A stretch of DNA of 46,311 bases from positions 1 to 46,311 of the forward strand of contig CAXNJO010000018.1 in NCBI GenBank assembly GCA_964202905.1. The letters are read 5' to 3'. Of this stretch, positions 1 to 46,311 are shown one piece after another; the first letter of the stretch is position 1, and every line of letters begins with the position of its first letter. Below the pieces are notes generated by a model that was not told the DNA's origin, searched no databases, and saw nothing but the letters and a program-made list of their open reading frames with translations. The DNA comes from Polyangiales bacterium. Lineage in GTDB: Bacteria > Myxococcota_A > Polyangia > Polyangiales > JADJQN01. The position numbers and the translations under genes are program-made.

Positions 1-4
1 CTAA

Positions 5-175
5 CGTCCCGCAGCCCCGCCCGTCCGCGTCTGCCTCATCGACATGAACGCGGGGGTGAAAAACGAGGCGATCCGCTGCCTCCACGCGACCCTCGCGACC
101 TTCGAGCGCCAGCTCCGCTACGCGAATCCCGGCATCGCCATCGATCTCACCGTCGTCTCCCCGCGCGACAAGAGC
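5..175 (+). pseudogene. Possible 5' fragment of a type-1 glutamine amidotransferase-like protein
   Basis: In-frame VRVCLIDMNAGVKNEAIRCL...VVSPRDK resembles, from memory, the N-terminus of myxobacterial GATase-like proteins. There is an in-frame TAA at 2-4 and the similarity ends near 175. Confidence 0.3.
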
Positions 176-486
176 GCCGCCGAGAGCGCCGCCCGACGCC
201 GAGCCGCGAGCGTCCGCGCACGGGCAGCTGCGGCTCGTGTTCGGTTGAGCGGAGAGCACGGTGAGCCGAGCGGCTGCGCACAGCGCGGTCAGGGAGACGT
301 GCGTTCGCTGCGCGAACATGCGCTGAAAGTGGGCGCTCGAGGCACGTCGACGCGCCTCCGGCAGAGCAGCATTGACGTCGAGATTGTGCTCCGCGGCGCG
401 CTCGCGTAGCGTTCGGAGAAGATGCAGCGTCACGGAGCACGACCGAAGGGGCGATCGGATGAGCTATACGCCTGCGGGGCGAGTTC

Positions 487-678
487 ATGGAGACCTTCGG
501 CAACGGATTCTCCGTCGTCGGCGATCTCGACGCCGATGGGCGGGCCGAGCTCGCCACGTACTGGCCCGCGAGTCAGGTGAACGTCTACGTCGGGACGAGT
601 TCCGGCGTTGGTGGTCCCGCCATCGTCCTGGAGGCGATGAGCCCACTGGAGTGGGGCTCGCTCGCCGTCGCGGAATGA
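487..678 (+). pseudogene. Isolated FG-GAP/integrin-like repeat fragment
   Basis: FGNGFSVVGDLDADGRAELA...VNVYVG is FG-GAP-like with a DxDxDG Ca-binding motif. An in-frame TGA at 460-462 leaves only one repeat. Confidence 0.5.
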
Positions 679-877
679 GACGGGTCAGAGGATCCCCTCG
701 TACGCGCGCGGATCGATCTCGAGATCGCAGACCGCGCTGATCTCACGCTGTGAACCCACGCAGCCCTCGCGCGCTGACCGCAAGAGCACCTCGCAGGCCC
801 TCGACTCGGGGGACGGTGATCGAGCTGTAAGTGACCTGCGTTCTCGATTCCCCCATCCTCGTGCTCGGAGACCGACG

Positions 878-2335
878 ATGCGACCCACGACCACGGAACC
901 AACGAGCGCGAGGCTGCGCGAGCGCCGCATCGCTACCCTCATCACCGCCTCGTTTCTCGCGCTCGGCTGCGACCCCGCAGGCGGTCCCGTCGATGCCGGT
1001 CCGCGCGACGCGCCCCCGGCGGAGCCGGACGCCGGCCCGGCTTCGTCGTGCACGACGATCGAGCGCCACGGCGTGACCTTCGAGCTCGACGGCCCGCACC
1101 CGTGCGGTCGCTTCGTGAGCGGCGACTGGTGGGTGCTCCCGGCGAGCGGCGCGAGTGCGGTCGCGGTGCGCGCGGTCTCGCCCGAGCCCACGGCGACTCG
1201 GAGCGGCGCAGAGGTCGACCCCGAGCCCGGCTCCGCGCACGCGTTCGACGATCGCGCCAACGGCTTCGACGCATCACGCGCGGCCCGCTTCCCGCTCGCG
1301 CTCGAGACGGGTCGCTCGCTCGTCGCCACCGCGAGCAGCCCCGAGGAGACCGAGTGCACCGACGGTGGCGGCTTCGCGGGCTGGATGGACCCCGACGGTG
1401 AGTGCAATCGCTCGGGCTACGTGCGCAGTGCGGCCGTACTGACGGCGCTCGCGGAGGCTCCGCCCTTCGACGCGTTCCGACCGAGCCATACCCCCGGCGA
1501 CGAGCCCCTGCGGCGCCTGTCGCAGATCGACCGCGCTCTGCTCGGGACGCACGCCATTCCGTCGGACGTGTCCGTGCCCGAGCTCGCGCCGATCATCGCC
1601 CGGCTCGAGATCGCACGCCTCGACCACAAGCAGGGCTGGACCGCGCAGCAGATCCAGCCGATGAACGCGATCACCGGCTACGGCGCCGACGTCACCGCTC
1701 GGCTGAGCCTCGTCGCGGTGCTCCTCCACTCGGATCTCCCGGCCGCCGAGAAGGAACCCCTGCTCATCGCGTACCTCCAGACCGGGATCGACCTCCACGG
1801 CATCTACAGGACGGGTGGCTCCTGGCCGGCCGACGGCGGTCACGGCTCGGGCCGCAAGCTCCCGATCCTCTTCGCGGGCGCGGTCTTCGGCGACGAGGAC
1901 ATGCTCTCCATCGGCGGCAACGGCGGTGCCTTCCAGGAGGACTGCCAGACCTACCACGACGAGACCGGGATGCCGCGCTGGGGCATCCGCCACTGCCAGG
2001 ACCCGATGCGTGCCGACTACAACGACGAGTCGAGCGGCTATCGCCTCTGCTGTAACTCCGAGGTGTGGGTCGGCCAGGCGCTCGTCGCGCGCTGGATGCG
2101 CCTCGAGCAGGCGTGGGGGCACCAGCCCTTCTTCGACTACGTCGATCGCTACGTCTCGAGCGAAGGGGGTGGCTTCCGCGGCAACCCCTTCATCACGGCC
2201 GTGTGGAATACGCACCGAGACGCGATCGACACGTGCACCAACGGAGTAGAGGACCGCTGCGAGCTCGGCTGCACGCTCGCAGATGGAATGATCGAGGGGG
2301 AGACCGGCGTGGACGAGGGCGGCGGCTGCCCCTGA
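878..2335 (+). CDS. Secreted lipoprotein of unknown function with a Cys-rich C-terminal motif
   Basis: 485 aa ORF with lipobox LALGC, myxobacterial DAGP linker, globular core (GRFVSGDWWV, DGGHGSGRKLPILFAG) and C-terminal TCTNG...ETGVDEGGGCP. Confidence 0.8.
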   Translation: MRPTTTEPTSARLRERRIATLITASFLALGCDPAGGPVDAGPRDAPPAEPDAGPASSCTTIERHGVTFELDGPHPCGRFVSGDWWVLPASGASAVAVRAVSPEPTATRSGAEVDPEPGSAHAFDDRANGFDASRAARFPLALETGRSLVATASSPEETECTDGGGFAGWMDPDGECNRSGYVRSAAVLTALAEAPPFDAFRPSHTPGDEPLRRLSQIDRALLGTHAIPSDVSVPELAPIIARLEIARLDHKQGWTAQQIQPMNAITGYGADVTARLSLVAVLLHSDLPAAEKEPLLIAYLQTGIDLHGIYRTGGSWPADGGHGSGRKLPILFAGAVFGDEDMLSIGGNGGAFQEDCQTYHDETGMPRWGIRHCQDPMRADYNDESSGYRLCCNSEVWVGQALVARWMRLEQAWGHQPFFDYVDRYVSSEGGGFRGNPFITAVWNTHRDAIDTCTNGVEDRCELGCTLADGMIEGETGVDEGGGCP

Positions 2336-2359
2336 CGGGGCTCGCCCGCCCTGCGCGCG

Positions 2360-2695
2360 CTACGGGCTGACGCAGGCCGAGTCGCTGGGGTTGGCAGCGC
2401 AGTACGTCACGCCACACGCGGTGACGGCCGCGATCTCGCCCGAGCACGCCGTCGACGAGCTGCACACGTTGCGCTCGATGCACGAGATGAGCGTGTCCTG
2501 CTGCGCGCTGCAGCCTGTTCGGCTCGCCAGCGCTCGACCGTTCTCGCACTGGGTGACGCACCCTGCGGCAAGGCAGCCCGCAGCGCCCTGCTGATCACAG
2601 ATCGACTGGCAGGTGGCGGGACCGGTGGCGCAGCCGGCGACGAGCGAGAGCAGAGAGCAGCCAGCGGCGAGGAGAAGGCGAGTCAGCATGTTCAT
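2360..2695 (-). CDS. Small Cys-rich lipoprotein
   Basis: MNMLTRLLLAAGCSLLSLVAGC signal and lipobox, followed by repeated CxxxC motifs. Confidence 0.75.
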   Translation of the reverse strand: MNMLTRLLLAAGCSLLSLVAGCATGPATCQSICDQQGAAGCLAAGCVTQCENGRALASRTGCSAQQDTLISCIERNVCSSSTACSGEIAAVTACGVTYCAANPSDSACVSP

Positions 2696-2768
2696 CGGCG
2701 GAGGGTCAGCGCTTCGGGCCCCCTTGACCATCGCGGAACCTCCGCGCGACGATCTCGTCGCGAGGCGC

Positions 2769-3083
2769 TCAGCCAAGTCGGGCGCGGAGCCCGTCCATCG
2801 CCTTTCGCGCCGTCCGCGCGAAGAGCCGACGCATCACGGGGGTCGTGAGCCGAAGCAGCCCCTCGAGCTCGAGATCGGCCGACGAGTGGACCTCTGCACC
2901 CGGGCCCTTGGGGCTGACGGAGATGCGATCCACGGCGCGTACGCCGCTCGAGACGCCGCGGAACTCGGCCTTCAGCGCAGTCTCGTCGTATTCGACGAGC
3001 TCGTAGGTCATGGGGACCTCGCGCCCTCCGAAGCGCGCGACGACGTCAAAGCGTGCGCCGCGAGCCAGCGGCCCGGCGTCCAA
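2769..3083 (-). pseudogene. 5'-truncated SRPBCC/polyketide-cyclase family protein
   Basis: GARFDVVARFGGREVPMTYELVEYD...RAVDRISV...ADLELEG is SRPBCC-like. The N-terminus is missing where an IS fragment begins at 3086. Confidence 0.6.
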
Positions 3084-3085
3084 CC

Positions 3086-3220
3086 GAGAAGGGACTCCGA
3101 GTCAGCGATGACGAACGGAACGCGGTGCAGATCGAGCGTTGGGACTGCCATGGGGAGTGGAATTACACAGTGTTCTCAAGCGCAGCATGAGACGCATCGT
3201 CAGGTTTCCGGCGGTCCCCC
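3086..3220 (+). mobile_element. ISAzo13-family transposase 3' remnant
   Basis: 3086-3190 translates EKGLRVSDDERNAVQIERWDCHGEWNYTVFSSAA*, matching the ISAzo13 C-terminal G.KVSD.E......HGEWNY motif. It is locally lower in GC, with a possible terminal IR at about 3199-3220. Confidence 0.7.
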
Positions 3221-3363
3221 TCCGTGTCACGGTGGATGAGACACCGCCCACCCATGCTCCGCCGCCCCCTCGCCGCCCCGCTCCTGTTTCTCGTCGCGTG
3301 CACCGGCCCGACCAACGCCGACGCCCCCTCGACAGGCCTCTGGACGCGGTGTGAGCGTCTGCT

Positions 3364-3816
3364 TCAGTCGGCCGGCGGAGCACCGCGCGTGAAGAGGCGT
3401 ACGTCCCACTCCTCGGTGTCGACGGCGAGCACGACGCCGGAGGCTTCGTCGACCAGGATGAAGGACGGCTCGTCGAAGGCGGCGGCGAGGCTGCGCAGCG
3501 CATCCACCGGGCGGTCGACCTGGAGCGCGTAGGGTCGCGCGGCGTCGAGGCCCGAGACCGAGAGCCACCACCGCGCCCCCGGGTCGTCGAGCCCGCTGAG
3601 CGCGTGGGCTTGTTTGACCAACGCATCCCCGAGGGTCGCGGGGTCCGGCCTACCCGGGAGGATCAGCGACGGCGGCGTGGCGTGGCGCGCCACCCAGGAC
3701 CAGAGCGCCGGGAGGTCCTCGGCGCACGGCTCCGTCGGCGACGACTCCAAAGCCAAGGCGCCGCCCGCAAACAGGCCCGGCGGCAACGACGGTCGGCTCA
3801 CTCGCCGCCTTCGCAA
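3364..3816 (-). CDS. Hypothetical protein
   Basis: 150 aa ORF with globular composition (FILVDEASGVVLAVDTEEWDVRLF). Start uncertain. Confidence 0.55.
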   Translation of the reverse strand: MRRRRVSRPSLPPGLFAGGALALESSPTEPCAEDLPALWSWVARHATPPSLILPGRPDPATLGDALVKQAHALSGLDDPGARWWLSVSGLDAARPYALQVDRPVDALRSLAAAFDEPSFILVDEASGVVLAVDTEEWDVRLFTRGAPPAD

Positions 3817-3830
3817 GAACGGCCTGTTGG

Positions 3831-4272
3831 CAAGCCCACTTCAAGGGCGTACACCCTTCCCGGCCCTCTGCGCAAGCACCGGGAGTTCCCGAAGACCGCC
3901 TCGCCCGACCGCGATCCGGGCGTTTCCGCCGTCGCAGGCGTGTCTGGGCCCTCCGGCCCCGCGCGCACGCATGCGCTACGCCCCCCGGACCTCGACGCCT
4001 ACGTCGCGAGCCATTCGCGGCGTCGGCCCTGTCGCGCGTAACAACCCGCTCATCAGCTGCGTGGTAGCAGGTTCGCGGATCACGATCGTCCGCAGCGTCA
4101 TCGGCTTGTTGCGGTGCGGACACGCCCAGCCATCCACCTCAAACACCCGCTCGAGCAGTTCAGCCCAACAGCGCCGGTCCTCCGCCCGGGCGCTCACCTC
4201 CCGCCTGTCCTCGGCCTTCACCAACTTCAACGCGGCGCGCGTTTCGCGCCCGGCCTCGGTGGACGTCGGCAC
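3831..4272 (-). mobile_element. IS91-family (rolling-circle) transposase 3' remnant, copy 1
   Basis: WAELLERVFEVDGWACPHRNKPMTLRTIV matches the C-terminal Zn-ribbon tail of IS91-type transposases. The non-coding tail ends near 3831 in CGCCCTTGAAGTGG, a degenerate oriIS-like end. Confidence 0.65.
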
Positions 4273-4295
4273 CGCCGGAACTGTTCCCGGTAGGG

Positions 4296-4453
4296 GGCTT
4301 CGCGTGCCCCGGCTGCGGCGGCCCGCTCACGCTCCGCTGCATCGTCGTGAACCCGCCGGCCACGCGACGCATCCCCGATGGGACGGGCGGAGGGGTTGAC
4401 GGAGGGGAGGGTCAGGTGCGTGGATTGGGCGAAGCGGGGTTCGTTTTTCCTAT
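4296..4453 (+). mobile_element. IS91-family transposase 3' remnant, copy 2, with oriIS-like end
   Basis: Translates GFACPGCGGPLTLRCIVVNPPATRRI, homologous to copy 1, and ends in GGGGTTCGTTTTTCCTAT, resembling the IS91/ISCR oriIS terminus (...TTCCTAT). Confidence 0.6.
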
Positions 4454-4484
4454 GGGCCCGTCCGGAAACAACGTTTGCATTCGG

Positions 4485-4745
4485 CCGACGCCCCTTTCGG
4501 ACGGGCTTGAATTCCCGCAGGACCTCGAGAAAGCGCTCGATGCCCGCCTCGTCGAAGGGGCCGGACTGCACCGGCGCCACCACGGCGTCCGCCGCGCGCA
4601 CCACGACCTCGAGCGCCTTGCGCCTCATGCCCGCGGGCACGTCGATGACCGTGCGGCCCGGGCCGATCGGCACCACCATCTCGTCGGCGTCGAGGGTAAC
4701 CGCCTCGACGCGCGCCAACCCCGATGGTGAACCTCGTCTGCGCGC
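4485..4745 (-). pseudogene. Internal fragment of a ParA-family ATPase
   Basis: TVIDVPAGMRRKALEVVVRAADAVVAPVQSGPFD matches the ParA Walker-B and following strand. No Walker A or start codon. Confidence 0.65.
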
Positions 4746-5107
4746 TTCTTCGTCGAGGGCGAGGTCGCGCGCGAGCGGCTCGGCCACGCGCACGAGGCGA
4801 TCGCTGGGCCCTCCCGGCACGCTGCCGGAGAGCAAGCTGCGCGAGGCGGAGGCCGCCTGAAAAACAGGGCGGGTCGCGGGCGCCTCGGCCGGCGCGAGAG
4901 GGCCGAGGCGCACAGCACGCGCGCCGCGAGCTCGATGGCGAGCGGCAGCGCGCAGGCGGCGAAGAGCAGGATGCCGAGGCGCAGCTGCTCGTTGCCTGCA
5001 GGGGGCGGTCGGTTCGACGGGACGCGCAGCGGGCACGACGCCCGCTGCCCACCATGTCCTGATTTGGGGACGCTGCCCGTCGTGCGTACGGCGCGATTCG
5101 CGCGGGT

Positions 5108-7195
5108 TCAGCGGCGGATCGTGTAGTCGTTCGCGGCGCCGGCGTAGCCGAGCACGCGCACGTAGAAGGTGCCGCTCGCCTGCACGCGTTCTTCGTCGCC
5201 GGTGCCGTTGCTCTCGGCGATCACGCTGCCGTCGGCGCGGAGCGCCTGGAGATCGAGGTCGCCCGCGGCGTGGCGGAAGGCGAGCACGACGGTCGCCGTG
5301 CTCGTGCCCGCGTCGACGCGGTAGAGGTCCACGTCGCCCGTGCAGAGGCGCGCGCTCGTCGTGCCGGCCGCGAGCGGCGTCGCCCGCGCGATCGTGTCGT
5401 TGCCGCCCGCCGGGTCGCAGGAGGGCGCCATCGGCGCGCCGCAGGAGGGCGCGCCGGGGCCGCGACCCGTCGCGCGATCGCCCTGCACGGCCGTGCCGGA
5501 GCACGTCTCGTCCTCGCTCCACGCGCGCCACTCGGCGCCGCGCCCGAGGCTCTCGGCGAAGCGGCGCCAGCGGCCATAGCCATCGCCGCCGGCTGCGAGA
5601 TCGGCCTGCTCCGCGCGGAAGATCGTGGGCTCCACGCACGTGCCCGCGGCCGCGGCGTCGGCCTGCTCGCGCTCGGCGTACTGCGACACGATGGACTGCA
5701 TCGCGGCGGTCGAGCCGTTCCAGCAGCAGGTGCGCGCCTCGGCGTAGGTGAGCTCGGCGAAGACACGGTCGGAGAGGGTGCGGTAGCGCGCGTCGACGGC
5801 GGCGCGGTCGTCGCCGAAGAACTCGTCCATCACCGCGTAGAGATCGGTGAACGCGTCCTCGCGGCGGGTGCGGGCGGCGCAGCTCGCGGGGTACATCGCG
5901 AGGTGGCTGCGTGCCGCGGTGATGCGCGCGATCGCGGCGTCTCGACGGCCCTCCGGGCTTGCCTGCGCGAGCAGCGTTCCGAACTGTGCGACGCGCGCCG
6001 CGATCGCGGCGAGGTCCATGTCGTCGATGAAGTTCGTACGATCCGCGCTGCGCAGGATGTTGCGCCAGCGGCCGGCGGAGAGCGTCGCCGTGCGCCAGCG
6101 GCGCAGGCCGCCGCCGAGCTTCGCGTACGCGTCGCCGTCGACGTTCGCCCCCGCGCCGCCCGCGTCCTCCGTGAGGAACTCGCTGCGTGCGCCCGCGCCC
6201 GACGCCCAGAGCGGCTGGCGGCGGGGCATCGAGCCCGAGGCCACGGCGACCTCGAAGTGCGTCGCGTCGACCTCGGTGCGGCGCAGGATCGGGAGGACGT
6301 GGCCGATGCCGCGGCGCTGCCAGCGGTGCAGCAGCAGATCGCCCGCGCGCAGCGACTCGGGGCGCGCGTGATAGAGGTTCGCGCCGTCTGCGAGGTTCAC
6401 GCTGCCGAAGTAGAGGAGCAGCAGCCGCATGAAGTAGCCGACGCGCTTGTTGAGGAAGATCTGATCGAAGTACGCGCCCGCGCCGCGTGTCGTGCCGTCG
6501 GTCGAGAGGAAGGCGACCGTGTCGTCGTTGCCGAGGCGCAGCCCGCGCAGGCGCGCGTCGCTCGGCCAGGGCTGCCCGTCGCGCCAGGTCGCGCTGTGGT
6601 CGGTGTACGCGGTGCGGAAGAGCGGGAAGTTGCGGACACGCTCGCCGCTGCGGTTCACGAAGCCGAAGTGGCCCGCGTAGAGCGCCTGGCGGCTCGTCGC
6701 GTCCCAGCCCGTGATGAAGAAGGGCAGGCCGTGCATCGACGCGAACGTCGCGCGGAGGAACATCCCGAACTCCGCGCACTCGAGCGTCGGCGCGTCGAAG
6801 GTGCGCATCCCCTGTGGCGTGCGCAGGCGGACGGTCTGCCCGAAGCTCGCGCGCGGGATCACCTCGAGCGAGCCGACCCAGCGCTCGTACTTCTGCTCCC
6901 AGTCGAGGCCGCTGTTGGTGCCCCACGCGACGCCCGCGAGCCGCCCCTCGGTCGTGTCGCGCTCCGTCCACGCGTTGCGCACCGACCACACCTCGGTGGC
7001 CGCGCCCGCGGTGACGGTGGGGCCGAGCTCCTCGACGCCGTCGGCCTTGCCCTCGTCCGGCACCGCGTCGAGCGGCGCGTCGAGGCCCGTCTCTTCGGCG
7101 GCCTCGTCGAGCGCGTTCGGGGCGCCCGTCGCGCAGGCGGGCAGGAGCAGGGCGGGGAGGGCGAGCAGCAGCGGCAGCAGGCGGCGGGTCGTCAT
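5108..7195 (-). CDS. Secreted lipoprotein with a possible papain/NlpC-like core and a C-terminal PPC domain
   Basis: Lipobox LLPAC, GKADG motif, TLECAE...GDLLL...GIGHV, and C-terminal GDVDLY...GDLDL...GTFYVRVLGY (PPC). Confidence 0.8.
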   Translation of the reverse strand: MTTRRLLPLLLALPALLLPACATGAPNALDEAAEETGLDAPLDAVPDEGKADGVEELGPTVTAGAATEVWSVRNAWTERDTTEGRLAGVAWGTNSGLDWEQKYERWVGSLEVIPRASFGQTVRLRTPQGMRTFDAPTLECAEFGMFLRATFASMHGLPFFITGWDATSRQALYAGHFGFVNRSGERVRNFPLFRTAYTDHSATWRDGQPWPSDARLRGLRLGNDDTVAFLSTDGTTRGAGAYFDQIFLNKRVGYFMRLLLLYFGSVNLADGANLYHARPESLRAGDLLLHRWQRRGIGHVLPILRRTEVDATHFEVAVASGSMPRRQPLWASGAGARSEFLTEDAGGAGANVDGDAYAKLGGGLRRWRTATLSAGRWRNILRSADRTNFIDDMDLAAIAARVAQFGTLLAQASPEGRRDAAIARITAARSHLAMYPASCAARTRREDAFTDLYAVMDEFFGDDRAAVDARYRTLSDRVFAELTYAEARTCCWNGSTAAMQSIVSQYAEREQADAAAAGTCVEPTIFRAEQADLAAGGDGYGRWRRFAESLGRGAEWRAWSEDETCSGTAVQGDRATGRGPGAPSCGAPMAPSCDPAGGNDTIARATPLAAGTTSARLCTGDVDLYRVDAGTSTATVVLAFRHAAGDLDLQALRADGSVIAESNGTGDEERVQASGTFYVRVLGYAGAANDYTIRR

Positions 7196-7378
7196 GCCGT
7201 GCTGGAGAAGCGAGCCCCGTGCCATGTAGGTGAGGTTACGTAATCATGAAGGATTTCGATGTTTTGGTAGGCCGTGGCGACCGTGGGAGCCTCCCCTCCG
7301 GGGCGGGACTGGCTACGCGGGCAGCCGGTTCGCGTCGGTCGCACACCTTGCCCGCGTGATGGTGTACGAAAGGCGTCG

Positions 7379-8779
7379 ATGACCGCGCCGTCGCTCGGGG
7401 CCGAAGGGGTGCTTCCGCTGATCTCCGCGGTGTGCCTCGTGCTGCTCGGTGTCTACGCGCTCGTCGCGTGGCGGCGCTTCGGCGCGCCGTCGCTGCTGTG
7501 GTTCAGCGCGGGGGCGTTCGCCGGCGCGATCTTCGGCGCGTCGAGCATGTCGATGGGGCTCGACGTCTCGGCGCGCACCGAAGAGCTCTGCTCGCGCGTG
7601 TCGATGTGCGCGGGCGGGCTGCATGGAGCGTTCTGGATCCGCTTCCTCGCGAGCCAGGGCGGATCGCCGCCCACGCGCCTCGACCGCGGGCTCTCGTGGC
7701 TGTGCGCCGCCGCAGCCGCGCTCGCGCTCGTCCCGGGCCTGGTGGTGTCGCCGGTCGTCTTCGCGCGTCCCGCGTGGTTCGGGATGGTCTACCGCGACAG
7801 CGTGCCCACGCCGGTGGGCGTGGGCCTCAGCGGGGTCTACTCGATCGGCCTGCTTTACCTCGCGTGGCGCACGTACCAGCTCTGGCGGAAGGACGTGCCC
7901 GGTGCCTTCAGCCAGCTCGTCGCGAGCGCGCTCCTGACCGCGACCGCCGTGAGCGACAGCCTCGCTTTCAGCGGCCTCACGCGCATGCCCTACCTCAACG
8001 ACGTGGGGCTGCTCGCGCTCGGGCTCGGCGTCGGCGCCTCGTTCGTGGACCTGCACGCGCGGAGCCTGCGCGCGCTCGGCGAGGTGCGTCACGACCTCGA
8101 GGTGGCCCGCGATGCGCTCGTGCGTCGCGAACGGCTCGCGGCGCTCGGCGAGCTCTCCGCGGTGGTCGCGCACGAGGTGCGCAACCCGGTCGCGGTCATC
8201 TTCAATGCGGTGCCGATGCTGCGGCGCAGTCTGCCCGTGGACGCCTCGCAGGCCCACGAACTCGTCGGCATCGTGAGCGAGGAGGCCGCGCGGATCCGCC
8301 GGATCGTCGATGATTTGCTCGATTTCGTGCGTCCGCTCGAGTTGCGCCGCGACGTCGTCGAGGTGCCGGTGCTCCTCGGCGACGTGCTCGCCGCGCAGGA
8401 GGAGTCCACGCGCCGTGGCATCGCCGTCGAGATCGCGTCCGGCGCCGAGAGGCTCGAGGCCGACGCGCACCTGCTGCGCCTCGCCCTCGCGAACCTCGTG
8501 CGCAACGCCGCGCAGTCCGGCTCGCCGCCGGACGGGGTGCGCGTGCGCTGCCGCCCGGACGGTCCGCGCGTGCGGCTCACCGTCGTCGACCGCGGCCAGG
8601 GCGTGCGCGACGAGGACGTCCCGCGTCTCTTCACGCCGTTTTTCACGACGCGGCCGACGGGGACGGGGCTCGGGCTCGCCTTCGTGAAGCGCGTCGCCGA
8701 GGCGCACGGCGGGAGCGTGTCCTACGCGCCGACCCCGGGCGGCGGCGCGACCTTCACGGTGCTCCTGCCGCGCGGGTGA
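7379..8779 (+). CDS. Membrane-bound sensor histidine kinase
   Basis: About 7 TM segments, H-box AHEVRNP, N-box NLVRNAAQ, DRGQG, LFTPFFTT and GTGLGL. Confidence 0.92.
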   Translation: MTAPSLGAEGVLPLISAVCLVLLGVYALVAWRRFGAPSLLWFSAGAFAGAIFGASSMSMGLDVSARTEELCSRVSMCAGGLHGAFWIRFLASQGGSPPTRLDRGLSWLCAAAAALALVPGLVVSPVVFARPAWFGMVYRDSVPTPVGVGLSGVYSIGLLYLAWRTYQLWRKDVPGAFSQLVASALLTATAVSDSLAFSGLTRMPYLNDVGLLALGLGVGASFVDLHARSLRALGEVRHDLEVARDALVRRERLAALGELSAVVAHEVRNPVAVIFNAVPMLRRSLPVDASQAHELVGIVSEEAARIRRIVDDLLDFVRPLELRRDVVEVPVLLGDVLAAQEESTRRGIAVEIASGAERLEADAHLLRLALANLVRNAAQSGSPPDGVRVRCRPDGPRVRLTVVDRGQGVRDEDVPRLFTPFFTTRPTGTGLGLAFVKRVAEAHGGSVSYAPTPGGGATFTVLLPRG

Positions 8780-8794
8780 CGGCCCCGGCGCGCG

Positions 8795-9298
8795 TCACGC
8801 GGGCCGCGCGCGACCTGAGGCGGTGTGGCGCAGGCGCACGCCGCTCGCGGCCAGCAGCACGCCGAGGAGCGCGCCCCAGGCGGCGAGGCCGTATCCGACG
8901 TGCGCGATCGGCTCGCGCGCAGTGACCGCGCCGCAGCGCAGCGTCGGCGACCAAGCGCGGCGGGCGTAGCTGTCGCCGAGTCCACAGCGTGTCCAGAGCG
9001 CGCGGGGCACCGAGACGTCGATGGTCGAGCCGTCCGACTCGCGTACGCGCAGCAGCGTCGCGCGCCCGGCCTTGATGGGCACGTCGAGTCGCGCGGTGAC
9101 CTGACCGCGGACGTCGCGGTGAAGCGCGGAGGAGAGCACGAAGCCCGTCGCGACCGCGCCGGCGATCGCGGTGATCGCGACGAGCGGCGCGAGCGGACGC
9201 AGGGCCCGCTGCCGCGCGGGTGTGCGGTCCGCGATCCACGCGAAGCCGCTCGCGTGCGCGAGGAAGACCAGCAGCGGCCCGATGAGCGTCGAGAGCAT
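8795..9298 (-). CDS. Hypothetical membrane protein
   Basis: From ATG 9298 (MLSTLIGPLLVFLA...) there are three hydrophobic segments. It is the C-terminal part of the 8795..10369 ORF. Confidence 0.6.
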   Translation of the reverse strand: MLSTLIGPLLVFLAHASGFAWIADRTPARQRALRPLAPLVAITAIAGAVATGFVLSSALHRDVRGQVTARLDVPIKAGRATLLRVRESDGSTIDVSVPRALWTRCGLGDSYARRAWSPTLRCGAVTAREPIAHVGYGLAAWGALLGVLLAASGVRLRHTASGRARPA

Positions 9299-9367
9299 CC
9301 CCGGCGCTGGATCCTCGCACGCCGCTGCGCCTCTGCGAACTTCGTCGTGTGCGCGGCGTGACGCGCG

Positions 9368-10339
9368 TTGACCGTCGCGGCGCCATGGATGAGCATGCGA
9401 CCCGATGGACGCCGCGCGCCGCTTCCCCGCTCCGTGCCCGCGAGGGCGCGCGTGACGTCCCTGCACGAGCGCGCCGGGGCGGCCGCGGGGAGCCCGGAAA
9501 TTCGCTGGTTCAGCGCCGGGTCGCGCGGCCCGGCCGTGCTGCTCGTGATGGGCCTCGGGATGCGCGGGGAGATGTGGCGTCCGCAGATCGAGGGGCTCCG
9601 CGGCGCGCACCGGCTCGCGTGGTTCGACCACCGCGGCGTGGGCGAGAGCGGACCGACGCCATCGCGCCGCCTCCGCATGCACGACATGGCGCGCGACGCG
9701 CTGCGCGTGGCCGATGCGCTCGCCGCCGACGCGCGCGCGTCCGGCGCGGAGCCCGACGCGTGGGAGCGCTTCCACCTCGTCGGCGTGTCGATGGGGGGGA
9801 TGGTCGCGCAGGAGGTGGCCCTGCGCGCCCCCGCGCGTGTCCGCAGCCTCACGCTGATCGCGACCTTCGGCGGCGGGCCGTTGCACGGTCGGCTCCCGAC
9901 GGCCGAGGGGCTGCGCGCCTTCGTCGCGGCGAACCTCGCGCGCGAGCCCGGGGCGCGGGTCCGCGCGCTGCAGGCGCTGCTCTACCCGCCGGAGTACCTC
10001 GCCTCGGCCGACCGCGCCGCGCTCGGCGCGCGGATGCGCGCGCAGCTCTCGGGGCGCGTGCCGCCGCGCACGCTGCTCGGCCAGCTGCACGCGGTCTTTC
10101 GTCACGACGCGCTCGAGCGTCTCCCGGCGCTCACGCTCCCGGCGCTCGTCGTCCGGCCCGGGCGCGACGTGCTCGTGCGCCCCGCGCACAGCGACGCCCT
10201 GCTCGCGCGGCTGCCGCATGCACGGCAACTCGTGTTGCCCGACGCGGGGCACGGCGTGATCTTCCAGCGCGCGCCCGAGCTGAACGCCGCGATCGCCGCG
10301 CTGATCGCGGACGTCGAGCGCGACGCGTCGGGGCCGTAG
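9368..10339 (+). CDS. Alpha/beta-fold hydrolase
   Basis: LLVMGLG, FDHRGVGES, nucleophile GVSMGG, and catalytic His in AGHG. The true start may be GTG 9452. Confidence 0.9.
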   Translation: MTVAAPWMSMRPDGRRAPLPRSVPARARVTSLHERAGAAAGSPEIRWFSAGSRGPAVLLVMGLGMRGEMWRPQIEGLRGAHRLAWFDHRGVGESGPTPSRRLRMHDMARDALRVADALAADARASGAEPDAWERFHLVGVSMGGMVAQEVALRAPARVRSLTLIATFGGGPLHGRLPTAEGLRAFVAANLAREPGARVRALQALLYPPEYLASADRAALGARMRAQLSGRVPPRTLLGQLHAVFRHDALERLPALTLPALVVRPGRDVLVRPAHSDALLARLPHARQLVLPDAGHGVIFQRAPELNAAIAALIADVERDASGP

Positions 10340-10381
10340 TCGCGCAGCCCGGGCGCGGGTCGCCGCCAATGGTGGTCGCGA

Positions 10382-11911
10382 TCAACTGGGGGCGGGCTGC
10401 CGCGTGGCGCTCGCGCGGACGGCCGCGAGCAGCGCGTCGAGATCCGCCTCGCGCGTGTGGGGGCTCATCAGCGTGACGCGGAGCCAGGTGCGGCCGCGCA
10501 GTCGCGTGCGCACGAGATAGAAGTCACCATCGCGAACGAGGGTGTCGCGCACGGCGTCCTGCAGCGCGTCGAGTGCGTCGGCGTCGCCCGCGAGGTGCGT
10601 GGGCTCGACGCGGAAGCAGACGATGTTCGTCGCGGGGCGCACGGCGAGGCGGAGGTCGGGCGCGGCCTCGACGCGATCGGCGAGCGCGGCCGCGAGGGCC
10701 GTGGCGCGGTCGACGTGCGCGGCCAGCAGTCCGGGGCCGTGCACGGCGAGGATCGCGTAGAGGTCGAGGGCGAGGTTCGGTTTGGTGCACTCGAGGGTGC
10801 GCGTGCCGAGGTCGTACCAGCGCTCGCGCGGGTCGCTGCCGCCGAACAGGTACGTGGCCTCCTGCGCGAAGGCCTCCCACGCGCGGCGCCCGTCGCGGTA
10901 GAGAACGGCCGTCGCGAGCGAGGGCACGAGCAGGAGTTTGTGCGCGTCCCACACGAGGCTGTCCGCGCGCGCGACGCCCGCGAGCAGCCCGCGGTGCCGG
11001 GCGGAGAAGAGCGCGCTCGCCCCGTGCGCGCCGTCGACGTGCAGCCAGACGCCGCGCGGCGCGCACACGTCCGCGAGCTCGTCGAGCGGATCGAACGCGC
11101 CCGTCGCCGTCGAGCCCGCGCTCGCGACGACCGCGAACACACGCACGCCGCGGGCGGCTGCGTCGTCGAGCGCCGCGGCGAGCGCGGGGCCGCGCAGCCG
11201 CAGCGTGTCGTCGGTGGGCACGACGACCATGCCGTCGTCGCCGAGCCCCATCACCCGCGCGGCGCGGTCGACGCAGTAGTGCGTCTGGTCGCTGCACACG
11301 AGCGCGAGCGGCGCGTCCCCGCCGCGCAGCCCTCGACGCCACACGTCGTAGCCCGCGCGCGCCTGCCGCGCCGCGAGGAGCGCGGTGAGGTTCCCGACGG
11401 ATCCGCCGGATACGAAGACGCCCTCCGCCGCCGCGCCGAAGCCCGCGCGGCGTGCGAGCGCGTCGAGCACCGCGCGCTCCATGCCGAGGCCCGGCGGGCC
11501 CATCTCGAAGACGGCGAGCCCGTTGTTGAGCAGCCCGCGCGCGAGGTGCGTGATCGCGGTCTGCGGCAGCGGCGCCGCCACCTGGTGCCCGACGTAGCGC
11601 GGGTGGTGCAGGCGCTGCGAGTCCGCGAGCAGCCGCGCGAGCACGGCGTCGAGCGTCGGGCGCGCGTCGGCCGGCGCGTCGTCGGGCGGCAGCGCGAAGG
11701 CCGCGACGGCGTCCTCGGGCGTCTGCCGAGGCAGCACCGGGAGGCCCGGCTCGCCGGTGATGCGTGCGAGGTGATCCGCGAGTCGATCGACCGCCGCGTG
11801 CGCCTCGCGCCGGAAGCGCTCGGGGTCGAGCGCGCGCCGCAGCACGTCCGGGGCGGCGTCGTCCGGCGGCGCGGTGCGCGGCGTGTCGGGCGGGAGGCGC
11901 GGGTCGGTCAC
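10382..11911 (-). CDS. Group II PLP-dependent amino-acid decarboxylase
   Basis: HHPRYVGHQ, SGGSVGNL, AGSTATGAFD, WLHVDGAHG and PLP lysine in DAHK. Confidence 0.92.
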   Translation of the reverse strand: MTDPRLPPDTPRTAPPDDAAPDVLRRALDPERFRREAHAAVDRLADHLARITGEPGLPVLPRQTPEDAVAAFALPPDDAPADARPTLDAVLARLLADSQRLHHPRYVGHQVAAPLPQTAITHLARGLLNNGLAVFEMGPPGLGMERAVLDALARRAGFGAAAEGVFVSGGSVGNLTALLAARQARAGYDVWRRGLRGGDAPLALVCSDQTHYCVDRAARVMGLGDDGMVVVPTDDTLRLRGPALAAALDDAAARGVRVFAVVASAGSTATGAFDPLDELADVCAPRGVWLHVDGAHGASALFSARHRGLLAGVARADSLVWDAHKLLLVPSLATAVLYRDGRRAWEAFAQEATYLFGGSDPRERWYDLGTRTLECTKPNLALDLYAILAVHGPGLLAAHVDRATALAAALADRVEAAPDLRLAVRPATNIVCFRVEPTHLAGDADALDALQDAVRDTLVRDGDFYLVRTRLRGRTWLRVTLMSPHTREADLDALLAAVRASATRQPAPS

Positions 11912-12142
11912 GCGCGGCTTATAGCGCGGGGCCCGGGTCCGCCGCGCGGGGAGACTCTGCGAGGTTTGGTTGCCCCTGGAGAAACATCCGCGTGTGCGCG
12001 CGCTGTCCCATTCGATGTGGGCGATCGGGGCGTCGCGTGCGACCGGTCGCCGGTTTCGGCGCGCATGGCTGATTCATCGTTGCAAAAACGGGAACATGAC
12101 GTCGCGGCGCTTCCGCGCGGCGCGCCGGTCGCGCTCGGCTGA

Positions 12143-12174
12143 CTCCATGCGTTCATGCGCAAGCGCGCATGGAG
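12143..12174. terminator. Stem-loop downstream of the globin gene
   Basis: CTCCATGCG...CGCATGGAG inverted repeat just past the globin stop codon. No U-tract. Confidence 0.4.
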
Positions 12175-12181
12175 GCGGGGC

Positions 12182-12583
12182 TCAGCCCGGCGTGTTGCGG
12201 AGGAAGTCGGCCACCTCCGCGAAGCGCACGTCGAGGAAGGCGCGCACCTCGCCATCGACGCCGCGCGCGTCGAGCGCGCGGGTCATCGCGCGCAGCCAGG
12301 CGTCGCGCATCGCGAGATCGACCGCGACGTGCGCGTGCCGCATCCGCAGCCGCGGGTGGCCGTGCGCGGCCGAATAGTCCGAGGGGCCGCCGAGCCACTG
12401 CACGAGGAAGAGCGCGAAGCGGTCGCGCGTCGTGCGGCTCACGCGGCCCGCGTCGTCGAGCGCGTGCAGCCGCGCGAGCGCGGGCTCGTGCGCGTCCATC
12501 GCGGCGTAGAAGGCCTCGGCGAGGGCGTGCACGGCGCCGGCGCCGCCGAGCAGCTCGAAGGGGGTCGCGGCGGGCGCGTTCAC
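12182..12583 (-). CDS. Group II truncated hemoglobin (trHbO-like)
   Basis: PFELLGG...AFYAAM...FLVQWLGGPSDYSAAHGHPRLRMRH...RDAWLRAM. GTG start at 12583. Confidence 0.9.
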   Translation of the reverse strand: MNAPAATPFELLGGAGAVHALAEAFYAAMDAHEPALARLHALDDAGRVSRTTRDRFALFLVQWLGGPSDYSAAHGHPRLRMRHAHVAVDLAMRDAWLRAMTRALDARGVDGEVRAFLDVRFAEVADFLRNTPG

Positions 12584-12647
12584 GCGGGCGAGGATAGCCG
12601 CGGCGCGGCCCGACGGCCGCTCGCAGATCGTTTCACGCGGTCGCGCG

Positions 12648-12653
12648 TATAAT
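12648..12653 (+). promoter_or_regulatory. Consensus -10 box (TATAAT) upstream of the MNIO locus
   Basis: Perfect TATAAT in very GC-rich DNA about 60 nt before RBS GAGGAGG (12703-12709) and ATG 12716. No clear -35. Confidence 0.5.
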
Positions 12654-12715
12654 GACCGACACCGCGCGGCACCACGAAGAACGTGGGCCAGGGCGGCGGT
12701 CCGAGGAGGCGTGCG

Positions 12716-13141
12716 ATGCGTCTGAAGGCAGCGGTGCTCGAGGTGGTGCGTGGGGCGGCAGGGGCGACGTTGCTCGTCGCGGTCGGTTGTTCGGGGAGCG
12801 AGTCGATCGCGCGGGAGCTGGCCCCGCCCGTCGCGCCTGCGCCGCTCTTCGTCGCGAGCCCGCCGTCGGTGGACCCGGCTCCGGGCACCCTGCCTGCGGG
12901 CAAGCCCGCGGTCACGCCGTCCGTCGTGATCGCGCCTGTCGCGCCGCCGGCCATGCCGCCGACGAACGTCGACGATGTCCTCGCACACGCGGACCCCGAT
13001 CCGACGGCTGCGCCGGTGGGCGATGCGCGCCCGCCGCGTGCGCGTCCCGGTCGAGGCCGCCCTCGCCCCCGGGAGGTCGAGCCCCTCGCGCGACCCATCG
13101 GGCTTCCGCCCAACATCGCCGCCGCGTGCGGGCGCGGCTGA
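12716..13141 (+). CDS. Putative chryseobasin-like RiPP precursor (lipoprotein, C-terminal AAACGRG)
   Basis: Strong RBS, signal with lipobox-like LVAVGC, Pro/Ala-rich linker, and terminal ACGRG* resembling the ChrA CPACGMG tail. Lies directly upstream of the MNIO. Confidence 0.75.
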   Translation: MRLKAAVLEVVRGAAGATLLVAVGCSGSESIARELAPPVAPAPLFVASPPSVDPAPGTLPAGKPAVTPSVVIAPVAPPAMPPTNVDDVLAHADPDPTAAPVGDARPPRARPGRGRPRPREVEPLARPIGLPPNIAAACGRG

Positions 13142-13160
13142 GCGGGGACGGTCGCGGCGC

Positions 13161-14075
13161 GTGACGGCCACGAGCGTGCACGTCGGGCTCTCGCTCTCGC
13201 CGGGCGAAGACTTTCGCCTCGCGACGCTGGCCCTCTTCGAGCGTGGGATCGTCGACGCCGTCGAGTGGAACGTCGACATGGGCTGGTCGTCCGTGGGCGT
13301 GCCCGCCTGGGTGCGCGCGCTCTGCGACGCGTACGGCGAGGCGGGGCGGCTCTCCGGGCACGGCGTCGAGTTCTCGGTGCTGAGCGCGACACTCGATGGG
13401 CGGCAGCAGGCGTGGCTCGCGCGGCTGCGCGAGGAGGTGCGCGCGCGCCGCTACGCGCGGTTGTCCGAGCACTTCGGCTTTCTCACGGCGGGCGCCTTCG
13501 TGAACAACACGGTCATGCCGCAGCCGCGCAGCGAGGCGGCGCTGCGCGTCGGGCGCGACCGGCTCGCGCGGCTCTCGGATGCGGCGGGGATGGCCTTTGG
13601 CCTCGAGAATCTCGCGCTCGCGTTCGGGCCGCGTGACGTCGCGGAACAGCCGGATTTTCTCGAGGATCTGCTCGCGCCGGGCGGCGGCTTCCTGCTGCTC
13701 GATCTGCACAACCTCTACTGCCAGGCCGTGAACTTCGACGTCGCGCCCGAGGCGCTGCTCGCGCGGTATCCGCTCGCGCGCGTCCACGAGCTCCACGTCG
13801 CGGGCGGCGAGCTCGATCATCCGCGCAGCGATCCGCGCGGGCGTCCCTTCCGCCGCGACAGCCACGTCGGGGACGTACCCGACGCGGTGCACGCGCTGCT
13901 GCGTGAGGCGCTGCGGGCCTGCCCGAACCTCGCGACCGTGATCGTCGAGCGCAGCGACCACACCCTGCACGGCGACGCCGAGGTCGCGCGCTTCGTCGCC
14001 GATTTCGAACGCATCCGCGCGATCGTGGGCGAAGAGCGCGGGAACACGCCGCTCGACGACGGGGGGGCCGCATGA
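13161..14075 (+). CDS. Multinuclear non-heme iron oxidase (MNIO, DUF692), ChrH-like
   Basis: Metal-ligand motifs GHGV, LSEHFGF, GLENLA, LLDLHNLYCQ, ELHVAGG, RRDSH and VIVER. GTG start at 13161. Confidence 0.9.
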   Translation: MTATSVHVGLSLSPGEDFRLATLALFERGIVDAVEWNVDMGWSSVGVPAWVRALCDAYGEAGRLSGHGVEFSVLSATLDGRQQAWLARLREEVRARRYARLSEHFGFLTAGAFVNNTVMPQPRSEAALRVGRDRLARLSDAAGMAFGLENLALAFGPRDVAEQPDFLEDLLAPGGGFLLLDLHNLYCQAVNFDVAPEALLARYPLARVHELHVAGGELDHPRSDPRGRPFRRDSHVGDVPDAVHALLREALRACPNLATVIVERSDHTLHGDAEVARFVADFERIRAIVGEERGNTPLDDGGAA

Positions 14076-15436
14076 GCGGCCGGACGCATGCACCCGACGC
14101 TTCGGGGGCGGTGTCGCGCGGCGCGATCGCACAGGACGTCGCGTCGCCGGTCGAGGTCATCACTGAAGACGGTGTCCTTGCGCGTGACGCATCCGCGGAC
14201 GCAGCGACGGCTGACACGCTCGCGCGCTATCAGGCCGGAGTGCTCGACGCGCTCGCAGACGCGCGGCAGCCCGAGGAGGTCGTCCCGAGGCTCCTCGCGG
14301 ATGCATCCCTCGCGGCCTACCACGAGGCGGTGCGCGGCTTCGAGGCGCGCGCGCTCGAGGTGGGCATGGGCCTCGTGCACCGCTGGGGCGAGCGGGAAAT
14401 TCTCCTGAAAAACGGGGAGATGCGTGTCGCCGAGCTCGTCACCGCCGGCGCGCCCTTCGTGCATCGTGCGGCGCCGCTCCCCGTGCCGGGGCCGGGTGAG
14501 GTGCGGCTGCGCGTCGAGGCGAGCGGGCTTTGCGGCACCGACGTGCACCTCTGGCGCGGGGAGTTCACGGCCGCGCTTCCCGTGGTGCCGGGGCACGAGC
14601 CTGTCGGCGTGATCGATGCGATCGGGGCCGGTGTGACGGGCTTCGCGCCGGGCGAGCGCGTGGGCGTGTCGTGGGTGCAGGCGGGCTGCGATCGCTGCGA
14701 CGCCTGTGCGCGCGCACGGCCGAAGTACTGCGTCGCGCCGCGCACCTGGGCGCGCAGCGGCGGCGGACACGCGCAGTGGATGGTGGCCGACGCGCGTGGC
14801 TGCACGCGCGTTCCCGCCGCGCTCTCGGCCGCGGACGCGGCGCCACTCTTCTGTGCCGGGTTCACGGCGATGAGCGGTTATCGACGCGCACGGCCGCGGC
14901 CGGGCGAGGTGATCGGCGTGCTCGGGCTCGGTGGGCTCGGGCACCTCGCCGTGCAGATCGCGCGGGCGCACGGGCACGAGGTCGTCGCGATCACGTCGAG
15001 CGCGAGCAAGCGTGCCGACGCGCTCGCCCTCGGTGCCGACGAGGTGCTCGCCGTGCGCGCCCACGCCGGACACGAGCTCGCGGCGCTCGGCGGGGTGGAC
15101 GTGCTCCTCGGTACGTCGAGCAATCTCGCGCAGACGAGCGAGGCGCTCTTCGGATTGCGGCCCGGCGGGCGGCTCGTCGCGCTCTCCCTGCCCGCGGGCG
15201 CGGGCGCGCGGGCCCTCGCGCTCGATCCGCGCTGCCTCCTCGAGCGGCAGCTCTCCGTGGTCGGCGCGATGCAGGACGAGCGCGCGGATCTCGTCGACGT
15301 CCTCGAACTCGCCGCGAATGGCGCGGTGGTGCCGTGGCTCGAGCGCTATCCGTTTGCGCAACTCGGCCGCGCGATGGCGCGCCTCGCGGAGCGACGCGTG
15401 CGCTATCGCGCGGTGCTCGAACACGTGGCGGGGTGA
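14072..15436 (+). CDS. Zn-dependent medium-chain alcohol dehydrogenase with an extra 116-aa N-terminal domain
   Basis: GLCGTD, GHE, CxxCxxC...C structural Zn site and GLGGLG. The ADH domain starts at Met 14420. ATGA overlap with the MNIO stop. Confidence 0.88.
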   Translation: MSGRTHAPDASGAVSRGAIAQDVASPVEVITEDGVLARDASADAATADTLARYQAGVLDALADARQPEEVVPRLLADASLAAYHEAVRGFEARALEVGMGLVHRWGEREILLKNGEMRVAELVTAGAPFVHRAAPLPVPGPGEVRLRVEASGLCGTDVHLWRGEFTAALPVVPGHEPVGVIDAIGAGVTGFAPGERVGVSWVQAGCDRCDACARARPKYCVAPRTWARSGGGHAQWMVADARGCTRVPAALSAADAAPLFCAGFTAMSGYRRARPRPGEVIGVLGLGGLGHLAVQIARAHGHEVVAITSSASKRADALALGADEVLAVRAHAGHELAALGGVDVLLGTSSNLAQTSEALFGLRPGGRLVALSLPAGAGARALALDPRCLLERQLSVVGAMQDERADLVDVLELAANGAVVPWLERYPFAQLGRAMARLAERRVRYRAVLEHVAG

Positions 15437-15455
15437 ACGCGCCGCGTGGTCGTCG

Positions 15456-16511
15456 TCAGGTCGCAGCGGCGAGCGCGGGCGCGCGGGCGGCGAGGGCGCG
15501 ACGTCCCGGGCGTGCCGCGTCGTCGGCGTCGGCCGCGTAGAACTGCCTCGCCCAGCGGCGGTAGCGCCCGATGGGGCCGTCGCCGTCCGCGAGCGCCGGC
15601 CGCGGCTCGTAGCGCTTGTTCTTCCAGTAGATGAAGTCCTGCTCGACGTCGTGGGCGTAGAGCGCGAGCGCGCCCGGCGCGACGAGATGCTCGAGCACCC
15701 AGCGCGGCAGCAGCGCGAAGGGCCGCCGCGAGCCGTCGCCGCCGAGGCTGATGGCCGCGCAGAGCTCGATCTCGCCGCTCGCCGTCGGCGTCACGGCGAC
15801 GAGGTTGCGCGCGCGGAAACCGAGGCTCGCGATGTGCACGTCGACGAGCGTGCAGCCGAGGCCCCAGACCTCGCCGGCGATCGCGATCGTCAGGCGCGGA
15901 CCCCTGCGGCCGGCGATACCGGGGAGCGGGCGCTGGAAGTCGTACCAGACCTTGAGGCACGGCCCGACCGCCTCGGGCTCGCGCAGCTCGCGCACCGCGT
16001 GGTAGCCGTGCACCCAGGCGAAGTGCCCGAGATCGACGGAATTCTCGGCGATGTCCTGCGGGTGCGTCGGGAGCCGCCACGTGGTCGAGCGCCAGGACGT
16101 CCAGCCCGCTTCGTCGAGCGTCGGGAGCTCCCAGTCGGCCTTGGTGCCCGCGGGGTCGTACCACGCGAAGATCTGCCCGTAGGCCTCGCGCGTCGCCCAC
16201 GGGGAGAGGCGCGCGGTCGGCGGGGGCTTCGTGCCGTAGCCCGTCTCGACGCACTGCCCGCTCGCGTCGAAGCGCATGCCGTGGAAGCCGCAGCGCAGCC
16301 GCTCGCCCTCGACCTTGCCGCAGTGTCCGAGGTGCGCGCCGAGGTGCGGGCACCAGGCACCCGCGACGCGCGGCTCCCCCGCCGCCGTGCGGAACACGAC
16401 CAACTCCTGCCCGTCGATCCGCGCGGGCCGCACGTCTCCGACGCGCAGCGACCCCGCATCCGCGACCCTGTGCCAGCCCTTCGGGACCGGCAGCGTCCAC
16501 TCGCCACTCAT
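15456..16511 (-). CDS. Rieske [2Fe-2S] oxygenase, KshA/sterol-desaturase-like
   Basis: CPHLG...CGFHG Rieske motif, ENSVDLGHFAWVH mononuclear iron motif and QDFIYWKNK. Confidence 0.88.
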   Translation of the reverse strand: MSGEWTLPVPKGWHRVADAGSLRVGDVRPARIDGQELVVFRTAAGEPRVAGAWCPHLGAHLGHCGKVEGERLRCGFHGMRFDASGQCVETGYGTKPPPTARLSPWATREAYGQIFAWYDPAGTKADWELPTLDEAGWTSWRSTTWRLPTHPQDIAENSVDLGHFAWVHGYHAVRELREPEAVGPCLKVWYDFQRPLPGIAGRRGPRLTIAIAGEVWGLGCTLVDVHIASLGFRARNLVAVTPTASGEIELCAAISLGGDGSRRPFALLPRWVLEHLVAPGALALYAHDVEQDFIYWKNKRYEPRPALADGDGPIGRYRRWARQFYAADADDAARPGRRALAARAPALAAAT

Positions 16512-16570
16512 CGGCCCACGATAGACGAAGCGCGTCGCGCCGCGCAACGGTGCTCGACGCCCGGGAGGCG

Positions 16571-17290
16571 CTACTCCGCGGCCTCGGCCTCGAGCGCCTC
16601 CGGAACCGGCCCCGCCACCACCGCCGCCGGGACCGTGCCGACGGCCCGCTGCAGGTGGTGGATGGCTCGCTTCTGGAGTTGGCAGACGCGGGACTCGCTG
16701 ATGCCCATGCGGTCGCCGATCTCGCGGAGCGCGAGGCCCTCGAAGAGCGCCAGCTCGACCGCCGCGCGCTGCCGCGGGGGCAGCTGCGCGACCGCGGCGA
16801 GCAAGCCGTCGCGCCGCGCGTTGGCGAAGAGCGTCTCTTCGGCGGTCGGCGAGCGGGTGTCCTCGAGACGCAGGCCGAGGGGCTCCCCATCGGGGGGGGC
16901 CGAGTCGAACGAGATGAGCCGCCGCGCGGCGATGACGCGCCCGCGCTCGGCGAGCTCACCCTCCGGCAGCTCGCCCGCCGCGTGCCGCACGGCGACACGC
17001 GTCTCGTCGCGCGAGCGCAGGTCGAGGCGGCGCACGGCGTCGATCATGCGCTGACGGATCCGCGTGCGGACCCAGGTGCGCTCCTCGATGCCGAAGCCCT
17101 CGTACGTGGAGAGCGCCTCGAGCACGGCGACGCGCCCCTCGGCGCAGAGGTCGTCCTCGTCGAGGGCCTGGCCGAGCGCGGCGAGCGGGCGCAGGCGCCG
17201 CGCGAGCATGCGGACCATCGGCTCGTAGCGCGTGAGCGCCTCGCGGGCTGCCGCGTTGGTCCAAGTCATCCGTGCCGTCCGCTTCTCCAT
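16571..17290 (-). CDS. FliA/WhiG-like (sigma-28 group) RNA polymerase sigma factor
   Basis: Region 2 DEDDLCAEGRVAVLEA...RIRQRMIDAVRRLD and region 4 LREIGDRMGISESRVCQL. Confidence 0.88.
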   Translation of the reverse strand: MEKRTARMTWTNAAAREALTRYEPMVRMLARRLRPLAALGQALDEDDLCAEGRVAVLEALSTYEGFGIEERTWVRTRIRQRMIDAVRRLDLRSRDETRVAVRHAAGELPEGELAERGRVIAARRLISFDSAPPDGEPLGLRLEDTRSPTAEETLFANARRDGLLAAVAQLPPRQRAAVELALFEGLALREIGDRMGISESRVCQLQKRAIHHLQRAVGTVPAAVVAGPVPEALEAEAAE

Positions 17291-17340
17291 GGAACTCCCC
17301 CGTGCTTGGTCCCGACCGCTCGTCGTGCCCGGCGCGGCTA

Positions 17341-17356
17341 TGCGACGACCGTGCCA
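17341..17356 (-). promoter_or_regulatory. Sigma54 (-24/-12) promoter for the FliA-like sigma gene
   Basis: Minus strand TGGCACGGTCGTCGCA has exact GG-N10-GC spacing, 50 nt upstream of ATG 17290. Confidence 0.75.
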
Positions 17357-17440
17357 GCGGACGGTCGGCCACGCATCCGAAAAATGAAGGAGAAAAGCCG
17401 CGGATTTCGGGGAGCGTTGGACGGGGCGCGGATCGGGTTC

Positions 17441-17506
17441 GTGCGAAAGTGTTCGATGTTGTGCGATTTCGAGGGAGAATCCGATCGGATTCGCACGCAT
17501 CCGCAC
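17441..17506. promoter_or_regulatory. Candidate enhancer (UAS) region
   Basis: GTGCGA at 17441 and 17461, inverted TCGCAC at 17491, and perfect palindrome GAATCCGATCGGATTC at 17477-17492, about 85-150 bp upstream of the sigma54 promoter. Confidence 0.45.
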
Positions 17507-17538
17507 ACTTCGGATCGCCGGGAGGCGCACGAGCGCCG

Positions 17539-19023
<1,485 letters not shown>

Positions 19024-19071
19024 CGCGCGCGCAGTCTAGCGCGGTGGGGGCGGCGCACCCGCGCGGGCCGT

Positions 19072-19704
19072 TCAGCGTGCGATCGGCGCGTGGACGCGCG
19101 CGTCGGTCACGACCCGCGAGACGGGCACGTCGCCCGGTGTGTCCGGCAACTCGGGGACCAATTGGAAGTCGAACGCGACCCCGATGGTCACGGCGCGGGT
19201 GAGCGTCGGCAGGAGTTTGTCGTAGAAACCGGCGCCGTAGCCGAGGCGGTGTCCGCGCTCGTCGAACACGAGGCCCGGGACGAGCACGAGGTCGACGTTG
19301 TGTGGCGCGACGATGGGTGCGTCCGCGCGCGGCTCGGACACGCCGAAGGAACTCGTCTCGAGGGGCGCGGAGGGGCCGTGCACGTGCAGGACGAGGACGT
19401 CGTGCTCGGGGTCCACGCGGGGCAGCAGCACCGTCTTGCCGGCGGCGCGCGCCTCGGCGAGCAGCGTCGCGAGGTCCACCTCGCCGCGCACCGCGATGAA
19501 CGCCGCGACGGTGCGCGCCCGCGCGTAGGAGGGGTCATCCCGGAGCCGCGCGACGATGGCGCGTGAGCGCTCGGCCCGCGCCTCCGCGGCGATGGCCCCG
19601 CGGACGCCGCGCATGCGCCGCCGCAGCTCCGACTTCACGTGGAAGCGCACCTGCTGCTCGTACTCGGGGGGCATCTCGGGGCGCACGCTCACGCGCGCGA
19701 GCAT
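19072..19704 (-). CDS. ygfA: 5-formyltetrahydrofolate cyclo-ligase
   Basis: KSELRRRM, VLLPRV, DLVLVPGLVFDERGHRLGYGAGFYD. Start uncertain (19674-19728). Confidence 0.93.
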   Translation of the reverse strand: MLARVSVRPEMPPEYEQQVRFHVKSELRRRMRGVRGAIAAEARAERSRAIVARLRDDPSYARARTVAAFIAVRGEVDLATLLAEARAAGKTVLLPRVDPEHDVLVLHVHGPSAPLETSSFGVSEPRADAPIVAPHNVDLVLVPGLVFDERGHRLGYGAGFYDKLLPTLTRAVTIGVAFDFQLVPELPDTPGDVPVSRVVTDARVHAPIAR

Positions 19705-19754
19705 AGGCGAGCCGTCCGTGTCGGCCACCCCGGTGCGGTGCGGTGCGGCGGCGC

Positions 19755-19972
19755 TGGCGTCGCGGCGGCACGCGCGAGATGCGCTCGACGCTGCTCCCGA
19801 GGTGCCGTTCCCGAGGTGCCGTTCCCGAGGTGCCGGCGTGATGCCCTACGCGCCACGTCGGCTCGTGCATGGGGGCGGACGCGCGTCTCGGCGTCGCCGG
19901 GCCTTGGCACGGGTTCGCGACCGTTCCGCGCCGTGGTCGCGGCTCGCTCGACGCGTTCGAGCCGGCGACGCC
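19755..19972 (-). ncRNA. ssrS: 6S RNA (putative)
   Basis: Conserved zapA-ssrS-ygfA synteny. The ends GGCGTCG...CGACGCC can close a long rod-like hairpin of about 215 nt. Confidence 0.7.
19796..19837. repeat. 14-bp tandem repeat x3 inside the putative 6S RNA
   Basis: CCCGAGGTGCCGTT twice, then CCCGAGGTGCCGGC. Confidence 0.85.
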
Positions 19973-19973
19973 G

Positions 19974-20284
19974 TCAGTCGCGCGCGTCGTCCGCGAGGCG
20001 GCGATCGATGCGCTCGAGCGCGGATCGCCACGGCCTTGCGCGTGGTGTCCTCGAGCGGCGCGCGCACGTTGTTCGGCCGCGAGCAGCTCGTCGGCGAGCC
20101 CGAGCGCGACGACGGCGAGAAGCTGCGACGGCGAGGCCGCGCGCGTCGCCTTCGGGCCGAGGGCGGCGACGCGCTCGTCGATCATGCGCGCGAGGTGCTC
20201 GAGGTGGCCCTCCTCGGCGTCGGAGGTGAGGCGATATCGCGCACCCGCGAGGTCCAGCGTCACGGTGCGCTTGTCGGCGGCCAC
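19974..20284 (-). CDS. zapA: Cell division protein ZapA (two apparent +1 indels near the 3' end)
   Basis: RTVTLDLAGARYRL...LARMIDERV...LAVVALGLADEL. Removing one C at each of two sites (about 20058 and 20022) restores RARALEDTTRKAVAIALERIDRRLADDARD*. Confidence 0.85.
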
Positions 20285-20350
20285 GGTGGGCGGAGCCTAA
20301 TGGCCGACTTCCTCTCGCGTCAAGGGCACCCGTGGTAAGCTGGCCGCCGC

Positions 20351-23300
20351 ATGATTTCGGCCGAATGTGAGTCCTGCAAGGCGTCCTACTCGCTCGATGA
20401 GCGCCGTATCCCGGCGGCGGGCATCAAGATGCGCTGCACGAAGTGCGGCTCGTCCTTCACGGTGCAGCCGGATGCGGCCGCGCTGGAGCCCGCCCCGCCC
20501 GGTGAGTCGGGTGCCGCGCCGGAGCCCGCGCCGTCGGCTGAGCCGGGGGCCCCGCCTGCCGCAGCGATCCCGCGGGTCGGCTGCCGTCCCGATGCGCACG
20601 CTGCTCGGCATCGCGGGCGCGCCGCCGCCGGCTCCCGGCGCCGAAGGTGACGCCGTACGTCCCGAGGTCCCCCTCCGCGCTCGCGTCGCCATCGGTGCCG
20701 GCGCCGTTCCCGTCGCCCGCTGCGCGCGTGACGCCCACCGCGTCCGTCGCGCCCGCTGCGCCCGTGGTGGCCGCTGCGCCTATGGTTCTCGCGGTGCCTG
20801 CTGCGCCCGCGGTGCCTGCTGCCCCCGCGCTGCCCGACAGCGCCTGCGGCGCCGGCCGCATTCGACGACCTCGACCTCGGCCTCGATCTGCCTGCGCCGC
20901 GACAACCGTCCCTCGCGCCGCATGCCGCCGCAGGCTGCGCCGTCGCTGGCGCCTGCGACGTTGGACGATCTCGAGATCGATCTCCCTGCGCCGCGGCGCC
21001 CGTCGGCCGGCGGCGACTTCTCGCCGTTCGCTCCAGCTCCCGCCGCACCCGCGCCCGCACCCGCACCCGCGCCCGCCGCGCTCGCACGCCGCGGACCCGG
21101 CCTCCTTCGCGGACCTCGAGTTCGACCTGCCCGCGCCGCGCCGTCCCACGAGCGCGGGCGTGGCCGCATCCGGCCCTGCTGACGACGCATTCTCGTTCGA
21201 TCTGCCTGCGCTCCGCGCGCCTGTCGCTGCGGATGCGCTCGCGGTGAAGCGGCCGACAGGGGCCGTGCCGCGCACGTCGGTCGCCGACCTCGACGACCTC
21301 GACCTCCCGATGCCCGCCAAGCGTTCGACGGGCGCAGACCTCCCGCGCACCCCGGCGCAGGTCTTCGACGGGCTCGACCTGCCGGCTCCGCGCGGGTCGA
21401 CTCCCGCCGTCGCGCAGGGGCGCTCCCGCGAAGACGACCTGCCGCAGTTGAAGAGCGCGAGTCCGTTCTCGGAATTCGACCTGCCGACGCGCCGCCCGGA
21501 TGTCGCAGCAGCCCCGGTGATCGCCATCGGCGGCGCGCCCTCTGCGGTCGGGGGCACTGGTTTCGGGGAGCTCGACCTGCCCGCGGCCCGCGGGAGCATC
21601 GACCTGCCCGCGCCGGCCGTGGGCGGCGCCCTCGGCATGTTCGACCTCCCGACGCCGGGCGGTTTCAGCGATCTCCCCGCGACGCGCGGCGGGTTCGATC
21701 TCCCGGCGCTGCCGGGGCCGCGTGCCTCCGAGGAGCCGCTCGGCGCGGACCCGTCGCTCGAGCTCGGGGACGAACTGCGGTCGCGCGACGGCAAGCGCGG
21801 CGTGGGCGGAGCGGCCTTCGGTGAACTCGATCTCGATGCGGTCACGGGGGCCGCCGGCGATGCGGGCGCCAGCCTCGGCGCGGGCGGCGAGTTCGACGAT
21901 CTGCCGCAGCGAGACGGCGCGAGCCTCCCGCCGTCCGGCATCGACCTCGGGCTCGCCGCGCCGGTGCGGGCGCGCGTTCAGACCCCCGCGAAGAGCGCGG
22001 TCGACGAGGTGGATGCAGAGGAGCTCGCGGCGCGTCGCCGCAAGCGGATCGCGCTCGTCGCCCTCGCGGTGCTGGTCGTCGTCGGCGGTGCCGGCGCGTC
22101 GCTCGGCGCCACGCGCCACGGCTTCTTCGGTGTCTACGCGCTCGAGTCCTTGACGTCTGCCGCTGGGGACGCGGCGGGCACCGAGAGCGCCATCCGCAAC
22201 GCCGAGCGCCTCGCCGCGCCGGACACCTACGCCGACGTGCGCGCGGGGCTCGTGTCGCTGGCGGGCGCGCGCCGCGAGCAGGGCCTCAACCGAGCGCTGC
22301 TCGAGCGGAGCGCGCTGCACGAGTCGCTCTATCAGCACCGCTTCGGGGCCGACTCGGCCTCGAGCTCGCGCGTCTCGCGGATCTTCGCGCGGTTGGAGGA
22401 GCGCGGCGTCGAGGGGCCGGGCATCTCGCTCGCGCGCGCCGCGTCCGCGCTCCAGCGGGGCGAGCTCGACGTTGCGCAGTCGGCGCTCGCAGCCGCGGGG
22501 CCGGGCAGCGACGCGACCGCGGATCTGCTCGCCGGAGAGATCGCGCTCGCGCGGGGGGCGGGGCCGGAAGCCGTCGCGAAGTTCGGCGCGTCCCTCGCCC
22601 GCGGTGGTGGTGCGCGCGCGCAGTGGGGGCTCGCTCGCGCGCTGCTCGCGGCGGGGGCGCCCGGCGCGGCGCGGGCGGTCGATGCGACCCTCGCTGCGAG
22701 CCCGAAGCACGTCGGGGCCCGCACCGCGCAGGCGCGGGCGCTCTCCGGCGCGGGTGACGTCGACCGCGCGCTCGTGCTTGCGCGCGAGGCCGCGGGGCTC
22801 GCGCCGGTCGGCAGAGAGAGGCTCCGTGGATCGAGCCGCGAGCGCGTCGAGGCGCTCGGGCTGATCGGCGCGATGCAGGAGCGCCGCGGCCGGCACGCGG
22901 AGGCGAGCGACGCCTACGAGGCGGCCCTGCGTCTCGCACCCCAGCAGCTCGACGCGCTCCTCGGGGCTGGGCGCGTGCTGCTCACGCAGCGGCGCTACGC
23001 CGAGGCGCTCGCGCGCTTCGAGGCGGCGGCGGCCGTCTCCCCGCAGCCGCCCGCGCTCGCGGGGGCGCGCACCGTCGCGCAGGACGCGAAGCTCGGCGCA
23101 GCGCAGGCGATGCTGCACCTCGACCGCGCGCAGGACGCGCGCGCCGCGCTCGGTGCGCTCGCGCAGGAGCGACCGGGCGACGCGGACGTCTTGCTCGCGC
23201 TCGGCGGCGCTGCGGTCGCGCTCCACGATCAAGCGGGCGCGGAGCAGCACTTCCGCGAAGCGGTCACCGCCGCGCCGACGCGCTTCGACGGCTACCTCGC

Positions 23301-24480
23301 GCTCGCGCGTCTCTTCACGAAGACGGAGCGGCCGAGCGACGCCGCCGCGCTCCTCGAGGAGGCCGCGCGTCGTGTCCCGCAGACGGCCGAGGTCCATCGA
23401 CTGCTCGGCGAGTCCGAGCTCGAGCAGAACCGCATCCCGGAGGCCGTGGCGCAGTTCCGGGCGGCGCTCGCGCTCGACGTCACCGATGCGCCGTCGGCGT
23501 TCGGGCTCGGCGTCTCGCTGCGTCGCTCCGGCGAGCTCACCGAGGCCGCCTCGACCTTCGATGCGCTCTCCGCGCGCGACGCCGCGTACCCGGGGCTCTC
23601 GCTCGAGCGCGGCCTCGTCTACGAGGCGAAGGGCGAGGCCGTCCGAGCGACGGCGATGTACGACCAGGCGCTCCGCGCGCGGCCGGACGACCCGGATCTG
23701 CTCCTGCGGCTCGGCTCCTCGCAGGTCGCCGCCGGCGAGATCGACGCGGCGGAGCAGACGCTGCGGCGCGTGTCCGTCGCGCGCCCGAACAGCGCCGAAG
23801 CCGAGCATTTCATGGGACGTATCGAGTTCGCGCGCGGGCGTACGCAGGCCGCGCAGCAGCACTTCGATCGCGCCGTCACGCTCGACGGAACGCGCGGCGA
23901 GTTCCATCTCTACTCGGGCTGGGCGGCACTCGACGCGGGCAACTACGGCAAGGCCCTCGAGCACGTCGAGGCCGCGATCGCCCGCGATCCGAGCCTCGCC
24001 GACGCCTGGTGGATCCGCGGCGAGGTGCGGCTCCGCTCGGGCGCCGTGCAGGACGCGCTCGACGACCTCCGGAAGGCGCTCGCGCTCAAGCCCGGGCGCT
24101 ACGAGGCGTGGGCGGCGGTCGCCGACTGCCACGACCAGCTGCGGCGGCGCCCCGAGGCGATCCGCGCGTACGAGAGCGCCCTCGAGGGCGAGCCGGACAA
24201 CGGCGCGTGGTGGTATCGGCTCGGTCGCCTGCAGATCGACGACGATCGCTCCACCGACGCCCGCGCCTCGCTCTCGCGCGCGGTGCTCCTCGGCGAGGCG
24301 ATGGACGCGCGCCCGGGCTGGCTGCCCGACGCGCACCGGATCCTCGGCGAGAGCATGCGCCTCGCCGGCGGGCGCGCCGACGCGCTCGAGCACTTGAAGC
24401 GCTACCTCGAGATCGCGTCGCCCGGCGCGCTCGACCGAGCCGACGTCGAGCGTCAGGTCGCCCAGCTCGAAGGCCGCTGA
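20351..24480 (+). CDS. Zinc-ribbon (MJ0042-type) / disordered linker / TM / TPR-repeat protein, frameshifted in the 5' part
   Basis: CESC...RIPAAGIKMRCTKC at the N-terminus, DLPAP-type repeats, TM IALVALAVLVVVGG and many TPRs. The coding frame switches between about 20560 and 21100. Confidence 0.8.
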
Positions 24481-24515
24481 GCCCCGTCGCGCGCGCCGCG
24501 CCGCCGCTGTGCGAC

Positions 24516-25890
24516 TCAGCCGAGCTCGGCGCGCTGTGCGGACGCGCTCGCCCTCGCGCCGCGCGGCCGCGCGCACCGCGTCGAGGTCGAGCGTGCGCAA
24601 GGCGCCGTCCTCCACCACCACGCGGCCGTCGACGAGCACGTGCGTGACGTCGCTCGGGGTGCACGCGTACACGAGCCGCGCGACGGCACCGCCGCCCGGT
24701 TCCGCGTGCAGCGCGTCGAGCCGCACGACGGCGAGGTCGGCGCGCTTGCCGGTCTCGAGGGAGCCGGTGAATGAGTCGATGCCGAGCACGCGCGCGCCGT
24801 CGATGGTCGCCATCGCGAGGGCGTCTTCGGCCTTCAATGCGGCCGCGTCGCCCCGCTTCACCTTCGCGAGGAGCGCCGCCTGCCGCAGCTCGGTGAAGGG
24901 GTCCATCCGGTTGTTGCAGGGCGCACCGTCCGCGCCGATCCCGACGAGCAGGCCCGCCTCACGCATCGCGACGACGTCGGCGATGCCGCTCGCGAGCTTG
25001 AGGTTCGCGCTCGGGCAGTGCGCGAAGCGCGTCCCCGCCCGCGCGAGCGTGCGCATCTCCCCGGCGCGCAGCTGCACGCCGTGCGCGAGGACGGTGCGCG
25101 GTCCGGTGATGCCGAAGGCCGCGAGGGCCTTCACGTCGTCGCGGCCGAGCGCCGCGCGCACGGCCCGGCGCTCGTCGGCGTGCTCGGCGGCGTGCGAGTG
25201 GAGCAGCACCCCCGGCGTCGCGTGGGCCGCCTCCGCCGCGCCGCGCAGCAGCGCCTCGCTGCACGAGAGGATGAAGCGGGGCGCGTAGGCGTAGCCGAGG
25301 CGACCGTCCTCGGCGCCGTGCCAGCGCGCGCGCAAGCGGTCGCTCTCGGCGAGGCTGCGCTTCGTCGTCTCGCGCAGGCCGCGCGGCACGCCGTCGCCCG
25401 TGTCCATCATCGCCTTGCCGGAGAACGCGCGCATGCCGGAGGCGGCGATCGCCTCGAAGACCGCGTCGTGGTGGTTCACCGTCCCCATGTCGAGGATGGT
25501 CGTCGTGCCCGCCCGCAGCATCTCCGCGAGGCCGAGCCGCGCGCTCGCGTCGAGGGAGCGCTCGTCGTGCGCGGCCTCGAGCGGCCAGATGCGCTCTTTC
25601 AGCCAGGCGAGCAGCGGCAGGTCGTCGGCCATCCCGCGGAAGAGCGCCTGGCAGAGGTGCACGTGCGTCTGCACGAAGCCCGGCATCACGGCGCAACCGC
25701 GTGCGTCGATCACGCGCGCGCCCGGCGGCGCCTGCACGCGGCCGATCCGCACGATCTCGCGGCCGCGGACGTGCACGTCGCCGACGATCACGCGGCGCGC
25801 CGGGTCCATCGTCACGACGGTGCCGCCGCGCACGACGAGGTCGGGCGACGACGTGTCCACGCCGGTCGTCGCGCCCGCGTGGCTGCTCAC
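24516..25890 (-). CDS. Amidohydrolase, 5'-deoxyadenosine / MTA-SAH deaminase family
   Basis: PGFVQTHVHL, HSHAAE, AHGV, HCPSANLKLASG, GADGAPCNN. GTG start overlaps the cdd stop. The stop at 24516-24518 needs removal of one C near 24540. Confidence 0.88.
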
Positions 25891-26324
25891 GCCGGACCCC
25901 GCGTCGCCTGCGCGAGCTGCGCGGCGTCGAAGGCATGCGGGAGCAGCGCGGCGACGGTCGTCTCGAGCGCGCTGCTCCCATCGAGCGCGAGCGAACGCAC
26001 CGGGAACGACGGCGCGAACTCCGCGAGCACCTGCCGGCACCCGCCGCACGGCGCGGCCGCGCCGGGGCCGCTCGTGACGATCGCGCAGGCGAGGAAGCGT
26101 CGCGCGCCCGCCGCGATGGCCGTGGAGATCGCGCCGCGCTCCGCGCACAGCCCGAGCGGGTAGCTCGCGTTCTCGCAGTTCGCGCCCGCGAAGACGCGCC
26201 CGTCGTCGGCGAGCAGGGCGGCCCCCACCTGGAACCGCGAGTAGGGCGCGTGCGCGTTCTCGCGCGCGGCCGTCGCCGCCGCGACGAGCGCGTCCCAATC
26301 GATCGCTGCCGCGTCGCCGCTCAC
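25887..26324 (-). CDS. cdd: Cytidine deaminase
   Basis: AHAPYSRFQVGAAL, ENASY, CAER and PCGGCRQ. Confidence 0.95.
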   Translation of the reverse strand: MSGDAAAIDWDALVAAATAARENAHAPYSRFQVGAALLADDGRVFAGANCENASYPLGLCAERGAISTAIAAGARRFLACAIVTSGPGAAAPCGGCRQVLAEFAPSFPVRSLALDGSSALETTVAALLPHAFDAAQLAQATRGPA

Positions 26325-27181
26325 GCCGCGGCGCCCCGGCCCGCCGCGATGCCGCGCAGCACGCCCTCGAGCAGCCCCGTGAAGCGCCCCTTCACGCGCT
26401 CGGCGACGTCCGTCACCTCCGCGTGGTCGAGCGTTTCACCCGAGAGCCCGGCCGCGACGTTCGTGATGCACGACACGCCGAGCACGCGCGCGCCCATGTG
26501 CCGTGCGGCGATCGTCTCGAGCACGGTGCTCATGCCGACCGCGTGCGCGCCGAGCGTTCGCAGCATGCGCACCTCGGCGGGCGTCTCGTACTGCGGCCCG
26601 AGCATCCCGGCGTACACGCCCTGCAGGAGCGGGAAGCCCTGGGCCGCCGCGACCTCGTGCGCGAGCGCGCCGAGCGCCGGATCGTAGGCGCGCGTCATGT
26701 CCGGGAAGCGCACGCCGAGGGCGGGTTCGTTCGCGCCGGTGAGCGGGCTCTGGCTCGTGAGGTTCAGGTGATCGTCGAGCCGCATCAGGTCGCCGGGCCG
26801 CATGCCGTCGCCGATCCCGCCGGCCGCGTTGGTGACGAGGATGATCTTCGCGCCGAGCCGGATCATCAGCCGCACGCCGAACACGACGTCCGCGACGGGG
26901 TGCCCCTCGTAGAGATGCACACGCCCTTGCATGGCGACGACGGGCAGCCCCCCGTCGCCCACGCGCCCGAGCACGAGGTTGCCCGCGTGGCCGACGACGT
27001 GCGACACCGGCATGCCGGGCACGTCGGCGAAGGGGATCACCGTGCGCGCGGCGAGCGTGTCGGCGTAGCCGCCGAGCCCCGAGCCGAGCACGAGCCCGAC
27101 CTCCGGCGCGAGGTCGCTGCGGCTCCGGACGTGGGAGGCGGCCGCGTCGAGGCGCGGGGCTTGCGGAGAGTCGTGGTGCAT
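26321..27181 (-). CDS. punA: Purine-nucleoside phosphorylase (trimeric type)
   Basis: LVLGSGLG, GHAG, QGRVHLYEG, TNAAGG, GPQYETPAE and VGMSTV. Confidence 0.93.
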   Translation of the reverse strand: MHHDSPQAPRLDAAASHVRSRSDLAPEVGLVLGSGLGGYADTLAARTVIPFADVPGMPVSHVVGHAGNLVLGRVGDGGLPVVAMQGRVHLYEGHPVADVVFGVRLMIRLGAKIILVTNAAGGIGDGMRPGDLMRLDDHLNLTSQSPLTGANEPALGVRFPDMTRAYDPALGALAHEVAAAQGFPLLQGVYAGMLGPQYETPAEVRMLRTLGAHAVGMSTVLETIAARHMGARVLGVSCITNVAAGLSGETLDHAEVTDVAERVKGRFTGLLEGVLRGIAAGRGAAA

Positions 27182-27320
27182 GCGCCGTAGACAAGACGGC
27201 ACGCGCCGGAAAGTCAAGGAAATATGAACACTTGGACGCGTCGGAGGCGTGCTCGGCGGGGGGGCCGCTGGGCAGGCCGTGGCCCGCGGACACGCGCGGA
27301 GGCCTGCGGGGGCGGTGACC

Positions 27321-28319
27321 TCAGTGGCGGGCGCGGAGGGCGCCCCAGTCGACGAGGGGCGCGCGCTGGTGCGCCGCGCGCATCTCGAGGACGCGGCGGT
27401 CGCCGAGCAGGTCGCCGGCGATCTCGAAGGGCACGTCGCGATCGAACTCCCAGCGGCACGACGTCACGAAGAAGATCGCGCTCTTCGGCAGCGGATGGTC
27501 GCCCCGCCAGAGTTGGCGGAGGCGCAGCGTCGCCTCCATCGCCGTCGCGCCGTAGACGCGCGCGCAGATGCGTCCGGGAACGTCACGCGCGTGCGGGAAG
27601 GCGCGGAACCCGAGCCCGAGCTCCTCGACCGTGGATGCGCCCGCGACGCTCATCGGCCCCTCGTGGAGCACCGCGCCCGCCTCGCCGCCCGGCACCGGGA
27701 CGATGCGGCCGCCCTCGACGAGCTGCAGCGCCGGCGCGCCGGTGTTGACGAGCCGCACGCGCGGCGGGCCGCCGCCGACCAGGTGCCGCGGGATCGTGCG
27801 CGTGAACAGGCTCGCGAGGTAGCCCGTCGTGCCGCCGACGCGCGCGCGCACGGCCTCGGGCATCGCGTCGCGGCGCTTGTGGTAGTCGCTGATGATCTCG
27901 GCGTCCCAGCCCGTGCCGGCGAACGGAGCGAGGCGGCCTTCCGCCTCGACGAGGTCGAACTCGAGCATCGGCGGCGGGGCGCCGTCGAGCGAGGCGAGGT
28001 GCCGGAGCGACTCGCGCACGCGCCGGATGCCCGTGGCGCGGGCCCAGCCGTTGCCCGTGCCGAGCGGGAGGATGCCGAGCGCGGGGAGGGCGACGTCGCG
28101 GGCGCGGAGGCCGGTGATCAGGCCCGCGGCGGTGCCGTCGCCGCCGCCGGAGAGCAGCACGCGCGGCGGCGCGGCGGCGAGCGTGTCGAGCACGCGGTCC
28201 GCTTCGGCGGCCGAGGACGTCGCCTCGATGCGCGCGCCCGGGAGGAGCGCGCGGAGATCGCGCACGACCGCGTGCGATCCGCTGCGGGCGTTGAGGTTCA
28301 CGATGGCGGCGATGTCCAC
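27321..28319 (-). CDS. Diacylglycerol kinase family protein
   Basis: IVNLNARSG, GGGDGT and LGILPLGTGNGWA. Confidence 0.9.
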   Translation of the reverse strand: MDIAAIVNLNARSGSHAVVRDLRALLPGARIEATSSAAEADRVLDTLAAAPPRVLLSGGGDGTAAGLITGLRARDVALPALGILPLGTGNGWARATGIRRVRESLRHLASLDGAPPPMLEFDLVEAEGRLAPFAGTGWDAEIISDYHKRRDAMPEAVRARVGGTTGYLASLFTRTIPRHLVGGGPPRVRLVNTGAPALQLVEGGRIVPVPGGEAGAVLHEGPMSVAGASTVEELGLGFRAFPHARDVPGRICARVYGATAMEATLRLRQLWRGDHPLPKSAIFFVTSCRWEFDRDVPFEIAGDLLGDRRVLEMRAAHQRAPLVDWGALRARH

Positions 28320-28467
28320 GGGTGACCTCGACTAGCGCGAACGCCGCCGCACCGCACGGCGCGCGTGGTCACCGTTCGGTCATCCGTCGCGCGGTGTGGC
28401 GCGGGCCTGCAGGGCAAGGCGCGCGCCGTGGCCGGGCCGCACGCCTCTGGTAGGCTCGACACGCGCC

Positions 28468-29625
28468 ATGGACTCCGATCCCACCCGATCCTGGCGGCTG
28501 CTGCCGAGCGAGCGCGTGCTCTGGCGCGGCGGTCCGGTGCGGGGCGTGACGCGCAGCCTGCGTTGGCGGCTCCCGCCGCTGTTGTTCGCGGTGTTCGCGG
28601 CGGACACCGCGCTCTTCGCGGGGTTGCTCTACGCGGCCGACGTGCACGCGCTGCGGCCGACGCTCTCGATGGTCGCGTACCTCGCGCTCACCGCGCTCGC
28701 CTTCCACGTCGCGCCGCGCTTTCTGCTGGATCCGTGCGAGTTCCTCGTGACCGATCGCCGCATCCTCTGGCGGCGCGGGCGCGCGCGCCGGACGATGGAT
28801 CGCCACGCCGTGACGCTCGCGCGGATCGCGTGGCACCCGAGCGCGCCGGGTGTCGGTGACCTCGAGCTCGAGCGCGCGGTGCCGTTCGGGCCGTTCCAGC
28901 GCACGCAGCGCCTCGTGATGCACGACGTGCAGGCGCCCGACGCGCTGTTCGCGATCCTGCGCGACGTCGCGCCGTCGGAGCGCGCCGGCGACACCGACGT
29001 GAAGCTCGCCGAGCGCCTCGACCCCGACGAGAGCCTGCTCTGGGGAGGCGCGCCCGAGCGGGCCGCACCGGACTGGCGCGAGCTCGCGACGGCGGCAGCG
29101 GGCGTGGCGCTCGTCGCCTTCGCGGGCTGGTACGAGTGGCGCATGGCGACGCACCTGCTCGGCCTCGAGCACCTCGGCATGCAGGTGCGCTCGTGGACGT
29201 GGGTCTTCTTCTTCGCGAGCACGTTCCTCGCGTTCGGGACGGTGCTCTGCGTCGGGGCGTACCTGCTCTGGTACGGCCTGCTCCGAAGCCGCGCGATGGC
29301 GCTCGACACCGAGTATTTGCTCACCGAGCGCCGCCTCTTGATCCGCCGCGGTCGCACCGAATTGAGCGTCGATCGGCGGCGCATCGTCGACGTCGCGCAG
29401 GAGCCCCGCGCGAACGGTCTCTACACGCTCTACCTGTTGCTCGACGGCCCCGACGCGCGCGCGCTCGGTGACAGCGGCGCGCTCGGCGCCGTCACGCCCG
29501 CGAAGGATCGCGTGCCGCCCATCCTCTTCGAGGTGCGCGATCCCGAGCGGGTGCGTCGGCTCATCCTCGGCGAGCCCGGCGCGGGGCCGGGTCAGCCGCC
29601 GCCGCTCGAAGACGCGGCGGAGTGA
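28468..29625 (+). CDS. Membrane protein with two bacterial PH-like repeats
   Basis: Internal duplication ERVLWRGGP..TM..FLVTDRRIL and ESLLWGGAP..TM..YLLTERRLL. Confidence 0.75.
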   Translation: MDSDPTRSWRLLPSERVLWRGGPVRGVTRSLRWRLPPLLFAVFAADTALFAGLLYAADVHALRPTLSMVAYLALTALAFHVAPRFLLDPCEFLVTDRRILWRRGRARRTMDRHAVTLARIAWHPSAPGVGDLELERAVPFGPFQRTQRLVMHDVQAPDALFAILRDVAPSERAGDTDVKLAERLDPDESLLWGGAPERAAPDWRELATAAAGVALVAFAGWYEWRMATHLLGLEHLGMQVRSWTWVFFFASTFLAFGTVLCVGAYLLWYGLLRSRAMALDTEYLLTERRLLIRRGRTELSVDRRRIVDVAQEPRANGLYTLYLLLDGPDARALGDSGALGAVTPAKDRVPPILFEVRDPERVRRLILGEPGAGPGQPPPLEDAAE

Positions 29626-29824
29626 GCCACCTCGTGCGCGGCGCATGGGCAGCGCCCCCGCGTGGCCGGTCGGCCCGCGCGTGAATGCATCGGCCGTGGT
29701 GTTCGTCCGTGGCCGACATGGGCCCGCGCGTGGGGTGGGCCGCGTTTGACGAGGTGCAGGCGCGCGACGTAAGGTCCGCGCGCCACAGGTAGGCCCGAGT
29801 GCCCCGTAGGAGGCGTTTTCATCC

Positions 29825-30484
29825 ATGAACAAGCAAGCGATCTTCGCCGTATCCAGCATTCTCCTCGTCGGCGCCGGCTGCGACTTCCGCCTCCGGGGCG
29901 GCGCCTTCCTCACGACGCCCCCGCCGCCGAGCGCGACCGTGACGATCAACGCACCGCCGCCCCCGCCGATGCAGGCGACCGTGACCGTCAACGCGCCGCA
30001 GATGGGCGCGGGCGTGCAGGTCGTCGAGGCGACGTGCGCGCAGGGCGCGCCCGAGCAGTGCAACGGCCTCGATGACAACTGCAACGGCCAGATCGACGAG
30101 GGTTGCGGCTATCAGTCGGGCGCCATCCAGATCACGCTCGCGTGGAACAGCCCGGCCGACCTCGACCTCTACGTCACGGACCCGCAGGGCCAGACGGTCA
30201 GCTACCAGAACACGCAGCTGGCCTCGGGCGCGATGCTCGACCACGACGCGCGTGGCCGCTGCCGCTCCGACCAGCAGAACAACACGATCGAGAACGTCTT
30301 CTGGAACACGCCCCAGCCGCCCCAAGGGCAGTACCGGATCGAGGTCCACTATTGGGGCGAGTGTGGCGGCGCAGGCCCGACGGTCGCGACGACGTCCATC
30401 TCGGTCGGTGGTCGCATCTACGGCGTCTACAACGTGACCCTCGCGCCCACGCAGCGGCTGCCCATCGCGAGCTTCACGATCTGA
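29825..30484 (+). CDS. Lipoprotein with a Cys-rich repeat and a YfaP/DUF2135-like domain
   Basis: Lipobox VGAGC, EQCNGLDDNCNGQIDEGC and ITLAWNSPADLDLYVTDP...ENVFW. Confidence 0.85.
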   Translation: MNKQAIFAVSSILLVGAGCDFRLRGGAFLTTPPPPSATVTINAPPPPPMQATVTVNAPQMGAGVQVVEATCAQGAPEQCNGLDDNCNGQIDEGCGYQSGAIQITLAWNSPADLDLYVTDPQGQTVSYQNTQLASGAMLDHDARGRCRSDQQNNTIENVFWNTPQPPQGQYRIEVHYWGECGGAGPTVATTSISVGGRIYGVYNVTLAPTQRLPIASFTI

Positions 30485-30653
30485 GGGCGCGCGTCGGGGA
30501 GCGCCCCCGGGCGGTGTCCGCCTCGCTCGCCCGGCCCTTCCCGTGTCGTCTCCGATCGCTCGTTCCCCTGCTGCCCCCGACTCCGGCCTCCGCGCCGGTG
30601 CGAGGGCAGCGTCGTCTCGGGCGCGGGGCGGTCGGACGCCGGATGTCGCCGCG

Positions 30654-32126
30654 GTGAGCCGCGTCGCGCACGTCGCGGCGCTCGCGGTGACGCTGCTCCT
30701 GCTCGGCGCGGCGTGGACGGCCGCGCGGACGGGCTCGCCGACGTCCACGGCGCTCTGCGTCGCGGGCGCGTCGCTCGCGTGGGGCGTGCTGATCGTCACG
30801 GCGGGTGCGCTCTCGCCGCGGCGCGCGCTGTGGCTCGGCGGGCTGTGCGCGCTCGTCGCCGGCGCGGGGTTGGTGCTCGCTCCGCCGGTGCTCTCGGACG
30901 ACCTCTACCGCTATCTCTGGGACGGGCGCGTCGCGCTGTCGGGCACGAGTCCGTACCGTTTCGCGCCGGACGCCGCCGCGCTCGTGCCGCTGCGCGACGC
31001 GCTCTGGCGGCACGTCAACAACGCCGAGATCCCGACGATCTACCCGCCGTTCGCGCAGGCCCTCTTCGTCCTCTGCGCGGCGGTCGCGCACGCGCCGTGG
31101 CCGATCAAGGCGCTCATGCTCGCCGCGCACCTCGGGACGGTGCCGCTCGTCGCCGCGCTCGCCCCTGAGCGCTGGCGTTCGCGCGCCACGCTCGCGTTCG
31201 CGCTCTGCCCGCTCGCCCTCGCGGAGAGCGCGCTCGCGGGGCACGTCGATGCGGTCGCGGGGCTCACGATCGCCGCGGGTGTGCTCGCCCTCACGCGGTC
31301 GCGCGCGGTGCTCGCGGCGGGGCTCTTCGCCCTCGCGAGCGCGACCAAGCTGGTCGGGCTCGTCCTCGCGCCGCTCGTCGCGCTCCGCGACCGGCGCGCC
31401 GCGGTGCTCGCGGTTGCGCTCGCCGTCACGCCGCTCGTCGCGCTCGCGGGGGCCGGGGGGGACGCGCCGGGCGGACTCGGCCACTACACCCGCCGTTGGC
31501 GCGGCAACGAGGGCGCGTTCGTGCTGGTCGAGGGGTTCGCCGGGCTGGCCGTGGATGGCATCGCGGCGTGGACGCGGTCGGCCCCGACGCACATCCGGCT
31601 GCCCGCGTTGCGCGGCGTGCTCGAGCGCGTGCGCGGAACGCCCCTCGACCCGCGCGCGGGGCTCGTCGGACCGAAGAAGAGCGTCCCCGATCCGACGGAC
31701 TTCCAGCGCGCCTACGTCGCCGGCCTGCTGGCGCGCGGGTTGGTCGTCGCGCTCGTCGTCGCGCTCGGCGCATGGCTCGTGCGGCGGGGCGCGGCGCCGC
31801 TCGAGGCCGCGCGCGGCGTGTTGCTCGGCGTGCTGCTCCTCGCGCCGCAGGTGCACCCTTGGTATCTGTCGTGGCTGCTCCCGCTCGAGTGTGCGGCGGG
31901 AGGGATCGCGGGGCTCGTCTACGCCGTCACCGTGCTCGTGGCCTACGCGCCCGGCGACCGCTGGCTCGCTGAGCGCGTGTGGGCCGAGCCGACGGGGGCG
32001 CGCCTCGCGACGCACGGCCTCGTGTGGTTGGTGCTCGCGCTCGAACTGCGCGCGTCGCGCAGACCCAACGAGGGCGGCGCGCCCGGCGTCGGAGCGGACG
32101 CGCCACGACCGACCGTGGCGCATTGA
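30654..32126 (+). CDS. Polytopic GT-C glycosyltransferase (GT87/DUF2029-like)
   Basis: LSDDLYRYLWDG, TIYPP, GHVD, VHPWY and many TM helices. Confidence 0.8.
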   Translation: MSRVAHVAALAVTLLLLGAAWTAARTGSPTSTALCVAGASLAWGVLIVTAGALSPRRALWLGGLCALVAGAGLVLAPPVLSDDLYRYLWDGRVALSGTSPYRFAPDAAALVPLRDALWRHVNNAEIPTIYPPFAQALFVLCAAVAHAPWPIKALMLAAHLGTVPLVAALAPERWRSRATLAFALCPLALAESALAGHVDAVAGLTIAAGVLALTRSRAVLAAGLFALASATKLVGLVLAPLVALRDRRAAVLAVALAVTPLVALAGAGGDAPGGLGHYTRRWRGNEGAFVLVEGFAGLAVDGIAAWTRSAPTHIRLPALRGVLERVRGTPLDPRAGLVGPKKSVPDPTDFQRAYVAGLLARGLVVALVVALGAWLVRRGAAPLEAARGVLLGVLLLAPQVHPWYLSWLLPLECAAGGIAGLVYAVTVLVAYAPGDRWLAERVWAEPTGARLATHGLVWLVLALELRASRRPNEGGAPGVGADAPRPTVAH

Positions 32127-32182
32127 CCCCCGGGGTGCTCGGGGCCTACGCTGCCACGCCCGAAGCGCCGGAAACCACGCCC

Positions 32183-34759
32183 ATGCTCGTCTGCCCCTTC
32201 TGCCGAATCGTCCTCGCCCCGACCGAGCCCGCCTGCCCGCGCGATGCGCGGCATGGCATCGAGCAACTGGTCGAACCGCTCCCGCCCGAGCTCGCTGCGC
32301 GCTTCACGGCGGTCGCGCCCTTCGCGCGCGGCGACACCGGCACGCTCTACGTGGCGGACGAGCCCCAGGCGGGGCGCCGCGGCCTGCTCAAGGTGCTCCA
32401 CCCCGTCGGCGCCATGCACACGGCCGAGCGGCAGCGCGTCAAGCGCGAGCTCGTCAAGCAGGCGACGCTCACGAGCGCGAACCTCGCGATGCCCTCCGCG
32501 ACGGGCGAAGCGGGCGACCTCACCTGGCTGTTCCGCCCGCTGATCGAGGGCGAATCGCTCCGCGTGCGCCTCGCGCGTGACGGCGCGCTGCCCGTGCCCG
32601 AGGCGCTCGCGATCGCCGCGCAGCTCGCCTCGGCGCTCGACGAGCTTCATCGCGCGGGGTTGCTGCAGCGCGACCTCAAGCCGGGGCACGTCATCCTCGC
32701 GCCGCAGGCAGGGCGCGCGCCGCGTGCGGTCCTGGTGGACGCGGGCGTCGCCGCCCACGTCCGCTCGAAGCAGGTCTTCGACGTGCTCGGGACGGCCGCG
32801 TACGTGTCGCCCGAGCAGGCGACGGGCAAGCTCGTGAGCTTCCGCAGCGACCTCTACGCGCTCGGCTGCGTGCTCTTCGAGATGGTCGCGGGCCGACCGC
32901 CCTTCGAGGGCGAGGACGCCGACGTCCTCGAGGCGCACGCGACGCGCCCGCTGCCGCCGCTGCCCGCACAGCTGCCGGCGGGCGCGCAGGCGCTGCTCCA
33001 ATCTCTGCTCGCGCGCGAGCCGCGCGAGCGCCCGTTCTCCGCGCAGCAGGTCCGCCGCTCGCTCGAGCCCTTCCTGCCCGAGGCCTCCGGCGCTCCCGAT
33101 GCGGCCGCTGCCCGTCCGCCGCGCGCCCCGAGCGCCACGCTGCTCGGACTCCCCGTCGTCTCCTCGCCCGCTCCGTCGACCTCCACCCCCGCCACCGGTG
33201 CGCCCGTGACGTCTCCGCAGAAGCCCAGGTCCTCCACCATGCTCGGCATGCCCGCGGTCCTCCCGCCCGCGCCGACCGTGAGCAAGCCGCCTCCGCCTCC
33301 GCCTCCGCCCCCCGCGCCCGGCGGCCCGGTCCTGCTCGGCGAGCCCCAGCCGAGCAAGCCTCCCCCGCCTCCGCCTCCCCCGTCGTTCAGCCCGCCTCCG
33401 CCCCGCGACGCGACGGACGAGCTCGCGGCGCTCGACGCCGACCAGGCGGATTCCGTCCTCTCCGGCGGCGGCGACGACCTCGACTACGACGACCTCGCCG
33501 AGACGAAGGCGGTCGACGTCCAGAGCGTGCTGCAGCAGGGCCTCGCCGCCGCGTCGTCGCGCGTCGCGCCGCCGCCGTCGCTGCAGGGCTTTGCGCCGGT
33601 ACCGCAAGGCTTCGCACCGGCGCCGCAGGGCTTCGCGCCCGGCGCCGCCCCGCTGCCCACGCCTGCGTCCGGTGCCCCCTCGAGTCCGAGCGTCCAGACG
33701 AGCCCCGGCGCGACGTCCTCCCCTGCACCCGTCAAAAAGAAGAGCAAAATCGGGCTCTTCCTGCTCCTCGGGCTGCTCGGCTTCTGCGGCCTCGCGTCCG
33801 CCGTGGGCGTGGGCGGCTACCTCTACGTGAAGTCGAAGGCCGAGGAGGCGCTCGACGCGTCGCTCGGCGCGCTCGCCGCCGCTCCGACGGCGCCCGGCGC
33901 ACCGGCCGAGGTGCCGCCGTTCGGGGACCCCGGCCTCGCCGTCGCGCCGCCCATCCCGGGCGCCGCCGAGCCGCCCGCGGCCGCCGAAGCCGCCCCGGCC
34001 GAGGTCGAGTGGTCGCTCAACACGGAGCCCGCCGGCGCGCGGGTCACGGTCGCAGGGCGCAGCGACGCGTGGACGACGCCGGCGACGCTCCGGCTCCCCC
34101 CCGGCACGTACACCGTCACGATGACCGCCGAGGGCCATGCGCCGAGCGAGCAGGTCGTCGACATGCGCGCGAACGGCGGGAGCTTCTTCAGCCTCGGGCG
34201 CAGCCCGGAGGCAGCGCCTCCAGTGGTCGCGGTCGCCGAGCCCGAGCGCAGCGGGAGCGAGCGCAGCGGCGGTGAGCGCGGCACCGAGCGCAGCGGGAGC
34301 GAGCGCAGCGGCGGTGAGCGCGGCACCGAGCGCAGCGGCAACGAGCGCAGCGGCGGTGAGCGCAGCGGGGGCGCAGCAGCCGCCGAGGCCCCGGCCGCGG
34401 CGGCGCAGAGCCCCTTCGACGCGCTGCGCGAGGCTGCGCGCGGTCATTTCGCGGCGGGTCGCTACCGCGAGGCGTCCGCCGTCTACGAGCGCGCCGCGGC
34501 CCTCAACCCGAGCCACGCCGGTACGTTCGCTGGCCTCGGTGCCTCACGCCTGAGGATGAACGACGCGCGCGGGGCGGTGGTCGCTTACGAGAAGGCGGTC
34601 CAACTCCAGCCGACGTCGGCGCCCTTCCTCGCAGCGCTCGGGCGCGCACACCTCGGAGCGGGCAACCGCGCCGGCGCGCGGGCCGCCTTCCAGCGGGCGC
34701 TCAGCCTCGACCCGAACAACGGCGCCGCCCGCGAGGGGATGCAGCAGACCGGCGGCTGA
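32183..34759 (+). CDS. Ser/Thr kinase-like membrane protein with PEGA and TPR domains and degenerate catalytic motifs
   Basis: QRDLKPGH, DAG, GTAAYVSPEQ, SDLYALG, TM, PEGA (NTEPAGARV...PGTYTV) and C-terminal TPRs. Confidence 0.88.
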   Translation: MLVCPFCRIVLAPTEPACPRDARHGIEQLVEPLPPELAARFTAVAPFARGDTGTLYVADEPQAGRRGLLKVLHPVGAMHTAERQRVKRELVKQATLTSANLAMPSATGEAGDLTWLFRPLIEGESLRVRLARDGALPVPEALAIAAQLASALDELHRAGLLQRDLKPGHVILAPQAGRAPRAVLVDAGVAAHVRSKQVFDVLGTAAYVSPEQATGKLVSFRSDLYALGCVLFEMVAGRPPFEGEDADVLEAHATRPLPPLPAQLPAGAQALLQSLLAREPRERPFSAQQVRRSLEPFLPEASGAPDAAAARPPRAPSATLLGLPVVSSPAPSTSTPATGAPVTSPQKPRSSTMLGMPAVLPPAPTVSKPPPPPPPPPAPGGPVLLGEPQPSKPPPPPPPPSFSPPPPRDATDELAALDADQADSVLSGGGDDLDYDDLAETKAVDVQSVLQQGLAAASSRVAPPPSLQGFAPVPQGFAPAPQGFAPGAAPLPTPASGAPSSPSVQTSPGATSSPAPVKKKSKIGLFLLLGLLGFCGLASAVGVGGYLYVKSKAEEALDASLGALAAAPTAPGAPAEVPPFGDPGLAVAPPIPGAAEPPAAAEAAPAEVEWSLNTEPAGARVTVAGRSDAWTTPATLRLPPGTYTVTMTAEGHAPSEQVVDMRANGGSFFSLGRSPEAAPPVVAVAEPERSGSERSGGERGTERSGSERSGGERGTERSGNERSGGERSGGAAAAEAPAAAAQSPFDALREAARGHFAAGRYREASAVYERAAALNPSHAGTFAGLGASRLRMNDARGAVVAYEKAVQLQPTSAPFLAALGRAHLGAGNRAGARAAFQRALSLDPNNGAAREGMQQTGG
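34244..34369 (+). repeat. 15-bp coding tandem repeat (ERSGS/ERSGG/ERGT)
   Basis: Repeated GAGCGCAGCGG units in the kinase linker. Confidence 0.85.
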
Positions 34760-35039
34760 GCTCGGTCCCCGGGCGCGCGCCAGCCGGGCTCGGCCCACGC
34801 GCACCCTGGGCCCCCTGCGATCCGGCCGCTGCGACCGCGCCAGAGCGCGATCCTCGACCACGCGCGCCGCTCCAGCACCGGACGGTCGTCGTCGACCGCC
34901 CCTGTCCAACACATCGCGCGCCCGTCTGGCGACTACCTCGTGCCCCGGGGCCGCGGCGTTTGTCCGCAAGCCCCCGAGAGCGGCTCAGCGCGTCCAGCGG
35001 GGATCGAGATCTCCCGCGGGACGCGCGTGGGCGAGGAGG

Positions 35040-37049
35040 TCAGCCCTTCTTCGGGCCGCGCGGCTTCGGCGGACCGAAGCCCCCCGACCGCGGACGATCA
35101 TCGCGACGCGGCGGTGAAGGCGCATCGCCCCCGAACCTGCGCGGCGGCGGACCATCCCGGCGCGGCCCACGGTTGCCCTGCGGCGCGTCTCCGCCGAACC
35201 TGCGCGGGGGCGGCCCGTCACGGCGCGGCCCGCGGTCACCCTGCGGCGCGTCGCCGCCGAACCTGCGCGGCGGCGGCCCGTCACGGCGCGGCCCACGGTC
35301 ACCCTGCGGCGCGTCACCGCCGAACCTGCGCGGCGGCGGCCCGTCACGGCGCGGCCCACGGTCGCCCTGCGGCGCGTCGCCGCCGAACCTGCGCGGCGGC
35401 GGCCCATCCCGGCGCGGCCCGCGATCGCCCTGCGGCGCATCGCCGCCGAACCTGCGCGGCGGCGGTCCATCCCGGCGCGGCCCGCGATCGCCCTGCGGCG
35501 CATCGCCGCCGAACCTGCGCGGCGGCGGTCCATCCCGGCGCGGCCCGCGATCGCCCTGCGGCGCATCGCCGCCGAACCTGCGCGGCGGCGGTCCATCCCG
35601 GCGCGGCCCGCGATCGCCCTGCGGCGCATCGCCGCCGAACCTGCGCGGCGGCGGTCCATCCCGGCGTGGCCCACGATCGCCCTGCGGCGCATCGCCGCCG
35701 AACCTGCGCGGCGGCGGCCCATCACGGCGCGGCCCGCGATCGCCCTGCGGCGCATCGCCGCCGAACCTGCGCGGCGGCGGCCCATCACGGCGCGGCCCGC
35801 GATCGACCGGCGGCCCCCCGCGCTCGTCGCGTCCCTGGGGGCGCGCTTCGCGTGAACCCCACGCGGCCTTGGGCGCGGGCGTGTTGCCGCCCGCCGGACG
35901 TGCGGCGGCGCGATCCCCCGCCACGGTCGGCGCGTCCCCCGCTTCGTCGTCCCCGTCGGCGTCTTCGTCCTCGTCGGCGTCTTCGTCCTCGTCGGCGTCT
36001 TCGTCCTCGTCGGCGTCTTCGTCCTCGTCGGCGTCTTCGTCCTCGTCGGCGTCCTCGTCCTCGTCGGCGTCCTCGTCCTCGTCGGCGTCCGCTTCGGCGT
36101 CCGCTTCGTCGTGCGCCTGTGCATCCTCGTCGGCCTCGCCGTGTGCCTCGGCGTCCTCGTCGGCGTCCTCGTCGGCGTCCTCGTCGGTGTGCGCCTCTTG
36201 GTCCTCGTCCGCGGCGCGCTCGTCTGCGGGAAGGGCGGCGACCTCGTCTTCGTCTGCTGCGGCGAGTGCCTCGTCGTCGGCGACGGCGAGGTCCTCGCCG
36301 TCATTCACCTTCCGCGCGTCCGCGCGCCAGTCGGCCGTGCCAGCACCGCCGCGGGTGTCGCGTGCGCGGGCGTCCTCGTCCTCGCGGGCGAAGGGCGCGA
36401 GCAACTGTGCGGCCGCGGTCAGCGCGGAGGAGACATGCGTGGCGGGCACCGCCATCACGATCACCGGGCCCTCCTCGGTCACCTCGATCTGCGCGCCCGG
36501 AGCGGCGCCGACCTCGGCGAACGCGGCCTCGACGCGCATCCAGATCGCGACGGTGCGCTCGGCGATCGGCTCGGGGAAGCTGCCTTCGACGTCCTCGACG
36601 ATGGCCCGCGCCAGGCCCGGCTCGAGGCCGAGCACGCCCTCGACGAAGGCGTCGAAGCTCGTGATGCTGCGGCCACGCCAGAGGGCCGTGCGTGCCGCGT
36701 GCGCGAGGGCCTCGCCGAGGGCGCCCCGCGCCTCGCCGTCCTCATCGTGCGGGAGGGCGGCCACGAGCCCCTGGATGAGCGGCAGGTGCGCGTCGTACAC
36801 GGCCCGCGCGTGGCGGTTCGCGACGCCCGGCACGAGGTAGACGGCCCGCGGATCGTCGAGGCGCGTCGCGGGGCGCGGGCGGCTGATCCGCTTGTCGTCG
36901 CTGCGAGCAAAGGCCTCGAGCTCGGGCGGGAGGCGCTTCCGCTCATCGGGTGGGCGGCGGACGACCCGCATGGGCCCGACCTTCTCCTCGGGGGGGGTGG
37001 GGGGATTGGTGAACTTTCCGCGACCGCTGGGCGACTTCGGCTTGGGCAT
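35040..37049 (-). CDS. Hypothetical protein: globular N-terminus, acidic tract and 11 x 21-aa Arg/Gly/Pro repeats
   Basis: ATG 37049 (MPKPKSPSGRGK), ADEDED repeats and DRGPRRDGPPPRRFGGDAPQG x11. Confidence 0.8.
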   Translation of the reverse strand: MPKPKSPSGRGKFTNPPTPPEEKVGPMRVVRRPPDERKRLPPELEAFARSDDKRISRPRPATRLDDPRAVYLVPGVANRHARAVYDAHLPLIQGLVAALPHDEDGEARGALGEALAHAARTALWRGRSITSFDAFVEGVLGLEPGLARAIVEDVEGSFPEPIAERTVAIWMRVEAAFAEVGAAPGAQIEVTEEGPVIVMAVPATHVSSALTAAAQLLAPFAREDEDARARDTRGGAGTADWRADARKVNDGEDLAVADDEALAAADEDEVAALPADERAADEDQEAHTDEDADEDADEDAEAHGEADEDAQAHDEADAEADADEDEDADEDEDADEDEDADEDEDADEDEDADEDEDADEDEDADGDDEAGDAPTVAGDRAAARPAGGNTPAPKAAWGSREARPQGRDERGGPPVDRGPRRDGPPPRRFGGDAPQGDRGPRRDGPPPRRFGGDAPQGDRGPRRDGPPPRRFGGDAPQGDRGPRRDGPPPRRFGGDAPQGDRGPRRDGPPPRRFGGDAPQGDRGPRRDGPPPRRFGGDAPQGDRGPRRDGPPPRRFGGDAPQGDRGPRRDGPPPRRFGGDAPQGDRGPRRDGPPPRRFGGDAPQGDRGPRRDGPPPRRFGGDAPQGNRGPRRDGPPPRRFGGDAPSPPRRDDRPRSGGFGPPKPRGPKKG
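35119..35810 (-). repeat. 63-bp coding tandem repeat x11
   Basis: CCGAACCTGC recurs at 35131, 35194, ... 35761 with an exact 63-bp period. Confidence 0.95.
35955..36090 (-). repeat. 18-bp coding tandem repeat (ADEDED)
   Basis: About 7 copies of TCGGCGTCTTCGTCCTCG or a close variant. Confidence 0.9.
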
Positions 37050-37206
37050 GGGGAGGGCGCGGTGTAGCACCCGCCCCGCGGGAAGCCCCTGCCCCGCGCC
37101 CCTTTTTTCCGCTTGCAGGGCGGGTCCGGATCCGTAGACTGCGCTCCCCTTGCCCACGAGGGGTCTCCTCGGAGTCGCTCTCGGGGCCGCAGAAAAGGAC
37201 ACATCC

Positions 37207-37515
37207 ATGTACGCAGTCATCCGCACCGGCGGCAAGCAGTACCGAGTGACCGAGGGCGACCGCCTTCGCGTCGAGAAGCTCGCAGGCGAGGTCGGCGCGA
37301 GCATCGTCCTCGGCGACGTGCTCATGGTCGGCGGCGAGACGGTCGTCGTCGGCAAGCCCGTCATCGCGGGCGCCCGCGTCACCGCGACCATCACCGCGCA
37401 GGATCGCGCGAAGAAGGTCATCGTCTTCAAGTTCCGCCGCCGCAAGAACTACCGCCGGAAGAACGGGCACCGTCAGCCCTACACCGAGCTCAAGATCACC
37501 GGGGTCTCGGCCTGA
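37207..37515 (+). CDS. rplU: 50S ribosomal protein L21
   Basis: [14 protein letters not shown]...[20 protein letters not shown]. Confidence 0.98.
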
Positions 37516-37562
37516 GCGCCGGCGCTTCCCTGCAACCCTGACCGAGACACGAGGCAAGGACC

Positions 37563-37904
37563 ATGGCGCACAAAAAAGGCGGCGGCTCCACGCGCAACGG
37601 GCGTGATTCCAGCGCGCAATACCGCGGCGTGAAGATCTACGCGGGGCAGGAGATCACCGCGGGCAGTATCCTCGTCCGGCAGGTCGGCTCGACCTTCCAC
37701 GCCGGCAACAACGTGGGCGTCGGCAGCGACTACACGCTCTACGCGCGCATCGACGGCGTCGTGCGCTACGAGCGCCTCGGCCGCGACCGCAAGAAGGTCA
37801 GCGTCTACACCGCCAACGACCCGCGGCTCACGGCCGTCGCGCCGACGCGCGGCGTGTACTCCCAGAAGAAGAACGCCGCCGCGAAGGCAGCCGCCCCGAA
37901 CTGA
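37563..37904 (+). CDS. rpmA: 50S ribosomal protein L27 with a C-terminal extension
   Basis: [16 protein letters not shown]...GSILVRQ. Confidence 0.98.
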
Positions 37905-37933
37905 GCGCACGCCGCTCCCCTCGGGCACCGAGC

Positions 37934-37963
37934 ACGCCGCTCCCACGAGGGGGCGGCGTTTTT
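37934..37963 (+). terminator. Rho-independent terminator of rplU-rpmA
   Basis: ACGCCGCTCCC-loop-GGGGGCGGCGT followed by a T run. Confidence 0.8.
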
Positions 37964-38026
37964 CGTGGCATCGACGCGGGTGCGCTGCGGGCGGGGCACG
38001 CGTTCGCGCGTGCTACGGTGCCGCGC

Positions 38027-39646
38027 GTGAGAGATTCGGCAGCCTCGGGCGAGGCGGATGGAGTCACGGAGCCGGGCGTCCCCGCGCTCGGCCCGGACGA
38101 GGGCCCCGCGCAACTGCTGTTGCCGATCCCCGAGCTGCGGCTCGTCGCGGACGCTGGGCCACCCCCTGCGCTCGTGCGGCGCGTCTACGTGAATCGCAAC
38201 CTGCGGCTCGACCAGATCGACGCCGTCGGCTTCGACATGGACTACACGCTGGCCATCTACCACCAGCCCGAGATGGACCGGCTGAGCATCGAGGCCACCA
38301 TCGAGAAGCTGCTCGCGCGCGGCTATCCCGAGCGCTTGCGCACGATGCCGTACCGCACCGACTTCGCGATCCGCGGCCTGCTCATCGACAAGAAGCACGG
38401 GAACGTGCTGAAGATGGACCGCTACCGCTACGTGAAGAAGGCCTATCACGGCATGCGCGAGCTGACGCGCGAAGAGCGCCGCGCGCTCTATCACACGCAG
38501 CGCATCCGCGTCGGCACGCCGCGTTACCACTGGGTCGACACGCTCTATGCGCTCAGCGAAGTGTGCGTGTTCGCGGCCGCGGTCGATGCCCTCGAGAAGG
38601 ATGGTCTCGAGGTCGATTACGACAAGCTCTTCCGCGACGTCCGCGCGTGCATCGACCTCGCGCACCAGGACGGCACCATCCTCGACATGGTGCTCTCGGA
38701 TCTTCCACGTTTCGTGCGGCGCGATCCGCTGCTCGCCGAGACGCTCCACAAGCTGCGCAGCGCGGGCAAGCGCCTCTTCGTCCTCACGAACAGCCGCGCG
38801 GCCTACACCGATCGTCTGATGACCTACTTGCTCGGCGAAGCGCGTCCCGAATACCCCTCGTGGCGCAATTACTTCGACGTCATCGTCACGGCCGCGGGCA
38901 AACCACGCTTCTTCACGGAGGACGCCGCGTTGCTCGAGGTCGACGAGCACGGCGCCTCGACCGCGCGCGCGGCCACGCAGCTCGAGCGCGGGCGCGTCTA
39001 CGCGGGCGGCAACATCGCGGAGTTCGAGCGCCTCTTCGCGACGGGCGGCGACCGCATCCTCTACGTCGGCGATCACATCTACGGAGACGTCCTGCGCGCC
39101 AAAAAGGACAGCGCCTGGCGCACCGCCATGATCGTGCAGGAGATGGCCGAAGAGCTCGCGGCGCACGAGCGCTGCGGCGACGACCTCGGGCGCCACGCGT
39201 CACTCGAGCAGTCGCGAGACGGCCTCTACGACGAGCTCCGCGCGCGTCAGCGTCGCTTCAAGGAGTGGGCACGTCAGCTCGAGGAGCTCGACGCGCTGCA
39301 GACCTCGACGACGAGCGCCGGGGAGCTCGCGGCGGGTCCCGGACTCGACGGGCCGACGCGCGCCGAACTCGAGGTCGCGCGCCTCCGCGAGAAGCGCGCG
39401 ATCGACCGCGTGCGGCAGCGCCTGCGCGCGATCGAAGTCGAGATCGACGAGCTCGAGCGCCGCATCAGCGTGGCCTTCCACCCGTTCTGGGGCTCGCTCT
39501 TCAAGTCGGGCCCCGAGGTCAGCATCTTCGGCGATCAGGTCGAGCAGTACGCGTGCCTCTACACCGAGCGCGTCTCGAATCTTCTCACCTACTCGCCGAT
39601 GCACTATTTCCGCTCGCCGCGCGATCGCATGCCCCACGAGTTGTGA
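38027..39646 (+). CDS. HAD-IG family purine 5'-nucleotidase (cN-II-like)
   Basis: VYVNRNL, GFDMDYTLA, LTNS, KPRFF and LYVGDHIYGD. Confidence 0.93.
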   Translation: MRDSAASGEADGVTEPGVPALGPDEGPAQLLLPIPELRLVADAGPPPALVRRVYVNRNLRLDQIDAVGFDMDYTLAIYHQPEMDRLSIEATIEKLLARGYPERLRTMPYRTDFAIRGLLIDKKHGNVLKMDRYRYVKKAYHGMRELTREERRALYHTQRIRVGTPRYHWVDTLYALSEVCVFAAAVDALEKDGLEVDYDKLFRDVRACIDLAHQDGTILDMVLSDLPRFVRRDPLLAETLHKLRSAGKRLFVLTNSRAAYTDRLMTYLLGEARPEYPSWRNYFDVIVTAAGKPRFFTEDAALLEVDEHGASTARAATQLERGRVYAGGNIAEFERLFATGGDRILYVGDHIYGDVLRAKKDSAWRTAMIVQEMAEELAAHERCGDDLGRHASLEQSRDGLYDELRARQRRFKEWARQLEELDALQTSTTSAGELAAGPGLDGPTRAELEVARLREKRAIDRVRQRLRAIEVEIDELERRISVAFHPFWGSLFKSGPEVSIFGDQVEQYACLYTERVSNLLTYSPMHYFRSPRDRMPHEL

Positions 39647-39812
39647 GGGCGGGGAGCGCGACCGCGGCCCCTCCGCGGCGACCGCGCGTCCTGCGTCCGT
39701 GGCCGCGCCGTTTGACGCGGTGCGCTGCCGCAGGTAATTTCCGCCGCTTCGGCGTACGCAGGTGAGCGTACGCCTTCGCGCGGCGCTCTTCGGCGCGGCG
39801 TAGCCCCGGAGG

Positions 39813-40958
39813 ATGACGACGATGTCCTGGAAGAGCTGGATGATTTCCGCTGCGGTGTTCGCTTCGGCGCTTGCGGCCTGTGGTGACGACGACGACGCGC
39901 CGCCCCCGCCCCCGCCCGCCGACATGGGCGTGGACATGAACGCCCCGGCCGACGACCTCGGGCCGCCCACCGACGCGGGCCCCGCGGACGCCGGCCCGCC
40001 GAGCGGCGAGTGCGACCCATGGGTCGCCGACAGCTGCGCGGCCCCGAACAAGTGCGCGGTCGTCATCCGCAACAGCGGCCTGCCGAACGCGGCCGTCACG
40101 TTCGAGTGCGTCCCCGCGGCGGCCCAGCGGCGCGGCGGCCAGGTCTGCAACTTCGCGGATCTGCCCGGCGGCACGCGCGTCGACGGCGGCAACGTCGATT
40201 TCTACGACCTCTGCGAGCAGGGCACCTTCTGCTGGGAGACGCCGCCGATCCCGGGCTTCCCCCCGCAGCCCCGCTCGTGCCAGCCGCTCTGCGGCGCCGA
40301 GGGCGTATTCTGCGGCGACACCGAGTACTGCGCGCTCCTCAACGCGGACGACCCGGCCACCGCGACGGTCGAGCCGACGTTCGGCGTGTGCACGCCTGCG
40401 GCCGGCTGCGATCCCGTCTTCCAGACGGGCTGCACCGCCCCCGGTGACGCTTGCTACATCGTGTCGAGCACGCGCGGCGACCTGCTCGGCGCCTGCCTCG
40501 AGGTCGACCGCGACGCGGACGCGGGCACGCCCTTCGTGCCCGGCACGCCGTGCGATTTCGCGACGCAGTGCGCCCCGGGCGCGGGCTGCCTCCCGACGAT
40601 CGAGGGCGGGGCCTTCGGCATGGGCGCGCGCGCGTGCCGCGAGTACTGCGAGGCCCCGGGCGGCGGCGGCGGCTTCGGCGGCAGCCGCCTCGACGCGGGC
40701 GTCGACGCGGGTGACGTCGACGCGGGTGACGTCGACGCGGGTGACGTCGACGCGGGCGCGCCGGATCTCGGCCCGCCGGATCTCGGCGCGCCGGATCTCG
40801 GCGCGCCGGATCTCGGCCCGCCGGATCTCGGCACCGACGCCGGTCCGCCGCGCACCGGGCTCTGCCTGCCGTCGCTGAGCTGCGTCGCGTTCCCCGTCGG
40901 TGACGCCGACGCGGGCACGATGGTGCGCTTCGAGACCAACCCCGGCCTCTGTCAGTGA
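39813..40958 (+). CDS. Cys-rich secreted lipoprotein
   Basis: Lipobox LAAC-GDDDD, many cysteines, and DAGDV and PDLGA pentapeptide repeats at about 40690-40832. Confidence 0.85.
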   Translation: MTTMSWKSWMISAAVFASALAACGDDDDAPPPPPPADMGVDMNAPADDLGPPTDAGPADAGPPSGECDPWVADSCAAPNKCAVVIRNSGLPNAAVTFECVPAAAQRRGGQVCNFADLPGGTRVDGGNVDFYDLCEQGTFCWETPPIPGFPPQPRSCQPLCGAEGVFCGDTEYCALLNADDPATATVEPTFGVCTPAAGCDPVFQTGCTAPGDACYIVSSTRGDLLGACLEVDRDADAGTPFVPGTPCDFATQCAPGAGCLPTIEGGAFGMGARACREYCEAPGGGGGFGGSRLDAGVDAGDVDAGDVDAGDVDAGAPDLGPPDLGAPDLGAPDLGPPDLGTDAGPPRTGLCLPSLSCVAFPVGDADAGTMVRFETNPGLCQ

Positions 40959-41050
40959 CCTGAGCGGGGGACGCGTCGCCCGGGATTCCCGAGCGCCGCG
41001 CCGCCGCGCCGCCCCCCGAGGGGTGGAACACCACGCCCCGCGAGGGCCCA

Positions 41051-41084
41051 CGCGACGCCCGGTCCGAAAGGATCGGGCGTCGTG
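41051..41084. terminator. 15-bp stem with a GAAA tetraloop
   Basis: CGCGACGCCCGGTCC-GAAA-GGATCGGGCGTCGTG (two G-U pairs), between convergent genes. Confidence 0.6.
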
Positions 41085-41259
41085 TCGTTGGTGCGCCAGG
41101 ACGAGCGCGCCGCGCGCAGGCCCGCTTCGCATCACATGACATTCGATTCAGGATATCTGATTCGCGATACCGTTTTCCGGCTTGTCGCGGGCGGGTCGCA
41201 CGCACACGCGACGCCTCGCGCCCCCGGCGGGCTTGCGCAGCGACGTCAGCCGAAGCCGA

Positions 41260-41809
41260 CCCGCGCTGACGAGCCAGCCCTCGAAGCGCTCGATCTGCAC
41301 GAGCAGCTCGTTCACCTGGCACACCTCCCACGAGCGCCGTGCGCCACGGCGCGGCTGGAGGAAGGAGTCGGCCTCGTCGAGGATCAGCAGCGCGCCGCGC
41401 GATTTGGCCTCGGTGAACGCGGCGGCGAGGTTGCGCTCGGTGCCTCCGACGTACTTCGAGAGCAGCTGCGACGCGGTGCGCGCGACGACGGGGCGCGCGT
41501 GCCGGCGCGCGATCTCTTCGGCGAGCGCGGACTTCCCCGTGCCCGGCGCCCCGTGGAAGAGCATGCAGCCGCGCGGCCCACGTCCGAGCGCCGCGCAGCA
41601 ACTTGCCCTCGGGCGCGAGCGCGGCGCGCACCGCGTCGACCGGGGCCGGGAGCGCCGCAGCGAGGAGCGTGGCGACCGCGTCGTACGCGGAGACGCCCGC
41701 CTGCGGGGTGACGCCCTCCTGCGGGGCCGCGCGCTCGAGGAGCTGCTCGAAGACGTCGTGCGTCGAGGCGCATCGGCCCGCGCGGCCCGACTCGGTGTTG
41801 CACGGTCAT
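41260..41809 (-). pseudogene. Decayed AAA+ ATPase
   Basis: LFHGAPGTGKS, LLSKYVGGTERN, LILDEADSFL and VNELLVQIE. The N-terminal piece (AVRAALAPEGKLL) is in another frame and similarity stops after FEGWLV. Confidence 0.8.
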
Positions 41810-42780
41810 GGGCGCCCTTCCTTGCGGCAGCGCGCGACGAGCGCGTTGCAACCCAGTTGCAATCGCTTGAACTCCTCCGTGCGGGCGGCCGCGACCGCGG
41901 GCGCGGCGACGAGGTGCGGATCGGGGTGCCGCTTGGCGAGCGTCCGAGCGCGCGCGGCGAGGACCTCGGCGCCGCTGCACGGCCAGCGGAGCCCGGAGAG
42001 CTCGAGGTAGAAGCGCTCGTCGTCCGTGAACGTCTCCACGCGCGACGGGCTGGGCGTGGGTCCGCGGCCCCAGCCGCCCGTGGGGAAACCCTCGTCGTCG
42101 AGCGGCGTGGACGCGCCACCCTCGTCGTCCTCGTCGTCCTCGTCGTCCTCGTCGTCGCCGTGGCCGCCGCCGCCGGGCTGCCCTCCGGTGCCGTCGTCGT
42201 CGCCGAAATCGTCGTCGTCGTCGAGGTCCTCCTGCGCCTCCGCGACCTCGTCCTCGTCGTCCTCGTCGTCCTCGTCGTCGGGGTCGGGGTCGAGCGCGTC
42301 GACGCGGTCCTCGAGGGGCGGGGATTCGAAGCCATAGATGCGCGCGCGGGCGTGGATGGCCTCGGCCACCTCGTGGAGGTCCGCCACGCGCTGCCCCATC
42401 CGGCAGCGGACGTCCGTGAGCGTGAGTCGGCTGAGCAGCGCGAGCAGATCGAGCAGCGCGTTGCCGTGGCGCCAGGTGGTGGCGCGCGTGTCGAGGGCCT
42501 CCTCGAGGACGAACGAGAGATCGCCCTCGAGGGCTCCCTCGAGCAAGGCCCCCTCGTCGTTCTCTGCAGACTCGGCGTCGCCGTCGGCGCTCGGCATGTC
42601 GTCGAGGAGGTCGCTGATGCGGTCGATCACCTGGCCCGTGCGGAGGTCCTCGCGCTCGACCAGCGCGGCGATCGGCGCGACGAGCGTGGAGAGCGGCTCC
42701 TCGAGCTCGGCGTGCAGGTCGGAGAGCGCGTGGACGGACGCGGCGGCGTCGGACGCGGTGAGCTTGATCCGGATCTTCAC
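41806..42780 (-). CDS. Acidic protein with a C-terminal J-domain-like region
   Basis: D/E tracts, then GLRWPCSGAEVLAARARTLAKRHPD...EEFKRLQ (HPD motif). Confidence 0.7.
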   Translation of the reverse strand: MKIRIKLTASDAAASVHALSDLHAELEEPLSTLVAPIAALVEREDLRTGQVIDRISDLLDDMPSADGDAESAENDEGALLEGALEGDLSFVLEEALDTRATTWRHGNALLDLLALLSRLTLTDVRCRMGQRVADLHEVAEAIHARARIYGFESPPLEDRVDALDPDPDDEDDEDDEDEVAEAQEDLDDDDDFGDDDGTGGQPGGGGHGDDEDDEDDEDDEGGASTPLDDEGFPTGGWGRGPTPSPSRVETFTDDERFYLELSGLRWPCSGAEVLAARARTLAKRHPDPHLVAAPAVAAARTEEFKRLQLGCNALVARCRKEGRP

Positions 42781-42820
42781 GAAGGGTGCCTCGCGGGGTT
42801 GGCGTCGAAGAGCGTGCGGC

Positions 42821-43468
42821 TCAGGTGGCGGCCGTGAGCAGGTAGGCGGACATCACGCGGGCGAGGTCGCGGTCGATGCCGCGCTCGAAGTGCCGCGCCC
42901 GGCACTGCATCCAGAGAGCGAGGGCGGCGGCGTTCTCTCGGGCCCCGCGCTGCAGCGCACTCCGCTTCTCCACGATGCGCCCCGCGCCGAGCTCGAGGCG
43001 AATGACGGCCGCATCGCCTTCCCGCCCCAGCCAGATGGCGCTCTTCGGCAATTCGAGCCGCCCCGCGGACCGACACACGAGCGCCCACGCATCCGCCGGG
43101 CTCATCTCCCCCTGATACAGGCTCACGCCCCGGGGCCGCGTCGCCGCCACCGTCTGATCGACCCGCGCGAGCGACACGCCATCCCCGTGCAGCGCATCGC
43201 CGACATGCTCGATCCCCCGCTCGTGGTTGCGCGCGAGATCCTCGAGCCACTGCACGAGCGCCCCGAAGTTCGCCTCCACATCCACCTGCCCCGCGCAGCT
43301 CCGCGTCACGTGCGCCCCGCCGATCGGCAGCGAAAGCGCCATCCCATGCGCCCCCCCCGCCACCCGCCGCACCTTCAGCGCCGACCGCGCCACCCCGAGC
43401 CGGTCCGCCACCCGCCCCGCCTTCTCGACCAACGCCCCCCGATCCACCGCGCCCGCATAGCGATTCAT
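42821..43468 (-). CDS. Hypothetical protein with an internal two-fold repeat
   Basis: EANFGALVQWLEDLARNHERGIE versus RENAAALALWMQCRARHFERGID. Likely start ATG 43468. Confidence 0.7.
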   Translation of the reverse strand: MNRYAGAVDRGALVEKAGRVADRLGVARSALKVRRVAGGAHGMALSLPIGGAHVTRSCAGQVDVEANFGALVQWLEDLARNHERGIEHVGDALHGDGVSLARVDQTVAATRPRGVSLYQGEMSPADAWALVCRSAGRLELPKSAIWLGREGDAAVIRLELGAGRIVEKRSALQRGARENAAALALWMQCRARHFERGIDRDLARVMSAYLLTAAT

Positions 43469-43702
43469 CCGCAACCTCCCGCACGCGCCACCCCGCCCGC
43501 CGGCGCACCGCGCGCCACCGCCACCCGCCCCAAACAGACGTACGCGCCCCCCGGTGACTGACAGCCACCGTCCGACTTTCACGCGTTGGAAGCGTCACCC
43601 AACGCGCACCACTGAACGCCTGATCGGATATCGCAACATCCACCCGCCGACCGCAAGCAGGGGAGGCGGAGCGGCCCGCGCTGCCTGGAAGATGGCCGCG
43701 GA

Positions 43703-43963
43703 GAACTCCGAGTTCTCGAGGTCGATTCCGAAACCCCTCGGGTGTAACTCCGAGTTCACGAAATGGATTTTGAAATCGATCCGCGTAACTCCGAGTTCAC
43801 GAAGAAGGTTTTGAAAATCGATTCGGAGAACTCCGAGTTCCCGAAATGGGTTTTGAAATCGATCCGGAGCACTCCGAGTTCTCGAAAAGGTTTTTGAAAT
43901 CGATTCGGAGAACTCCGAGTTCCCCCGCGTCGTTTTTCGCGCAACCGGCCGAACTCGGCGCCG
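43703..43963. repeat. Non-coding AT-rich array of palindromic cores, 41-42 bp period
   Basis: Cores of consensus GAACTCCGAGTTC at 43703, 43745, 43786, 43828, 43869 and 43910, plus a degenerate copy at 43951. Confidence 0.92.
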
Positions 43964-44023
43964 AGAAGGTGCGCGTTACGCCAACGACATCCGCGTCACG
44001 CACGCGGGCAGGAGGACAAGGTC

Positions 44024-44887
44024 ATGGGAAATCGTCACGTCGATGAAGTGCTTACCCCTGAGCAGGTCGCGTCCCTCGACGCGCTGAACGACCTGCGGGC
44101 CGAGCTCAGGGCCATGCCCGAGCGTGAGATCGAGCGGCGCACGACGCTCGACCCGAGCAGCTCGGCGCTCGTCGCCGGCGCGACGGCGAAGAAGGTGGAG
44201 CCGTTCCGCGCGGAGCTGATCGCCACCTTCGGGCCGCAGGCGGGGGAGGTGCTCGACCAGCTGCCGGTCGTCGCGCTCGCGACGCGGCAGGCGGACATCG
44301 AGCTCACGACGAGCACGCCCGCCAACGATCTCACGGAGCTGTTCGAGCAGGTCCGCGCGATGCAGCAGCTACTCCTCACCGACGCGGATGCGCTCGCGCT
44401 GCGGGGGCACCTCGACCCGAAGCGGCTCGAGCCCGCGCGCAACGTGCAGGGCTATCTGGCCACGGTCGACAGCGTCGAGCGCCTCGTGTCTTTGCTGCGC
44501 GAGGACTGGGACAGGCTCGCGCCGCACACCCCGCTCAAGGTGGCGGAGCTCGATCGCGCGGTCGTGCTGGCGAAGAGCCTCTCCGCCGCCGTCGCCGCGC
44601 GTGACAACGGCGTCCACCGCGCGCCGGCCATCGAGACGCGCATCCGCGTGCTCAGCAAGCTCATGCGCCTCTACGACGCGCTGCGCCGCATGATGACGTA
44701 CCTGCGCTGGGAGCAGGACGACGTCGACCAGCTCGTGCCGTCCCTCTGGGCGAGTCGCGGCCGCCGCACGCGCTCGCGGAACGACGTCGACCCGAACCCC
44801 CGGACCCCCGCGCTCGACGACGACGGCGAGCCCTCGACGCCCGTCCCCCCGAGCCCCGTCAACGGCGGCGCGCCGTTCACCTCGTGA
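44024..44887 (+). CDS. Hypothetical, predicted alpha-helical protein
   Basis: RBS AGGAGG at 44010-44015, 287 aa, C-terminal YLRWEQDDVDQLVPSLW. Confidence 0.85.
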   Translation: MGNRHVDEVLTPEQVASLDALNDLRAELRAMPEREIERRTTLDPSSSALVAGATAKKVEPFRAELIATFGPQAGEVLDQLPVVALATRQADIELTTSTPANDLTELFEQVRAMQQLLLTDADALALRGHLDPKRLEPARNVQGYLATVDSVERLVSLLREDWDRLAPHTPLKVAELDRAVVLAKSLSAAVAARDNGVHRAPAIETRIRVLSKLMRLYDALRRMMTYLRWEQDDVDQLVPSLWASRGRRTRSRNDVDPNPRTPALDDDGEPSTPVPPSPVNGGAPFTS

Positions 44888-44946
44888 GCGCGTGAACGCC
44901 AGCGACTCGACGCCCAGCGGGTGATTCGGAGAAAGGACGTTCCGCC

Positions 44947-46311
44947 ATGCCTCCCCAACTCCACCTCGGTGGGCGCCATTCGCTGGATGGGCGCAAGAAT
45001 CTCGGCGCGTTCGCGCTGCCGGCGCATGACCTGCTCACGCACGCGGTGATCGTCGGCATGACCGGCAGCGGCAAGACGGGCCTCCTCACCGTCCTGGTCG
45101 AGGAGGCCCTCCGCGCGGAGGTGCCCGTGTTGATGATCGATGTGAAGGGGGATTTGCCGAATCTCAAGCTCGCATTCCCCTCCTTCGACGCTGCGACGAT
45201 GACGCCCTGGGTCGAGCCCGCCGCGGGCGACGACGACGGCATCGCCGACGAACCGATCGTGCGTGAGGCCCTCGAAGCGCGGCGCAAGGGCCTGAGCGCG
45301 TGGCAGATCGGTGAGCCCGAGCTCGCGGCGTTCGCGCAGAAGACGCGCGTGCGCGTGATCACGCCCGGGTCCGACGCCGGCGAACCGCTTCACCTCCTCT
45401 CCGCGCTCGAGCGCCGCTCCGCGCGCTGGGACACGGACCCGGCGGGCGCGCGCGCCACGCTGAGCGCGGCCGTGTCCCTGCTGCTGCGCCTCACCGGGCG
45501 CGGGGCCGATCCCGGTCGCAGCCGCGAGCATGCCTTCCTCTGCGTGCTCGCCGAGGCCCGCCTCCTGCGCGGGCGCACGGCGTCCCTCGCGGAGCTGCTG
45601 CCGGAGATCCTCGAGCCGCCCGTGACGGAGGTCGGCGCGCTGCCCGTCGATGCGTTCGTGCCGCCGCGCCTGCGCGCAGAGCTCGCCGCAGACCTCAACA
45701 CCCTCATCGCCTCGCCCGCGTTCGCCGCGTGGCGACAGGGCCAGGATCTCGACGTCGGCCGGTGGATGCAGCCGGTCGACGGCCAGACCCCGGCGACCAT
45801 CGTGAGCGTCGCCCACCTCGACGACGAAGAGCGCGCGCTCGTGCTCGGTGTCGTGCTCGAAGAGGTGCTGACCTGGGTGCGCAGCCTGCCGGGCAGCGCG
45901 CGCCTCAAGGCGCTCCTCGTCTTCGACGAGGTGTACGGCTTCCTGCCGCCGCACCCCGCCAACCCCCCGACCAAACGCCCGCTGGTCGCGCTCATGAAGC
46001 AGGCCCGCGCCTACGGCGTCGGCTGCATCCTCGCGACCCAGAACCCGATGGACCTCGACTACCGCGCCCTCTCGAACGCCGGCACCTGGATGCTCGGCCG
46101 CCTGCAGACCGACGCCGACCGCACCCGCGTGATGGAGGGCCTCGGCGAGAACAAGAAAAAGAGCGCCCTCGGCGACCTCGTCAAGCGACTCGCCCCGCGC
46201 TGGTTCGTGGTGCGCGACGCCAGGAGCTCGACACCCACGCTGCTCAACCCGCGCTGGGCCATGTCGTATCTGCGCGGCCCCATGACGCAGAGCGAGATCC
46301 GGCGGGCGCGG
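44947..46311 (+). CDS. HerA/FtsK-superfamily ATPase (DUF87/DUF853-like), runs off the window end
   Basis: Missing from the ORF track because it has no stop in the window. THAVIVGMTGSGKT (Walker A), MIDVKGD, LLVFDEVYG (Walker B) and KQARAYGVGCILATQNP. Confidence 0.9.
   Translation, partial: MPPQLHLGGRHSLDGRKNLGAFALPAHDLLTHAVIVGMTGSGKTGLLTVLVEEALRAEVPVLMIDVKGDLPNLKLAFPSFDAATMTPWVEPAAGDDDGIADEPIVREALEARRKGLSAWQIGEPELAAFAQKTRVRVITPGSDAGEPLHLLSALERRSARWDTDPAGARATLSAAVSLLLRLTGRGADPGRSREHAFLCVLAEARLLRGRTASLAELLPEILEPPVTEVGALPVDAFVPPRLRAELAADLNTLIASPAFAAWRQGQDLDVGRWMQPVDGQTPATIVSVAHLDDEERALVLGVVLEEVLTWVRSLPGSARLKALLVFDEVYGFLPPHPANPPTKRPLVALMKQARAYGVGCILATQNPMDLDYRALSNAGTWMLGRLQTDADRTRVMEGLGENKKKSALGDLVKRLAPRWFVVRDARSSTPTLLNPRWAMSYLRGPMTQSEIRRAR

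Follow-up and report, generated by a model that had tools for sequence, protein, structure and literature searches.

The window analyzed here, a 46,311-nt stretch of DNA from a Polyangiales bacterium, contains three linked genes on the forward strand. They had been claimed in an earlier note on this DNA and are confirmed as real. The features of the locus, with the evidence for each in brackets, are as follows:

12648..12653, +, TATAAT, candidate -10 element (rarity in the genome; -35 not recognizable)
12703..12709, +, ribosome-binding site GAGGAGG, 6 nt from the precursor ATG (sequence)
12716..13141, +, precursor of 141 aa with a lipoprotein-type signal, a Pro/Ala-rich tether, and a one-Cys tail (sequence; no family in Pfam or NCBIfam)
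12716..12790, +, putative signal peptide and lipobox AVG-C25, predicted diacylglyceryl site (pattern, clade conservation)
13127..13138, +, C-terminal CGRG core with C138 as the predicted modification site, and Ala at the position of the first Cys of ChrA and DybA (clade tails)
13161..14075, +, ChrH/DybH-subfamily MNIO barrel of 304 aa, without the C-terminal bundle (Pfam, NCBIfam, ligand alignment)
14072..15436, +, gene 3, 454 aa, Hc domain plus Zn-dependent alcohol dehydrogenase (ADH) (BLASTP, hhalign, Pfam, AlphaFold2)
14204..14401, +, Hc domain, four-helix bundle, gene 3 residues ~45-110 (BLASTP, hhalign, AlphaFold2)
14420..15436, +, Zn-dependent medium-chain dehydrogenase/reductase (MDR) domain, gene 3 residues 117-454 (Pfam, residue alignment, fold match)

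The strong ribosome-binding site that had been claimed is present, and its counterpart in two near-identical loci (L110 and L111) is GGGGAGG. The ATGA overlap between the MNIO gene and gene 3 (14072-14075) is likewise present, and is spanned gap-free by contigs from runs X1, X4, and X6 (three study codes), of which X1 is possibly the source sample itself. Additionally, a 269-nt contig from metatranscriptome X12 equals positions 13144-13412 with zero differences, as a match of sequence. Gene 3 was considered as a possible assembly artifact, with either a stop lost between Hc and ADH or a false stop after the MNIO. This was rejected because the same split is found in L009/L032, L110, L112, and L118, because those junctions that contigs of other runs reach are crossed without an indel, and because the Hc-ADH form occurs in 24 proteins of 395-454 aa, that of the window included. 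The TATAAT box is one of only four copies in the whole 5.68-Mb genome; 0.07 copies are expected in the window, and at least one copy was seen in 7/100 shuffles. The box itself thus stands, but its promoter role is plausible and unproven, since there is no matching -35 element, and no full sigma-70 match, and since L110 and L111 have TAGAAT in its place. Neither a terminator nor a sigma-70 promoter pair was found at the locus.

The Pro-rich precursor (24% Pro in its mature part) contains two Cys residues in all, C25 and C138, with none between them. It ends in AAACGRG and, as had been observed, has Ala in place of the first Cys of ChrA. The lipobox was called by pattern alone, without a signal-peptide predictor, and is conserved: the first Cys lies at residues 21-27 and is preceded by Gly or Ala in 28 of the 29 precursors with a start found in the clade of ADH-linked loci described below, and the remaining one has AAC a few residues further along. 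Lgt and LspA families are both present in the genome. A signal peptidase II signal with a lipobox Cys, as predicted here, is one mark of the DAG-RiPPs, the other being a single molecule that is both lipidated and RiPP-modified. The earlier view of a lipid-anchored tail as an unusual RiPP type does not hold, as lipoprotein-anchored MNIO products (DybA, NedA) have already been described under that name in the available part of the published account (PMC13056109). At ADH-linked loci, 32/32 tails end in CGRG with no second Cys in the preceding 40 residues; the Gly after the Cys and the terminal Gly are invariant, in the register used in hydantoin formation. The tail is not a chance occurrence, because only 40 of the genome's 109,804 stop-terminated frames end in CGxG and, by eye, only the precursor reads as a genuine protein. 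No hidden two-Cys or additional precursor was found among these 40 frames (genome 94.5% complete).

The second gene product matches PF05114 (E 2e-31, 109.6 bits, cut-off 25) and has nine metal ligands (H67, H104, E149, D181, N184, H212, D233, H235, and E263), in agreement with its reading as a DUF692/MNIO with metal-ligand motifs. Each of the nine is kept in 26/26 clade MNIOs and in 144-145/145 homologues. By spacing, D233 and H235 would be the Fe3 pair that DybH requires past the thioaldehyde stage, a mapping made by motif spacing rather than by alignment to DybH. The HMM search and phylogeny bear out the proposal that the enzyme is ChrH-type: its top NCBIfam model is MNIO_ChrH (NF050165; 251 bits, next model 94), and the tree agrees. 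The score falls short of the equivalog cut-off of 600 bits; the protein covers model positions 3-285 of 363, and the final ~80 lie on gene 3. Identity to the Chryseobacterium, Hymenobacter, and SJ512 loci is 40-44%. A bufferin/oxazolin system was rejected, as the BufB (94 bits) and HvfB (71 bits) models are far under their cut-offs and gene 3 has no Pfam match to the partner DUF2063.

Gene 3 had been read as a Zn-dependent ADH, and no ChrI-like partner had been seen. The ADH domain is confirmed, but gene 3 contains more than an ADH: its N-terminal Hc bundle had been missed. This bundle is the partner subunit that the MNIO needs, whereas ChrI was found dispensable in the published account as available (PMC13056109). 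BLASTP aligns Hc over 59 aa, at 24% identity (E 2e-7), with the ORF that follows the MNIO gene of the mel locus in SJ512, and hhalign matches it to the ChrH C-terminal/MelHc bundle with a probability of 96.3% (E 1.5e-9). The model has four helices (pLDDT 94-97 at residues 51-100), with residues 1-41 predicted to be disordered. Sequence comparison thus indicates that Hc is homologous to MelHc and the ChrH C-terminal domain, and that the locus has the bundle, fused or separate, of the ChrH/DybH/MelH subfamily. Homology shows that the MNIO barrel needs Hc, and Hc is here fused to a Zn-ADH, so the enzyme assembly would tether a reductase to the MNIO. AlphaFold2 pTM values (0.85 for Hc-ADH; 0.84 for a triple fusion of 741 aa, its MNIO-Hc linker disordered) suggest a fixed three-domain arrangement.

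The Pfam ADH domains of gene 3 run from residue 140 on. Ligands of the catalytic Zn (C154/H175/C261) and structural Zn (C206/C209/C212/C220), the relay T156/H159, and the Rossmann GxGxxG are all present, as expected of a canonical Zn-MDR alcohol dehydrogenase. In fused copies, the Zn ligands are kept in 51/51, T156 in 51/51, and H159 in 50/51. Fold matches include FurX and AdhP-type ADHs (TM 0.9 by target length). No clade-specific active-site residues were found: W201, Q203, W226, T308, and K313 are common to 83 stand-alone relatives, and the active site therefore carries no peptide-specific mark.

Comparison with known systems draws on published accounts available in part. DybA/DybH of Dyadobacter crusticola shares with the window a ChrH-subfamily MNIO, a lipobox Cys, a C-terminal CGxG, and a minimal cluster without ChrI. 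In contrast, DybA has a CPACGMG tail that forms a macrocycle, and DybH has a fused Hc and, in the available text, no reductase (PMC13056109); the window precursor is longer and Pro-rich, with a single tail Cys. Similarly, in MelA1/MelH/MelHc (Candidatus Melainabacteria SJ512, L076) the barrel and Hc lie on separate overlapping genes, and the MelHc bundle is required for MelH activity (PMC13056109). However, MelHc is a free ~68-aa protein, not fused to a Zn-ADH, and MelA1 is a 34-kDa secreted two-Cys protein, unlike the window precursor. The chryseobasin system, ChrA/ChrH(I), has the same enzyme subfamily and CGxG register; its two Cys, macrocycle, S-methylation, signal peptidase I export, and ChrI neighbor, as given in the sections available, are not seen in the window (PMC10214503), where AAACGRG stands in place of the two-Cys substrate motif CPxCGxG. 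NpnJA and LanJA-type peptide reductases resemble the proposed role of the ADH in being NADPH-dependent dehydrogenases that finish a RiPP, but their substrate is dehydroalanine in lanthipeptides and, in the portion available, they are not fused to an MNIO subunit (PMC12328550). Neither the lipid anchor nor the split subunit is new; the ADH-fused one-Cys branch points to an undescribed way of finishing a ChrH-type modification.

DybA C44A and ChrA C63S are one-Cys xxxCGxG substrates, and thus laboratory mimics of the natural window tail (bioRxiv 10.64898/2026.10.27.762324; PMC10214503). Oxidation of DybA C44A (-4 Da) yields no macrocycle but an unstable hydantoin electrophile, which glutathione (GSH) traps (bioRxiv 10.64898/2026.10.27.762324), and ChrA C63S gives a -36 Da product according to the available text (PMC10214503). 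The window differs from these shunts (unstable -4 Da species, GSH adduct, or -36 Da) in adding a fused reductase. The earlier expectation of a product different from chryseobasin agrees with this: the absence of the first tail Cys rules out a macrocycle of the known kind.

A neighborhood survey was used to assess whether the one-Cys tail and the downstream ADH are co-conserved, as had been proposed. The ADH is present at 26/154 non-redundant ChrH-subfamily loci, and the cassette recurs in Myxococcota, as a triple MNIO-Hc-ADH fusion (21/26) or split as in the window (5/26). All 25 long MNIO homologues (search range 533-2000 aa) have PF05114 plus ADH domains, and of the 16 close ADH matches that 301 genomes of this order yielded, 14 lie at an MNIO locus (one across a contig break). 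A single-protein scan of genome contigs gave 0/369 candidates; an alignment-based scan was successful. A second tail Cys occurs in 0/32 tails at ADH-linked loci versus 140/141 tails at ADH-free loci, under a rule ("second Cys within 40 residues") fixed after the exceptions had been inspected; the initial rule, which accepted only CxxC or CxxxC, had left 17 one-Cys and 5 mixed loci without an ADH. The exceptions, with one two-Cys tail off-locus, are in G142 a CLACGRG tail 5' to an MNIO fused to the ADH, in L115 a CAC tail, and the one-Cys tail of L201. The two traits are thus co-conserved, and the refuting outcome was not seen. One-Cys CGMG tails of Melainabacteria had been considered as a counter-example, which was largely withdrawn (a post-hoc reading) because those tails have a conserved Cys 15-18 residues upstream; three of five of these genomes have a 44%-identical stand-alone ADH relative away from the MNIO. 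No cultured ADH-clade member was found among named records, and no ADH-fused one-Cys clade in the main texts of the literature searched.

The ADH clade is a single branch (FastTree 100; IQ-TREE 79/94, not starred), although it was broken up, with support 0, in a quick tree, and the tail/ADH correlation therefore rests on one origin. Such an origin would also suit an ADH that leaves the peptide untouched, as a passenger or clean-up enzyme fixed by one old fusion. In that improbable case, the electrophile might be closed by the tail Arg side chain, water, GSH, or a partner-protein thiol. The Arg is invariant in clade tails and variable in two-Cys tails, the ADH active site is common to stand-alone relatives, and L201 has a one-Cys tail with no ADH-like ORF noticed across 14 kb. 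However, the ADH is intact in 26/26 clade loci with enough sequence, across MNIOs only ~45-60% identical to that of the window, and it remains with Hc where genes are split. Moreover, the clade residues E70, T117, and D266 of the MNIO do not occur as a signature in any of 20 MNIO-Hc proteins without ADH.

An NAD(P)H-dependent ADH step, as first suggested, is judged the best reading, and the ADH probably reduces the MNIO product carried by the tail. We place somewhat less than even confidence in the whole scheme, in which the window is a one-Cys, reductase-finished branch of the ChrH/DybH DAG-RiPP family with a -2 Da product. By analogy with DybH, the cytoplasmic MNIO would take four electrons from C138 via a thioaldehyde, a beta-lactam, and a rearrangement, to give a Gly-Arg-derived hydantoin and a sulfur electrophile (proposed as an episulfide or isomer; -4 Da). 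With no first Cys for macrocycle closure, the catalytic Zn of the ADH would hold the sulfur while NADPH delivers hydride, outcompeting glutathione and decay. Since a glutathione synthetase domain is encoded in the genome and GSH traps the DybA C44A electrophile, a one-Cys tail would need a dedicated quencher. The product would be a hydantoin without macrocycle closure that bears a free thioaminal thiol (-2 Da overall), hydride standing in for the missing Cys thiol. As for DybA, Sec export and Lgt/LspA lipidation at C25 would follow, and the modified tail would be displayed on a ~110-residue tether. To our knowledge, reduction of an episulfide by an ADH is without precedent. In an MDR review, the canonical Zn/relay architecture pairs with aldehyde chemistry, which counts against the scheme (PMC12224309).

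Between the two Fe3 ligands, Thr is found in 72/72 two-Cys enzymes and in only 4/26 clade members, and Trp at 218 is also lost in the clade; the MNIO reaction itself may thus have changed. The main rival, which we consider unlikely, is that the MNIO halts after two electrons at a Cys thioaldehyde, which hydrolyzes to formylglycine that the ADH reduces to Ser (-16 Da). Equally unlikely is a variant in which the ADH turns the thioaldehyde back to Cys (0 Da). Either reduction would serve inversion to a D-residue, in the manner of the LanJ-type peptide reductases. Fe3-site mutants of DybH and ChrH yield exactly such an aldehyde, the ADH architecture is canonical for aldehyde reduction, and the NADPH-dependent NpnJA puts D-Ala into peptides in the account as available (PMC12328550). 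Against these points, both Fe3 ligands are invariant, the CGxG register is wholly kept, and epimerization, of which there is no evidence, would be required because an L-Ser product would be pointless.

The ChrA C63S product suggests another, rather doubtful route: the -4 Da species loses sulfur to give a -36 Da ene-diamide, which the ADH reduces to an ethylenediamine-hydantoin link (-34 Da), or, just as doubtfully, the intermediate hydrolyzes and the ADH reduces an aldehyde on the protein or a released fragment. Iminium and conjugated C=C groups are possible substrates for reduction by MDRs, and plant iminium reductases are among the ADH fold matches. However, such non-canonical enzymes (THAS- and DPAS-like) usually have altered Zn ligands or a lost Ser/Thr-His relay (PMC12224309), and both are intact here, so that a non-canonical iminium-reducing MDR was rejected.

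Position 308 of the fused ADHs is Thr/Ser and position 313 is Lys/Arg, in contrast to Asp in the aligned NAD enzymes, which we take as NADP preference. NADP-type coenzyme use in cells favors reduction, and this argues against an ADH that oxidizes a thiohemiaminal or glutathione adduct to a thioamide or thioester, a methanobactin-like metal ligand. The top NCBIfam model also disagrees with such an oxidation, being the aldehyde reductase Ahr (203 bits; class III model 58; both under cut-off). Class III ADHs do oxidize hemithioacetals. The glutathione synthetase domain of the genome and the GSH adduct of one-Cys DybA (bioRxiv 10.64898/2026.10.27.762324) would also suit the oxidizing direction, which we nonetheless regard as very improbable.

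A role in metal or redox stress, as had been suggested, is unsupported. Twelve flanking proteins from related loci belong to unrelated families or to none, and a divergent globin occurs only in L110/L111 among 20 loci mapped; globin and Rieske neighbors, confined to these two loci, were rejected as parts of the system. For the biological role, the simplest conjecture is that the modified tail serves as a thiol/hydantoin ligand anchored in the membrane, much as the DybA product would.

The -4 Da intermediate of the ChrH/DybH rearrangement is too unstable for characterization, and a clade with a fused reductase and no ring-closing Cys would be a natural trap for it. The rival products are separable by their distinct masses, and a one-Cys C-terminal tag, modified by an enzyme of a single chain, would make a compact protein-labeling tool. 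The clade can also tell whether the macrocycle or the thiol-hydantoin unit matters to the cell. Tentatively, the locus encodes an MNIO-reductase assembly line, as one polypeptide or a tethered pair, in which a hydantoin-episulfide made by an iron enzyme would be quenched with NADPH by a canonical Zn-ADH. If true, surface lipoproteins would here carry a new type of backbone modification, an ADH would work on a sulfur electrophile in a protein tail, and the hydantoin-episulfide, so far only a laboratory shunt, would be made naturally.

The three linked genes that the earlier note had described are present in the window, all on one strand:

12716-13141, same strand as the other two genes, precursor ORF (141 aa)
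13161-14075, same strand as the precursor, MNIO (304 aa)
14072-15436, same strand as the precursor, gene 3 (454 aa)

The precursor begins with basic residues and a hydrophobic stretch, followed by AVG-C25, a tether (24% Pro) and an AAACGRG end; it contains no cysteine other than C25 and C138. A TATAAT box had also been claimed: the motif exists at 12648, one of four copies genome-wide, and is a plausible -10 element. No -35 accompanies it, and two close loci have TAGAAT instead. The genome (5.68 Mb, 94.5% complete) encodes a glutathione synthetase domain, and the closest named relatives of the locus, among the matches listed, are Sandaracinaceae and Polyangiaceae. Neighboring genes, all on the (-) strand, are a PLP-dependent decarboxylase (10382-11911), a truncated globin divergent from the cassette (12182-12583), a convergent KshA-like Rieske oxygenase (15456-16547), and a sigma-70 factor together with a sigma-54 response regulator (16571-19023).

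The MNIO matches PF05114, and its best NCBIfam model is MNIO_ChrH (251 bits, under the cut-off of 600; model positions 3-285 of 363). As proposed, the enzyme is thus, by sequence, a member of the ChrH subfamily. Its nine ligand positions are invariant among aligned homologues, and H67, H104, D181, H212, D233 and H235 correspond by spacing to DybH H65, H102, D179, H210, D228 and H230. DybA and other lipobox precursors undergo lipidation, forming DAG-RiPPs (accessible text of PMC13056109); the lipid anchor is therefore already known biology rather than the unusual RiPP type once suggested. By its pattern the system is assigned to the DAG-RiPPs; it is not the chryseobasin system, and with its one-cysteine tail the expectation of a different product holds. 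A second MNIO in this genome (G000:C3:110125-110908; L001, L003) spans two overlapping frames, through either a frameshift or an assembly error, and the ORF after it resembles, by eye, a DUF2063-type partner.

Gene 3 had been read as a plain Zn-ADH, and the MNIO as lacking a partner. However, the ADH domains start at residue 140, and the preceding part aligns with the small ORF that follows the MNIO at the SJ512 locus of Melainabacteria, matches a profile of six MelHc/ChrH-tail sequences (96.3% probability), and is modeled by AlphaFold2 as four helices (pLDDT 94-97 across residues 51-100; pTM 0.85 for all of gene 3). According to the accessible text of PMC13056109, this Hc bundle belongs to every ChrH-family enzyme, the separate MelHc binds the barrel and is required for activity, and ChrI is dispensable. 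Therefore, the partner is present, fused within gene 3.

Both MNIO and ADH domains are present in all 25 MNIO homologues longer than 532 aa. From 201 gathered loci, biased to close relatives because each of two collection scans was limited to its 80 best matches (of 361 and of 241), four of the window's own genome and six under 150 bits were removed, and the remaining 191 reduced to 154 at 95% identity. Within this sample, an ADH lies within 900 nt downstream in 26 loci (21 triple MNIO-Hc-ADH fusions and five split as in the window), 113 have none (84 with at least 3 kb of downstream sequence in view), and 15 end too early to tell. Of 301 genomes from the order, 24 carry the MNIO and 16 carry a close ADH (14 at the MNIO locus, two stand-alone); the three genomes from the window's own family (80-94% complete) yielded no cassette. 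Flanking genes differ between loci, and as many as four tandem precursors lie ahead of the enzyme. ADH-linked MNIOs fall on one side of a branch in FastTree (support 100) and in IQ-TREE on 54 of the rows (79/94); a quick tree search divides them, with support 0. Judged from these trees, the linkage has one origin, without independent replicates. In one sub-branch (L098:3184-5001, L106, L164:953-2725, L012, L018), the gene immediately ahead of the triple fusion encodes a repeat lipoprotein of ~590 aa that has an N-terminal C-x5-C motif and matches no Pfam family; the CGRG precursors there lie farther upstream or elsewhere.

E70, T117 and D266 occur in 26/26 ADH-clade MNIOs, whereas Thr234 and Trp218 occur in four of 26 each, versus 72/72 and 60/72 two-cysteine comparison enzymes. 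The E70/T117/D266 signature is found in 24/25 triple fusions, 30/100 barrel-only proteins and 0/20 ADH-less MNIO-Hc proteins. From barrel topology, these residues would sit on loops after ligand-bearing strands, and E70 and D266 are possible binding residues for the invariant tail Arg. The model of a 741-aa triple fusion (predicted pTM 0.84 despite a disordered MNIO-Hc linker) suggests that the three domains may have a fixed arrangement.

When CxxC or CxxxC before the tail defined two cysteines, one-cysteine tails and the downstream ADH were co-conserved, with such tails in all 20 ADH loci with a visible precursor; ADH-free loci of this sample comprised 72 two-cysteine, 17 one-cysteine and five mixed. 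Most apparent exceptions were Melainabacteria proteins with a conserved cysteine 15-18 residues upstream. Under a revised, post-hoc rule counting any cysteine among the 40 residues before the tail, the second cysteine is absent from 32/32 ADH-linked tails, each CGRG, and present in 140/141 ADH-free tails of the same sample (92 CxxC and 48 other spacings, a few of these probably shadow frames); by locus, 20/20 are one-cysteine versus 95/96 two-cysteine. Six ADH loci have no adjacent precursor; when four of these genomes were searched by pattern, every one proved to encode a lipobox CGRG precursor, located away from the locus in three. A true exception is genome G142, where one of two upstream precursors ends CLACGRG. 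Locus L201 (L234:5895-7321, genome G452) has a one-cysteine CGMG tail and no ADH seen within 14 kb; its MNIO-Hc is divergent and its precursor membrane-anchored.

Other tail types were also observed. Melainabacteria-type loci (L067, L081, L085, L089, L090, L093, L096, L101, L176, L178) encode tandem secreted ~340-aa proteins ending C-x16-CGMG, with a conserved GCGHxxWW-like motif upstream, mixed with CPxCGxG paralogues ahead of a MelH-type enzyme; these may form far larger macrocycles. At L192 (G529), two acidic precursors (200-280 aa) end C-x7/8-CGGG beside a ChrH-type MNIO, with no ADH in the 1.5 kb covered. At L049, L068, L075 and L084 (two from Polyangium), the upstream ORF ends CxxCG[LR][VL] plus a short extension, not CGxG-stop.

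CPxCGxG is called conserved throughout the entire subfamily in the accessible PNAS text (PMC13056109); "dehydrogenase" and "CGRG" are absent from the main text of its preprint, as are "dehydrogenase", "ADH", "alcohol" and "oxidoreductase" from the accessible part of PMC12452194. No MNIO-ADH fusion was found in the literature searched; supplements and most subscription journals lay outside it and may list such proteins.

The ADH is canonical (catalytic and structural Zn sites, T156/H159, GxGxxG), with Thr308/Lys313 where aligned NAD enzymes carry Asp. Fifty-one fused copies separate from 83 stand-alone relatives in a tree (support 58), and the key residues are common to both, so the fused ADH originated in a widespread, unnamed subfamily. 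These stand-alone proteins (~333 aa; P0154-P0257; L226, L228) are 50-58% identical to the fused ADH and have an invariant W-x-Q and a Trp past the structural Zn loop.

DybH oxidizes the second cysteine first, giving a thioaldehyde, and in its Fe3 mutants the reaction stops at formylglycine (-18 Da) (10.64898/2026.10.27.762324). According to available text, a canonical MDR active site is best suited to aldehydes and speaks against free iminium or alkene reduction (PMC12224309). The main rival is therefore ADH reduction of the formylglycine or thioaldehyde, which we consider rather unlikely; a desulfurizing or cleavage route, against which the same active site speaks, is unlikely. An ADH without action on the peptide is quite improbable, and one working in the oxidizing direction is slightly less probable still. 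A RiPP precedent for an NADPH reductase is NpnJA (accessible text of PMC12328550). DybA without its first cysteine yields a hydantoin electrophile (-4 Da, proposed episulfide) that glutathione traps (+303 Da) (10.64898/2026.10.27.762324), and the reported ChrA C63S product is -36 Da (PMC10214503, in part). The tail encoded in the window is that one-cysteine DybA substrate in natural form. By this analogy, we tentatively favor a route in which the tethered ADH would supply a hydride in place of the missing nucleophile while its Zn holds the sulfur; the product would be a ring-free hydantoin bearing a free thiol (-2 Da). Lipidation of C25 would come after tail modification (Lgt and LspA are present in the genome), and the -2 Da product would retain the thiol-hydantoin unit found in DybA's own product.
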